Source: Caecitellus pseudoparvulus (taxonomy: Eukaryota; Protista; Bigyra: Bicosoecida). From it: DNA of 64,000 bases. The stretch spans positions 1 through 64,000 of the forward strand of contig CBFFRQ010000086.1 in the NCBI GenBank assembly GCA_965644315.1, given 5' to 3'. The notes beneath the pieces were generated by a model. That model ran no database searches, was not told the origin of the DNA, and worked only from the letters and a program-made list of their open reading frames with translations. The translations under genes and the position numbers were made by a program. Positions 1 through 64,000 of this stretch are shown piece after piece. Each line of letters opens with the position of its first letter. Within the stretch, counting starts at the first letter, position 1.

Positions 1-878
1 GCATCTCCCAGGCCCTCCATCCTCAGCACCAGCCCGGCCTGCACAGACTCCACAGTCATGAAGGACGCAGGCTCCAGATCAGGTATGGTCTGCACGGCGC
101 AGGCGGCCGCCGCGGCCTCCGCCTGTGAGAAGCCGGGAGCTGGCAGCAGTGCGTGGCCGCCTCGCGGCATGAAGATTCGTGGTGTCAAGGCAGGTGCCGT
201 CACATCCAGCACGCCCAGAGGGGCGATGACTGCTGTGGACAGGCCTGCGAAGTTCGTGGCGATAGCTGTGAGCCACAGCGTGTCGCCGCCCTCCAGTGCG
301 CTGGAGTTCAGGGTCACCTGAGCCAGGCGGCCACCTGCCACCTGGTCAAGATCAGTCCACGAGGCACTGGATCGCACGGCGTCCCAGCTGCCCACTTCCC
401 GCATGTGCGGCATGGCTTGAGATCCCAGAGCCGTGGCACCCACCGTGAGTGTGAGGGAGCTGAGGCCGGCACCAGCATCAGCCCAATTCGCCAGGGACAG
501 CTTCACGTGGCTCATGGGCGCGATGGACGGCGGGTCACTGCTAGTCTGCGCCACCGCCTCTGCAAGCTGGCCAGCTCTGATATGGGCTGCACTTCCAGCA
601 GACAGAGCCGAGACCTGCAGCGTGCGGGGCGCACAGGCGCTCGCGGCGAGAGCAGGCAGGCGGAGGGTGCGGGTCCACGGCAGGGCTTGCTGCAGCGTGG
701 CAGCTGACACGGAGGCGGCAGTGTTGGTGCCGCATGCTTGCACATCTGGGAGCAGTGTCAGTGTGCCAGGCCGTGGGTGGGTGCGCACGAGGCGCACAGT
801 GGGAGAGGACAGCTGCAGGAGCCCGCCGCCTGTCTTGCGCACCGCGACTTGCACCCGGAAGCCCTGTGCACTTGCCAT
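1..878 (-). CDS. 5'-truncated paralog of the C-terminal FN3-like part of the giant protein at 4985-20448; runs off the window edge; possible pseudogene fragment
   Basis: Hand translation from ATG 878 gives MASAQGFRVQVAVRKTGGGLLQLSSPTVRLVRT...VGATALGSQAMP...LNSSALEGGDTLWLTAIATNFAGLSTAVIAPLGVLDVTAPA...VQAGLVLRMEGLGDA. This is collinear with SAPSFRVRVLVGKVGGGTLEVTSPTVRLIRT...VGATALGSQAMP...LDASALEGGDTMWLTAVVTNYAGLSTVLAAPVGILDATAPA...VQAGLNLHLEGLGDA of the giant ORF. There is an in-frame TGA upstream at 897-899. Confidence 0.85.
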   Translation of the reverse strand, partial: MASAQGFRVQVAVRKTGGGLLQLSSPTVRLVRTHPRPGTLTLLPDVQACGTNTAASVSAATLQQALPWTRTLRLPALAASACAPRTLQVSALSAGSAAHIRAGQLAEAVAQTSSDPPSIAPMSHVKLSLANWADAGAGLSSLTLTVGATALGSQAMPHMREVGSWDAVRSSASWTDLDQVAGGRLAQVTLNSSALEGGDTLWLTAIATNFAGLSTAVIAPLGVLDVTAPALTPRIFMPRGGHALLPAPGFSQAEAAAAACAVQTIPDLEPASFMTVESVQAGLVLRMEGLGD

Positions 879-1010
879 GTTGGCATGAACTGTATGTCAC
901 ACAGAGCAAGACAAGGCTGGCAATCTGTGAAGTCCATACACGCTACGCAACCCCCAATGTTGAACGGCCAGACATGTGGCACGATATTGCATTCCTTGAG
1001 TCGTCTCGTC

Positions 1011-3782
1011 TCACGCCTCCTTTCCCATGAACTCTTCAAACATCGCGTCAAGTTTGTCTTGCGATGTACACGGCTGGCCAGAGCCCGCTGCCTCTTCTGG
1101 TTTGGCACCAGCATTCTCCAAGTATACCCCCACCTCATCGCATGCTTCCTGCAGGATATCCCAGTGCCCCCGCAGGTTGGTGCCGTCCACGATGCGGATG
1201 CCCAGCTGCCCCTCCACATGCCCTCGCATGCCGTCTGGGACTGTGTGCGTCAATGCGATCATGGCGCCGCCATCCTCAACGTGAAAATCCTCCCCCCCGA
1301 CGTAGGCCTGGAAGAGCCTGTCCCATGCTGGCATCTGATGAGGCCTTAGTTTGCGCTTGTTGTACATCGCTTTCGCGGCAGCAATCAAGTCACCCACAGC
1401 ACGCACGACGGGCACGTGCCTTCGCTCGATGTCCTCCCGCTTCGCTCTGCCGTACGGCTCCACACCCATCAAGCCTTCCACTGCCGTCCGCACCGCGGCA
1501 GCTCCCGCTTTGCTCTCGTCCCCTTTCTCCAGCGTCTTCTGGTTGGCTCGCTTCACCTGCACACGCATGATCCACACAGTCGTCACGCCGTCCTTCTCTT
1601 CGTAGGACACCCGAATCACGTCGCCACCGTAGGCATCTGGGAGCTCCTTCATCCAGAATGAACCCTTGCGGAGAGCCAAGTATTCCTTGAAACTGTCGCC
1701 AGCCTGCTCAAGAGCCTCGTACGCAGCTCGTGCACGTGCACTCCAATCTGCCTCAGCCCCGGCTGCCTGGCCTCCACCGCCTGCTCCGCCAGCTCCCGCT
1801 GCGGCGTGTGGTGGTCCAACACTCTCCGCTGGTGCAGCCGCTTGTGCTGGTGGGTCTGCTGTGCGGCCTGTCACGACTGTCATGCGCACCCCCGCTAGCT
1901 TCCCGCCTTCGGTGTCGCTGTTGCTGGCCTTGACAGCTTGTTTGGGGGGACCTGCTTCGCCTTCGCTGCTCTCTTCTTCTCCACCTTCGTCCTCCACGAG
2001 GACATCACCATCTTGGTCTGGCATCCTTGCCAGGGCACGAGTAATGGGCAACTCGGCCCTCTCTCCGCACCCGTCATGTCGCATCCACACCATGATGTCG
2101 TCGTGCACATCCCCACGCCCAAACCTGCGGTACACTTCAAGGCTGGCGAGTCCCAGGCCTTTCCCGTGCTCCACAAGCCAACCTTTGTCGATGGCGTCGT
2201 CAACCAGTCTCGTGGCGGTCTTGGTGGCGGCATCTGTTCTCGCTGTTCCTTCCCCTGCTGCTGCAGCGGCTGGCTGCTCAGGAATCCCTGCCAGTTTTCT
2301 CGTGAGCTTGTCTCTTGGTACGACGTAGTTTGAGGAGCGGAATCCGAGCGCCGTGGCTCTCGGCAGCTTTGCCCGCTTGGCAGCCGGCAAGCTCGCTAAG
2401 AATGGGTCGATCACCTGCTGGAATAAGGTGCTGGGTGGGCTGCTGTCAGGGTGTCGCCGAGGTACTGGGAGGTCTGGCCAGGGCGCACCTGGAATCCAAT
2501 CAGGCAGACACTTTCTTGCAGCACGCATCAGTTCCCGGGGTGTGTGCCCGTACAGCTCCAGGACCTGCTCCAGGGAGGACTTGAGCTTCTCCCCATCGCT
2601 CGTCTCCTCTTCCCCCAAGCGCTCCAGAAACATCGCGTCAAGCTTCTTCGCCATTTCCAGCGCTGCTTCTGACGGCTGCCTCTCCTCCTTCGCCACTGTA
2701 CCAGACGACTCCTGTGCTGCGTCCACCACTGCACCAGGAGTCTGCGCCTCTGCTTCCTCTCTGTACAGGGTGAATGAAGGGTCCACCGTCTTGCACGCGT
2801 GTGTGAGCAGGAAGGCCTTGAGGGACGTCTCCGTCCACACGGCACCTTCAATGCGCATGTGTTGGAATTTGTCCCCGTTCCAGTTCGCCCGCAGTGACGC
2901 ATGTGTGTACTCAGGTGGGAAGTCATGGGCTGATCCGTCAGACAGGAACAGCTGTCGGGAGCGCTGAAAGCTTGCACAGATCACCATGCCAATGGTAGGA
3001 TCGTCCACGCCAAGGATGCCCTGCAATTGCCCATGCCATCGTTTGGCGAGGTTGGAGTCGAACTTGAGTCCCTGGAAGAGGTGTTCCGCTTCATCAACAA
3101 TTACGATGACCGCGATGCCAGCTTGCCTCAGTAAAGCGCTTGCGATGTCCAGCCGGTCATGATTCCCGGCATTCTTCACTGCTTCGCGCACTTCAGGTGA
3201 CAGAGCCTTGGTGCCGTCACGCAAGGTAAAGATGGCTGGAAGCTGCTCCTCGTGCACTTGTTCGTCTTCCGAACCTGTCGCATGGGTGGCGAGATTGCGG
3301 AGAACCTCTGCCACCTCTGGGTGTCGATGCAAGCGGCCAAGCTTGTTGGCGATGTTCTTGAAGAGCCACTCGTGGAAGTTCTTTGGGTCCGTGGAACTGC
3401 GTCGTTGGAGATCGATGCGGAAGCAGATTGTGAGCCTTCCGTCTGCCTCTTTCCTGTTGTCCTCCTCCATAACAGTGACAATCGCTTTGAAAAGGCGGGA
3501 CTTCCCGACGCCCTTTGGACCGCAGATCAAGCACGTCTGTGCCTCTTCATGTTCGTGCATGCTGTTTATCATGGCTACCATAGCAACAAACGCTGGCTTA
3601 AGGTGTTCCATGGGCAGAAACTTGGCAGCCTTGCTGAGCACCATCTTCTTCCACAGCTCTACAGCTTTCTTACGCAGGCGGTTTGGGTGGTCAAGAGGCA
3701 ATCCAGACCTGCACAGCCTCTCAAACGGCCCTATCTTGTGCCCACTGGCTCCAGCCTCCGTGGGTACTTCTGCTGCCGCCAT
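1011..3782 (-). CDS. P-loop NTPase (STAND/AAA+-like, Crinkler CR-NTPase-like) + wHTH + C-terminal Mrr-like PD-(D/E)XK nuclease, about 923 aa, intronless
   Basis: Walker A LICGPKGVGKS, Walker B VIVIVDEAE, sensor-like MVICAS, GxP-like YGHTPREL and wHTH-like LVDDAIDKGWL. Nuclease-like motifs follow: GERAE / PDAYGGDVI / RVQVK / IRIVDGTNL. The ORF track starts at GTG 3872; the first ATG is 3782. Confidence 0.75.
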   Translation of the reverse strand: MAAAEVPTEAGASGHKIGPFERLCRSGLPLDHPNRLRKKAVELWKKMVLSKAAKFLPMEHLKPAFVAMVAMINSMHEHEEAQTCLICGPKGVGKSRLFKAIVTVMEEDNRKEADGRLTICFRIDLQRRSSTDPKNFHEWLFKNIANKLGRLHRHPEVAEVLRNLATHATGSEDEQVHEEQLPAIFTLRDGTKALSPEVREAVKNAGNHDRLDIASALLRQAGIAVIVIVDEAEHLFQGLKFDSNLAKRWHGQLQGILGVDDPTIGMVICASFQRSRQLFLSDGSAHDFPPEYTHASLRANWNGDKFQHMRIEGAVWTETSLKAFLLTHACKTVDPSFTLYREEAEAQTPGAVVDAAQESSGTVAKEERQPSEAALEMAKKLDAMFLERLGEEETSDGEKLKSSLEQVLELYGHTPRELMRAARKCLPDWIPGAPWPDLPVPRRHPDSSPPSTLFQQVIDPFLASLPAAKRAKLPRATALGFRSSNYVVPRDKLTRKLAGIPEQPAAAAAGEGTARTDAATKTATRLVDDAIDKGWLVEHGKGLGLASLEVYRRFGRGDVHDDIMVWMRHDGCGERAELPITRALARMPDQDGDVLVEDEGGEEESSEGEAGPPKQAVKASNSDTEGGKLAGVRMTVVTGRTADPPAQAAAPAESVGPPHAAAGAGGAGGGGQAAGAEADWSARARAAYEALEQAGDSFKEYLALRKGSFWMKELPDAYGGDVIRVSYEEKDGVTTVWIMRVQVKRANQKTLEKGDESKAGAAAVRTAVEGLMGVEPYGRAKREDIERRHVPVVRAVGDLIAAAKAMYNKRKLRPHQMPAWDRLFQAYVGGEDFHVEDGGAMIALTHTVPDGMRGHVEGQLGIRIVDGTNLRGHWDILQEACDEVGVYLENAGAKPEEAAGSGQPCTSQDKLDAMFEEFMGKEA

Positions 3783-4984
3783 GCCTGCGAGATCATGCAA
3801 GGCGGGTTCTACCGGCGCAAGGGCTGGCAACGCGGCCGCAGCAGTAGCCCGAGATCTCGCAATGGACGCCACTTCACGTCACAAAGCGTGCACTCACTGC
3901 TTGCTCTTTGTGCTTCTCAGCCACCTTTACTGCACAGCTGGGACGCGCAGCTTCGAACTCGACGCCTACGCCGCTTGCAAAATGGTGCAGTGCGGAAATT
4001 GAGCCGCCACACACCACGCAACGCCAGCTCCGGCTGCGCCCAGCCAGGCGCGCGCCAGGTGCAAGCAACCACCGAAGACAATGATGTGCTGCACATGAAC
4101 TGTGATGGGCCGAGTGCGAAGGTGGCGATGGACGTGATGGGGGGTTTGGGTGTTGCATGGTGAATGCCGTTGCCGGCAAGAATGCTTCTGCGCTGAGCGT
4201 GAGGGGTGTCAAGCCCCCCTCAGACGTGCACAACGACGCAGGGTGAGCCTCCAAGCTCCCTGTACTCCCTCATGTCCCAGACTCGCGTGATCTCGACAGT
4301 TCATGCTACTTGGTCTCGAGATTACCCACCTGCGCCACTCCACAGCCAAGTCCGGCTCCAACGGCAGCTCCCACATACACGCTCCCACATGCTTCCTGTC
4401 GAGCGCATGGCGAGGCGCCTGAGCAAGGGGAGCCCTCCCTTGGCCATGGCCACCTACTGTGGTTGGTTGCAGCCCAGTCGCTTGGTGCTAGTACATTCCC
4501 CACCGCCCTGCATGACTCTGTGGTCCTCAGACGAAGCCCAAAGTCATGTCATTTTCTTGGGCAAGTTGGTCACGTTTGCAATCACGAGCTCGGTAGGACT
4601 CGCCTTCAACGCGAGGCGGTGTCCCCACGTGCAGTTCGAAATGCTTGCATGTCCACCACCGAGTAGCACTGCGCCACAGGCCCCTGAGAGCTTGCGATCA
4701 GCGACAAACCCTGCTCAAGTGCCGGAATGGTGTGCTCTGTCACAGACGCTGCATGTGCGCCCTTGCCCACGTCCAACCTCAACATGAAGGTGACAAGGCA
4801 CTTTGCTACAGCTCAGCTACACGTTGTGTCTTGTAGTGTGGGGACTCCCCACATCTCCGCGTGCTCGGTCAAGTCCGCGATCTGCTGCAATGGGGTCAGA
4901 CCGGGTCGCGCAGCGAGCGTGCAGCACGACGACCGCATGGGAGACAGAAAGCTGCATTTGGAAGGTACACCACCTGCACAGCAG

Positions 4985-7900
4985 CTACAAAGCCACACAC
5001 AGCACGCCCCGGACATCCTCCACGACACAGGAGGCGTCCTGTGCTGCATCACACAGGGCTCGGGCGCCGTCCGACGTGATCCAGGCGCCCCATGTCCCAG
5101 CTCCGTTCTTGGCCCGCACACTCACGAAGAGCGTGCCGCCAGACGGCCAGGTGAAGCCATCGTCAGCTTGGTCTGCCCCAGTCAGCAGGGCACTGGCTTC
5201 GAGGGAGTCACCCACGAGCCTGCAAGGCATGATGTCATCTCGCCCGGCGTCGGAGCCGGTGCTGCCAATGCACCACTCGTACTGCACGATGCCTGACTCC
5301 GTGTCAGCTGCTAGGGTCCATGAGGCTTGGAACACTGCCCCAGGACTGCCCAGGATGCAGTCCGCGTCCACGTCACCGCCATCACGCACCTCCACTTCGT
5401 CGCTCCAGGTGGGCGCCGTGCCGTCCAGCAGCACGGGCTGCCCCAGCACGAGCTGCTGCGAGCCCGCACCATTGGCCACCTGGGCAACAGGGAAGAGGCG
5501 GTCGGCATGTCCCCAGGGCACAGGCGGCACGGCGAGAGTGAGTGCGGTGGGGGCTGGGGTAATGAGGAGAGAGCCTTGCACGGCCCAGCCCGAGGCTTGG
5601 TCCTCCCCGCAAGCACACAGGCCACCTTGGAAGGCGACCTCTGCGCCTGTATCGACCCGCCCAGCCACCACGCCTGATGCAGAGGAGGGCGAGCAGGTGT
5701 CGTCTTCGGCCAACACAGGCGCCAGTTCAGAAGGACTGGCAAGCACGGCAGCACTGGCGGTCGCGTTCCACGCCCAAGGGACGACCAGGACCGACAGAGC
5801 CACAGTGGCAAGGCCGGATTGGGCATCTCCCAGACCCTCCAAGTGCAGGTTGAGCCCCGCTTGCACCGCGTCCAAGGCAAGGAATGAAGCTCCCTCAGCA
5901 GCTGCACCCGGCTGTGCGGCATCACATGCCGCAGAAGCCAGCTCGGCAGGTGTAGCTCCAGGCGGTGGGTAGGTGCTGGTGGTGGCGGACCAGACCGCCA
6001 AACTGGGAGCTGCAGCTGGAGCGGTGGCATCCAGGATGCCGACAGGTGCAGCCAACACGGTGCTGAGGCCAGCATAGTTTGTCACCACTGCCGTGAGCCA
6101 CATCGTGTCACCGCCCTCCAGTGCGCTGGCGTCCAGCGCCACAGTGACCGTCCGGTCTGCAGACGCGCCCAAGGAGTCTTCCCAGGTTGTGGCGTTGGAC
6201 ACCACACTCCAGTGTCCCACCTCCCGCACCCCGGGCATGGCTTGGGAGCCCAGGGCTGTGGCACCCACTGCAAGGTGCAGGGAAGCCAGGCCTGCTCTGT
6301 CGTCCGACCAGCCAGCCAGGCGCACGGAGAGGCGGGGCAGGAGGGAGATGAAGGGCATTTCAGCGGCAGCTGCACTGGAGACGATGGTTGCCACATCAGC
6401 GGCTGTCAGCTGTTCGGCTGCTGCGGGCGGCAGTTGGGCACTGGGCAGCTGGCGTGGCGCGCAGGCGCTGGGCGCGAGCGCTGCCAGGGGGAACAGTCGC
6501 GTCCACGGCTTGGCTTCCTGCAGGGCAGCTGCCGGCACCGCAGGCAGCGCACTCTGCCCGCTGCAGACAACCGAGTCTGGCAAGTGCACCAAGTGGCCCG
6601 CTGCAGGTGGCGTGCGGATGAGGCGGACTGTGGGGGACGTCACCTCCAGGGTGCCGCCACCAACCTTGCCCACCAGCACTCGCACTCTGAAGCTGGGCGC
6701 GCTCTCCAGCGCACCTGCCAGCTGCACGGCAACGGGCAGTCCCACGGCTGCAAAGGGCTCCTGCCACAACTCAGCAGCGGCCACGGAGCCCGAGGCTACG
6801 CTGGTCGTGCCCGCCTGGTCCACGGCCAGCACCTCCCATGCGAGGCCGCTCAGCGGCACAGACATTTCGTCGACGATGGGCAGGTGGAAGAGCACATCCT
6901 TGTGGCCCGCTTGCACCCAGCGCTGGGTGGGAGGAGACCAGGCTGCGCTGGACACCGGCAGGGGCACCTGTGGTCCCGTCGGCGTCGCAGCTTGAGGCTG
7001 CACCTGCGCCTGCACCGCGTCCAGTACCAGGATGGGCGACATGAACACAGAGCGCGTCCCAGCGCCGTTCGTGGCACGCAGCAAAACGGCAGTCACGCCG
7101 TCGCCCAGGTCAGCAGGGCTGAGGCTCACGAAGACGGCGTCTGGGTTGCGGGTGACGAAGGGCGCGTCCTGCGCTGGCTGCCACTCAAGGGAGGACAGGG
7201 AGGACGCGGCACAGCCGGCCTTCAAGGGGCCCTGCAGCAGCGCTATGTCTAGCGCACTGATGCCGCTGGTGGTGTCCACAGGGGCGGGGAGACGCAGGGA
7301 CACGCCGGCCTGGGCATCGCCCACAACCAGCTCGTGTCGCAGCTCCTCGCCGCAGGCGACGTCGCTGCCACGCAGTCCAGGTGTCAAGGCGGCGGTCGAT
7401 ACAACACCTGCTTCGGCAGCCGGAGCGGCGGCGGCGGCCAGCGCAGCATGCACGGCACCTGAGTGCAGGCCGGAAGCCCCAAACCAAGCCCCCTGCAGCA
7501 TGGCCACGCTGCCGGTCCAGGCGGGCGCGGACCACGGCAAGTCCACACGGATGGCGGGGGACGCACCGACGACCTCGCCGCCGTCCTCCACAACCACTTG
7601 GACGGAAGCCACCACGGCAGAGTCCTGAGGCATGGTCAGGCCTGTGAACGTCGCGTTGCCTGTGGAGACATACACGCCTGCCCGCGGGTTCTGCACTTCC
7701 AGGCTTGCGACGCTGATTTCCAGGGAGCCAAACACGCTGTCGGCCGCGGCCCCGGCAATGTGCCCCAGCGTTGCTACGAGGCTGGCGACGGGCGACGCAG
7801 AGGTGATGGTCCAGCCAACGCGCACCTCGGAGGAGCTGGGGGTGAACAGGGCTTCCTCGCCGTCGGTGCCGAGCACGAAGACCTCCGCGACAGGAGCGCC

Positions 7901-10900
7901 AAGTGCAACCTGCACTGCCGTCGAACGGCCTTCAGACACAGTACCTGCTGCGTTGCCGGACTGCACGACCACTTCAAAGACTGTACCAGCGGCAAGCGCC
8001 ACGTCCAAGCACAGATCCCCTGGCGCACACGCGACAGTCCACGTGGCTGAGGTGGCCGTGCCAACGTCTCGCAACGGTGCGATCCACGACGAGGTTGTGG
8101 CATCCCACAGGCCCACCCAGTGCTGCAGCTCCGTGCCAGCCAGGGCGGCATCAGCGTCTTCCACTTGCCAGCAAGCCTCCACGCCACCCTGCTCTGCGGT
8201 CCACGTGGCGTCAGCGAGGGTCTGCACGAGGCCTTGCCGGTGACCACACTGGGCGCCGGTGCGAATGGCGACGTAGGTTGGCACCGCATTGGACACGACG
8301 AAGCCATTGGTGGACACGTCTGTGACGAGGCCGGCGCTGGTCACGATGCGCAACACGCCGTACACCCAGCCAGTGGCGGTGGGGGGCAGGGCAACGAAGC
8401 ACTCGCCTGCTGAGAAGTCGTCCGAGTGTGGCACGTCCAGGAACGGCATGATGTCGACAGTGTTGGGAGCACTGCCCCACCCGCACTGCACGCCGACGAT
8501 GTCGCTCTCTGCGTCGGTGGCCCGCAGCCACCTCAGCTTCGCGATGCCGTCCGCGACGAGCTGTGCGTCGGCCGTGGGCGAGACAGGTTTGGCAAGGGGC
8601 ACCGGGGCCAGCCCAGCGACATCCCACACAGCCTGCACCTTGGGCGGTGTGGCGTCAGCGGGAACGCCCACGAGGGCGATGCTCGCCAGGCGCCCGGCCG
8701 CATCCCCGGCTGCCACGCCGATGTACCCTCGCTGGCCGTGCTGCAAGCGAGCAGCTGAGGCTCCCAGCAAGTCCAGGGCGCTGGCCGTGACCCCAGGCGC
8801 CAGCGCCAGTCGTGTGCCGTCCGAACGCAGCACCTGCTGCCCGCCCAGCCCCGTGCCGACAGCATGCACCAGGGTGTCGAGAGACGTCTCCGCATCCGTT
8901 GCAGCCGAAGCGTTGAGCGCGAAGGTGATGCCCGCGCCGGCACCAGACACAGCGCAGGGCAGGCACAGGCCGACACTGTCCCCCGAGCCAGCCTTGAAGG
9001 TCCCTAGGGGGCAGGGCACGCACGACCCGTCGTGGCTGAAAGTCCCTGCCCCGCACGTGCCGGATGCCGTGGGCGGGGTGGGCAGTGTGTAGGCAGCAGG
9101 GCAGGAGCCAGCACATGGTACACAGGACCCGGTGCTCGCGTCCAGTCTGAAGCCTGCCTCGCAGTGGCACGTACCACCGCCGCTTGCGAAGTCGGGCACA
9201 AATGCCGCATTGCTGTCCACACACGCACAGGTTGTGCGGTCTGTGCCGGCTGGCACAACCGCGAGCGTGGCTGCTTGCAGGCGCAGGGAGCTCGCGACGT
9301 CGGGGGCGCTGTCGTCGCAGGTGATGCCGTCTGAAGCCACGTGGGTAGTCAGGCCCGCCGTGTTGGTGGCCCACACTGAGGTAAACACAGCCTGACCGGG
9401 CTGCAAGTTCAAGCCACTGGCCGTTGCAAAGGTGCGGCGGCCCACGGAAGATCGCGGGATGATGTCGCAGTCCCCAGCAGCATGGCCTGCGCACCACTCG
9501 TACCTGGTGATGCCTCCGGCGTCAAAGAAGCTGCCCCAAGTGGCTCGCACAGCAGAGCAGTCAGACGTCGCGTCATCATCGACGCCGACATGCATGGAAT
9601 CCCACACCGTGCCGGCCAGGGGGCCAGTCGTCACTACTGCGGCTGCGTTGGAGGTGACTGTCGTGCTGAGCCCGGCCGCGTTCACAGCCGTCACCTCGCA
9701 CGTGTACTGCTGCTGGTTAGCCAGCTCTGATCCAGGGGAGAAAGTGAAGGTGTGCGTGGCAGGGGAGGCGGCCAGGACCTGCACCGGACCGGAGCGGACT
9801 GCCCCACGGGGACCACCCTCGCGCAACACGACTTCGTAGTGTGCAATGGGCGCGACATCGTCAGAGAAGCCCTCCCAGGAGCAGGCAAAGGCGGAATCGT
9901 CGGTGGTGAAGGACAGGTCGCTCTGCACTCCGTCCCACGCCCTGCCAGGCAGAGGCGGCGTGACGTCAGGGATGACGGCGCGGGACACAGTCTTGCTGGC
10001 ATGCCCCGCCGCATTCAGGCCCACCAATGACACGTGGTACTCCTGCCCTTGCACGAGGTCCAGCTCCACAAACGTCACATTGGTCACATGGAACGTGTCT
10101 TCGAACACGCGCACTTGCTGGCCGTAGGGACTGCTGCCGAGGGCGGCAGTGTACGTCACTTCAGCGGAAGGGGACTCGGCATCATCAAAGGCGGCCCACG
10201 TTGCGCTGATGGTGGTGAGTGAGGCGATGTAGAGGGTGTCTGGGAGGCCCGATGCGGCGAGGTTGATCGCCCCTGTGAGCCCAACTGCAGAAGGCGTGGA
10301 TGCCGTCGTGTCGGGTGTGAAGTCTGTGTAAAACGCTCGGGTGGTAATGCCGATGCGGGCGAGAACTGTGACAGTGTACTGCGTCCCAGGCGTGAGGGTC
10401 AGGCCGTACACACGGGCATGTGTGGCTGTGCCCACGTCGGTCAGCGCCTTCACGTCCCCAACGCCAGCAGCAGTGCCCAAAGCCCACTGGAAGGTGAAGT
10501 GCGGCACAGCTGTGCCGTTCTCAGTGTCCCCCGTGCTGGTCCAGGTCTCTCCAGGCGGCGCCAGGGTGTTTGACAGCACACTCCACTCAACTTCTAGATG
10601 CTTGTCCGAGCTGGTGTAGGTGGCCAGCACAGGGGATGGCTCCGTGCCCACTGTCACGCCACGCCCGTCCAACTGCACCGCGCCAGTCGTGTCGATGACG
10701 ACACCAGGCGCAGTCACGCTTGTCGTGCGCCCTGCACGGTTGGTCATGTACACTGTCACATAGTACTTCTCGCCATCCACCAGGGCAGCGTCAAGGACGC
10801 AAGAGGTGGACGTGCCGACGTCAGTGCGAGGCACGATGTTACATGCGCCTCGGAGGGTGCCAGCGCAGCAAGCGAAGGACTGCAGCCCAGACTCCTCGTC

Positions 10901-13900
10901 ACTCCACGCCTCGAACACTGAGTTATTGCTGAAGACCCAGCTGGCACTGAGGTTGGCGGCATGCCCCTGGTATGGCGCGTCTACGTGGTGCGTGAGGGTG
11001 TTCCACACCGCCCCGGCGACGGGACTGCTGCCATCCACGAGCAAGCCATCAGACTCCAACAGCACGGACGCATCACCGACGTTGTTCACTGCTCGCACTT
11101 GCACGCAGTAGCGCAAGCCGAATGTCAAGGGCAAGCCCTCTGCAGTGAAGGTGGTGGCGAGGGGCGGTGCAACGTCTGTCCAATCCCGCACATTGCGAGA
11201 GGTGACGTCTCCGTTGTCGCACCAGCGAACGGCATACTGGTACTTGGCGATGGCACCGTCGTCCTCCAAGAAAGCGTCCCATTGGAACTTGAGGAAGGTG
11301 GCGGCAGGGGTGAAGTCTGCATCGCCAGTGACACCCGGCGTGAGGTCCAGCACCGTGCCGCCCACAGCAGGCTCGGGGGGAGTTCCGTCAAACACCACGC
11401 CATCAGACACCTTGTCCACAAACAAGCCATTAGTGGACACTGCCCTGACAATGACGAAATACGTCGTGCCCTGGGTCAGCACAATGGTGGCTGGGTTCGT
11501 GGTGGCGCGGGTGTCAGAGCCTACATACGTGAGGGGCAGGATGTCAAGGGGGTGTGCGGAGAAGTCGTCCCCAGGCGCGGGCGCAGAGCTGGACACTCCC
11601 CACAAATACGAGACGATGCTGGCCTCACCAGCGGTGAAGCTGCCCCAAGACGCGACGAGGCTGGGCTGGGAGTGCCCGTCCTGGTCCGCCTCCAGGTCGC
11701 GTGTGGGATCCACGTCGTGGACGTACGCGGCGGCAGCAGATGGCCGCCTGGATTCGATAGGCAGGGGCTGGGCTGGTGCAGGGATGATGTTCTGCGCGCG
11801 GTCTCGGCAGCGCACCGTCAGAAACGCAATGACAGCATCAGGTAGTTGGGGAATGGTGCCGGAGACGACGAGGGAGATGGAGTTCGAGCCGTACTGCCCT
11901 GGCACAGGCGTTTCAGGGTGCAGACGAGAGAAGGGAATCATGCTCTCGGGCGCAGCATCTGTGCCAGCAGCAACTTCACAGAAGGCAAAGCCAGACTCGG
12001 CGTCGACAACAGTCACTCGTGCCCGGAAGAAGGTGCGGTTTTGCAGCGCGGCCACGGGCGTCTCATCTGCGTCAAAGTCACCAGGGTTGCCGACGATGCC
12101 AGGGACGCCGTACTGCAGCCACGGGTTGTGTCGGTCGCCGAGGATCTCTGCCGAGACGGAAGGCGCGACTGTGTCCACGTACACACCGTCGCTGATGGAG
12201 GTCGTGGACAAGCCTGCCTCGTTCTCGGCTGTGACAATGAGGTACACCGTCGTGCCGGAGCGCACCGGGTCCACAGTTGTGAACGTGTGGTTCAGCACCG
12301 GACCAAGGTCTTCAAATGCCACAATGTCGTCTACGGGCCGGCCCAAGACGCTGCCCAGCCCCACGCGGTAATTGATAAGCGGTGAGATGTCCTCCGGAAA
12401 CTCTGGCCAGTGCACATGGAAGACCTTTGAGTCGTCCGTGAAGTCAATGTCACAGGTGGTCCCATCGCCTCCCAGCGCTGGCTCCAGGAAGGCACCACAG
12501 GTGGAACGCCCATCAAGGGGCTCGGCCAGGCCGGGCGGGGTGTTATCGTACGTCAGCCCATCAGATGTGCGAATGGTCGTCAAGCCTGCGGCGTTGATGG
12601 CTCGCATGTGCACAAAGTACTGTGTGCCGGCCACCAGACCCAGTGTGGGCACGGAGTGCACCCCAGTGGGTGCGACGTCCTTCCACTGCGCAAGGGGCAC
12701 CCCCGTGTCGGTTGGGTCACACAGGTCTGGGTCAGAGGAAGTGGACGTGATGCAGTACTGGTACTCGAGGATGCCGCCACGAGAGCTCTCCCTGTCTTGG
12801 AAGCCGTTCCACTGCCAAGCAGGGTTGTTGGACGCCTGGAAATCCACATCTGCCGTATCATCTTGTACTGTGATGCTGTAGGAGGGCAGGTCCACTTCGC
12901 GGACGCCTGCACGGGGCGACACGCCCACCGCATCCGGCACAGCCCGAGGCGGTGACAGGTCCACGACAAAGCCCGCAGAGCAGGACGTGAAGCGTTCGCC
13001 CTCTACGTTGCGAGCCTCCACCACCCACTTGTATCGCGCGCCCTGAGTGAGGGCTGCAACAGGTGGCAGCGTGTACTCCACTGCACCTGCCTGGCCCATG
13101 CTCAAGAAGCCGGCAGCAGCAACGTGCTTTGCATATGGCGTCCGTGCCCGCTTCATGACGAGGGGCGTGTAGTCCTGCAGCCACAGGCTGCGTGGGTTGG
13201 CGTGCGTTGGCAACATGCCTTCGGCGGGAGACGTGCTGCCTGGGGTCAGGACCGACTCACAGGCATAGGAGGGGACACCTGACGCCCCAGCGGGCCACGT
13301 GACGGCGACGAAGTGCCCCGCAGGGCACCGCATGGGGGGCTTCGTGCAAATAACCGGCTTGTGCAGGGCGCAGGCGCGGGGGTGCAGGCGGGGAGCAGCA
13401 GTTCCCCCCTCCACTGCCGCACAGTCCCCGCCCGCGGACAGATCAACGTCCGCCGCCCACGGCCACAGCCCCGTTGCAGTGACATCCTTGCCAAGCGTGC
13501 GGGGGGTGTAGGTGGACCGCCAGGTGCCGTTATGGCGTAGGTCAGACAGGCCCGTCCAGCAGGACCCCGAGCACAGCGGCGCGACAGCTTTGAGCACAGA
13601 GTACGTCGGGCTGCTGAGCGCCACGCCCTCGTCGCTTGCACACACGCCATCGGCGGCCGACCCAGCAGAAGCCCCTGCTGAAGCAAAGGCACAGGCAAAC
13701 TCGCCAGCTGACAGCTGCACCAGCACGTGCCCTGTGGCGCACGTGAACACGGGCGCCTCGCACACGGCTCGGGCGGAAGCTGTGCTGCCGGAGCCTGGGG
13801 CAGACACCTCTGCCGTGGAAGCCTGCACTTGGATGCGAGCAGCGTCCGCCCGACCTGCTGCCGAGACGCCAAATGGCGCCAAGCTGAAAGGCAGGGCCCA

Positions 13901-16900
13901 GTCACCAGCCGCAGCTCCATCCACGCCCATGGCCCCCTGTGCGAACTGCTGTGCATACTGGTGAGCGCCCATGCCCCACCAGAACTTGATGCCGGCGGGG
14001 TCCCCTGCGCTGTGCTGTGCGCCGATCCAGCACTGGCCGGTGCTGCACGTGCTGGCGACTGCGGCCATGTCATCACTGCCAAAGGCTGCAGCGGGCACGC
14101 CGCCGAGGGCCATGCACGTCGCGTCCACAGAGGCAAGGTCGGTCATGCCGCTGCGCCGCAGGCAGCGCGCAGGGGCACCTGGGGTGACGTACACGGAATA
14201 CCCCGGCGGGCACGATGCCACTGCCTGCTCACACAGGTACGGCAGCTCCGTCGAGTCGGGCTCCAGGCGGACCTGGGCCGTCATGGTGGCGGTGTCCTGG
14301 TCCACTGCAACAGTGGACAGAAACAACTTGGTGCCAGGAGCAGCGCCGGACAAGTCAGTGGGGTTGTTCAGGGGCAAGCCCGAAACAACACTTGACGAAG
14401 TGTGGGGGTGGGGCAAGGGGAAGGAGGTGGACCACAAGCTGGGCGCCTGGACGGACATGCCCAGCCAGCAGCGCATGCCCTTGTCAAAGCATGCGTACTG
14501 CAGGGCACGGAGCTTGACGGCGTCGTAGATGCCGAGGGACGCCAGGCTGGCACCCTCCGCGGCACAGGAGGCTTCCGCCGCCTCCCACGTCGCTGCTGTC
14601 TCCACGAACTTCACACAGGACGATAGTGCGCCGTCTGTGCCACGCGCCAGGGTGTACCCTGCAGGGCACTTGAGCAGCGTGCCGGCTGTGTCGCCTTGCA
14701 GGGCAGAGCCCAAGCACGTGTCCTCGTCTGTGGAGGAGCGCAGCACCTGCAGGCCCACCCGCACATCCAGGCTGTCACACGTGACGTCAAAGTCAGACAT
14801 GGACACCTTCAAGCCGGTGTGGGAGTTGGCTGCTTCAGACAGCAGGTCCCCCGCAGTGAAGGCCCCGAACGGCGTGATGTCCGTCTCCGTCTGCAGCGGA
14901 GTCACCTGCCCAGGAGTCATGGCCGGCAGCAACAATGGCTGCGCGTCAGAATACCCAGGGCATGTCGCTCGTGTGCCGTCGCACGTCGGCGCCAAGCGAC
15001 ACTCCGACTCCCGCCCAGCATTACAGGGCTGATTGTCGGCTGGCATGTATCTGGTGTCGAAGCACCCTCCGTCGCCGTTGCAGCTGTTGTCAATGTGGCA
15101 GTCCCCAGTCTCACACGAGTAAGGGGTGCCGGTGCAAATGCCTGCAATGCACGTGTCGTCAAAGGTGCACATTTCGCCGTCGTCGCAGCCCAGGCCGTTG
15201 GGGCGTGTAGACCACGCTGTGGCATCCTTCAGCACGTCACAGTACTGGCAGCCAGGCTGGTCGGGGCTCACCTCGTTGTGAGCGTACACAACGCCGTCAA
15301 TGAGACAACCGCACGACTTGCTACCGCCACCCAGGTCCTTCACGCCACCCAAGAAGCCTGGCGCCAAGTCACAGCCGCCTTCTCCGTCGCACACCTCGCA
15401 GTTTTGCGCGTCATCGCCAGTCCACTCGTACGCCAGGCATGTCGTGTACAGGGTGCCTTGGCACAGCCCCGCGCCGGTGCAGGTATCGTTGAAGGTGCAG
15501 GACAGCTCATCATCACAGATCTTGTCCTCCTCCAGGCTCCACGTCTCAAACCCGCCGTCATCCCGCGGGTCACAGCGGTAGCACTGAGAGTGCACGTCCA
15601 CGTCACTCTCGCGCGGCTTTCCGGCCAAGAAGGGGATGCACTCGTCCACCCCCAGCGCGTTGCGAATGTAGCAGCTGTCCACGAGGGGGCAGTGCGTGCA
15701 GCGGAAGCGCAAGTAGGCGTGTCCTGGCTCGCCAGGGGCGCCGGCCATGGTCTCAGGGTGGGCTGTCACGCCACTTGCCCCCACACTGCCCAAGGTCAGT
15801 GTTGGGTGCCCTGTGCCGCTGATAAGGAGTGATGGCAGGTAGTCGTTGCTGCCGCCACCTGCGCCGGAGACGGCTGTTCCAGGTGCAGTGGCGCCACTCC
15901 CCCCGCCCAGCAGACCCTGCCCTCCGGACGGCGCGTACTCTGCGCAAGTGCCACCATTGCAGATGTCGCCGTCAGCACCACCTCCCAGCACACGGTCGCC
16001 CAGCGCACCCTGCGTGACATGGTTAGGGTCGGCAGGGTCGCCGACACCACCTTCGCCCGCCTCGATGAAAGTGCCGCCACCACCCCCTGTCGTGGACCCC
16101 GCAGCTTCGCCGCCGGCCCCGCGAGCCTGCAGACCACCGCCACCGGCACCGCCACTGCCGCAAGTGCTGGCGCCGTAACCACCGCCGCCACCCCCACCCA
16201 CGACGATCAACTCATCGTACAGGGAGGGGTAGAAGAGGGCCGTGCGCTGCCCACCGCCTCGGTTGGGCAGCTGCGTGCCGCCTGGTGCGAGGGGGTACCC
16301 CACACCAAAGCCGTTGGTGCCGTTGGCCAGAGCATCTGTGGCAGACATGCCAGGGCCCAGCGTGAGGGCGGGGGAGGACAGAGGGTCTGTGCTGGGGGCA
16401 AACTTGCTCCCCACATCGCCTACAGACACCGCCAGATCCCGACCAGGCACCATTTGCACCCGGGCCGCAAAGTAGCCCCCGCTGCCTCCCAGGCAAGGCA
16501 CGCTGCCAGTGGGGTCCAGGCCAAGTTGCCTGCGCCCAGGCGAGCCTCCAGCACCGTACAGCGCCACATCTGCGGCAATGGCTCCGGGCGGCACCTTGAG
16601 AATGTGCACACCCGTGCCCATGATGGGCAGGGAGGGCAGCAACTCACACCGCGGCGGCGCAGGGGAGAGCTGCTGGATGGCGACGTGGCCTCGCAGGAAG
16701 CCAGGGCGACCTGCCGTGGCGCCGATCCACTTGTTCAGGGGGTCGCCTGGGGCCGTGACACTGCCGCCGACCAGGCGCCCGAATGACACACGGGCCGCCT
16801 GCAAGTAGCTGGAGCCGCCACCGCCGCCGCTGACGGCGCCAGCCAAGACCCCTGACGCAGCCCCCGCACCGCCACCGTAGTACCCGCCACCTCCGCCGCC

Positions 16901-19900
16901 GCCGTGGCCCACTGCCACGAACTCGGAGCAGGCAGACACGCCAGCGCGGTTGCGGGCTCCAGCCAGGCCCCACGTACAGGCGTCCGCAGAGGTGGCGCCG
17001 GAGCTGCGCACGACCCCGCCAGCGCCATACCCTGCTTCCAGCAGGGTTGTCTGCAGGTGCGAGTTGAGGTTGGTGCCACCGAGCCCGCCGTAGGCAGTGG
17101 CAAAATCCGAGCCTGAGGAGGTGAAGGTGGACACAGTGCCCTCCCCCGCATCATGGGAGCCGCCGGGGCCGCCATGGCTCACACCGCCTCCGCCGCCACC
17201 ACCCGCTACGATGAGCTCCTGGAGGGAATCCACTGCCGCGTCTGCGGGGAGCACTGTGCTGCGCACTGACAAGACGGCAGATCGGTCTCCACCCTGCCCA
17301 CCTCCCTGGTGGTCCTTGCCTGCGCCGGAGTCCAGCGCCACACGGGAGGCAGCTGAGGCCCACGCTGGGTCCACCGCCTCCCAACCCATGCGCGCGCCAC
17401 CCACCGTGACGACCACCGAGTCCCCCGCAGAGATCGCCAGGAACCCTGAAGCGCTGGCACCGCCGCCACCTTTGCCGGGCAGTGGGCGGACAGAGCCTCC
17501 GCCGGCGCCCCACGTGCTGAGGCGCAGGCGCCCAACCCCTGCGGGAGCTGTGTACACGCACACCTGGCCAGGCTGGTGCAAGTGCACGGTGCTACCCACC
17601 ACGCTGCCGGGTGTGTTGGCCCCCGTCGTGTCACATGGGGGAATGTACTCACAGACGTATCTTCGAGCAGTGCTGGGTGACGGGTCCACGTGCAGCTGGC
17701 CATAGCTGCTGCTGAGGTACGCTCGCGACCCAGTGGAGAAGCCAGCAGCTGGGTGGCAGTCACCACACTCAACTTGAGACATGTCCCACAGGGTGCCCTT
17801 CGCATACCGTGCCGTGTCCAGCTTGCCAAGGGCAGTGTGCGCCCACAGGGACCCGGCCGGGTCGCTGTTGTCCAGCCACCGCCAGGTGGACCCGCCCTCA
17901 GCAGCCTTGGCGCCCACCCAAGCTCCGGAGGTGGTGGAGTGGCTGCCGTCGTGCAGAGAATCCGCGCCCAGTGCTTCGTGCACGACAGCCAACTCCAAGG
18001 CATCGTGCACGGTCCAGAGTTGAGCGTGGGCGTGCTTGGCCTTGCAGTTGGAGGCCGCGACTGCGAAGGTCGCGGGAGTCTGCTCCACGATCAAGCAGGT
18101 GCCGGTGGTGGGGGAACGGAGCCAGCCTGCGGGACAGGTGCTGCCCACCTCACACGCGACGTACTTCTTGGAGGTGCTGCACAGCTCAGCCGCCAGTTTG
18201 GTGTCGGATGGTGTGGAGGACGGGGAGAGACAGAACTCCCCTGGGGTGGCGCCGAACGTCACGCCTGCGATGGCGCCGTCGTCCAGGCTGCCGAAGTTGA
18301 GCGTGCCTGCGTCCAGGCCAGTGGCCGAAGCAGAGGACCCAGTACCAGGCCGCCACATAATGCTGTGCACGGTTTGCGGCTCCACGTGGCCGCCTGTCCA
18401 CACGCCGTCTCCGCGGGCAAGGACCGCTGCTACGTGGGAGTTCCACCACTGGATACTGCGGGAAGTCCAGAGACGAGCAGGGGACGCCACGCGGGGGCTG
18501 TCGGCTGGGGCAGCGGCAGCGCAGATGTCTGACGCATCCGCTGCGCCAGATCCAGATGGCACCTCAACCAGCTTGATGCACTGCCCGGTGGTGGGGTCCA
18601 CAGTGTCGCCGTCAGGGCACAGCGGCGGCGGCGCCACACACACGAAGCCGCCCTCAGAGAACAGCCCAGTTGTGTTGCACGGCGCCGGCTCCAGCCGCCC
18701 AATGTAGAAGGAGCTGCACTTCCCAGTGCTGCCGTCAGGCACCCCTCCCCTCCACAGGTTCCCCGGCACCGGCTTGCCGTCCCCCCACACCCACTGGCCA
18801 TTCTCCATGTGCGCGCCAACCGCAACACGCTGCCCATAGCGTGGGCGGCCAGTGTTGAACTCTTGCAAGAGCACGTGACGCAGCCAGTCCCAAGGCTGGT
18901 CACCATGGTCGACAGGTGCTGCAGGGGGGTAGGCCAGGTGTCCGCCCTCAGCGGCACACTGTGCCTCCAGAGTGTCCCACGACACCTCCGAGGCCGTGCC
19001 CGGCACGACGTCCAGGTGAATACCGCAAGATGTGGCGGTGGGGTTGGATATCCACTTTGCAGGGCACCCGATGGGCCGCACAGCACACACAGGGAGGGCG
19101 GTCGTCTCGTCGGCACAGTCAGTGGCATGCAAGCCTCCGCTCACGCCCAGCGACACGCAGTTCAGGCCGACATCGGGCGGCGTGCTCCAGCTACCGGAGG
19201 GCGGCGCGGCGATGATGTCGTTGGCCGGGGCATTGTCCCCCGTGCCGTACCACATGTGCCCGCGGACGGAGGGGAAGCCGACGCCGGCGCCCATCCAAGC
19301 CCGCTGCATGTCTGGCGCGGCAAAGTGCGTCGCAAGCTGCCCCTGGAACCACGCCAGCTCGGCGGCGGAAGAGGGGACAAAGAGGGACGAGCCAGGGAAT
19401 GCATCGGCACAGTGAGCCAGAGCGTCCGGCTGGGACATGAACGCTGCGCCCCAGCCAAAGTGCACGCAGGCGCCGGAGAAAGGCGACGAAGCCTGGAAAC
19501 CTGGCGGGCAGTGCGCGACAGTCATCCGGTCCAGGCGAAGCTCCTCCCCTGGTGCAGGGGTGGCAGTGGGAGTGGCTTGGAGCCTTCGGGCCTGCTGCTG
19601 CTGCTGCGGGGGTTGCGTCAGGGACTCTGCAGGGGCTGGCGTGGCGGAGCCTGCTTTGGACGCGTCGGGCTGTGGCTGCAACGACGGCGATGCCTGCGCT
19701 GACAGCTGAGCCGGCAGCGGCGCATGTGATGGCAGGGGCGAAGGGCTGGCTACAACAGGGGCATTGTAAGCCGGGGCGCTGGGGCCTGCCACCTGCAAGG
19801 CGTCTTCACACCAGGTTTTCGGCTGCACACACACTGTGCGTGCCTGCGAAGAGCAGGGCTGACTTTTCACAGACCCCCTCGCGTGCAGGACAGCGCATGT

Positions 19901-20448
19901 GCCAGCCGGCACGGTGCTCAGACCCTTGAAGAATGCCATAGCCAGCTTGGGGTCCCTGACTGCCCCCTCGAAGCCGCCGGGCCAAGTCCAGGCGCCGGGC
20001 TTGTCGGGGGTGCCCTCGCGTTTCGCCAACCACAGCGGGAACTTGGAATGTGGCACCATGCTCTGCAGGCGCAGGCCGGAGCGCATGTCCACTGGCACTG
20101 TGCCATCAGGGCATGTTGCAGTACCGAATGCGCTTGCTGGCTCTGGCACGACGAGGCAGCTGGGCAGCTGGGCCGGCGATCTGTTGGGAGCGGAGCGTGC
20201 CTTCGTCGTGATGGTCGGCAAGTTGCGGGGGGAACGGCGGGAAGCTCGCACGCCGTCACTTACACAAACTTCTTGTCCACGTGGTTAGTATCCATCATTG
20301 CTGCGGGAGGGGGTGGGAGGACGCGGAGGGTGCCTGCACAGTGATGGCTTGCCGCTGCCGCAGTGCACGAACTGGAGCCGCCGCCGACATGTTGGCTGCT
20401 GGCTGCCGTGCCGACGGCAGCCAGGCCAAGCAGTGCCAGCCAAAGCAT
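4985..20448 (-). CDS. Giant (about 5,100 aa) secreted mosaic protein: signal peptide, about 8 C-type-lectin-like domains, two Gly-rich domains, Cys-rich repeats and many FN3/Ig-like repeats
   Basis: 15-kb open frame. Exon 1 from ATG 20448 encodes MLWLALLGLAAVGTAA (signal peptide). A GTAAGT...CAG intron at 20181-20263 joins it in frame to the long ORF. Modules: CPxGW/Y...WEAAEASCAAEGASLAS...W.G...(Y/F)VCE lectin-like units; GAGGG/GGGGGSSY Gly-rich units; CDDGEMCTFDDTC repeats; D.TPP...W..F.D.ES...Y...G repeats; CVPCPLGTFK. Confidence 0.9.
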
Positions 20449-20688
20449 GCTTTGGTGGCTATGCAAGTCTACGTGACTCAGGAGCAGTGCTCCCCTGGGT
20501 CTCGGACGTGTAGGAGCAATCCTTGGTGTAGTGTGGAAATTGACACGATGCTATTACTGGCTCGGCGCCGTGCTCGAGGGAGGGGGCGAGTCTGGGCACA
20601 GAGCCAGCTCTGCGCCAGCGCCATGTGCACGTGATCTACGCCGTGAATTCCGTTGCTGTGGACCCAAGCCTCGCACGCCACCCCCGCT

Positions 20689-21819
20689 TCATTCGCTTGC
20701 AGCAGCTGCCGCTGGCGCCGCTGCGCCGTCAGGCGTGATGTCTGACACTTGCTCCCATCCCCCGGCCAACGTCTCCTTCCACAGCGTGGCGGAGTTGTCC
20801 CCGCAAGACACTGCCAGAAGGTTCCCGGTAGTGCTCCAAGACACCCGCCAGGCAGGCGCAGAGAAGGCAGGCAGCTCTTGCTTCACCCACTCGCCGCCCG
20901 ATGCGGCCTGGCGCCAGATGACCACGACGCCATTCTCCCACGCCGTGGCCATCACGTTCACCGGCATGCCAGAGCTGGGTGCCCAGGCAACATCCCGGGC
21001 ACTTGCGCTGTACCCCTTCAACAGGCCGTTGTCGTCCAGCTCCCAGACGCCGTCGCTGCCAACGCGCTTGTACACGCGCACGTTGCCATCGACACCAGCG
21101 GTGGCCAAGCGCGCCACGACCTGGTCCCCTGCTTGGCACCCCACATGGTGGTAAGGTGCCCAGGACACGGAGTTCACGCCTGCTGAGCAATCTTGGATGA
21201 TGGCGGTTTCCCATGACGCGTCACCCTTGTGTGTCATGACGCTGACGCTGCCGTCGGCAGAAGCCGCAGCGAGGGAGGCCCCCAACTCATGTGGTGCCCA
21301 TGCGATGCCATTCACACTGGACTTGTGCCCTTCGTACGTGTGCACGACGCTCCACGTGTTGCCGGCCGTCTCCTTGTGCACCAGCACCCGCCTGTCGTAG
21401 CTGCAGGATGCCAGCAGGCTGCCGAACTTGGGGTGGGCCCAGGTCACTTCCCACACAGGCCCCTCATGCCTGAGTAGGGGTGGTGGGGTGGATCGTCACG
21501 GTGTGCCGCTGAAGCAGGCGCTGGCAGTGCAGGGCAGGTGAAACGCTGGTGGCACGCTGGCCGCCCTCTGGCTCCGCCTACGCACCCTTTCAGCTCCGCA
21601 ATGTAGCTGTACTCGTCACCTGATACATCATACACCTTAATGCTCCTGTCAGATGAGCATGTTGCCAGACGCTTGCCGTAGTAGTCGAACTGTGCGTCGT
21701 GCTGTGCAGGGAGCGGGAACGGCTGGTGCTGCGCTGGCCGAGCTTGGGCTGGCTCGCCGCCCGCGCCGTACCACTGTGTCTGCGTGCTGGGTGTCGATGA
21801 TGTGTACAGGCTCAGCCAT
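20689..21819 (-). CDS. SEC13: Protein transport protein SEC13 (WD40), 3 exons
   Basis: [16 protein letters not shown]|[26 protein letters not shown]...G|[29 protein letters not shown] introns at 21702-21771 and 21470-21585 restore the frame. Confidence 0.97.
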
Positions 21820-22099
21820 GGCGGCCTGTTGGATCTCGCAGCGCTGGTTGCGAAGCAAGGAGTGGCAGGCGCAGTGCGCGTGGGTGTGGCGTGGCTTCGG
21901 TGTGTGTGTTTTGACTGGGGGGCGCAGGTACAGGCGCGGCGTCTGTCCAGCGCCCCTCTCGCCCACACTTGAGCCCAAGACTTCATGTTTGGAGGCAGTA
22001 GTGTAGACTTCAGGCACAAGCCGTATCGGCTGCATTTGGACACTCACGCGCGGTGCAACACGCCACGGAAATCACACGGCTGGATGAGGGCGCCACACC

Positions 22100-23601
22100 C
22101 TACAGAACGGCGCTGGCGCCGCCCGGAACGGGGGGCGGCACGATACTGGCCCCTTGCCCACTGCCCGCGCCCTGCTGCACGATGGAGGCCGCGATGGGGG
22201 GGTGGCTTGCTTCCTCCTCCCGCTCCATGTGCCCCCCTCCCCCCATGCCGCCCGGGTGGTGGTGGTGGTGCTGCTGCGGGGAGAAGTGCCCAGGATGCTG
22301 CTGAGGGGGGGGGAAGTGCCCAGGGTGCTGCTGAGGAGGAAACTGCCCAGGGTGCTGCTGGTGCTGCTGAGGTGGGAAATGCCCGGGGTGCTGCTGGGGG
22401 GGGAAGTGCCCAGGGTGCTGCTGCTGGTGATGCTGGTGGGGGGGGAAGTGCCCTGGCGGCCCTTGCGCCATGCCCCCTCCGTCAGCAGGAGGCACGATGT
22501 GGATGGGGGCATGGCGTGGCTGCTGCGACCGCCCCATCAAGCCTAGCTGATTGATGAAGCGGTACTGGTCAGGCACCTCCATCAGCGCATCCAGAGCGAA
22601 TTGTGCCTCAGCAGCTGGGGGGCAGTACTCCAGTGAGCCCCCCCGCTTTGCAAGGGAGTCACTGACCACGACGCTTTGCCAGTTGTCGAATCTGCGGTGG
22701 GGGATGGCGTCGTCGAAGTGGCCCATGAGGTCCCACGGGCCGTCACCCACGCCCACCAGGACAATGGAGAGGGGGAAGTGGGATGCCTCCACAATTGCGT
22801 TGGCGGTGTCCTGCTCCAGGGAGGACAGCTGGCCGTCGGCGGTGGACGAGGGCCGTGTCACCTGGCCGTCGGCGATGATGACCAGGATGTGGTACTGGCC
22901 GCCTGACTGGCTCACGATTTCAATCGCTTTGCGGATGATGGGGGCGAAGGTGGTGGGGCCGGCCAACCGCACGTGCGGAGCCAGGGACATGTACCGTTGC
23001 ATGACGTGCTCGAAGCCATGGCAAGGGGCCTCCCCGGGGTTGAAGGAGAAGAGCTTGTCAGCCCCCGTGTCGGCTGAGCCGAAGCCGTACACGGGGATGA
23101 GCGCGTCGTCGTCGAACCCTTCCAGCGTCCTTCTGCGACAGGCAAGGATAGGCAGCCGTGCTTGCGCTGGTGCCGAGAGGCGCACGCCCTGTTGTGCAGT
23201 GCGCACCCAATGATGTTGATGACCGATGAGTAGGGGTTGGTGCTGATTGACGTGTCGTGCAAGCTGCGCCCTCCAAAGGTCCGCTTGCCCGTCCACTCCT
23301 GTGCGCAGAAAGGCACGCAAGCTGGTGCAACGCCCGCGTTTGTCAGAGAGTGCCCGCGGCGCCTCACATTGGACTTCGTGAAGTCAATGCCGATGATGAG
23401 GTTGGAGCTCTCCAAGCCAGTGCTGCGCAGGGCAGTTTGCAGCTGGTCCAGGGACGAGAACCTGTGGATGCGAGGAGCATGTGAGGTGGACCTGGCAATT
23501 TCCGCCGCTGCGACAGCGAGGCCGCACTGGTCAGGGATGTGCTTCAGAAGACTGGGGGGCTGCCGAGGAGGTACTGCTGGAGTACTTGAAGAACAACCCA
23601 T
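22100..23601 (-). CDS. RGLG-type copine/vWA domain protein with N-terminal MGC acylation motif and Q/H/P-rich tail, no RING; 4 exons
   Basis: GLESSNLIIGIDFTKSNEWTGKRTF, NPY, FDDDALIPVYGFG, LAGPTTFAPII, QYHILVIIADGQV, PLSIVLVGVGDGPWD, FDD.IP.RRFDN and ALMEVPDQY. Introns at 23462-23527, 23299-23367 and 23133-23206. Confidence 0.9.
22255..22455 (-). repeat. Coding tandem repeat of about 27-36 bp encoding (QQH)PG(H/Q)F(P/S)P, about 6 copies
   Basis: Repeated gggaagtgcccagggtgctgctg on the + strand; protein reads PGHFPPQQHPGHFPPQQHQQHPGQFPPQQHPGHFPPPQQHPGHFSPQQ. Confidence 0.9.
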
Positions 23602-23946
23602 GGTGCTGGGAAGGGCGCCACTCGTGGAGAACTCGTGCTCACAGAGGGCTGTGGCCTGGCGACGTCACTGGCTGCACCTGGGTGTGCTTGTTGCGCGCAG
23701 AAAAGGGGCAGCAGGTCGCCGCTAGACGTTATTACAACAATGCACAAGAGCACTGGACATGTACATTGGACAGGGCATGATTCGCATTGTGTAGTTTGGT
23801 ACGCTGCCCCCTCTGCGTGCGCAAGGCCAAAATAGCCGAGTGAGGCTGAGGCAACAGGCCCACGGCGCAGGTTTTCCAATGAGGCAGAGGCAGGTCGGCA
23901 TCACATGAAGACTGGCTGTGCGCCGGCTGGGGTGCTGGGAGGCAAG

Positions 23947-24896
23947 TCAAGTGGCAGGCGTGGGCAGGGCTTCCCGAGGGGGGATGTGTTGCCCCCCTTC
24001 TGGCCCCGACTCGTGCACGCTGAAGAGGCTCCAGGTGATCATGACGTACATGAGGAGCAGGAAGACACCCCCGAGAAAGCTGTAGAATGCCTGCAAGTTT
24101 CCAGCCCCAACTGCAACGAACGCGTGGAAGCGGGCAGCCGTGCCACGACAGCCTATGTCACGTAGACACCCGGGCCTGGCTACACTCACCAGCGTTATTG
24201 ACCCAAGGACAGAAGTGGTCATACTCTGCCACACATGCACCGATTTCTCTGCTCGCACAGGGGTGGGGAGTGGCTCACGAGGTGCAGGGCGCCAAGTTTG
24301 GGCCGGCCGTGCAAGCGATTTCCGCAGCTCACTCACGTTACGTGTGAAACCATGTGCTCTTGAGGCTGCGGAACACCGCAAATCTCGCACACATGCACGA
24401 CTTCCCCATCTAACGTTGCCATCGTCCGGCGTGCCAGGGATGACCCTGGAACGTGTGCCCACCGGGTGCGCAGACACTCTTGTGGAGTCTCCAAGGCCTC
24501 ACCGCCATCGGAGCGCGCAGACACTGCCGCCTGGCGCAAGCGCGCTTCCAGCGCTGCGAACCGCCCCGGCTGGACAATGCCAGGGTCCACCCAGGACGTC
24601 AGCGCGTAGGCTGTGAGGGTGCCCAGGAACAAGGCGGGTGCCAGGATGAACTGCTCAAACGAGCTCCGCTCTGGGGCCACCTTGACGAACCACAGCCACC
24701 CAGGCACCAGCACGAGGGCTAGCGTGACGAGGTTCATGCCCCACATGGGCGCCAGCAGCCACTGCCGTCCGCAGGCAGAGCACAGCGGGATCATGCGGCC
24801 ATACTTGCGTCGCAGAGGCTGGCCTAGCTCGGCAGGGTGCAAGTCGTCTGGCGGGAAGGAGGGCGCGACAGCGCTGGACTGCGTGGGGGACGCCAT
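23947..24896 (-). CDS. DHHC-family palmitoyltransferase-like protein with a DHFC variant motif; 3 exons
   Basis: Two TM helices, then TSWVDPGIV, CEIC, CVAEYDHFCPWVNNA|VGAGNLQAFYSFL and a further TM. Introns at 24249-24336 and 24111-24189 (both GTGAGT...CAG). Confidence 0.85.
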
Positions 24897-25294
24897 GGCA
24901 GTGGCACTGATAGTAGGGTGGGCGCTGGAGGCAAGCCGAAGCACACGTGCATGGCCTGCAGCTGGCTGCAAGTTGGTTGAATTGTGAGTTGAAGCCGGAA
25001 GTGGAATGGTGTGCAGTGTGGGAGAAGAGCAAGGCCCCTGCAGCCCTGCTGACTGGGGTGACTTGAGTCAAGTACAGGCGAGGGATACAGGGCCCCATTT
25101 CTTGCGGGGATTGAATTGGTGCAGGGCACGTGGTCCGCAAGCTGCAGCGTTGAGGTGCGGCTGATGCAACTCGCGGCGTGTTGGCACAATCCAATCCACG
25201 CCCGCCACAACAGCAAGACCGCCCCCCGCGTGCAACCCATGCATCGGATTTCATTTACCTTGCGTTGTCCGCGTGTTTACCCCCCTTCGGTACC

Positions 25295-27135
25295 ATGGCA
25301 GCGGCTGTTTCGGAGCAGGTGGAGCGCTTGTCCAAGTGGGTGAAGGCCAACCCAGGCTCGGCCCTGCTGGCGTCCAACGCTGCGACTGCCGGCGTCTTCC
25401 TGTATGTCCTGGCCCAGCGGTATGGAGGTGTGCTGCCTGCAGTAAAGGAGGCGGTGTTTGGCGCCGTGTCAGCGGTGCGTGGCGTGCCTGTCGAAGTGGC
25501 GTCGTGGCGTGTGGTGCTCACAGCATCTTGAAATTCCGCAGGTTGCTGGTGGCGCGATCGACGCGGAAGTGGAGAAGACAGCCAAGAAGATCGAAGATGC
25601 CGTCCTGGGGGACGACCGTGAGAAGCGCTGTGACCCCGTGCTGCCTGAGGCAGCCCTGCCCAAGGACGCCCTCGTCGCGTTGCTGCACAAGGCCGCTGCC
25701 CGGGTACGTCAGGAGCTTCAGTGTGGTCCACCGGCACACCCTCACTCCCTCCCACCGCCGCCCCTCGCAGGACCGCAGCAAGTGGGACGCAGGCAAGGTG
25801 TCTGGCGCCGTGTACCACGGCGGGGACGCCCTGACGGAAGTCATCGGCACAACCTTCTCCCTCTTCGCGCTGTCCAACCCCCTGCACCCAGACCTCTTCC
25901 CCAGCGTGCGCAACATGGAGTCAGAGGTAGTGGCGTGGTCCACCGCCCTCTTCCACGGCGGCCCCGACGCCTGCGGCACCATGACGTCTGGCGGCACGGA
26001 GAGCATCCTGCTGGCGTGCCGGGCGTACCGAGACCTGGCCAAGGCCAAGCGAGGTGTCACGCGCCCGAACATGGTGGTGCCCACCAGCGCACACGCTGCC
26101 TTCCACAAGGCAGGCGACTACTTCGGCATCGAAGTGCGTATGGTGCCTGTGGATGAAACCACCTTCCGGGCGGACGTGCAGGGCATGGCTGCTCAGGTGG
26201 ACTCCAACACGGTCATGTTGGTGGCGTCCGCCATTTCCTTCCCGCAGGGTGTCGTTGACCCTGTGCAGGAGCTGGCTGCCCTGGCAGCGAAGCACGGCGG
26301 CATTCCCCTGCACGTGGACTGCTGCTTGGGCTCCTACCTCATTCCCTTTGCCAACGCTGTGCGCGGGCCAGACGCCCAGCTGCCACCCTTTGACTTTGCC
26401 GTGCCGGGGGTCACGTCCATTTCCGCAGACACCCACAAGTTCGGGTACGCCCCCAAAGGCTCCTCAGTCATCATGTACTCCAAGGCAGAGTTCAGGTACC
26501 ATCAATTTTACGTCTCGCCTCGGTGGACGGGTGGCGTGTACACGACACCGTCCATCGCAGGCTCTCGAGCTGGTGCGCTGGTGGCAGCAACCTGGGCCAC
26601 CATGCGTTTCCACGGGCAGGAGGGCTACCGCGCCGCTGCCAAGCGCATCTTGACCGCTGCCCAGGCTGTAGCACAGGGTGTGCGGGACATGCAGGCCGAG
26701 GGGCTGGGCATCAAGCTGTACGGGGAGCCTGACCTGTGCGTGGTGGCGTTCGGGCCTGACCCCAGCGCAGCGAAGCCCGTCTCCGTCCCGTTCCTCTTCG
26801 AAGCCATGACCGCCAAGGGCTGGAACCTGAACAACTTGCAGCGCCCAGCCAACATCCACCTGTGCGTCACGTACAAGAACGCAGAGGTGGCGGCAGCCTC
26901 CTTCGCGGACGACCTGCGCGCCAGCATTGCGGAAATCGAAGCGACGCCTGACAAGTTCAAAGGCGGCATGGGAGCAGTGTACGGCGTCGCGGAGAGCATC
27001 CCCGTGGACGGGCCCATCGACCACCTGTCTCGAACCTTCGTGGCAGCGCTGTACACCACCCCTCAGGGCGGCCCCGAGGCTCCCTTCTGGTACGAGACAG
27101 GCCCAGAAGCTGAGGAAGGGGCAGCCACAGCCTGA
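25295..27135 (+). CDS. SGPL1: Sphingosine-1-phosphate lyase (PLP-dependent); 3 exons
   Basis: GKVSGAVYHG, SNPLHPDLFP, TSGGTESILLA, AHAAFHKA, LHVDCCLG, SISADTHKFGYAPKGSSV (PLP Lys) and AGSRAG, plus an N-terminal TM. 67-nt introns at 25475-25541 and 25704-25770. Confidence 0.95.
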
Positions 27136-27331
27136 GGTGCACACTCGGCCAAACTGGCCTGCTCGACACAACACAGCGTGCGGGAAGTGTGTCGGTAAAT
27201 GCAGGCCCACTGCAACCCACACACCTTGCTCTCGTGTCACTTGGCTGCGACGGGCTGCCAGCGGCAAGCACAGCTCTAACTGTCCACCACGCTGGACGCC
27301 TCTGCCCTGGCTTGGGACCCGGCTGCCGCCC

Positions 27332-30300
27332 ATGACCACACATGAAGATCGCCTGGCGCGGAGGTACGCCAACCTCCGCAAGCGCCAGCTCGCTGCAGAG
27401 GCGCCGCCTTCCACCGAGCCAGGTGAGTTTGCGGAGACACCAGTGCTCGCAGGCGCCGCCCGGCACGCCCTTCTACGGCGCCTTCGGCTGTGCAGACTTC
27501 CAAGATGAAGTGGAGCGTGAAATGGCGCGGCAGCGTGAGCTGATCAATGCTATGCTCAAGTGCGTGGGGCTTGTGTGGGGCGGTTGCTAGGCCTGCCGGC
27601 GTTTCACATTCAAACACGCCTGCCTCCTCCGCCCGCCCTGAGCACACTCCAGGGAGCACCTGCCCGCGCTGCACAGGGAGTCCAGGAGTGGAGGAAGTAA
27701 AGCTCCCGAACCAGTGCGTCGTCTGCTCTCGACCTTGCCGTGTCTGCAGCCTGCCAGTGCTGGAAGCAGTCGCTGGCGACGACACGCGAAACGCTGCTGC
27801 ACCGCTTGGCCCTCTTGCCCACTGCACAGGAGTCGTACAGGGAGGAGCCGGAGCATGTCCCACCTCATGATGCCTATGCTGGACCTGCTGCGTACCGTGC
27901 TGGGCCTGGCCACGGCCCGCACGCCTACGCACTGGCCGAGCCAGACCACTCCCAGTTCTCAGGCAGCGAGCCGCCGTCAGCCCGCCCCGATTGGCCGCGA
28001 GAGGCAGCAGCGGCGCCGGACACAGTCCCAGCACCCGAGCGGGGTCCCACTGCAGAGAGCAGCGTGGCGTGGCCGCCCAAGCCCAGGGTCCGGGACGTGC
28101 GCGCGGAGCAGGCGAGGTACGCGGCAGACCTGCAGCGCCAGATGGCAGAGCGTGCTGAGCGCGCTGCCCAGGAAGGCAGGGGCGCACGCCACGGCGGCCA
28201 GCACGCGCCACCAGCCACTGCGCAACCTCTGGCACGTGACGCCCACCCCCCTGCCGCTGCCTCTCCCCCCTCCACCCGGACCAATGCTGAGAGTGTGGGG
28301 TTTGCGCTGGGGGGAAGGGGCGGCGCCCGCCCTTCAAACCACGCAGCCCGGACACACGCCGCTGAGCTGAAGGCCCAGGCTGAGTCTGATGCGCGGCGCC
28401 GGCAGGCAGAGCGCGATGCAGATCGTGCGTTTGAGCTGCGCAAGCTCCAGGAGGGGGGCTTTGCTCCCCCCCCTCAGGCAGCACCGCCCCGAGCTGGCCG
28501 GGAGGCAGCCCCCCCCCCTCGACACCGCCCCCCGTCACCAGATCCAGATGCTTTTGCCGGGGACGGACTGTTCGCCGGGTTCGGCGTGCGGGGTGCGGAC
28601 GTTGGGCGGCGCCTGGGGGCCGCGGCGCCCCCCCCCGCAGATGGACACCGCCCACGCGTGTCAACGCCGTCAGGCGGCTCTGTGGCCATGGAGGCTGTGG
28701 GGGCGATGTCCCCACCCCCCCCTCGGGATGTGCATGGGGGGGGGGCAGCGCGCGGCCACCGCAGCGCCAGCCCCATCCAACCACGCCCTTCCACCACCAC
28801 CACCACCATGCCAGCAAACCTCTCAGCGGCTGAGGTGGCCAGTGCCGTCGCATCCGGTGCGCGCTTCTCACGGGGAGGTGGCTCTCGCCTCATCGACCCC
28901 GTGCAGGCGCAGCGAAACGCAGCAGCTGCTGCCGCCCGCGCTGAGCAGGCCGCCGCCCTGGCGGAGCAAATCGAAGCGAAGAAACGGCGGGCTGCGGCGG
29001 AGAAGGCGCGTGAGGCGGCTGCCGAGGCGGAGGAAGAGGCAAAGCTGGCCCGGCAACGAGCGGACCTCAACGCACAGCTGCGCGCAGAGCTTCAGGAGGA
29101 GATTGCGGCAGAGGCGGGGGACGGCCCGCCGCCGCCTCACCTGCTGAAGCGCTTGAGGGAGCTGGAGGCAGAGGCGGGGGTGCAGCGGGCAGGGGAGGGC
29201 CGGTGGAGCATGGGGGGCAGTCCTGGCGCGCGGGGGGGGGCCTCTGGCGCGTTTCGCAGCCCCGGCATCGGCGGCCGGCCTCGCCACAAGCCGGCTCACT
29301 CGCCGCCACGCCCCAGTCCCACGCAGCCACGGCCAGTGGATGTGCGGGGCCCACCCCCCTCGGACCTGCATGCGACGGGGGGGTTCCCTGTGCACTCCGC
29401 TGGCGGGGGTGGTGACGGGCGCCGGGTGAGTGTGGAGGAGCCACCCCTGCCCTCGGCGCGCCACGTACGGGGCGGCAAGCCGTCGGCCCCCCCCTCTCCC
29501 CGCCCTGCCTCGGCGCCACGCCAGCTGCCCGGAGCAGGCGCTGATGCCGCCGACATGCGTGAGCTAGCGGCCAATGTGGCCCTCATGCGCCAGCAGTACG
29601 CCCTGCTGCAGGAGCAGCTGGCCATGCAGCGGGAAGCCCTCAGTGAGATGCGGGAGGGGGCGCGGCGGGCGGCCCACGAGGCGGAGCTGGAACGGATGCG
29701 GGCGACGCAGCAGGACATGGCGCGGAGACTGGCTGGCATGTCTGCCTGGGGGGCGTACGGGGGGGGTGCGCCCCACCCCTGGCATGCACCTAGTGCGTAC
29801 CCCACCCCCGCTTGGAGCCCCCCCTCGCAGGCGTATGGAGGGGGGGGTGCGTACGGCTGGGGCGGCGGGGGTGGCGAGTTGCAAGGCCGCAGCTCTGTCG
29901 TGCAGTTTGCCGAGGGGGGCTGGGAGCGAGGTGGGGGGTACAGCGTCGGACACCCCCCCTCGCATCCCTCCACTTCCCCCATCCAGGGCTCCTACCCTGC
30001 TCACGATGACATCCGTTTTGTGGGGGAGGCCCGCCCCCGTACTGCGGCAGCTCCCCAGGCAGGCCGGAGGGGGGGGCAGGCCCCCTCTGTGGAGAGTTCC
30101 CTGGCTGGCGACAGCTCGTTCCAGTCTGTGGCGAGGGGGGATGGTGCGCCCTCTCCGCCCGTGCACAAGCCACAGGCCCCTGACGATGCGTTGGACGAGT
30201 TTGTGGGGCGGGCAGGGGGGGCTCATGGCGCACCAGCACAGCCCGGGCCCACCCTCCACGCCACAAAGCTCCGCCCCGATCTGCACGCACCTGATGCGTT

Positions 30301-33300
30301 GGATGCCGCGGTCAAGGCAGGTGGTGGTGGGGAAACCCCCCCTTCCGGGGCAGGGGAGGGGTCCCTGGACAGCTCGTCCATGATGGTGTTCGTGAAGGGA
30401 GGAGGGGGTGCCCAGGCGCAGGGTGGACTGCCAGTCGCCCCGGCACCTGCCACCCCCCAAAAGCCCACCTCTACCCCCCTCCGCCCCTCCAGCACCCTGT
30501 CAGCAGCTGGCAACCAGTCCGTTGGTTCCTTTGCCTCGGTATCCACAACAGCCAGTGCCTCGCGACGGGGGGGCAGTGGGGCTGGCTCGCCTGCCGCCAA
30601 GGCCGCTCCCAACGTGCCCAAGCTGCGCCAGGCCTTGGCAGATGCTGAGGAAGCCCGTCGGCAGCTCATGCAGCGCCTGGACTCCCTGGCTGAGCAGAAA
30701 GGCGAGGTCAAGGCAGACCTGCGCCGCTTCGAGAGTGCGTACCTGGCTCAGCACGGCGGGGCCAAGGTCCCCCGGGAGGCCAAGCAGCAGCGCCGCTCAG
30801 AGTACAAGGCATACACCCGCCTGAAGAACGAGGCGGGTGAAGTGGCAGCGCTGCTGGCCAAGGCGCAGAGCCGCTGTGCCTCGCTCCGCGCGGCTGTGCT
30901 CAAGGCGGAAGGAGCAGCAGCTGCGGCTGCCGACGCTGCCGCTGCCAAGAGTGCTCTGCAGCATGAAGCACGGGGTGCATCCCCACCCTCCTCCGCTGAT
31001 GCTGAGGCTGCCGTCACCTTGGCTCGCTTGCGGCGCGATGAGAGATCGCTGTCCTTGCAGCTCAGCGTGTGGCATGAGGAGGTGCAGCGGGACAAACAGC
31101 GCCCCCCCACAGATGCCGAGCGGGTGGCAGAGATGGGGGATGTCCTGGCTGAATTGGGGCGGGTGCAGCAGGCTCTGGTGGATCTGGGGCACACGCTTCA
31201 CTCTCGACGGGTACGGCCCCCTCTGGAGGTGGATGCCGCCCCCGCCACGCACCCCGCCGGCCAAGCAGGGGGGGACACCGGCGCCTCGGGCCGCTCCATG
31301 GTGGACGACCTGCCTGGCGTGCCGGCTGGCTTGGCAGAGCACCTGTCTGGCCGCAGCTTGGACGGTGGGGAGAGTGCCTCCTCTGTCCCTGACCTGCCCC
31401 TGGCGCCAGCCCAGCTGGACCACGCTGCGGAGGCAGAGCAAGAACAAGTGGTCTTCACTGGCCGCACACAGGGCACCGACGCGGAGGTACAGGCTGAAGT
31501 CCGGCGCATTATGTACAGCGAAGAGCCATACCGTGCGCCAGCCCCTGTCGTGGCACCAGTCGCTGAGGCAGTGTCTGCCCCTGCCGAGGAGTCCGCACCA
31601 CTCTCTTTCCTGGACCGTGTCAATGCCGCTGTGGAGGAGCTGCGCAGCGCAGAGGAAGTGGACACAGACTCAGGGTCAGAGGGAGTGGAGGGCGGGGCTC
31701 CTGATGCCTCGAGCGGCCCAGAGGCCTCTGTGACGCTGCCTGGCATGCTGCTGCCTGCCGCCACACCAGCCCAGCCGGAGCAAGCTGCAGGCGCCGCCTC
31801 TGACCACGGCAGCGCATCTGCCTCCACCGACGGGCACTCATCTGCGCAGAGTTACACGAGTGCTGACAGCTCTGCCTCTGACAGTGGCTCAGAGGACGAC
31901 GGAGTCAGCAGTGTAGAGTCTGAATCCCAGGCTGACTCAGCCCCTCCTGCCGTGCAGAGCAGCTCTTGGTCAACACAGTCATCTGAAGCACGGGGCTCCC
32001 CATCGCCGGCCACTGCTGCGTTGGGCGGTCCTGCCGACGAGCATGGTGCTGCGACCCGGATCCAGGCCATGGCACGGGGGCGTGCAGCACGGCAGCGTGT
32101 GGCGGGCATGCGTGGTGGCAGTGGTGACGGGTCTGGGTCAGAGGGTGTGGTGTCTGCCGACGAGCATGGTGCTGCGACCCGGATCCAGGCCATGGCACGG
32201 GGGCGTGCAGCACGGCAGCGTGTGGCGGGCATGCGTGGTGGCAGTGGTGACGGGTCTGGGTCAGTGGGTGTGGTGTCTGCCGACGAGCATGGTGCTGCGA
32301 CCCGGATCCAGGCCATGGCACGGGGGCGTGCGGCACGGCAGCGTGTGGCGGGCATGCGTGGTGGCAGTGGTGACGGGTCTGGGTCAGTGGGTGTGGTGTC
32401 TGCCGACGAGCATGGTGCTGCGACCCGGATCCAGGCCATGGCACGGGGGCGTGCAGCACGGCAGCGTGTGGCGGGCATGCGTGGTGGCAGTGGTGACGGG
32501 TCTGGGTCAGAGGGTGTGGTGTCTGCCGACGAGCATGGTGCTGCGACCCGGATCCAGGCCATGGCACGGGGGCGTGCAGCACGGCAGCGTGTGGCGGGCA
32601 TGCGTGGTGGCAGTGGTGACGGGTCTGGGTCAGAGGGTGTGGTGTCTGCCGACGAGCATGGTGCTGCGACCCGGATCCAGGCCATGGCACGGGGGCGTGC
32701 AGCACGGCAGCGTGTGGCGGGCATGCGCTCCGTACGTCAGGATCGGTCTGAACGCCTCGCTGCTGCCCGGGCCGCCAGGCAAGCAAAGGCCAGCCAGGGG
32801 GGCGGCGCCGCGGAAGTACCCGTGCAAGAGGTCCAGGCAGCTGTGGCGGCAGCGGCTGAAGCAGCCGTGGTGGCACGTGGCGAGGCTGGCACGTTGGCCA
32901 GCACTTCCCGCCGGCGAGCGCGCCTGGCACACCTGGCGGGTGAAGGGAAGGAAGGGAAGGAGGACGACGGCGCTTCTGGCGGCGGCGGTTCGGGGCAGGG
33001 GGAGGGCAAGTATGAGGAAGATGAGTGGGAGGAGGAGGACGCGAGTGAGATCGAGACAGAGGGAAAGGCGGACCGCCCCAGCACGCGCTGGGAAAGCAGC
33101 AGTCTGGGCACGAGCGTGATTTCAGAGCACATCGTCGCGGCACCGCCCTCCCGCATCAGCATGGTGACGGAGGAGGGTGGCGCTTCTGCCACGCGGCCTG
33201 GCACCCGCACGGGAGCTGGGACCGCCCTGTCCATCGATGAAGTCCCATTTGACGACGAAGATGGCATGGCAGCGCTGGAGAGCAAGACTCCTGAGGCAGA

Positions 33301-33412
33301 CAGGCAGCAGGATGACATCGTGCAGATGTTGCCGTCGCGCTACACAAAGGCTGCCGCGCCAGCATCTCCGCACAAGCCCCAAACTCCAAACAAACCTCGA
33401 CACGGAAGCTGA
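27332..33412 (+). CDS. Large low-complexity/coiled-coil protein with a CCDC66/CSPP1-like motif, a FAM13-like helical motif and 6 IQ motifs; 4 exons
   Basis: Exons from ATG 27332 are joined by introns 27423-27495, 27560-27676 and 27714-27829 into the 1890-aa frame. Motifs: LAEQIEAKKRRAAAEK...EEEAKLARQR (CCDC66-like), KADLRRFESAYLAQHGG...EYKAYTRLK (FAM13-like) and AATRIQAMARGRAARQ x6. Confidence 0.75.
32033..32727 (+). repeat. Near-perfect 123-bp coding tandem repeat (about 5.6 copies), each encoding one IQ motif plus a linker (41 aa)
   Basis: Unit gccgacgagcatggtgctgcgacccggatccaggcc... starts at 32033, 32156, 32279, 32402, 32525 and 32648. Only gag/gtg and gca/gcg variants were seen. Confidence 0.97.
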
Positions 33413-33667
33413 ATGCAAGCACGCGTGTGGCAGGGTGCCTCTTGCTGCCGGATTTTGTCTGGGTCCTTGAAAGCTGCTCAGTGAGCCAGGGCAGCGCGAG
33501 TGAGCGGAGCCTGGCGTTTCGCTGCTCAGCGTTTCGCCAGCTCCAGCGTAGCAAGGTTGGCTTGGAGTGGAGTGTGATGCTCAGCCTTGGTCGCCTCCCT
33601 AGCACGCTAAGGTAGCTCATAGATCTTGCAGCTCAGGCCTGACACGGCGCAAAAGCAACGTGCGAGC

Positions 33668-36600
33668 ATGCAGGTAGTTGATGTTGTACAGATTTCGGGC
33701 GTGTCGCCTGGAGCTGTCCTGGGTTGCATTCTGGGCTGCGTCCTGACCTTTGCCTTCATGAAGGGGTTGTGGGGTACCTTCGACCTCACCACCAAGTTCG
33801 TCCAGGGCATGTGGAAGACTATTCTTGGGTTGCCTGCCGTTGAAGCTGAGCCGGCAGGCCTTCCGCCGCCTCCCCCCTCGCCACGCACGTCGCCACCAGC
33901 TGAGACTGTTGACACCACTGCCACGAAGGCGACCACGGGAGCAGGGACGGGACATAATCGACGCGCCCCAGCGCCACAGGCTTCCGTTTTGGCTGCTGCC
34001 ACCGGCATCGCAGGTTTGCATGTGGACACACAACTGCACGGAGATCACGCGAACCGGGGAGGTGGGCCCACGTTGCACTCAGCGCCCGCCCGCCGCATGC
34101 GGTCAATCACGGGCTCCACTGGGAGCAGCTTCCCGCCGCGTGTGGGCTCCGAAGATAGCCACGCGCCAACTGGCGTTGCCGGGGAGGCTGCCGAAGGTGG
34201 CGAGGGAGGAGGGGGGCACCCCTTGCAGGTGCGCCGACCCCCCTTGCACTTGTTGGAGGGCAGTCTGTTCCTCCTGCGCCACTTGGCTGCAGTGCGCAGC
34301 CTCATCACGAACGCCGCCGCGGCCGCTGCCCTGCGCGAAGAACCCGACGCCAGCACGCCGACCTCTGCCACACGGCGGGGCCCAAGGGATGCGCAGGGAA
34401 GGCCGCTGCCGGCGCCTGCTGCCGACGCGGCACGTGCCGTGCACGCCGCCTTCCACACCCTGCCAGGCAACGTCCTCGCAGAGCTGGCCCTGTCCCACGC
34501 GCTGCGGGTGAATGCGCCGCTGGTGGGGCAGGGAGGCGTGGGGGAGGGCATTGGTCCATTCCACCCGCCGCTCCCCATCACCACCCACCTGCTGCCGTCG
34601 CTGCCTGGCCTCAAGCGAGTGCCTGAGCAAGACCACGGCCGCTCCCAGCTGGCACGTGGAGGAACACAGTTCCGCGTGGACGAAGGCGTGTTCCTCACAC
34701 CGCCGTGCCACTTGAGCAAGCCGCGCCCTGCTCCAGCGCCTGCCTCCGCCAGGGCAAGGGAGGGCGGCGACGCGCGGCCTTTGTCCATCCCGGTGCCCAC
34801 GTTTGTGCATGTCAGTCCGTCGGCGCACAGCATCGCCGGCTGCCCACAGTCCTGGCTGACTCTGCTGTCTCGCACGTTCGGGCTGGAAATGCCGCAGCGG
34901 CAAGGCGGGCGACACGCAGTGGACATTACAGGCCGCGTCAGCCTCATGCGAGTTGGCTTTGCAGTGTACTGCAAGCAAGCATGGCTGGAACATCCGAGCG
35001 CCGCAGCGGGAGTGCGCCCCATGCAGTCTTCCTGTTCCGAGACCACTGCTCGTTTGGCGTTTTACCTGCTGACGTGCACCTTCCCGCCCCGCTGCATGTG
35101 GCTGGATGACCGTGCCGACTTGCCATCGCCGCGGGCGGCATTCGGCCACCTCCTGCGTGTGATCAAGACGCGTTTGAATACGTCTGTGTCATTCTGTCGA
35201 GTTGCCTTGCCCATGTCGTCAGAGGACATGGCGGGTGTCTTCTCCAAGGGGCAGGCAGCGCCGTCGACAGCCATCTTGCGCCGCCTCGGCTCACGCCCGC
35301 AGTTACAGTTCGGGCCAGCAGAGGGCTCACAAACGGAGCCTGTGGCACGCTTTGACGACGATGAGGCGATGCTCCCGTCAAACTTATGCTTCCTCCTCGT
35401 AAAGCCGGGTGTGAATGACCCTGAAGCAGCGGCAGCAGCTGGCGGTCGCGTCGCGCTCATCGTGTCGTGCGGCGGCGTAAGCAATGTCGTGGTGCGGTGG
35501 CTGCAGCCCACTGTGGCTGCTCTGCAAGCTGCTTTGAAGCACATCACCAGGGTCGACTTGGATCTGTCCCTGTACCATGCGACAGTGCATTCTCATGTGT
35601 TTGGTGAGGCCGTGACCGACCTTCAAGTGGAAGCGCTGGCCACATCACACGCTGTGGCTATACGGGCAGCAGCGCTGTCTGCACCCCCCAAGGCAGCCCC
35701 CACACCACGACGGGGCTTCTTTGCCTGGCTGCGTGGCTCCTCCAGTCAGCCTGCTGAGAAGCTCCCCGTGTCTGAGTTGGAGGGCGCCCGTGCCAACGAT
35801 GCCTTGCACGACCCCTCTCGGCAGTTCCGCCCGCCCTGGCGGAGCCCTGAGCCGACGCCCGCATACACCTTGGGCATGCCTTTGCAAGAGGCAGGCCAGC
35901 AAGCTGGTCAAGCATTTCACCCGCACAACGCTCGCACTGCGTCCGCCAACGCGGTGGAGGAGCCACCTGGAAAAGCGCAGGGTGCCCTGCCCTTGCTGTC
36001 CCTGCTGCAGTATCACTGTGGACTCCCTCGCCATGCAGCGAGGCAGCACATCCTGGAGCCAGCGTCCCTTGTGCCGCCTCTGCAACAACGGCAACAAGGC
36101 GCCTCTGTCGAGGAGGTGGGCTCTGGGCAGGGGCTTGCCGGGTGCACAAACGTCTCCTGTGTTGGTGGAACGCTGGCCTGGCTGTCAGACCCCCTGTACG
36201 CTTCAGAAGCCCTCACGGTGAGCACGTCCCTGGGCAAGTCGGGCATGGAGCACCTTTCCTTGACGGCGACGACCCATTTAGCGTACATCATGCTCGTGCA
36301 GTTTACGCGAGGGGTGCTGAACCCCACCAGCGAAGTGATGCAAGCCTTCCCCTCACAGGTGGCAGTGCTGCACACTCGCTTGGCCATTGCCTTGGACTCG
36401 GGCCGCCTGGCACCCCCTGACATCTGCAACCTGCTTCGGGCACAGCCGGTGGCAGGTGTGGTGGGGCGCGCGCCTCCCAAAGGCAGCCCAGGACGAGAGG
36501 ACAACCCGCGAGGCTTGTCAGCAGCCGCCCTGGCTGAGCCGTCCCTTCCTGAGTTGCTGGACCTCACCACGCGAGCACACTCTCGACTGCAACAGGAACT

Positions 36601-36736
36601 GGAAGGAGGCACGCATGTTGGTGGCTCTGATTCAGACGCTGCGTCTGTGCAGCAGCTGGCAGGGGCAGAGCCAGGCACAGCCACAACGCCTGTGCTGGCT
36701 GCAGCTGACCCCGCGGAAACACTCCTCGTGACTTGA
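33668..36736 (+). CDS. Hypothetical protein of about 1,020 aa with one N-terminal hydrophobic segment
   Basis: 3-kb open frame filling the space between neighbours; hydrophobic segment AVLGCILGCVLTFAFM; no motif recognised. Confidence 0.7.
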   Translation: MQVVDVVQISGVSPGAVLGCILGCVLTFAFMKGLWGTFDLTTKFVQGMWKTILGLPAVEAEPAGLPPPPPSPRTSPPAETVDTTATKATTGAGTGHNRRAPAPQASVLAAATGIAGLHVDTQLHGDHANRGGGPTLHSAPARRMRSITGSTGSSFPPRVGSEDSHAPTGVAGEAAEGGEGGGGHPLQVRRPPLHLLEGSLFLLRHLAAVRSLITNAAAAAALREEPDASTPTSATRRGPRDAQGRPLPAPAADAARAVHAAFHTLPGNVLAELALSHALRVNAPLVGQGGVGEGIGPFHPPLPITTHLLPSLPGLKRVPEQDHGRSQLARGGTQFRVDEGVFLTPPCHLSKPRPAPAPASARAREGGDARPLSIPVPTFVHVSPSAHSIAGCPQSWLTLLSRTFGLEMPQRQGGRHAVDITGRVSLMRVGFAVYCKQAWLEHPSAAAGVRPMQSSCSETTARLAFYLLTCTFPPRCMWLDDRADLPSPRAAFGHLLRVIKTRLNTSVSFCRVALPMSSEDMAGVFSKGQAAPSTAILRRLGSRPQLQFGPAEGSQTEPVARFDDDEAMLPSNLCFLLVKPGVNDPEAAAAAGGRVALIVSCGGVSNVVVRWLQPTVAALQAALKHITRVDLDLSLYHATVHSHVFGEAVTDLQVEALATSHAVAIRAAALSAPPKAAPTPRRGFFAWLRGSSSQPAEKLPVSELEGARANDALHDPSRQFRPPWRSPEPTPAYTLGMPLQEAGQQAGQAFHPHNARTASANAVEEPPGKAQGALPLLSLLQYHCGLPRHAARQHILEPASLVPPLQQRQQGASVEEVGSGQGLAGCTNVSCVGGTLAWLSDPLYASEALTVSTSLGKSGMEHLSLTATTHLAYIMLVQFTRGVLNPTSEVMQAFPSQVAVLHTRLAIALDSGRLAPPDICNLLRAQPVAGVVGRAPPKGSPGREDNPRGLSAAALAEPSLPELLDLTTRAHSRLQQELEGGTHVGGSDSDAASVQQLAGAEPGTATTPVLAAADPAETLLVT

Positions 36737-36834
36737 GCCGCCTTCAGTGATGCTTGGAGACTGGCGGCGCAATGCATGTTTTGTATGTGCGCAGCAGTTG
36801 CATTGAAGCTTGGAACGCAGGCCAGGGGGGCGCG

Positions 36835-37663
36835 CTACCTGATTGCAGCCGATTCCCCAGACATCATCCAGACCAGGGAGCCGATGCCAGTGACGCCAAG
36901 CAATGTGCACATGGAGTACAAGAAGACGTAGAAGAAGAAGAGGTTGTTACCCGCCACTGCCTTGCCCATCCAAGGGCAGTGGTGGTCATACTCCCGCACA
37001 CACACTCCATTCGCGCTGCAGTGGATGGCCCCTCGGCTCCGCCAAGTGTTGCAGTGCCCACACAAGGCGTGGTCGAACTCCCCACGCTCCATCAGCTGCA
37101 GGCGCTGGTCCTCGGCCTCTTCCGGGGATTGTGCCGGCAAGATCCCAGGGTTTGACCAGGACACGAGGGCCAGGGAGCCAAAGGTGACCAGCATGAGCAG
37201 CGCCTGCACCACCACCAGTGCGATGTGCAAGACGGGCGCGACGAAGATGAGGAACAAGATGGACGGCACTGACACGAGGCCCCAGGTGACGGTGTTGCAG
37301 GGCCAATCAGGGCCGATGAGACCTGTGGAAGGCGAAGAGGGCGCACAACGTCCAGCTTGGCGGCCCTCATGGCAAGAGCAGGTCGCCACACCACTCACAG
37401 ATGAATGGGAAGTAACTTCGCAGGCCCGTTGCGTGCACTGAGCCGCAGAGCAGGCGGTTATTGCCGACCATCTTGCCACAGCAAAAACACGTGGCTGCCC
37501 CAGTGCTTGGCAACGTGCCCCTGGAGTACTGTGCCCAGTATGGACTGTCTTTGTACTTGGCCGGCACACCGTGCCTGCCTTCCGCGGAATTCGAGGCGGA
37601 GGAGGACATGTCACTGCCTTGCCCAGCTTCAACGGGATGCTGCTCCAGGACATGGGCGTCCAT
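36835..37663 (-). CDS. DHHC palmitoyltransferase; 2 exons
   Basis: IGPDW, two TMs, SWSNPGILP, CGHCNTWRSRGAIHCSANGVCVREYDHHCPWMGKAVAGNNLFFFYVFL. Intron at 37323-37398. Confidence 0.93.
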
Positions 37664-37982
37664 CCTTCGAATCTCGTGAGGAGATGAATCGGTCTCCTCG
37701 CTCGTTTGCAGCAGGGGATCGCTTGGGCTCAACATGCGCTGCGTCGGCTGGTCTCTGGCAACGCCTTGCCAGTCTCTGCCTCCCGCAAAGTCAATCTGCA
37801 AGCTGAAACAAACTTAGACCTACCCCGCCGAGCATGGCCTGTTCGAATGAAGGAACCTTCATGTCGCTGCAGGCTCCGCCGGTTGAGCACCGCTGTGATT
37901 TGTGCGCTCGTCACTCTTGCTCCGGCCGCCGGGAAGGGACTGCGTTTAGGGAGGCCTCCCCTGAGGCACGCCACACGAAGCC

Positions 37983-38579
37983 ATGCAAGGGAGCGGTGGC
38001 CTGGTGGACTACGGCACTGATTCCAGTTCTGACTCCGACAGTGGTGATGGGGAGGTGGTGCTGGGGCGCACAACGCCGCTCGCGGCTCGTGCTGGCGCTG
38101 AGCCGAATTCCGCACAGGCAGCAGCTGCGCCCCAACCCACGTCACAAGCTGTTCCTGCAGACGTAGCAGCTGCTTCAAGTGATGCCAGCATGCAAACTCG
38201 TGAAAGTGAATCTGATCAGCCTGCATTGCATGCTTTGGAGGGCCCAAGCATGCCTGCTCCAGCTCCTGCGGGACCCTCGGTCGCATCGCAGCTTGGAGCG
38301 CGCTTCGAGCGCTTTGCACAGCTGACTGCGCAAGGGCACGACTTAGTGGACAGCTTGAAGCAGCGCAGGATTGCTGTGCGCCCACCTCATGACGCTGCCA
38401 CGGCCGGCGTCGAAGAGTACTGCAGCACACTGCCCTTCTCCGCACCGCTAGAGACCTGGGCCAGGCCCACACATGACCACCTGCACCAACAGGCACTGCG
38501 TGACCGTGCGGATCTGGAACGCCTTCGGGCAGCATTTCCCCACCTGCGATCACAGGGCGCCTTTCACAGCAGCGGTTGA
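37983..38579 (+). CDS. SAP30-binding protein / HCNGP-like
   Basis: N-terminal GLVDYGTDSSSDSD, then LGARFERFAQLTAQGHDLVDSLKQRR...GVEEYCSTLP, resembling the HCNGP core. The usual FRNP motif is absent. Confidence 0.55.
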   Translation: MQGSGGLVDYGTDSSSDSDSGDGEVVLGRTTPLAARAGAEPNSAQAAAAPQPTSQAVPADVAAASSDASMQTRESESDQPALHALEGPSMPAPAPAGPSVASQLGARFERFAQLTAQGHDLVDSLKQRRIAVRPPHDAATAGVEEYCSTLPFSAPLETWARPTHDHLHQQALRDRADLERLRAAFPHLRSQGAFHSSG

Positions 38580-38595
38580 CGTCAAGCTTTGGTTT

Positions 38596-39659
38596 TCATG
38601 TCATCTCCCACTGCGACCAATGCGGTTGAGGGGTTTGGGCGACACGCCTCTCTCCGGCCCCTGGCAGTTGCTGCACGGCATGCAGCGTGTGTGCAGCGCG
38701 GCCACGAGCAGTTGCACTCAGTTGTTGTGGGAACTGTGCATCAAACACGTGGGAGTTGTCGCCAATCGGTTGTGGGTCGCTGGGCAGCCGGGGCGGCCCT
38801 TGCACCGCCACGCTCGTGGAAGGCTGGTTGATGCGCAATGCGGCCTTGGCTGTGCGGCTGTGGGCCTGCTTCGCACGCCAAGTGTACTCCCACGCCGGGA
38901 CGTCCACCATGTATGCCTGAGTGGAGTGCACCTGCCCGCCCACAGGCGACGTCGCCCCCCAAGCGCCCTGCTGCGTCACGTCCACCTGGGGAGGGAATGC
39001 ATACTGCCCCAGCCTGCGTGCCGAGCGGCCCTGACTCGTGTGGGAACCCACCCTGCATGCCACACTCGTAGCAGCCGACGTTGGCTGCCCCTTTCCAGCC
39101 AGCACCTCCCCTGCCTCAGCCAGGGAGGCTGGCTGCGTTGCGGCATTGTACCAAGTTCGCAGAGAGGACAGCGCCCAAAAGTTCGCAGTGGCTGAGCAGC
39201 GCGGCCGAATAGAGTCCGCACGATCAACCAGACGCTGGCCAGCATCCAGCATGCGCGTTTCCTCATGCGACCTCTTCCGCCTCTCAAGCAGTGCGCTGGA
39301 AACTGAGCGGCGTGCAGTCGCCTTGGCATCTTCTTGGGCAACGCGCACGTTTCGTGCTGCGTGTTCTACATCGTACCGAAGCCGCCGAATCTGAGCACAG
39401 AAGGAGGTGGGGAACATGTTCAGTGGATCTGTTGCAGGGTTTCTACGCAGTTCCTTACCTTTGCCTCTGAGCGGGCATGCTGCTGATGCAGTTTTCTCAA
39501 CGCAGGCAAAGCCGCCGCACTGAGGGGCATGCGGCCTGTGCCAGCGGCCAAACCAAACCCAGCAGGAGGAACGGGCACTTCAGCCCCACTCTGCTTCAGC
39601 TTGGGGTTCAGTACTGCCTCTGGCACAAAGTGCCGCTGAAGGGTGGCGTGGCTGGACAT
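38596..39659 (-). CDS. Hypothetical protein; 2 exons
   Basis: ATG 39659 (MSSHATLQRHF...). A 68-nt GTAAGG...CAG intron at 39391-39458 joins it in frame to IRRLRYDVEH...; no family recognised. Confidence 0.55.
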
Positions 39660-39905
39660 GTTTGGCGCTGGTCTCCCGAGGGCGTGTTGACTCCGGTTCA
39701 ATTTCCGCAGGGCGCGGCTTTCAGTCCACACCAGAGCACCAGCAACGTAGAGGAGCTCACGGGAGTAAAGTTGGGTACAGTCACCGTCCTATCTGTGGCA
39801 GGTCGCGGGGCTAGGTCAATTGGTGGGGATGTCGACAAACGACCCAGGTGCGCGGAAAGTGCGAAGATAGCATGCATTGCTGCGACGCTCCGCACCGCCG
39901 TGGAT

Positions 39906-41042
39906 TCACTGGCTCGCAAGCCACCACATGATGAGCGGCTGCAGCCCACCGGCAGCGAGAATGGCGTAGTTTCGGTTGGGGTTGCTTGCCGTGCCAGGTG
40001 GCACGGCTGCCTGCAGCGTCTGCACCAGGAAGAATGCCATGGCAGCTGAGGTGTACAGCAGAGCTACATAGAACCCAATGCTCCCCAGCAGCAAGAAGGC
40101 CAGCGTGGAGAGCACGATGCCGACGTACTTGTAGCCGCCCAGCGCCACGAGGTCGAGGAGAGGCGGAGGGGTGGCGGCGGCGAGGAAGAGGCCGAGGCGC
40201 AGGGCGCCCAGCTCGAGGAGCTGCGTGACCAGGGCGGCAGAGGTGGCATTCACCAGCGTCTCTGGCGTGAACTGTGTCTGTGTGCCGTGTGCGACGCCTG
40301 TGAGCAGGACGAACGTGACCAGCGCCATGCACGGAATGTACAGGTCGGGCGCGTTGGGGTCGGCAACTGGCAGCACAGGTGCTTCCGGCTCTTGTTCAAA
40401 GCCGTCTTTTGCGTGCCTTGCCCACTTGCGCTTGCGGAAGGGGAAGAGCAGTGTCTGCAGGCGCCGGGAGACAAAGCAGAGGGTTTCAACGCTGAAACGC
40501 TGGCAGACACGTGACGGCTGCCGCGGGCGTGCACCCGTGCGCAGCATGACACACCTTGAGGCGCTCGATTACAAAGTTATTGTTCACCTGAAAGTACACT
40601 TGCAGTGACAGCCACAGCGCTTGTGCTCCTGTGGAGTCGAGTCGCCCCGGCCGTTGAGCAGCCGGTGCACAGCAGTGTGAGCGTGAAACTCACCTGGCAC
40701 GTACTGCGCAGCAAGGGACTGCGCCTGTGCGAGGCCAGCCCGCGCTGCCATTTGACCCGCCGCAGCTGCAACATCAGATGAACCTTCTCCTCCGAACAGC
40801 CCCGATGCCATGCTGCCTTGCGCTGGCCTGTGGTGCATGCCGACGCCCACGCCTGACGGGCTCGTGGCTGCTGGCGCGGGCGGCGGGCCGAAGCCACTGC
40901 CCGGTTGCCGTGGGGCTGCAGCAGGGGCAGGAGCAGGCGCAGTCGGTGCCTGGCCAGGATTGAACATGCTCGGCTGTCCTGTAAAGCCACCTTGGTGTGC
41001 AGGGAACCCTTGCTGCTGGGCGCCCATGTGTGGCGCTGCCAT
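39906..41042 (-). CDS. YIF1: Yif1 family ER-Golgi transport protein; 3 exons
   Basis: YFQVNNNFVIERLK|TLLFPF, hallmark D.NAPDLYIPCMALVTFVLL, LDLVALGGYKYV and 5 TMs. Introns at 40629-40693 and 40455-40554. Confidence 0.93.
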
Positions 41043-41239
41043 GCCTCCTTGACACCTTTGCAGCCGCGTTCCCCAAGACCCAACAAAACGAACAAGGAGT
41101 ACTCCCACTTTTGGGGGGACTGTTGCCCGTAAATCGTCTTCTGCCGAGGACCGCGGTTGGATTGTGGAGTGGGAGGGCTCTTGCGTGTGGCAAGGAACGC
41201 GAGTGGTCGAGGTGCGGAAATTGCTTACCTTTGCCAAGC
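41043..41239. promoter_or_regulatory. Putative compact bidirectional promoter (YIF1 / cytochrome b5 reductase)
   Basis: 197 bp of lower-GC sequence between two divergent start codons. Similar divergent spacers lie at 24897-25294, 37664-37982 and 43886-44368. Inferred from geometry only. Confidence 0.5.
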
Positions 41240-42193
41240 ATGGATGCCTTGGACCTGCTCGTGCAGCATGCGACTACGACGGAAGGGGCAGTGGCTATTG
41301 CCTGTCTAGTGGTTGGTCTCATAGCCATCTTTGCCTTGGTACGACCTGCAGCCGCAAAGTCGGGCGAATCTCCGACGGGTGGACCTCTGCAGTTGACCCC
41401 GTTCTCCCACGGCAAGGCACTCGACCGCCTGAAGTGGCGCCACCTGCGGCTCGTCCACGCGGAGAAGACTTCCCACAACACCCGACTCCTGCACTTTGAG
41501 CTAGAACCAGATGAAGACCTCTCTGTGCTTCCGGTGGGGCGCCATGTCACCGTGGCGGCAGAGATTGATGGTGAGCTGGTCAAGCGGCCTTACACGCCCA
41601 TCTCCATGCCATCAGAGCGTGGGCGGGTGGCGTTGCTGATCAAGATGTACCGTGTGGGCGCCATGTCCAAACATCTGTTCGAGCTGCCCCTGGGGTCCTA
41701 CATTGGCATGCGTGGCCCCATCGGCCGGCACACGTACGTGCCCAACCAGCACTCACACCTGCTCATGCTGGCTGCAGGCACGGGCCTGACCCCCATGCTG
41801 CAAATCATCCGCTGTGGCTTGGAGGACCCCAGTGACACCACGTGCTACACGCTGTTTTTCCAGAACCGAGAGCAGCGTGACATCCTCTTGCTCTCAGACC
41901 TGCGCCAGCTGTCGCAAGCACACCCAGACCGCCTGGCAATCGCGCTGTACCTCTCTCGCGTCCCGGATGAAGGCTCTTGGGAAACAGAAGATGGCAGACA
42001 GCGAGAGGGCTACATCACGCGCCGAGATCTGCAAGAGGAGTTGTCGGCGCGTGCTGCTGGTGGCCTTGCCTGGGGCGGCGAAGGTGCAGCAACGCAGCAA
42101 GTGCTCGTGTGTGGCCCGTCTGGCTTTTGTGACTGCATGGTGGAGCTCGCCGACAAGTGCGGCGTCACGAAGGAAAATATCAAGGTGTTCTAA
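41240..42193 (+). CDS. NADH-cytochrome b5 reductase, N-terminally membrane-anchored
   Basis: TM anchor, SHNTRL, LPVGRHV, RPYTPIS (FAD), IKMY..GAMS, RGPIG, MLAAGTGLTPMLQII (NADH), LVCGP and terminal F. Confidence 0.95.
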   Translation: MDALDLLVQHATTTEGAVAIACLVVGLIAIFALVRPAAAKSGESPTGGPLQLTPFSHGKALDRLKWRHLRLVHAEKTSHNTRLLHFELEPDEDLSVLPVGRHVTVAAEIDGELVKRPYTPISMPSERGRVALLIKMYRVGAMSKHLFELPLGSYIGMRGPIGRHTYVPNQHSHLLMLAAGTGLTPMLQIIRCGLEDPSDTTCYTLFFQNREQRDILLLSDLRQLSQAHPDRLAIALYLSRVPDEGSWETEDGRQREGYITRRDLQEELSARAAGGLAWGGEGAATQQVLVCGPSGFCDCMVELADKCGVTKENIKVF

Positions 42194-42206
42194 TCCATTA
42201 TTCCCC

Positions 42207-43885
42207 TCACCGCGCGCTTCGCTCACGCTGACTTGCGCCGCCTCCCATCTGGGCAGGGTACGTGTAGCTCACATCTGAACTGCCCACACCGCCCACCCTT
42301 CCTGTAGTGTAGGCTGCGTAAGGATCATCAGAGATCTGCAAGGCGCTACCTTGGCTCCCTTGCCCCACCTGGGTGTACACAGCATAGGGATCATCCTGTG
42401 CACCGCCTTGTGCTTGGTCTGACTCGCCAGTTCCGCCAACACCATTCGAGCGGACTTCCACAGGATCAAGCTGAAGCGAATCCATGCCGCGTCCATCCCC
42501 GCCTATTCTTCCACCCCCACCATAGGCAGGCGGACCCCCTCCACTCCCGCCATACGCAGGTGGACCCCCTCCACCGCCATACGCAGGTGGACCCCCATCT
42601 CCACCGCCATACGCAGGTGGACCCCCATCTCCACCGCCATACGCAGGTGGACCTCCCCCTCCACCGCCATACGCAGGTGGACCTCCCCCTCCACCGCCAT
42701 ACGCAGGCGGACCTCCTCCTCCACCGCCATACGCAGGCGGACCTCCCCCTCCACCGCCACCGCCTCCCCGTCCACCACTACCACCGTATGCAGGTGGACC
42801 CCTTCGGTGCTCATGCTCGTTTGGCTGACTGTGCCACCTAGCATTGCGAGCATGCGCTGGCCAGTGGTCGTCAACCATGTGTCTATTCCTTGCGTGCCTT
42901 TCAGTGTGTCCATTTCCATGCGGTGGTGGCTGCCACCCTCGTGGAGCCATGCCTGGGTGGCCACCTACGCTGTTGGCGGGCCGGGGCTGCACTGCTCCTC
43001 GGGCCTGAGCCTCCTTAATGTCCAAGGTTCGCCCATCTACAGTTGGCGGAGGGGCCTGCAGCGCAGCCTGCATGCACTGGAACTCCACGAAGGTCACGAA
43101 CCCGAAGCCCCGTGAGCGGCCGGTGGCTCGGTCCTGCATCACCACCGCATCACTTAGCCGCCCAAACACTGCAAACATGTCCCCTAAGTCCTGAGTGGTC
43201 ATGCTCTGAGGAAGACCACCAATAAAGAGTTTATTTTCAGGGACTGTGCCCATGCGCCCGGCAGGCGGGCGCACCTGCCCCCTTCCGTGCTCAGCAGTGC
43301 GGCGCCTGCCAGCCGCTGCTCTAGCTGGCTGTGGCGGGGGCTGGCTGCCCTTTGGGAAGGCTGGTTTGAGCTCCACATCTCTTCCATCCAACAGGAAAGA
43401 ATCTCTGTCTGCCAAAGCCCTGTCGGCAGCTGCAGTGGGCAAGAGAATGGGGGCACGTTCGGTATCGCTGGTTCGTGAGGTGCTCAAAGCTACGCCGCAC
43501 CTGCTGCGTTCGAAAAAACGACAAATCCAAAGCCACGAGGGCGGCCGCAAGAGGAAATGTGCACAGCCTCTTCCACCTCGCCGTAAGGGGCGAAGGCAGC
43601 CCTCAGCTGGGGCTCTTGTGTTGCTGCCGAAAGGCCGCCCACAAAGAGCTTCCGCGTGACGGGAGCCGGAGCTGGTTTGCTGCCCTGAACGCCGGTCGAC
43701 AGGGATGCAGGCTGTAGAGACGAAGCTTTTTTGTCTATATGATTGGGTCCAGAACTCGTCTCTGTGAAAAGGGCGTGCCCACAGGGTGCACACAGCTGCG
43801 CGGTGGTCAGCCACAGGACTGAGCTTCTCAAGCTCGCACCATTTGAGTTTACTGGCCCAGCTTTGGCGTCGGCTCCCTCTTCCAT
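42207..43885 (-). CDS. Two-RRM RNA-binding protein (hnRNP A/Musashi/DAZAP1-like) with a Gly-rich PPAY-repeat tail
   Basis: RRM1 KLFVGGL...RGFGFVVF and RRM2 KLFIGGL...RSRGFGFVTF are joined by intron 43430-43500. There is a probable in-frame intron at 43762-43839. Confidence 0.9.
42515..42802 (-). repeat. About 30-bp coding tandem repeat encoding GGPPAYGGG(G/D), 9 PPAY units
   Basis: ccaccgccatacgcaggtggacc... repeats with a 30-bp period. Confidence 0.95.
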
Positions 43886-44368
43886 GGCACACAGTGGCTA
43901 AAGCAAGTAATGTTTGCCCTCTACAGAAAGAAATCCGCGGAAGGCACGCGTTCAGCGCCTTGCGCACGGACGCCAGTGGCGTTGAGCGCTGCAAATACCG
44001 CACTGAGACAGGAGTGCATTCAAGTGACTCAAGGCATGCATCCAGAGCATGCACGGGGGACCTAGACGTATCCACCAGTAACAGAGTAAAGGTTCAGTCC
44101 GTGCATTGTGTGCCATGCCGAAGAATGTGGCAAAAAGCCGCGCTTGCTTTGGTCCAAGTTGCAGCGGAAATTGGCACGAGAGACAGGAGAGCTAAGTGGG
44201 CACAACCGTGCCGCTGAATGACAGGCCGCAGGAAACACACGAAGTCCTGCGTGCAGTGTCTTACTTGGATTCGATTTACACTTGTGGAGAAGCGAGCCGG
44301 GGTCATCGCCCCAAGCCCTTGGCCTTGAGACATTTCTCTTGGGCACCCACGCAGGGATTGCAGCAGGC

Positions 44369-47300
44369 ATGGCGGACCAGGTGAATCGCTGGCTGCAAAA
44401 GGAGTTGGGGGTGATCCCCGCACCACTGCATAGCTTCGAGGTTGCGTTTGCGTCGGGGAAGCTCCTTGGGAAGGTGTGCGCAGCGCTGGGTCTGCTGGAT
44501 GAGGAAGTCGCTGGCAGCCTTGAGGAGGGAGCGTCTAGTGGCGCTCGAGTGCGCAACTTCAAGAAGGTGGCAGGCGCCATCACTGCCAGTGGAGTAGCAT
44601 TGGATGGAAGGCTAATCAAGGATGTCATGACGGAGGCAAGGGGCGCCGCTGTCAACCTGCTGCTGCGGGTGAAGGATGCAGCCGAAGGCGCCTCTGAGAA
44701 ACGCTCAGCAATGCTGGCGGCAGCGGCTCAACGGGCGCTGGCTGGCGCTACTGTTCGCGATGCAGCTGCATCAGGGACTCGTGCCAAACTGTCTGAAATC
44801 GAGGCCCAGCGCACACCGGTGGAAGCTGCCCTCGCAGCTGGCGTGCCTCGCAAGCAAGTGTTGCTGGTGGCCCGCCTGCAAAAGTATGAGCAGCAGCGGG
44901 TGCAGGCTGAGAGGGCTGCTGATGAGGCAGCAGCACTGGCGTCCGCTGCTGGTGCTTCCTCTGCATCCATCATGCGTGACGCGCAGCGCGCAGCTCGCCA
45001 GGTGAAGCGGGAGTGGCTCACCCAGCACCTGGCAGAAGGTGAGAAAGCGTGGGCTGAGAACCAGCGGAAGTTCCTGGCTCGGCAGCAGGCTGACCTGGCG
45101 GCGGAGCTGGGCGCAGCTGCGGCAGCGGAGACCAAGGCCCATAACGCCATGGTGAGGGCAACGCGTGAGGCGCGATCTGGCATCGCGCAGATGGAGGACA
45201 CCATCCGCCGCCTGGGCGCCGGACCCGGGGGAGGACCGGGGGCGGCTCAGGACGAGGATGACGGGGGCCTGAACCCCCCGCCGCCCCTGGACACGACACA
45301 GGTGAACCCGTCTCGGGCCCGCTCAGCCCGGGCAGCCGCAGGGCAGGGGGGGCATGCCACCCCCATGGAGGTCAGTCTTCGCACGGCGTCTGCGGTGGCC
45401 AACCCGCTGTCGTGGGGCGCCATGGGGGGGCGGGGCTTGCCCACAGCGGGGCTCCTGCCGCCCCCCTCGTCCACCCACGCTTCGCTGGCGCACAGCCAGG
45501 CTGCCGCCTCCTCGCCCGAGCACCCGACGGCGTATTTCGCGCGCATGGAGGCCAAAGCAGGAGCGCATGAAGACAAGGAGGCGGCGAGCGAGCTCATGGC
45601 GACGATCAAAGATCGTGCGGCTGGCGTGGCCAAGGCCAGGCGCGAACGTGCCACTCGAGAGCGCCTCACTGGCGCACGGGCTGCTGCCATGGCGGTAGAG
45701 GCTGCCCAGAAGGTGGCCGTGGACAGGGAGGTTGCGCTGTACGTGGCCCAAGGGACAGCCTTGCGGGCCGAAGCCACCCAGGCCTGGGTGGCGCGCACCC
45801 TCAAGGCCAGACGCGTGGCGTCTGCCGCCGCTGAGGCGGTCGAGGCTGACGCGCGCCGGGCTGTGGACACCGCGCATGCTCTGCAGCTCGCGGCGGAGGC
45901 TGCCGCAGACGCCAAGGCAGCTCGAACGCAGCGCCTGTCGGCCGTGTACGCGGCTGCCGCCGCCACACGCCAAGCAGAAGCAGCGGCGGCGCATGCTGAG
46001 GCCGTGGCTACGGTGCAGCACACACTGCAGCTGCTTGTGGACCTGGCGGTGGAGGCGTCTCCCCCGCCTGGCCCTTCTTCCAGAGGGGCGGGCGGTGTGC
46101 CCCCGCCCCTGCCCCCGGCCACGTGGCGCCGCTTGAAGGCTGAGTTCGTTTCTGGGGCCATTGCTGAGCGGGGCAGGCGCGAGAAGGCGGCAGCTGCCAC
46201 TCAGGCTGCGCTGCGTGCGAACTCTGCCGCCGCCCTGCCGACAACCAGCCTGCCCACCGCCCTCGCAGCCGGAGGCGCCACCACGCCGGCCTTGCCCAGC
46301 GTGCTGTGGGGGCGCGTGGTGGGGGCGGACGCGGTGCAGGTCCTGGCACGCGGTGAGCTGCAGGGTGCGCACAGCAAGCCTTTGCCACAGCTGGCCCCCC
46401 TGGGCCAGCCCCCCCCCTGTCCCCTCATTGAGGCCCCCCAGGACCACGCCCGCCTGGCGCTGCAGAACAGCACCGTGGACAGCCCGGCCCTGAGTCAGTC
46501 GCCCCTCAGCAGGCTTCTGCAGGGGCTGGCCCTGCGCACGGAGGAGGATGCGGCTGAGGGGCCATGCGGCTGGAACAGGGGGGGCACTGCGCCAGCCGCA
46601 GTGCAAGCCTGGGCGCGAGACGGTGAGCCCCAGTGGGAACTGAACCGGCATGTGGGGACACGAGGGGATGTGGACATGGGAGGGGGGCTGACGCTGGCCC
46701 TGGCGGCCCCCCCCCTCCCCCTCCTGCGGCCCCCTCCCTCCACCCCTCCCACTGCCATCGCGCTCCTGGGGAGTCACCAACGGGCAATCCTCCCAGCTTG
46801 CAAGGCGGTGGCAGCAGCCTTGGCCCTGCCTTGCCTCGCGCCCGGCACGGTGGTGCAGCTGGCAGTGGCTGCGTCTCGCGTCGCCGCCCTGGCTCACGCC
46901 TGTGCCAGGCGCCTGGCTGAAGCACGGGCTGCCGCAGCCCACAGTGCCATTGCTGAGTGGTGTGCAGCAGCTGGGGGGGGCAAGGGTGCCCCCACCGCTG
47001 CCGCCCTGCAGGGCCAGCCCATTGACGCTCTGCCTGGGGAGCTACGGGCGACATTGGCTGCCGAGCAAGGCGCTGCAGTGACGCAACTGGCGCCCGATGT
47101 GAGCTCGACCCTAGATCGCACGCAAGCTGTTCTCACCGCCGTGCCGGCCGCACTACGCCCTGCCTTGCACCACCTAGCACTCAGCGCGCTGCCAGTGGCA
47201 CTGGCGGCGGTGGGCTGCATCCCGCCCCTGGCCACGCCCGGGCCGCCCGGGAGCGCGCCTGGTCTGTCCTACCTCGGCCCATCCCAGGACCCTGCCTTCC

Positions 47301-50300
47301 CTGTGTCAGTGGAGGGTGCCGAGTTTGACTTGCTGCGGCAGGTGCCGTCCGCTTCCACCAGCGGAGTGCGCTGGAACGAGTGGGCGGCTGATGACGCGCT
47401 AATTGGCCTCGGCATCGCAGCACAGGCGCTTGCCTGCCGAGCTGAGCCGGTCACACCAAGCACGCCCCCCACGCCACAACCTGCCTCAACTGGGTGGCGC
47501 ACCCCAGTCACGCCAGCGCAGGCCTTTGGCATGGCTGCAGCGTGTCTGCGCCAGAGGCGGGCAGCAGTGAGGTGGGCCCACCTCCCGCGTGACTCCTCCC
47601 TGTACACCGCAGCGGTGGCACCCACTCCCGGCACCCCTAAGCCAAAAGGGCGCAAGTCCCAACGCACAGGCCCGGCAGGGGGTTTGGGCTCCAGCACCCT
47701 GCCGGGGTCACAGCAGGCCTGGCCACAGGCGCAAGCGCCGCACGGGGTGCCTCTCGCGACCCCCCTTCCTGCTGTGGAGTTGGTGCGTAGCTCTGCATGG
47801 TTCGTATCTGCGCTCGGTGTCATCGTGCGCCGAGTGACGTGCCGCCAGGCGCCAGGGATCGTGCTGGCAGACATGCCTGGAAGCTGGGCGGAGCGCACCA
47901 TGGTGCAGGCGGCGTGTGGTCGGGGGGCCACGGTGGCGGTGCGCCTGCGCCCAGCTGCGGGGGAAGGCAGCGATGTGGATGATGGCGCCTTGGGCGCCAT
48001 GCTGGGCCCAGGCGCTGCTGTGCCAGCCTGCAGCGTGGCGGGTGTGACAGTGGATGAGCAGGGGTGGCTGCAAGTGCCGGAGGCTGGCGAGGGTGGCGCC
48101 CCTTCTCACCCTCGCACACCTGCTGCCGCAAGCACACCAAAGTCTCGCAAGGGGCCTGCAGCCACTGGCGTCCCCTCTGATCCGCGCAGTGCAGAGGAGC
48201 TGGGTGCAGCCGCCCTCGTGGAGCCGTGGGTGCCTGTACATGGGGAGGGGGAGGCAGGGTCAATGGATGCCCTCCCCCTGTGGCTTCGTGTGGGACCAGA
48301 GGTGCCAGTGGATGCCGAGGGCGTGCCAGACCTTCCTGCAGGGGCCACATCGCTGTGTCAGGCAAGTTCTGACGAACTGGGTCCGCCTGCCGCGGAAACG
48401 TGGGCCATGCTGGGCTCAGGGCGGGTGGTGCGCATGGCAGCGGGAGAGGGTGGCGCTGCGGAGGGCATGGTGCACCCCCACCTGGCAGCGCTGCAGGCAC
48501 TGGAGGAGGTGACGAGCACCGCTGCCACTGCTGCTTCACCGGAGTCCCCCCTGTCCACGCATGTCATTGCGGCAGCCCTGGCAGGCGGTGGGGGCACTGC
48601 GCTGGGGGCTGCCAATGGTGTCGTGCAGGGCGGGGGCCAAGTGGACCCGGGGCTTGTCCTGGGACTGCCGTCTGTCCCCAGTGCGCCAGCGGCCAGCACG
48701 GGGGCTGGGGCTGGGTCCACGCCTCAGGGTCTGCAGCAGCGCCTGGGAGTCACCGTGCCACTGCCTGCGTGGCCCTGGCAGGTGCACGCACCTGCCTTGG
48801 GCCTGGGGGAGGGTGCGGCGCCGTTGGTGGACCCCAGCCCGTTCTCTCCGTCAAAGGCTTCCTCCCCCCGACGATCCAAGAGCGCCAAGAGCCCAAAGAG
48901 CGCCAAGAGCGGGCAAGCACTACACTCGGAAGACTTGGACGATCCGCGCCAAGCTGTGGCCCGCCTGGCCGCCTCACTGCCGAGTGCGTCCGCTGAGGAG
49001 GGTGAGGTAGAGCGAGCCCCCTTGCCATTCTCTGAGCTGCGCCTGGCTGAGCGCCTGTTAGCGACGCAGGACACCCTGGCAGCACGGGAGGCTGAGTTGA
49101 GGGGTGGCGGGGCGCTGCAGCCTGGGCCATGGGCAGGGGCTGGCCCAGCAGGCTCTGTTGGCAGCAGCAAGAAGGGCAGGGGTGGGGCGACTGCCTTCAC
49201 AGCGGCTGCAGAGGTGCAGGAGCCGCCTGCGCGCCGCACGGTGGACGTCGTGGCACCAGCTTTGCACCAACTGGAAGAGTGGGTGGATGACAGCCAGGGC
49301 TGGTTGGACACTTGGTACGCGCTGTGCCAGCGCCACACCAAGTGGCTTGATGGTGCGGGAGGGGGGGCGCCCCCCCTGTCCCCAGCACAGCGCGTGCAAG
49401 GCACACTCATGGCCGCAATTGTGCAACCCTTCGTGGCAGCTGCCAGGAAGGATTTGGCCGTCCCAGCACTGTCCTTGGTGGCCTTGCAGCCTCACCCAAG
49501 TGCAACGCTTTCTACAGAGCAGGGTGAGGTGGCCTGCGACCCCGTGACGGGGCTGCAGCCTTCGGAGTCAGATGGAGCCGTGCAGGTGTCCGAACATGCG
49601 CTGGCAGCTGCAGCAGCTGTTCGACTGCTGGGCGGGGCGCACCCGGCCCTCGCCCTGCCCGGTACTCCGGACGAGCCTGCCCCCCCCACGCCCAAGCGGG
49701 CACCCCCCCCTTCCCCGAAACGCAAGGGTGGGAAGGGCTCCAACGCCGCAGGGTTGCCGCCTGCTGACGAGGCTGTGGGTGCGCTGGGTGCAGCCTGCCC
49801 TGTGGCGATGGTGCCCCCGGCAGATGGTGCCGCCTGGCGGGACACACTGATCGCTGCCGCCGCTGAAGCCATGTCGCTGGGACATCTGCAGAGTGCGGGT
49901 GCGAAGGCTGCCACCAGCCTCATGCTGCACGCAGCAGATGTTCAGGCGGCAACACAGGCACAACTGCCTCCCCAGCGGGCGTGGACTGCCGGTGTCAAGC
50001 CGCCCGCGCCCGTACTAGAGGAAGGCAAGAACGCCATTGCAGAGCTGTCAGAAAGCGAAGAGGAGGGGCCTGGGGGTGCGGACGTGCAGGTGCGTGTGCC
50101 GTTGCCGTCTCCGCTGGGCGGACTGGCAGCGCGGCACTGCGCCCCAGCCACCCGCCAGCTGCAGGCGTCCACGCCCGTGCACGAAGCACTGCTGCACTTA
50201 GTCGCCACCAGTGGTTGGGCAGGGTCACAGCCGGCCTCTGGCCAGTCTCTGGAGGGGCTGTGGCTGCAGGCACTGACGGGCTCCCCCACAGCCCTGGGCA

Positions 50301-53300
50301 CCCTATGCGACCTGCCCAGGCTTCTGCAGCTGTGGTTGGGCAGTGTGCGGCAGGCCCAAGTCATTGCAGAGCGCCTGGCAGTGTGGCGCCGCGTGGAGAG
50401 CGGCTTGCAGGCAGAGCATCTCCGTGCGCGCGCCAGGACATTCCTGTCGCTGTTGCGGGCGCCCTGGCAATGTCTGGAGGACCACCCGTATAGCAAGCAC
50501 TACCGTGGTAGTGCAGGCGCCTGCTCCACGCCTAGCTCGGCAGGCCTCAGCGCCACGGCGGCACTGAAGCTGCGTCAGGCGCACAGTCGCCTGACGCCAG
50601 CACAGCTGGCGGCCACAGCGGGACCACGCGCAGCTCCACCTCCCAAGCCATGGCTACAGCCGGGAAAGACCACCCTCCCGATGCACGGCACTGGCCGCGG
50701 GCCTTGTCGGGGGGAGGTGGCGGTGGATGGGGGGAGCAACGGCCCTACCCACCCTGGAGGGGGCCGCCTCTTGCCGCACGTGCTGGGTCAGCGGGATCCA
50801 CCCCTGTCCCTGCTCGGCACCACATGGGGCACTGGGGGCACTGCCCTGGCCCCTGCCACGCTGTACCGCCCGAGACTGAGCATGCCTCCAGCGCCTGTGG
50901 CTGAGGCCAGTGCCGATGCGGCCGCTGCCGCATCCGGGTCTGACCCCATCCCGCCCATGGCCGGCTCGCCACGATACCCCACCCTCACCTCGCCCGGCCA
51001 GGCTGCCCTGTACGAAGCAGGCCGCCACCTGAATGCCCTGCCTGCTGAAGCGTGGGGGCAGGCACGCGTGCTGGATGCGGCGGGCGCTGTCGTGGATGAC
51101 GCGGTCGCCCAGGTGTGGTCAGAGGTGCAGGATGCGAAGGAGGCTGCGGCAGCCCTCGCGGCAGCCTTCCAGGCAGATGCGTGGCTGGACGTGGCAGAGG
51201 CTCGCCAGTGCGCCTTGGGAGACCTGGCCCTGCAGGCAGCGTTGCAGGTGGTGGTGGATGCGGCAGTGGTGGCTGTCATTGGGACCACCTCCCTGGACGG
51301 GCCCACTCCTTGTGGTGCCAAGGCTGCAGACACTGCGGTGCAAGGCTTGCAGGCGCTGGCAGAGGGGACGGGCGCAGACCTCTTGCCGAAGGCAACTCCA
51401 CCACACGCCCTGCCGGGACACTTGTGTGACGCTGCAGGCAAGGCAGCACGCCGCCTCGCTGACGTTGCTGTGGATGCCTTGGCGCATGAGAAGACACAGG
51501 TGCAAGTGGCTGTGTGGCAGGCGGTACAGGGTGCTCAGCAGTCCCTGCGTGCAGCTGTGCAGGAGTGGTGGGGTGCCCTGTGCACCTTGCGACAGGCCCA
51601 CGCGGCGGTGCAAGAGGACTGCCACCAGTGGCTAGCGGTGTGGACAACGGAGCGCTGCGATGCGCTGGATGCCGTGCGGGACCGCCTGTGTGAGTACCTG
51701 GCGACCGGCCATGACTTTGCAGAAGAACGGGAGCAGGCGGCACGGGCGGCAGCGACGCAGGCGGCGGCAGCGACAGCTCGCCTGCCCGCCGGGCAAAGTG
51801 GCCCGCCCACCGCCTCCACTGGCCAACGCACTCTTTTGCTGCGGGATGTGGCGGAGGTGGCTCGGAGCCAGGTGCACCCAGGCTTATCTGCGGCCAGCTT
51901 GACTTTGCCCAGCCACGACTCCATTGTGTGTCCTTACGGAGTCAGTGCCAGCCGCCCTGGACTCGTGTGGCCGACGGAGGTGACTCCAGGCGCAGATGCC
52001 GCGGTGCAGAGCGCCCTGCAAGCTGCGGCCAGTGTGAACAGCTGCCCAGGGCCCAACTGGGGCACCCGCGCCGGCACGGCTTCCGCTTTTTCTGCCGCTC
52101 AGGCGATGTTGGAGTTGCCCAGCGTGCCGGACTCTGCGCTTGCAAGTCCAGCCTCACCCCGCCCCGTGACTGTGGGCGGCACTGGCGCCAGGGCAGCTTT
52201 CAACCTTCGCCGTCCGCAGGGGGCCAGCGAAAGGGGCGTGGAGGGAACTGCCCCGACGCCTCTGTATGCTGGCCCCCTCTGCCAGGCTTCAGCAGCGCTG
52301 GAGGCGGGGGGCAAGGGATGGCTGTCGGCCTTGCGGAACCTGTGGCTCAACGAAGCGTCAGGGGGGGGTGGGCACGCACACTCGCGGGGCGCCGCCGACG
52401 TAGACAGCGGGGCCGGCGCTCTGGCTACAGCTCCTCTCGGCACCCATGCCCCACTGCCGCTGTCTCAGTCGGCCCGGGTCCAGGCGAGCCGCCTTCGGCA
52501 GCATGCATCCCAGCGTGCCACTATCGCGGGCAGTGCGGGGGGGCGCCGGCGCGGGGATGAGGCACTCTCTGCCACAGGCATGTCACTGGGGGGCGCTGAT
52601 GAGAGCGAGGCTGACGGTCCAGGCGCCTGGGTCACCCTCACCCGGGGCCCCGGCGCTGCTGGCATGCGTGTGCTGGTGCACGGGCAGCCTTGGGTGAACC
52701 TGCCCCAGGCCCTGGCCATGCCTCCGCCAGGCTTGGCCGCTTGGATCGCCGCCGCCTTGGACACCACCCCGGCACTGCACGTCGCTCTGCAAGAGGGCGT
52801 CGCTGCACTGCAGCCGCAGTGCCTGCCAGAAGCACTGTGGGCCCAGGCCGCTGAGGTAGGCGGAAGAGAGGGGGGAGGGGGGCGCCTGACTCTACAGGGG
52901 CTGCTTGGCAGCATCACGCGGCAGGGCGCCACAGCACAGGCAGGGCTGGGGGCTGCAAGTGCACTCCTGTTGGGTTGCGTTGCCCCAGTGGCTGCCTGGC
53001 TTCGAGATGCGCTGGGCGCCTGTGACGACGTGCCTCCCACATGGCATCGCCTCGCCGCTGAGACGCCTGTGGAGCTAGCGACTGCTGTGGAGGGCGCCAT
53101 GCAGGCCATGGCGGAAGCACGTGCCGTTGCACCATGGGGGGAGCTGGGGGTGCCGACACGCATGTTCGCTGCGCTCGCAGCGACCTGCCTGCGACACGCC
53201 GTCGCGCACATCGCCGCCGCCGCTGCGCGCTTCCACACGAGCAAACGCGAGGGCACCCCTGCCCTCGTTCCGGCCAAGACCGTACCGGGACCAGCGGCGC

Positions 53301-54454
53301 TGAGCAAAGCTGTCCTGCGTGCGCTGCTGTGGGCGCTGGCGCAAGGCAGCTTCAAGGCGCCTCCCACGACAGAGCAGGTGCTGGTGATGGCCCGCAGTGC
53401 AGCACTGGCACGCAGTGCACCACAGGAGGGCGACACACCCGTTCCAGCGCCTGCCTTGACCGCGACCCACTTCAACCAGGCTCTCATGTGGTGGGAAGTG
53501 GCCCCACGGCAGGCGCGGGCACACGTGGCTGGGGTCGCTGGCATGCCGCCCCCGCCATCCCCCGCCACGCAACACCAGCTGGCCCACGATCCGCCTGCCG
53601 TCGTGCACGCAGACATGGCCGCTGCGGCCTGGGTGGGGCAGCTGCACCGGGGGCTGCAGCGCACTGCAGGGGCTGCCGGCTCGCCCCAGGCTGCAGCTTT
53701 GGGTGCAGCCTTCACAGCCCAGCTGCACTCGACACGGTGTGCCTGGTCCGCTGCTCTGCGCGGAGCAGTATGGGCGCTGTACAGCTACCCAGGCGAGCGG
53801 CGGCGGTCAGTGCGTGTGGCTGAGGATGAGCATGCCGCATCTACTGGCGGCGCCAGCGGCGCTGGTGGTCTGGTGCTGGACACTCACGCGTTGTTGTGCG
53901 ACGCGGCAGACCTGGTGGGTGGGTTGCCCACCGCCGCCACCCCCCTGGCTCCTGCCGCAGGAGCTGCTCTGTTCACGCCCCAGCCCCGAGCTGCGCCCCT
54001 GCTGCCCTCACTCGGGCCAGTACTGGGCACCCTCCTGGTGCATCCTCGTGGGTGCGGTGCCGTGGAGGAGGGTGAGGCTGCCCCACTGCGCGCCTGGCTG
54101 GCAGCTGTGCGTGGACCTGGGGAAGACTGGACGGCAGCCACATCCAGTGTTGGCGCTGCTGCGCGGCGGGTGCTGGGCGCAGATGCCGTGCCGTGGCAGG
54201 CCCTGGTGCAAGCAGGGGCGGCGTGCTTGGCTGCCTGTGCCAAGCACACCGCCACGGGCGAGCCCGGGGGGGGGCTGGCACCCAAGCGTGCCCCGCTGGC
54301 AGCTGGGCCGCCTCGGGAGTCCCTGGCTGATACTTACACTGCCCTCGCCGATGGACAAGCAGGCAGTGGCGAGGAGGGGGGTGAAGAGTGGGCTGCGCTG
54401 TCGCCGCCGGGGGATGTGTTCGTGGTGTTGCAAGGGACAGGACTGGCGGTATGA
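44369..54454 (+). CDS. SPEF2: SPEF2/CPC1-like flagellar central-pair protein, about 3,360 aa, heavily expanded with Ala/Pro/Gly-rich sequence
   Basis: N-terminal CH-type domain WLQKELGV...SFEVAFASGKLLGKV...RVRNFKKV...GV.LD...DVMTEARGAAVNLL matches the SPEF2 N-terminus. It is followed by a coiled coil and degenerate adenylate-kinase-like segments. Confidence 0.7.
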   Translation: MADQVNRWLQKELGVIPAPLHSFEVAFASGKLLGKVCAALGLLDEEVAGSLEEGASSGARVRNFKKVAGAITASGVALDGRLIKDVMTEARGAAVNLLLRVKDAAEGASEKRSAMLAAAAQRALAGATVRDAAASGTRAKLSEIEAQRTPVEAALAAGVPRKQVLLVARLQKYEQQRVQAERAADEAAALASAAGASSASIMRDAQRAARQVKREWLTQHLAEGEKAWAENQRKFLARQQADLAAELGAAAAAETKAHNAMVRATREARSGIAQMEDTIRRLGAGPGGGPGAAQDEDDGGLNPPPPLDTTQVNPSRARSARAAAGQGGHATPMEVSLRTASAVANPLSWGAMGGRGLPTAGLLPPPSSTHASLAHSQAAASSPEHPTAYFARMEAKAGAHEDKEAASELMATIKDRAAGVAKARRERATRERLTGARAAAMAVEAAQKVAVDREVALYVAQGTALRAEATQAWVARTLKARRVASAAAEAVEADARRAVDTAHALQLAAEAAADAKAARTQRLSAVYAAAAATRQAEAAAAHAEAVATVQHTLQLLVDLAVEASPPPGPSSRGAGGVPPPLPPATWRRLKAEFVSGAIAERGRREKAAAATQAALRANSAAALPTTSLPTALAAGGATTPALPSVLWGRVVGADAVQVLARGELQGAHSKPLPQLAPLGQPPPCPLIEAPQDHARLALQNSTVDSPALSQSPLSRLLQGLALRTEEDAAEGPCGWNRGGTAPAAVQAWARDGEPQWELNRHVGTRGDVDMGGGLTLALAAPPLPLLRPPPSTPPTAIALLGSHQRAILPACKAVAAALALPCLAPGTVVQLAVAASRVAALAHACARRLAEARAAAAHSAIAEWCAAAGGGKGAPTAAALQGQPIDALPGELRATLAAEQGAAVTQLAPDVSSTLDRTQAVLTAVPAALRPALHHLALSALPVALAAVGCIPPLATPGPPGSAPGLSYLGPSQDPAFPVSVEGAEFDLLRQVPSASTSGVRWNEWAADDALIGLGIAAQALACRAEPVTPSTPPTPQPASTGWRTPVTPAQAFGMAAACLRQRRAAVRWAHLPRDSSLYTAAVAPTPGTPKPKGRKSQRTGPAGGLGSSTLPGSQQAWPQAQAPHGVPLATPLPAVELVRSSAWFVSALGVIVRRVTCRQAPGIVLADMPGSWAERTMVQAACGRGATVAVRLRPAAGEGSDVDDGALGAMLGPGAAVPACSVAGVTVDEQGWLQVPEAGEGGAPSHPRTPAAASTPKSRKGPAATGVPSDPRSAEELGAAALVEPWVPVHGEGEAGSMDALPLWLRVGPEVPVDAEGVPDLPAGATSLCQASSDELGPPAAETWAMLGSGRVVRMAAGEGGAAEGMVHPHLAALQALEEVTSTAATAASPESPLSTHVIAAALAGGGGTALGAANGVVQGGGQVDPGLVLGLPSVPSAPAASTGAGAGSTPQGLQQRLGVTVPLPAWPWQVHAPALGLGEGAAPLVDPSPFSPSKASSPRRSKSAKSPKSAKSGQALHSEDLDDPRQAVARLAASLPSASAEEGEVERAPLPFSELRLAERLLATQDTLAAREAELRGGGALQPGPWAGAGPAGSVGSSKKGRGGATAFTAAAEVQEPPARRTVDVVAPALHQLEEWVDDSQGWLDTWYALCQRHTKWLDGAGGGAPPLSPAQRVQGTLMAAIVQPFVAAARKDLAVPALSLVALQPHPSATLSTEQGEVACDPVTGLQPSESDGAVQVSEHALAAAAAVRLLGGAHPALALPGTPDEPAPPTPKRAPPPSPKRKGGKGSNAAGLPPADEAVGALGAACPVAMVPPADGAAWRDTLIAAAAEAMSLGHLQSAGAKAATSLMLHAADVQAATQAQLPPQRAWTAGVKPPAPVLEEGKNAIAELSESEEEGPGGADVQVRVPLPSPLGGLAARHCAPATRQLQASTPVHEALLHLVATSGWAGSQPASGQSLEGLWLQALTGSPTALGTLCDLPRLLQLWLGSVRQAQVIAERLAVWRRVESGLQAEHLRARARTFLSLLRAPWQCLEDHPYSKHYRGSAGACSTPSSAGLSATAALKLRQAHSRLTPAQLAATAGPRAAPPPKPWLQPGKTTLPMHGTGRGPCRGEVAVDGGSNGPTHPGGGRLLPHVLGQRDPPLSLLGTTWGTGGTALAPATLYRPRLSMPPAPVAEASADAAAAASGSDPIPPMAGSPRYPTLTSPGQAALYEAGRHLNALPAEAWGQARVLDAAGAVVDDAVAQVWSEVQDAKEAAAALAAAFQADAWLDVAEARQCALGDLALQAALQVVVDAAVVAVIGTTSLDGPTPCGAKAADTAVQGLQALAEGTGADLLPKATPPHALPGHLCDAAGKAARRLADVAVDALAHEKTQVQVAVWQAVQGAQQSLRAAVQEWWGALCTLRQAHAAVQEDCHQWLAVWTTERCDALDAVRDRLCEYLATGHDFAEEREQAARAAATQAAAATARLPAGQSGPPTASTGQRTLLLRDVAEVARSQVHPGLSAASLTLPSHDSIVCPYGVSASRPGLVWPTEVTPGADAAVQSALQAAASVNSCPGPNWGTRAGTASAFSAAQAMLELPSVPDSALASPASPRPVTVGGTGARAAFNLRRPQGASERGVEGTAPTPLYAGPLCQASAALEAGGKGWLSALRNLWLNEASGGGGHAHSRGAADVDSGAGALATAPLGTHAPLPLSQSARVQASRLRQHASQRATIAGSAGGRRRGDEALSATGMSLGGADESEADGPGAWVTLTRGPGAAGMRVLVHGQPWVNLPQALAMPPPGLAAWIAAALDTTPALHVALQEGVAALQPQCLPEALWAQAAEVGGREGGGGRLTLQGLLGSITRQGATAQAGLGAASALLLGCVAPVAAWLRDALGACDDVPPTWHRLAAETPVELATAVEGAMQAMAEARAVAPWGELGVPTRMFAALAATCLRHAVAHIAAAAARFHTSKREGTPALVPAKTVPGPAALSKAVLRALLWALAQGSFKAPPTTEQVLVMARSAALARSAPQEGDTPVPAPALTATHFNQALMWWEVAPRQARAHVAGVAGMPPPPSPATQHQLAHDPPAVVHADMAAAAWVGQLHRGLQRTAGAAGSPQAAALGAAFTAQLHSTRCAWSAALRGAVWALYSYPGERRRSVRVAEDEHAASTGGASGAGGLVLDTHALLCDAADLVGGLPTAATPLAPAAGAALFTPQPRAAPLLPSLGPVLGTLLVHPRGCGAVEEGEAAPLRAWLAAVRGPGEDWTAATSSVGAAARRVLGADAVPWQALVQAGAACLAACAKHTATGEPGGGLAPKRAPLAAGPPRESLADTYTALADGQAGSGEEGGEEWAALSPPGDVFVVLQGTGLAV

Positions 54455-54560
54455 CGCGCAATGCACAGATTACTCCATCGGGCGTGGGTGTCTGGAACAA
54501 GGCTGCATTTTCGTATGTGTGTGTATGTGTGTTTTGTGTGTGGGCGATTGGGCAGCAGCA

Positions 54561-57500
54561 TCAAAAGGCGCCGCCAGCGCCCCACAAACTGGTCGGTGGC
54601 GTGGACCCCATTGGAGGGCCCAGGTCCAGCGCAGAGCTGGGCAGGAGGGGGCCCAGGTCCAGGCCCCCCGTGTCTTCGGACATGGCGGTGAGGGCGGGGC
54701 TGGTCATGAAGGCTGACAGCTTGGACAGGGGGAGGGCAGGGGAGGTGGTCGCCTTGGCGGGAGGGGGGCTGGAGGTGGTGCTGACTGCACCCCCCAGCAC
54801 CTGCCGCACGGCAGAGGCGACGATGGCGTTCTCGTCTGGCATGGACATGCCCTGCGCCCCTGCCCAGGACACCAGGCCGCCGCCAGGGTGCGAGGCAGAG
54901 GTGGGGGGGCCCGCGCCACCCATGCTGTCCGCTCCCGCCGAGCCAGGGGAGGGGACGAGGGGGTCACCCAGCCCGCTGCCCACTGCCCCTGGCGATGTGA
55001 GGCTCGCGTGAGCCGAGGTGGCCATGGACAGCCCAGTGGTGTTGGAGACATGCATGCCAGTGGAGGCGACACCCGCCGGCAAGGCGGCTGCCGCCCACTG
55101 TGGCGCGTCGGGGGGGGGCGCCTCCACGGCTGCCTGGCGGATGCTGGTGCTGTCCAGCAGGCACGTCAGGACGCCGTCGTGGTTCGCGCGGGCGTGCTGG
55201 TCCAGGGCGCCCTCCAGGACGGGAGGGGGCAGGCTCACGGCACACCAGTGCAGGGCTGCCAGCAGTGCGGACAGGACATCCTCCGCTCCCCCCACGCTGG
55301 AGAGGTGGCCGGAGGGCGGCGACTTTGGCGTGCCCCCCTCCTCCTCCTGGCCCCGCACGCGGCCGTTCTGGGTGTGGGCCGCCAGCGCAGCGGCCGCACG
55401 CAGCGAGACACCAGCCGTGCCGGTGGTACCACGGCCCCCTGCGTGGGCCAGCTCCTGTGGCGTGGGGCTGGCGCCACGGCTGGTCCCAGCCTCGGGCTCC
55501 GTGGCCGTGTGCGGGTTGCACACCCACGCCGCGGCTCGCCACAGGGGCAGCGGCTGCAGCATGCCCACCTGCCCCATGAGCAACAGGTGCAGGACAGTCA
55601 GGCCGGCAAACACGCCCCGTGGGATGGACAGGGTGAGGGAGGTGGCGGAGGCGTCGCCCCAGGTCGCTGCCGCCGCCAGCAGTTGCTCTGACGCGGCTGT
55701 GGCCGACGCCACCAGCTGCAGCAGCTCGGCGCCGTTGTGCAGGAGTGCTTTGGCGACGGGGGAGGCAGCGGGGACACCGCCCCGGGAAGAGGCCACGACT
55801 GCCGCGAGACCGGGGTCGGACTCGGGGGTGCCGCCGCCACCGCCACCTGCGGCAGACGCGTGGGGTGTGGAGGCAGCTGCCGGCGGCGGGGGGCCACCCC
55901 CTGACCCCACCAGGGCCTGAGCGTGGGCCAGGTAGGCTGCCAGGCGGCGCATGGCCAGGCCCATGGTGCGGCGGTTCTGCAGGCGGCGCAGGAGGGTGGC
56001 GCGCTGGGAGGGTTGGGGCAGGGCGCTGCCGCCCCGCGAGCGCTTCTGGCCACCGCCGCCCACTGCGGGGCGCAGGCCGGCGTGGTCGTGGCCCAGCACG
56101 CCCGTGACGGGGCTGCCGTGCCGCGCAGTGCTCTCGCCGGCGCAGTGCAGACGTCGCACGGCGACGAGGTGTGCGGCCAGGGTGTTTGCGTCGCGCCACA
56201 GGGCCCCCAACCACGTCGTGGGGGGGGGCGGGGCCTCCTGCTGCGCCTGAGCCTGCTGGGGTGCCTGCGCAGGCGGCTCAGGGGAGGGGGCGCCCATGGG
56301 GGGGGGTGTCGTGGAGCTCTGGGGGTCCCCTGTGGGGGGCGAGCCCGCCCCCTCAGGCACGGACGTTGGCGTCGCCGACCATGTCCTGGGCGCCGATGCG
56401 CCGTGCGTGGCCTCGGCCTGGGGCGTGCCTGCGTCGGGGATGGTGGAGGGGAGGGGGGCGAGGGGGGGCATGCCGGGCCCGGAGGGGGGTGACGGCGCCA
56501 CCGAGCGGGGGGGTGGGCCGTCTTCCGGTGTGCAGGCTCGCTGCGCCGGGTGCAGGGGGGCAGCCACGGCGCCGCCTGGCCCCGGCACCCACGTCTGCAG
56601 GCACATGCGGAAGGGGCCGTTCTCGCAGCCTTCGTGGAGGAGGAAGGTGTTCCGGGGAGATGCCGTGCTGCAGGCGTCGTCATCCTCCTCCTCGTCGTCG
56701 TCGTCATCCTCCACGTAAGCCACAGCCTCCTGCCCCCCCTCATGCGAGCAGGAGGGGGGTGGCAGGGGGGGGTCCTCCCCTCGGCTCAGTCGGCGACGAC
56801 GCTTGGTGCGGGGGCCAAGCCCCCCCTCAGCGTCAGGCGCATCCCCCTCCGCCTCCGCCCCGCCATCGCATCGACGGCGGCGCTGCAGGAGGGGAGGGCC
56901 ACTGCCTGCCTCGGAGTCAGTGGGGCTGTACGTGCCCTCCCGGGGCGCCAGGCACGCCGAGTCACTCGCCAGCACGGGGCGCAAGGCAGGGTACCAGTAC
57001 TCGGGTGCAGCCAGGGACACGACATGTGCCTCGGGAACTGTCACGCGCGTGCTGCGCTTGCGGCTCCGGGGGGCACGGCGGCCCCGCTGGCCAGCGATCT
57101 TCTCAGCTGGACGGGCGGAGGGCAGCCCTGTGGCAGGGGCGTGAGGCGTGGCGTGGCCGCTGGGCGTCAGCTCCACCGTCACCCGCTGAGCAGACGTGTC
57201 GTGCAGGGTGACTGTGCCAGTGTGCCACTGTGCAAGGGCGGCGCGAGGGCGTGCGTGCATGCGGGCGTGCGTGGCGGCGTGGTGGCGTTGCACCGGAACC
57301 AGCCCTGCGGGAAACGAAACGCGGCCGGAGAACACCTGCGTCACTCACCGTCGGGCGAAGGCTCTTGCCCACACGGGCATACACAGCGACGGGCACGCCA
57401 GGCTCCAAGGGAGCAGGCACGGCGTAGGGGAAGCCCTCCGCGTCGTCCTCTGGCACGGCGTGATTGTGCACTGCCGAGACGGTGTTGCGGAATTTGGCCA

Positions 57501-57996
57501 GGCGCTGCCGCTCCTGGGACACAAAAGCGTGCGAGAAGCGGCGCTGCCGGCGAGCCGTTCGGCGCAAGGCACGCCATTCACTGCGCTTCAGCTTTTGGCC
57601 CTGAAGAAAGCGGGGGGGCGGCGCAGCACGGCAGGGTGAGCAGGTGCCCGACAGCGCCAGCCCTGCGACGGGAACGCACCTCCGGCACACATGCGACGGT
57701 GGTGGCCCACTCATCGAACTCGCGGCGCTGGAAGAACGCCCTGTCCACGGTGCTGTAGGCGAAATCCAGCATGTACTTGCGCGCGGCGCCTGCGCTGCCC
57801 TCCAAAGCTCGCGCTAGGAATGCCTTTGCCCTCCTGCGCAATCACCGCAAATCGAGGGGTGCACAGCCCAGCCTGCCGCCCAGCCGTGGCGTCCCCCAGC
57901 CACACCCTGCCACCCTACTCACGATGTGGGCATTTCCTGGCCAGTGAGCGCCTTGCGCTGGCCCTCGGGGGCCTCGGGGGGTGAAACCCGCTCCAT
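54561..57996 (-). CDS. LIN9: LIN9/ALWAYS EARLY-like DIRP-domain protein (DREAM/MuvB complex); 4 exons
   Basis: DFAYSTVDRAFF...EF, KLKRSEWRALRR...RRFSHAFVSQERQRL..FR (DIRP) and Tudor-like P.PLEPG.PV...WHTGTV. Introns at 57834-57922, 57601-57679 and 57228-57348 restore the frame. Confidence 0.8.
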
Positions 57997-58189
57997 GTTG
58001 TTGCACAAATTGCGCTGTGGGCCGTCCCAGCTGCAAAACAGCTCAGGCCCTCCGTGGGCAGCCCTGGGGCATGCCGCCGTGGACACTGGATTAAGATGTT
58101 GTATATGTCGATGGGGGGCGGGGGGAAAATCGTGAGGATCGCTGGAGTCTGCCGCCCTGTCGCAAGTGCACGCCCACACACGCACTGGC

Positions 58190-60965
58190 TCACTCGCCGC
58201 CAGACTCCGCTGCAGCTGCACCTGCCTCGCCGCCGGCGCCAGCCCCCGCGGCGGCACCAGGCACGCCCTCCTCCTCCCCCAGTCCCCCTTCAAAGCCCCT
58301 GCGCTGCCCCAACGCCTCCACCTCCGCTGCAAGTGCGCCTGCCTCCACTTCCGACGGGCCCGCCGCCAATGCCGTCGCCACCTCCCGGCTCAGGGCATCG
58401 CTGGCAGCTGCCATATCACGCAGGGCCAGGCGCCGGTGCTTCAGGGCCGCCAGAGCCGCCCGCAGCTCATCCACGGCGTCCCGAGGGCGGGGACCCCCCT
58501 CCTCGTGCCCTTCCTGCCTGGCCCCCCCAACAGTGGGAGGTGGGGCCACACCCGCTGCCACCGCGTCAAACCCCTCGTGGCGCCGGGCCAAGGCGGCTGC
58601 CAGGGCGGCCACAGTCTCGGGATCAGAGGGAGGGGAAGGGGGGGTGTCCTCCTCCTCCTCCTCCTCGGCGCCACCCCCCTCCCCCAGGTGGGAGGGGGGT
58701 ACAAGGGGGGACACCGAGCGCGGGGGGCGGGGCGCCGCCACACGCGGCACGCGCTCAGCGCGCAGCCCACCCCCCTGGCCGCTGCCCGCGGCCCCCTCAC
58801 GCACGATGGCCTCTGCTCCAGCTTGAAACGCAGCAGCCTGCTCTGGCGTCAGCTCCTGAGCCAGCTGGGCCAGGAGAGCCTCCACCTCTGCCGGCTGTGC
58901 CATGCCTGTGGCGGGGGCGAGGTCGCTGCCGCCCAGCACGTCTGCGCCACGCATGGCTTCGATGAGGATGTCTGCCCGCGTAATACGCCGCAGCTCTGAC
59001 GCCGCACTGAGAGCGGTGCGCCCCCCCACAGAGGCGGCACAGTCCCGCGCACCCCCCTCGCCGTCCCCCTCACCCGGCACCAAGTCCGCCCCACGCAGGG
59101 TATCCAGTGCCGCGTCAATGGCAGAGAGAGCAGCTCGCGCCTGCCGACTGCGCCGCTGCTTGGCGATGACGGGGTCGGCACCTCGGGGGAGACCCCCCCC
59201 CCCTCCCGAGGGGGACGGGGGGCGTCCCAGGGACACGGCATCCCCCCCCACCCCACCCTCCTCGACTATGCTGGGCAGAGCAGGGAGGGGCGGCGCCACC
59301 GACCCGCTCTCCTCACTGGCCAGGGCCGTGATGAAGAAGGGCAGCAGCTTCAGCGGCCGCACAGTGCCGGCGGCACCAGTGACAGTGGACGCCGCTGCCA
59401 GCGTGCCGCCCGTAGCACTGCCTGCCCCCCCCACCGTGCTGCCACTGCCGCCTGGCTTCTGCACAGCCTCGGCGATGCGGCGGTCGACATCCGCAAGCGC
59501 CGCCGCCGCCCCTGCCGCCTCCTGTGCCTCCGCCTCCTCGCCCCCAGCCAGCCAGGCGCCCAGCCTCGCCTCCTCCTCAGCTGTCAGGCGGGCGCCGCCA
59601 CGCCCCGCCAGCTGCTTGTTCCGTGCCACAATGCTGCCCCCCCCCGCTCTGGAGCCAGAGAGGGTGGAGGTGGCGGCGGAGGGCGGGCGCCCGTCCACCC
59701 CAGCGCCGGTCAGCCCCGCCACCACGGCAGAGGGGGGGCGCCCGGGGTCTGGCAGGGGGGGTGGCGCCATCTCCGCGGCGGGGGCTGGTGCTGGCACAGC
59801 AGCGTCTGCAGCGCCCAAGGCGGCCTCTGCCTGCGCCAAGGCTGGTGTGGCACCCGCAGCGGTGAAGGCAAAGCCGCCCCTGCGCAGGGTGGGGTTTTTG
59901 TGCACCGGCGAGGCGGAGGTGGGGCTGCTGGAGGCTGCCCTGCCTGGAGGCAGGAGTGGGGAGGTGGGGCGGGGGGGGGATGCCGCCCCCCCCTCGGACG
60001 CCGGCCCCCGCCTCCTGCCTACACCGCCTCCGCCCAGCAAGCCTAGCGGCAGCCCCGGGCGCCCCGGCCTCCCCCCTCCCGCGGAGCTGCTCACGCGACC
60101 CGGGTCAGGCGTCGCAGTGACTCGTCGTGGCTGGCGCCGCCCCGCAGACCTCCGGCCCAGGCCTGCCCTGCGCAGACCCGCCTCGCGTGACTGCTGCAGC
60201 ACTTGGCGCCGCGCCTCCTCAGCCGCCTCCAGCTGGTCCTGCAGTTTGCATCTGTCTGCGGCAATGGCAGCGGCCTGTGCCTCCAGTGCGCGCAGCTGGG
60301 CATCCAGTGACGTGACGCTGGACAGGTCAGGGGGTGGACGGGCCGGCGTGTCTCCTGCACGCCGCCCGTGGGTGGCCCTGGGCGCCTCTTGCCCACTCTC
60401 TACAATCGTAGTGGTAAGGGGGCGTGAGGCATCCCCGTCTGCGCTGAGCGGGCGCATGTCCAAGGCTTCTGCGGCGCCGCGAGCGGCTGGGGACGGCGCA
60501 CTGGCCTCAGCGCCAGTGGGAGAGCCGGCGCTGCGTTGCCACTCTGCCAGCCTCTCGCGCAGGCGCTGCTTGCCTGAAGGTGCGCCCTGCGCCCCCTCCG
60601 TGACCGGCTGCTGCCCACGCTGCAGCTCTGTGAAGCCTGGGCTGGCATGCCCTGCCGTTGCCATGCTTGAGCCCAGCAAGACGCTGGCAGAGCCTGCCCT
60701 TGCCAGCAACGACCCCGAGCTGGAGGTGGGCCGAGAGGCGACTTTTTGTTCGGCTTCTCCTCGCCGCCGGCGAGCGTGGGGGCCAGACACTGGGCGCTGC
60801 TGGGGGCGCTGCTGTGGAGGAGGGTGGCGCGTGCAGCATGAAACGCCGGCAAAAAACGCGGCACACCACAGCACATACCCCTGCCCCCTGTAGCCCTTCG
60901 CGGCCACGAGCTGATCGAAATGCATCTAGTGCATCCATGTCCCTCGCAAAGCCTCTATCAGCCAT
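58190..60965 (-). CDS. FSIP1-like coiled-coil/low-complexity protein; 2 exons
   Basis: IVARNKQLA...LTAEEEARLGAWL, LADVDRRI and DPVIAKQRRSRQARAALSAIDAAL resemble FSIP1 family motifs. A 67-nt intron at 60812-60878 joins the exon from ATG 60965 in frame. Confidence 0.6.
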
Positions 60966-61329
60966 GCTCTACGGGCTTGTGGACCCCCGCCAACCTGACC
61001 ACTGGCGCTGGCTCGACCTCGCCGCAAGCCCGAGCACCTGCTGCACCTTCCACACTCCAAGCACTTCCACTGGAACGCGGAAACGGGAGACCACGTCGTT
61101 CCAAGGACAGGGGGGTCACCATTGCAGTGCGCTTAGTCGATGAGGCTGTCGCGATGCATTTGCGACGGCCACTGCTTGTGCACTGACCTGTATGGCCAGA
61201 CACCCCATGCCAGGGCGCCCTGGAGCTGGCCAGGAGACATCGGGGGCTGTCTCGCGCACAACTCCAGTGCATCCGATTCCAGTGCCCATGCTGAGACCCT
61301 TCACATGCGCCGGGCCTCCGTCCGCGATT

Positions 61330-61952
61330 TCAGCGCTCGGCAGTGGCCTCCGCACCATCCGATGTGACCGCTTGAGCCGCTTGCGCCTCCAGCTCCTCTT
61401 GCTCACGACTGCGGATGCAGGGGATGGGAGAGGGCGTGTGGGTCGTGCATGCGTGGCGGACGGCGCAGCACGCACTCCCAGTCCCACTTGCGCTTGAGCA
61501 GGTACAGCTGCCCAGCTTCGTTGCTGGCGTGGCAGGCAAGGAGCAGGTAGTTGCGGGGCTGCACCATCCACGCAAATCGCATGAACAGCAGGCTGTACAC
61601 GGCCAGGGCTGAGCGTTGGGCAGGGAGGAGGAGGAGGGGAGTGTGCCAGTCGTACCAGGAGACTGCGGCGGCTGCCTGAGCACGCACTCGCTGTCATCTT
61701 CGTGGATACTGTGTCAGGGGGCTTGTTCATGTCCATCAAAGCCTGTCAGGTGGAGGGGCACAGTAGGGCGTGTTGCCCTACAGCGTCACGTGCCATCCGT
61801 TGCGCGGCTCAAGGTGCAGCTGCAGTGCACCTGCTCAGGGGGCCACGCACCGCCACGACAAAGCCCCAGTTGGCGACAGGGCCCCAGAAATGGGTTGTCT
61901 TCGGCCCTGCTTCGGAATTCACCCAGCCCATGAAGCGCCCCCATGCTGCCAT
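61330..61952 (-). CDS. MPC1: Mitochondrial pyruvate carrier (MPC1-like); 4 exons
   Basis: [19 protein letters not shown]|[18 protein letters not shown]|[31 protein letters not shown]. Introns at 61743-61850, 61609-61687 and 61409-61475. Confidence 0.95.
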
Positions 61953-62224
61953 CGCTGCTCAGGCACGCAGAAACACGCCCCCACTGGCCAGGTGGTGTGG
62001 TGTTGCTTCGTCACGCTCGAGCGTGTAGCTCTGTGTATGGGCCGCAGCAACGCAATGCACTGGACACTGGTCACCCAGTTCGGTAAGTAACTTGGCAACA
62101 GGAAAGTACGCATACTGTATTGTCTCCTTCCGGGCATGCTTGGTACGCCACCGCAAAAGGCTCTGTCCAGCCAGCTCCACGCCACGCCGCCGCTCGTTCC
62201 CCCCCCCCGGCGCAACCACGCACT

Positions 62225-64000
62225 CTACAACGGCACTGGCCCATGCATCCCTCTGCACGCCTGTGCGCCCTGGGCCTGCGCCACCCACTGCGCCCTCAGC
62301 CCCGCCTCCACCTGGAAGGAGTACCGGAAGGGCTCCGCAGGGTTCGCTTGCGTGAGAACCAGCACCAGCTGGCGAGACAGCGGCGGCAAGATGTCCGTGA
62401 CGCTGTGTCCCTCCCTGGAAGCCAGGACATTCGCGCACCGCCCCCCCCAGGACACGCGCACCACCAGCGCCTGTGCCTCGCTCCCATTCTCCACAGCCAG
62501 CACCATGCCCGCATCTCCCTCGAGCGTGTACTGCAGGGCAGGCTTGCCTTGCAGCAGCACCTGGCGCCTGCCCAGGGCCACACACCGAGCCGCGAGCACA
62601 GCCCCAAACTCAGCCTCAGACAGGGTGCATGGCCGCACCTGCAGCCCGGCAGGTCCGAACACGGTCACAGCCATCTCTAACGCACGCCAAGCCTCAGCAC
62701 TAACGGCCCACTCGTGGCAGGGCGCCGCCCCACTCTCCTCACTGCTGAGCAAGGCGCAGCTCACTGGGACTGCGAGCACAGGGCCCTGGCCTGCCTCCAG
62801 CGCCGCGGTACACAGGCTCCACTCGTCAAATGCCCGAGGTGTCTGGGCCAACACCGTGCCCCCTGCATCCAGCAGGGCCCACCCCAGGTCTGGCCAGGCC
62901 GCCGCTCTCGCCATGCGCTGCCCAATGGCGCGGGTCGTGGCGGCTGGTGCAGTGAAGACGGACACGTCCCCACCCAGTGGCGCCACCGGAGTTTGGTTGA
63001 GACGCCCAGGCGCGCGGCAGGCCTCCACTGTGACGGTGGCGCCACTGGGCGGGGGTGTCAGCCGCAAGGCGGGGAAGCGAAGAGGCGGCGAGGGGGACTT
63101 CTCGGCCACTGCTTTGGGGCAGTGTGGCAAGGCCAGAGCCGCACGCCACACCGGCCTCGCACACAGCACTGCTGCATCCACCACTCGGAAAGCTGCCGCG
63201 AAGGTCTCCAGGGGCAGCGTGAACCCGGCAGATGAAAACAACGGCGTTGCAGACTCGCCGCCAGGGCTGCCTTCCCCCTGCTCCTTACATGCAGGGTCAA
63301 AGAGCCACACCTGCGGCGTTCCATGAGGCCCGTCCACCCTCGTGCCAAGCACAGCGTAAGCGTGGTCTGGCTTTAGGGGCGGGCCGCCCTCTCCCGCCAC
63401 GGCAGAGGGCGCATGTTGCAGCCCGGAACATGACGCCACCATGGCATGTCCTGCGCTGTCCCAGCGCCGCAGAGTTCGCCACAGCGTCGCTTGGAGCGGC
63501 GTGGAGGGCAGCCCTGGCGCCCGCGCCCCGGGGCGTACAGAGGCGCACCGCTGGCGCCGCCACAGCTGCTGCCCTCGCGTCTCGCCCGTGGCGCAGTCCA
63601 AGCTCAGCACAGGCGCCGCAGTGAGCATGCGCAGTCCATCTCGCCCGCCGCCACCCGCCAGGCCAGCCCACTCCCCCACGCACATAGATGCCGCTCCAGC
63701 CTCCACCTGGGCCGGCCACGCCGCAGCCTTGCTCGACAGCACGCCCCGTGGTAGGGCATCTTTGGCCCAATCTGGCGCAGACGGCAAGTCGTGCCACTGC
63801 GTCCCGTTCCACAGAGTCAGGGTGGGGTGCAGGCGGCGCTGCAGGGTGTGCGGGGCGGTGTGGGCCACTGCTGCGGCAGCTGCGAGCAACCAACAAGAGT
63901 CCAGGCCTCCCTGCTGCACCTGCTGTGGGCGGGGGAGAGATGGAAGCCCTGCATGGTGTGCCATCGGCATCTGCTTCGCAACACCCGGCGTGCAGCCTGC
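62225..64000 (-). CDS. Calpain-15/SOL-like cysteine protease; 5' end probably outside the window
   Basis: QQGGLDSCWLLAA (catalytic Cys), W...VE.G.A, DHAYAVL (His) and VWLFDP (Asn position). SOL-homology-like tail SREGHSVTDILPPLSRQLVLVLTQ. The frame stays open to the window edge. Confidence 0.8.
   Translation of the reverse strand, partial: AGCTPGVAKQMPMAHHAGLPSLPRPQQVQQGGLDSCWLLAAAAAVAHTAPHTLQRRLHPTLTLWNGTQWHDLPSAPDWAKDALPRGVLSSKAAAWPAQVEAGAASMCVGEWAGLAGGGGRDGLRMLTAAPVLSLDCATGETRGQQLWRRQRCASVRPGARAPGLPSTPLQATLWRTLRRWDSAGHAMVASCSGLQHAPSAVAGEGGPPLKPDHAYAVLGTRVDGPHGTPQVWLFDPACKEQGEGSPGGESATPLFSSAGFTLPLETFAAAFRVVDAAVLCARPVWRAALALPHCPKAVAEKSPSPPLRFPALRLTPPPSGATVTVEACRAPGRLNQTPVAPLGGDVSVFTAPAATTRAIGQRMARAAAWPDLGWALLDAGGTVLAQTPRAFDEWSLCTAALEAGQGPVLAVPVSCALLSSEESGAAPCHEWAVSAEAWRALEMAVTVFGPAGLQVRPCTLSEAEFGAVLAARCVALGRRQVLLQGKPALQYTLEGDAGMVLAVENGSEAQALVVRVSWGGRCANVLASREGHSVTDILPPLSRQLVLVLTQANPAEPFRYSFQVEAGLRAQWVAQAQGAQACRGMHGPVPL

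Follow-up and report, generated by a model that had tools for sequence, protein, structure and literature searches.

Nucleases gated by an ATPase recur in prokaryotic defence, as in Avs, Hachiman and type IV restriction, and in the Crinkler effectors of eukaryotic pathogens. To our knowledge, header-less intracellular ATPase–nucleases that have expanded in a free-living protist are sparsely documented. As the review PMC5289972 reports from Zhang et al. 2016, Crinkler C-termini are most often built as NTPase + HTH + REase. Among PD-(D/E)xK nucleases, DUF234 is a family associated with AAA+ ATPases, and AF1548 (1y88) was assigned to the Mrr_cat group by Steczkiewicz et al. 2012 (PMC3424549 for both).

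The window analysed here is a stretch of 64,000 nucleotides from Caecitellus pseudoparvulus, a protist with a GC-rich, intron-poor genome of 30.6 Mb; one of its enzymes has its closest named relatives among bicosoecid stramenopiles. Near its left end lies a gene for a three-part protein belonging to an expanding, lineage-restricted family. The balance of the evidence tips towards its being an ATP-gated, oligomerising DNA endonuclease that serves in intracellular conflict.

The gene and its ATPase half

An earlier note, made from the letters of the sequence, had placed an intronless gene at 1011–3782. The ORF list and translation confirmed an intact single exon of 923 aa on the minus strand (Table 1). 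The open frame of the gene spans 1011–3872 and would give 953 aa if GTG were counted as a start; the first ATG, at 3782, agrees with the end coordinate of that first reading and is the start common to close paralogues, in which the frames upstream are not conserved. GC content is 59.3% compared with 66.5% in the giant neighbouring gene, a difference that the note had also recorded, and GC3 is 0.65 against 0.75 in that neighbour, a lectin gene. As had been reported, signal peptide and LFLAK header are both absent: no hydrophobic stretch resembling a signal was seen at the translated N-terminus, which is acidic and Ala-rich, and a Crinkler header was not among the Pfam matches. Some 45 residues precede the ATPase. 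Translation recovered every motif read from the sequence (Walker A, Walker B, GxP-like and nuclease motifs) at its expected position, and their conservation across a family alignment of 34–40 sequences indicates that they are more than chance matches.

Table 1. Features of the locus, in order of position within the window
Feature	Position	Strand	Basis and conservation
3' fragment of a paralogue of the giant lectin gene, downstream part of the tandem unit	1..886	-	~90% identity
Complete single-exon CDS, 923 aa + stop	1011..3782	-	ATG 3782, stop 1011–1013; ORF list, translation
Restriction-endonuclease-like (PD-(D/E)xK, Mrr-type) domain with insertions (predicted)	1116..2120	-	Model, structural matches, ESM Atlas
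IRIVDGTNL	1173..1199	-	Translation
Motif III RVQVK, QxK variant as in the Mrr group	1551..1565	-	On strand, model residues 179–190
Motif II KELPDAYGGDVIRV, Glu713; Asp721 at strand start	1608..1649	-	Strands at model residues 155–160 and 168–176
Disordered Gly/Ala/Pro-rich insert, ~37 aa	1752..1862	-	pLDDT <50, model residues 87–123; length varies in paralogues
Motif I helix GERAELPITRALAR, conserved Glu	2025..2066	-	Helix, model residues 23–31; AELP..RALAR family-wide
Winged-helix-like module ending the N-terminal half	2115..2246	-	Helix-hairpin-helix, model residues 496–537
GHTPR, GxP / sensor-2-like position, helical lid	2535..2549	-	G and P nearly invariant in alignment
AAA+ P-loop ATPase core, residues ~46–317	2832..3647	-	Pfam AAA_22 and ATPase_2; model; structural matches
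Walker B VIVDEAE	3084..3104	-	hhhhDE in most members
Walker A GPKGVGKS	3498..3521	-	G-x-x-G-x-G-K-[ST] pattern in 37/40 members
Upstream spacer, duplicated with the gene	3783..4984	-	Paralogous loci match at 75–83% identity

Pfam searches with the 923-aa protein returned AAA_22 above the cut-off (5.7e-7) and ATPase_2 at or slightly under it (6.3e-8 to 2.9e-7). Across 40 family members, 36 matched AAA_16 and 35 matched AAA_22, TniB was the fourth commonest match (8), and only 5 matched the ATPase_2 model. Walker A, Walker B and a lid with G..P(R), followed by a winged helix, are arranged as in AAA+/STAND-like ATPases, and one subfamily carries DG, DD or DK variants of Walker B. The Pfam families NACHT (E 0.1) and nSTAND3 (E 0.07), which mark STAND proper, were insignificant for the 1011–3782 copy.

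AlphaFold models were built from family alignments for the two halves separately (N-terminal 540 aa and C-terminal 370 aa). The N-terminal model (pLDDT 83) comprises an AAA+ ATPase, a lid and a winged helix. Its closest structures were Orc1/Cdc6 (Z 14.4, 316 aa aligned) and the archaeal ATPase_2 protein PAB2304 (Z 14.1, 323 aa), with both alignments continuing through the winged helix (model residues 29–539). TnsC structures followed at Z 13.7, 12.8, 12.0 and 11.4 and MuB at 11.8, alongside SSO1545 (12.8), a wheat NLR (12.1), WRR4A (11.8) and Avs3 (10.7). At the level of the fold, the modelled domain is thereby placed among ATPases of the initiator/STAND-like kind, nearest to Orc1/Cdc6, archaeal ATPase_2 and TnsC. 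Neither the models nor Pfam revealed a sensor repeat array (LRR, TPR or WD40). The label NLR/Avs-like, suggested in the earlier note, does not suit a protein without a sensor repeat domain whose match to Orc1/Cdc6, ATPase_2 and TnsC at least equals its match to STAND proteins.

The C-terminal domain

The C-terminal model (pLDDT 82, pTM 0.80) has a restriction-endonuclease-like fold. Its best structural match was AF1548 (Z 7.1, 2.7 A over 114 aa), ahead of AspBHI (Z 6.3), LlaBIII (5.8) and MspJI (5.6); HamA, Cdn1, CdiA-CT, Card1 and FokI were also matched, and PD-(D/E)xK nucleases made up roughly three quarters of the best 50 PDB representatives. Z scores of 5–7 fall in a range where likeness can reflect a common arrangement, so these moderate values speak for a restriction-endonuclease core at fold level and are not proof of homology. 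Shape neighbours of the domain in the ESM Atlas were HamA, Mrr_cat, DUF4365 and PDDEXK_4. Foldseek against the PDB was weak (best E 0.014, for MspJI), the fold matches above coming from an exhaustive VIA search. The domain was assigned as a nuclease because the list of structural matches is uniform and the motifs sit at the expected places.

In the model, the residues adopt a layout consistent with a PD-(D/E)xK active site, with an acid on strand 2, QxK on strand 3 and a Glu on helix 1; structural alignments of the domain start at about model residue 18, and the GD of motif II (model residues 166–167) opens the strand at 168–176. Most of 34 sequences keep the helix-1 Glu, the strand-start Asp and the QxK of the next strand. 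Within motif II the Gly is invariant, the Glu nearly so and the Asp present in most members. Motif III has an invariant Arg, with Gln and Lys in most members and lost in several. Since several members are without the Lys or the Asp, nuclease activity cannot extend to all copies.

Motifs I and II had been described as separated by an acidic/Gly-Ala linker of more than 100 aa. About 37 aa of this region are indeed disordered, and in paralogues this part has indels and short repeats; the rest of the ~135 aa is folded and conserved, with a VLV strand, an SN-D-S motif and two helices, all confidently modelled.

Sequence profiles gave no hold on this domain. Pfam, PADLOC and NCBIfam left it unrecognised in the whole protein, Pfam searches with 34 C-domains at E up to 10 returned nothing, Mrr_cat included, and a profile search of the PDB gave nothing better than E = 1. 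When the DUF234 and Mrr_cat models were run against this genome, the family was unmatched, and Mrr_cat (six-frame) found only an unrelated locus on contig C28. The C-domain is a sequence family absent from Pfam and unrecognisable by the sequence profiles tried. It resembles the Mrr group in its QxK and in its closest structures and falls outside Mrr_cat by sequence profile.

Modelled apart, as the earlier note had advised, the two halves were predicted to adopt an AAA+ ATPase fold with winged helix and a restriction-endonuclease-like fold, respectively (pLDDT 82–83). These confident models and the fold searches support the order read from the sequence, an NTPase followed by a winged helix and then an Mrr-like PD-(D/E)xK nuclease. 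At fold level, the modelled protein shows a three-part architecture: an AAA+ ATPase with lid, a winged helix and an Mrr-type nuclease with large insertions.

A recombining multigene family

An exhaustive phmmer search of 1.84 billion protein representatives yielded only 42 relatives, and many of these are near-identical to copies present in the assembly. The motifs are kept in relatives from other organisms that share 25–30% identity. Apart from fragments of the family, word-indexed profile searches found a single protein, labelled 'Symbiodinium sp. KB8', and a search of viral and metagenome contigs with a single protein found no relatives. The family is multigene and (almost) restricted to this protist lineage. 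The 30.6-Mb assembly holds at least 40–44 candidate loci, ranging in identity from 98% down to 30%. Raw copy counts are overestimates, because the assembly contains haplotig-like duplicates; contigs C33 and C86, for example, run collinear for at least 38 kb at 97–98% identity, and for that reason the 98% 'copy' that C33 carries was rejected as an independent paralogue.

Tandem arrays, small contigs and the neighbourhood of telomeres all harbour copies; for two of them, the CCCTAA telomere end is 20 and 26 kb away, respectively, and on contig C121 a duplication unit recurs every 5.84 kb. The neighbours of the gene studied here are the lectin gene and a fragment of a lectin paralogue, the latter (1–886) resembling 3' parts of lectin genes on contigs C45, C2, C140, C146 and C122. 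In the spacer at 3783–4984, no convincing ORF or repeat was found. Many copies are truncated or have in-frame stops, and intact frames also occur in several copies merely 35–45% identical to the 1011–3782 gene. Against paralogues, dN/dS is 0.3–0.5 in every domain, even where dS exceeds 1, and dS is saturated for the most diverged (~30% identity). In sliding windows over paralogue comparisons, dS varies along the gene as a mosaic, and dN/dS shows no region of robust positive selection.

Short paralogues from which the nuclease has been deleted adjoin full-length copies. In such long–short pairs on contigs C113 and C119, the ATPase domains are 96–98% identical compared with 82–88% in the conserved flank, and in the pair on C83 the figures are 98% and 78%. 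Tandem and segmental duplication enlarge the family, whose copies recombine with one another, decay to pseudogenes and are enriched toward chromosome ends.

Two proposals on the origin of the gene did not survive these comparisons. It had been called recently arrived, yet the family is old in its lineage, with paralogues down to ~30% identity and saturated dS. Lower GC3 is found in every paralogue, the ancient ones included, and recent horizontal arrival is rejected for that reason. It had also been called mobile. No convincing inverted or direct terminal repeats were found around the gene, which is also without target-site duplications and a transposase, and its copies have spread along with lectin-gene fragments; the presence of these fragments inside the duplication units indicates ordinary segmental duplication. 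A 10-nt motif, CATGAACTGT, recurs about as often as chance predicts (by our own estimate, 3400 squared / 4 to the power 10, or ~11 coincident 10-mers). The counter-case named in the earlier note, a single-copy housekeeping gene, was not what was found: the family is multi-copy and the gene probably not a housekeeping one, so the note's reading is left standing on this point.

Proposed role and comparison with known systems

By analogy with ORC/Cdc6, TnsC and MuB, ATP binding would drive assembly of the ATPase module, probably on DNA through the winged helix. The assembled ATPases might then bring the nuclease domains together and so license DNA cleavage. The role that we infer is in intracellular conflict, for example in restricting invading DNA such as that of viruses, or in abortive self-destruction. 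Defence or genetic conflict is probably the function, rather than housekeeping; a secreted-effector or a housekeeping role is less likely than intracellular conflict.

A module derived from transposon genes, with a TnsC/MuB-like ATPase and a TnsA-like nuclease, might alternatively still promote its own duplication as a selfish element, for instance if the breaks that it made were repaired by copying the element within subtelomeric arrays. The ATPase does have TnsC (Z 13.7–11.4) and MuB (Z 11.8) among its top structural matches, 8 of 40 members match TniB, and multiple copies, tandem arrays, pseudogenes, a position near chromosome ends and a GC3 below that of neighbouring genes would all suit such an element. 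The TnsC and MuB scores are, however, tied with those of Orc1/Cdc6 and ATPase_2, the gene adjoins neither terminal inverted repeats nor target-site duplications nor a transposase, and the duplication units take in neighbouring lectin-gene fragments; a dN/dS below 1 speaks of selection on the protein without indicating the beneficiary. We regard this reading as unlikely. Delivery of the protein as a toxin into prey, competitors or hosts, where its nuclease would damage target DNA, is less probable still. Such a Crinkler/RHS-type effector would share the commonest Crinkler C-terminal architecture, NTPase + HTH + REase (PMC5289972), and effector families are often expanded and variable, as this one is. 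The Crinkler-type label in the earlier note nonetheless fits poorly with a protein that has no header domain and no signal peptide: the ~45 residues before the ATPase gave no Pfam header match at E up to 1 and include no hydrophobic stretch, no named Crinkler, from oomycetes or elsewhere, turned up in exhaustive phmmer over the 1.84 billion proteins, and the organism's closest named relatives are flagellates that live freely and feed on bacteria.

That the gene is a functionless remnant of a decaying family, its frame open only since the duplications are young, seems very improbable. Truncated copies, in-frame stops and the loss of catalytic residues in several members are what decay would leave, but dN/dS stays at 0.3–0.5 between paralogues with dS >1, the frame is unbroken both in this 923-aa gene and in several copies at just 35–45% identity, and the motifs persist in the relatives from other organisms at 25–30% identity. 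We give slightly less credence again to a housekeeping factor of DNA metabolism or of an organelle (replication, repair or the mitochondrial nucleoid) that happens to be duplicated. The Orc1/Cdc6-like fold and the appearance of mitoribosomal mS29 among the Foldseek and language-model neighbours favour it; dozens of divergent copies with pseudogenes, near absence outside this lineage, a relaxed dN/dS of 0.3–0.5 and an acidic, Ala-rich N-terminus that is not presequence-like all count against it.

Within the preferred reading, a conflict endonuclease gated by ATP, a more specific picture can be sketched, speculative and on balance unlikely as it is. The full-length ATPase–nucleases might be executioners of a protist innate immunity that assemble on foreign DNA, such as that of giant viruses, and are checked or primed by the adjacent nuclease-deleted paralogues; gene conversion would keep the ATPases of each pair matched, and subtelomeric recombination would supply new specificities. 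Such a system would parallel NLR clusters and the nucleases of prokaryotic abortive infection. With a nuclease domain that sequence comparison does not recognise, dozens of recombining copies near chromosome ends and nuclease-less partner genes, the family lends itself to study as a candidate system of cell-autonomous, nuclease-based immunity or of intragenomic conflict among single-celled eukaryotes. Should its role prove ordinary, the analysis would still provide a clean annotation for a gene family otherwise called 'hypothetical'.

The C-termini of Crinkler/RHS-type (CR) proteins, as summarised in PMC5289972, have the same order of modules: P-loop NTPase, HTH or winged helix, restriction-fold nuclease. 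Both groups are expanded, variable eukaryotic families, and for both an origin in prokaryotic mobile or conflict genes has been proposed. Unlike CR effectors, the present protein has no ubiquitin-like header, LFLAK-type motif or signal peptide, and exhaustive phmmer drew no sequence link between the family and named Crinkler proteins. With Tn7 and Mu it shares the pairing of an AAA+ ATPase (TnsC/MuB/TniB) with a restriction-fold nuclease (TnsA), and TnsC and MuB match its ATPase fold nearly as well as Orc1/Cdc6. Here, unlike in Tn7 and Mu, both activities would reside in one chain, and element ends, target-site duplications and a DDE transposase beside the gene are lacking.

The NTPase and winged-helix switch fused to a nuclease effector is likewise shared with Avs3/Avs4 and NLRs. 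The nuclease is C-terminal here and N-terminal in STAND nucleases of the Avs3/Avs4 type, and the TPR, LRR or other sensor array of STAND defence proteins and NLRs is missing. For the C-domain, the best structural matches fall in the Mrr_cat group (Mrr, AF1548/1y88, MspJI, AspBHI and the nuclease heads of LlaBIII and Avs4), with which the model appears to share the D ... QxK variant on consecutive strands and a Glu-bearing first helix. At ~335 aa, with inserts of ~110 and ~60 aa, it is far larger than the compact Mrr core of 100–130 aa, and the Mrr_cat Pfam model (PF04471) does not detect it. Language-model neighbours, taken as leads only, included prokaryotic ATPase_2+Hjc and STAND+Mrr_cat fusions. 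PAB2304 and SSO1545, of the ATPase_2 family (PF01637), can be aligned with this protein along the whole of its ATPase, lid and winged helix; compared with the prokaryotic ATPase_2 fusions, the family described here is eukaryotic, multi-copy and unmatched by the DUF234 model.

Reading frame and selection on the gene

The ORF list gives a minus-strand open frame of 953 aa from a GTG (window 1011-3872), in which the first ATG, at 3782, opens a 923-aa protein with the N-terminus MAAAEVPTE. This ATG is common to close paralogues (other family copies in the same assembly), in which the frames upstream of the start differ or are closed, and the coding sequence was therefore taken as 3782-1014, followed by the stop codon at 1011-1013. 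The extent of 1011-3782 proposed in the earlier note is thus borne out, and translation located every motif that it had quoted.

Motifs of the ATPase-nuclease protein located by translation (window coordinates)
Motif	Sequence	Position	Strand
Walker A	GPKGVGKS	3498-3521	minus
Walker B	VIVDEAE	3084-3104	minus
	GHTPR	2535-2549	minus
	GERAELPITRALAR	2025-2066	minus
	KELPDAYGGDVIRV	1608-1649	minus
	RVQVK	1551-1565	minus
	IRIVDGTNL	1173-1199	minus

With a GC content of 59.3% and a GC3 of 0.65, the gene lies below the neighbouring 5088-aa lectin-like gene (66.5% and 0.75); the difference in GC content had been noticed beforehand. The reported lack of a signal peptide and of a Crinkler header also held, with no hydrophobic stretch in the first 57 residues and no Pfam match to the header on the protein. 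In the 953-aa frame, Pfam placed a P-loop ATPase at residues 101-277, with AAA_22 scoring above its cut-off (E 5.7e-7) and ATPase_2 just below its own (E 2.9e-7). In pairwise comparisons with five paralogues, overall dN/dS was 0.28-0.51, stayed below 1 in nearly every domain and remained low even at dS >1, showing that purifying selection acts on the protein. From this low dN/dS, the Pfam ATPase match, the genome-wide paralogues and confident AlphaFold models, it follows that 1011-3782 is a real gene. The C-terminal tail KLDAMFEEFMGKE (1016-1055) repeats, in diverged form, an internal helix, KKLDAMFLERLGEE (2606-2645), with DNA 75% identical, and this repeat was observed in the close subfamily only.

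Predicted structures of the two halves

For the N-terminal half, an AlphaFold model of residues 18-560, built on the family alignment (pLDDT 83.3, pTM 0.84), gave 53 PDB matches at E ≤0.001 with Foldseek. Top matches were ORC and Cdc6 subunits, the archaeal ATPase_2 proteins PAB2304 (2qen) and SSO1545 (2fna), RdrA, HslU and mitoribosomal mS29. An exhaustive VIA structural search returned Orc1/Cdc6 (Z 14.4, 316 residues aligned, model residues 31-539), PAB2304 (Z 14.1, 323 residues aligned), TnsC (Z 13.7 and 12.8), a wheat NLR (Z 12.1), MuB (Z 11.8) and Avs3 (Z 10.7), where scores no more than 1 unit apart were counted as tied. Because of these ties the half is not assignable to ORC, ATPase_2, TnsC or STAND specifically; the safe statement, on the model, is that of a predicted AAA+ ATPase of initiator/STAND-like kind, bearing a helical lid and ending in a winged helix. 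A fold compatible with the STAND/ATPase_2 one expected of the N-terminus was accordingly recovered. Among 40 family members, Pfam matched AAA_16 in 36, AAA_22 in 35, TniB in 8 and ATPase_2 in 5. Walker A is conserved in 37 of the 40, and the G..P motif of the lid is nearly invariant in the family alignment. Walker B reads hhhhDE in most members and DG, DD or DK in one subfamily, a variation that predicts ATP binding without efficient hydrolysis.

Sequence methods did not recognise the C-terminal domain: Pfam, applied to 34 C-domains with E allowed up to 10, a PDB profile search, and genome-wide searches with the Mrr_cat and DUF234 models all missed it. The AlphaFold model of residues 555-923 on the family alignment (pLDDT 82.3, pTM 0.80) was matched weakly by Foldseek against the PDB (MspJI, E 0.014). 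In the exhaustive search the best match was AF1548 (1y88), at 2.7 Å over 114 residues and with a Z of 7.1, within the range below 8 that may reflect a common arrangement. Steczkiewicz et al. 2012 (PMC3424549) place 1y88 in the Mrr_cat group. AspBHI (Z 6.3), LlaBIII (5.8) and MspJI (5.6) came next, followed by HamA, Cdn1, CdiA-CT toxins, Card1, FokI, BspD6I, Can2, PaqCI, SduA, McrC, Avs4, HindIII and NucS; PD-(D/E)xK nucleases account for about three quarters of the best 50 rows. Shape neighbours in the ESM Atlas were HamA, Mrr_cat, DUF4365 and PDDEXK_4, at TM scores of only 0.26-0.38.

In the C-domain model a conserved Glu lies on the helix at residues 23-31, a conserved Asp begins the strand at 168-176, and QxK falls on the next strand (179-190), positions that, as modelled, are those expected of a PD-(D/E)xK fold. 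The Glu of KE is nearly invariant in the alignment, and an Arg is invariant. The model thus supports a restriction-endonuclease-like fold, in keeping with the Mrr-like nuclease proposed earlier, and we infer catalytic competence of the predicted nuclease. The linker of over 100 aa described between nuclease motifs I and II stood in part: about 37 residues (1752-1862), differing in length among paralogues, are disordered, and the remainder is conserved and well modelled.

Family size, host and genomic behaviour

At least 44 candidate loci match the protein in this genome (30.6 Mb, 215 contigs, with the telomere repeat TTAGGG), at identities from 98% to about 30%. Exhaustive phmmer against 1.84 billion representatives returned only 42 proteins. 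Many of these share 93-99% identity with copies in the present genome and hence represent this organism, or a sister of it, sampled in metagenomes; a more distant set (25-45% identity) belongs to further uncultured eukaryotes and is surrounded by eukaryotic genes. One protein labelled 'Symbiodinium sp. KB8', 89% identical to a copy on contig C121, is probably culture contamination, from a contaminant of the dinoflagellate assembly related to the Caecitellus host. For a sphingosine-1-phosphate lyase encoded nearby, the closest named homologues belong to Cafeteria and a second bicosoecid (51-52% identity). In a distant metagenome relative (ENA ERZ27316688 k141_148587, 3543-6525), a 598-aa gene, by size a putative ATPase-only member, precedes a 380-aa nuclease part by 44 bp, both lying on one strand; a split gene or a frameshift would account for this arrangement.

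By DNA comparison, the gene is duplicated as a unit together with the 1.2-kb spacer upstream of it and, at window 1-886, the 3' fragment of a paralogue of the lectin gene. The combined unit is in tandem on C121 (1-15373; period 5.84 kb), and the contig carrying the window starts inside such an array. Window 1-38000 runs collinear with C33 (400-38551) for at least 38 kb, with 97-98% identity. C33 must be an alternate haplotype kept in the assembly or else a recent and very large duplication; on either reading the 98% 'copy' counts as an allele or as a piece of a large duplicate, so that paralogue number in the assembly is overestimated by raw copy counts. The C31 and C81 copies are 26 and 20 kb, respectively, away from CCCTAA-capped ends; of the others, most sit no further than about 110 kb from a contig end or are carried by contigs of 12-70 kb, and two are internal (C19:234 kb and C62:386 kb). 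At its end without telomere repeats (506107-506256), C81 resembles, by eye, small-subunit ribosomal RNA, and the contig, with CCCTAA repeats at the opposite end, seems to be broken within rDNA. Besides its terminal array, C5 has an interstitial telomere-like tract 10.5 kb into the contig (10582-10994), made up of about 400 bp of TTAGGG-type repeats.

On three contigs (C113, 2507-8301; C119; C83), a full-length copy adjoins one of about 556-610 aa from which the nuclease domain is largely missing. The two ATPase halves of a pair share 96-98% identity, against only 82-88% (downstream, C113 and C119) or 78% (upstream, C83) in conserved flanks, and in the tree every short copy clusters with its own long neighbour. 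This looks like gene conversion keeping the ATPase modules matched, which suggests hetero-oligomers of nuclease-bearing and nuclease-less subunits. No such partner was seen in the subfamily of the window gene. For a given pair of copies, dS changes several-fold from one part of the gene to another, pointing to recombination or gene conversion.

The family is multi-copy, recombining and end-biased, which fits a long-resident, rapidly turning-over family. The gene had been thought recently arrived or mobile; recent arrival and transposition are argued against by a GC3 of 0.60-0.68 in every paralogue, old or young (below most neighbouring genes, and at identities down to about 30%), by tandem units that carry the lectin fragment, by the mosaic dS, and by the absence of terminal repeats, target duplications or a transposase flanking the gene.

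Proposed role and comparison with known systems

The protein has a three-module architecture with conserved nucleotide-binding and nuclease motifs. ATP binding would drive assembly of the AAA+ modules, probably on DNA via the winged helix as for ORC/Cdc6, TnsC and MuB, and assembly would juxtapose the nuclease domains and activate cleavage. Since the nuclease structures nearest to it are those of restriction enzymes, either modification-dependent or coupled to ATP, the most economical role would be to attack foreign DNA in a restriction-like way or to mount an abortive response, and by this analogy we lean, by a modest degree, towards ATP-driven assembly leading to such cleavage. A self-propagating element is unlikely, given the lack of transposon marks by the gene. 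A delivered Crinkler-type toxin is less probable again: according to PMC5289972 the commonest Crinkler C-terminus is NTPase + HTH + REase, the same module order as here, yet the protein lacks the header and signal peptide that define Crinklers, and phmmer gave no sequence link to them, for which reasons the Crinkler assignment offered as a candidate in the earlier note was not adopted. It is very improbable that the gene is a decaying remnant, and slightly more so that it encodes a housekeeping or organellar factor.

Compared with Mrr, the protein is Mrr-like by fold and motif, although the Mrr_cat profile is not matched. The NLR/Avs-like affinity once proposed is not supported: the protein has no sensor arrays and carries its nuclease at the opposite end, but it resembles prokaryotic ATPase_2 + PD-(D/E)xK fusions and STAND-nuclease defence proteins.
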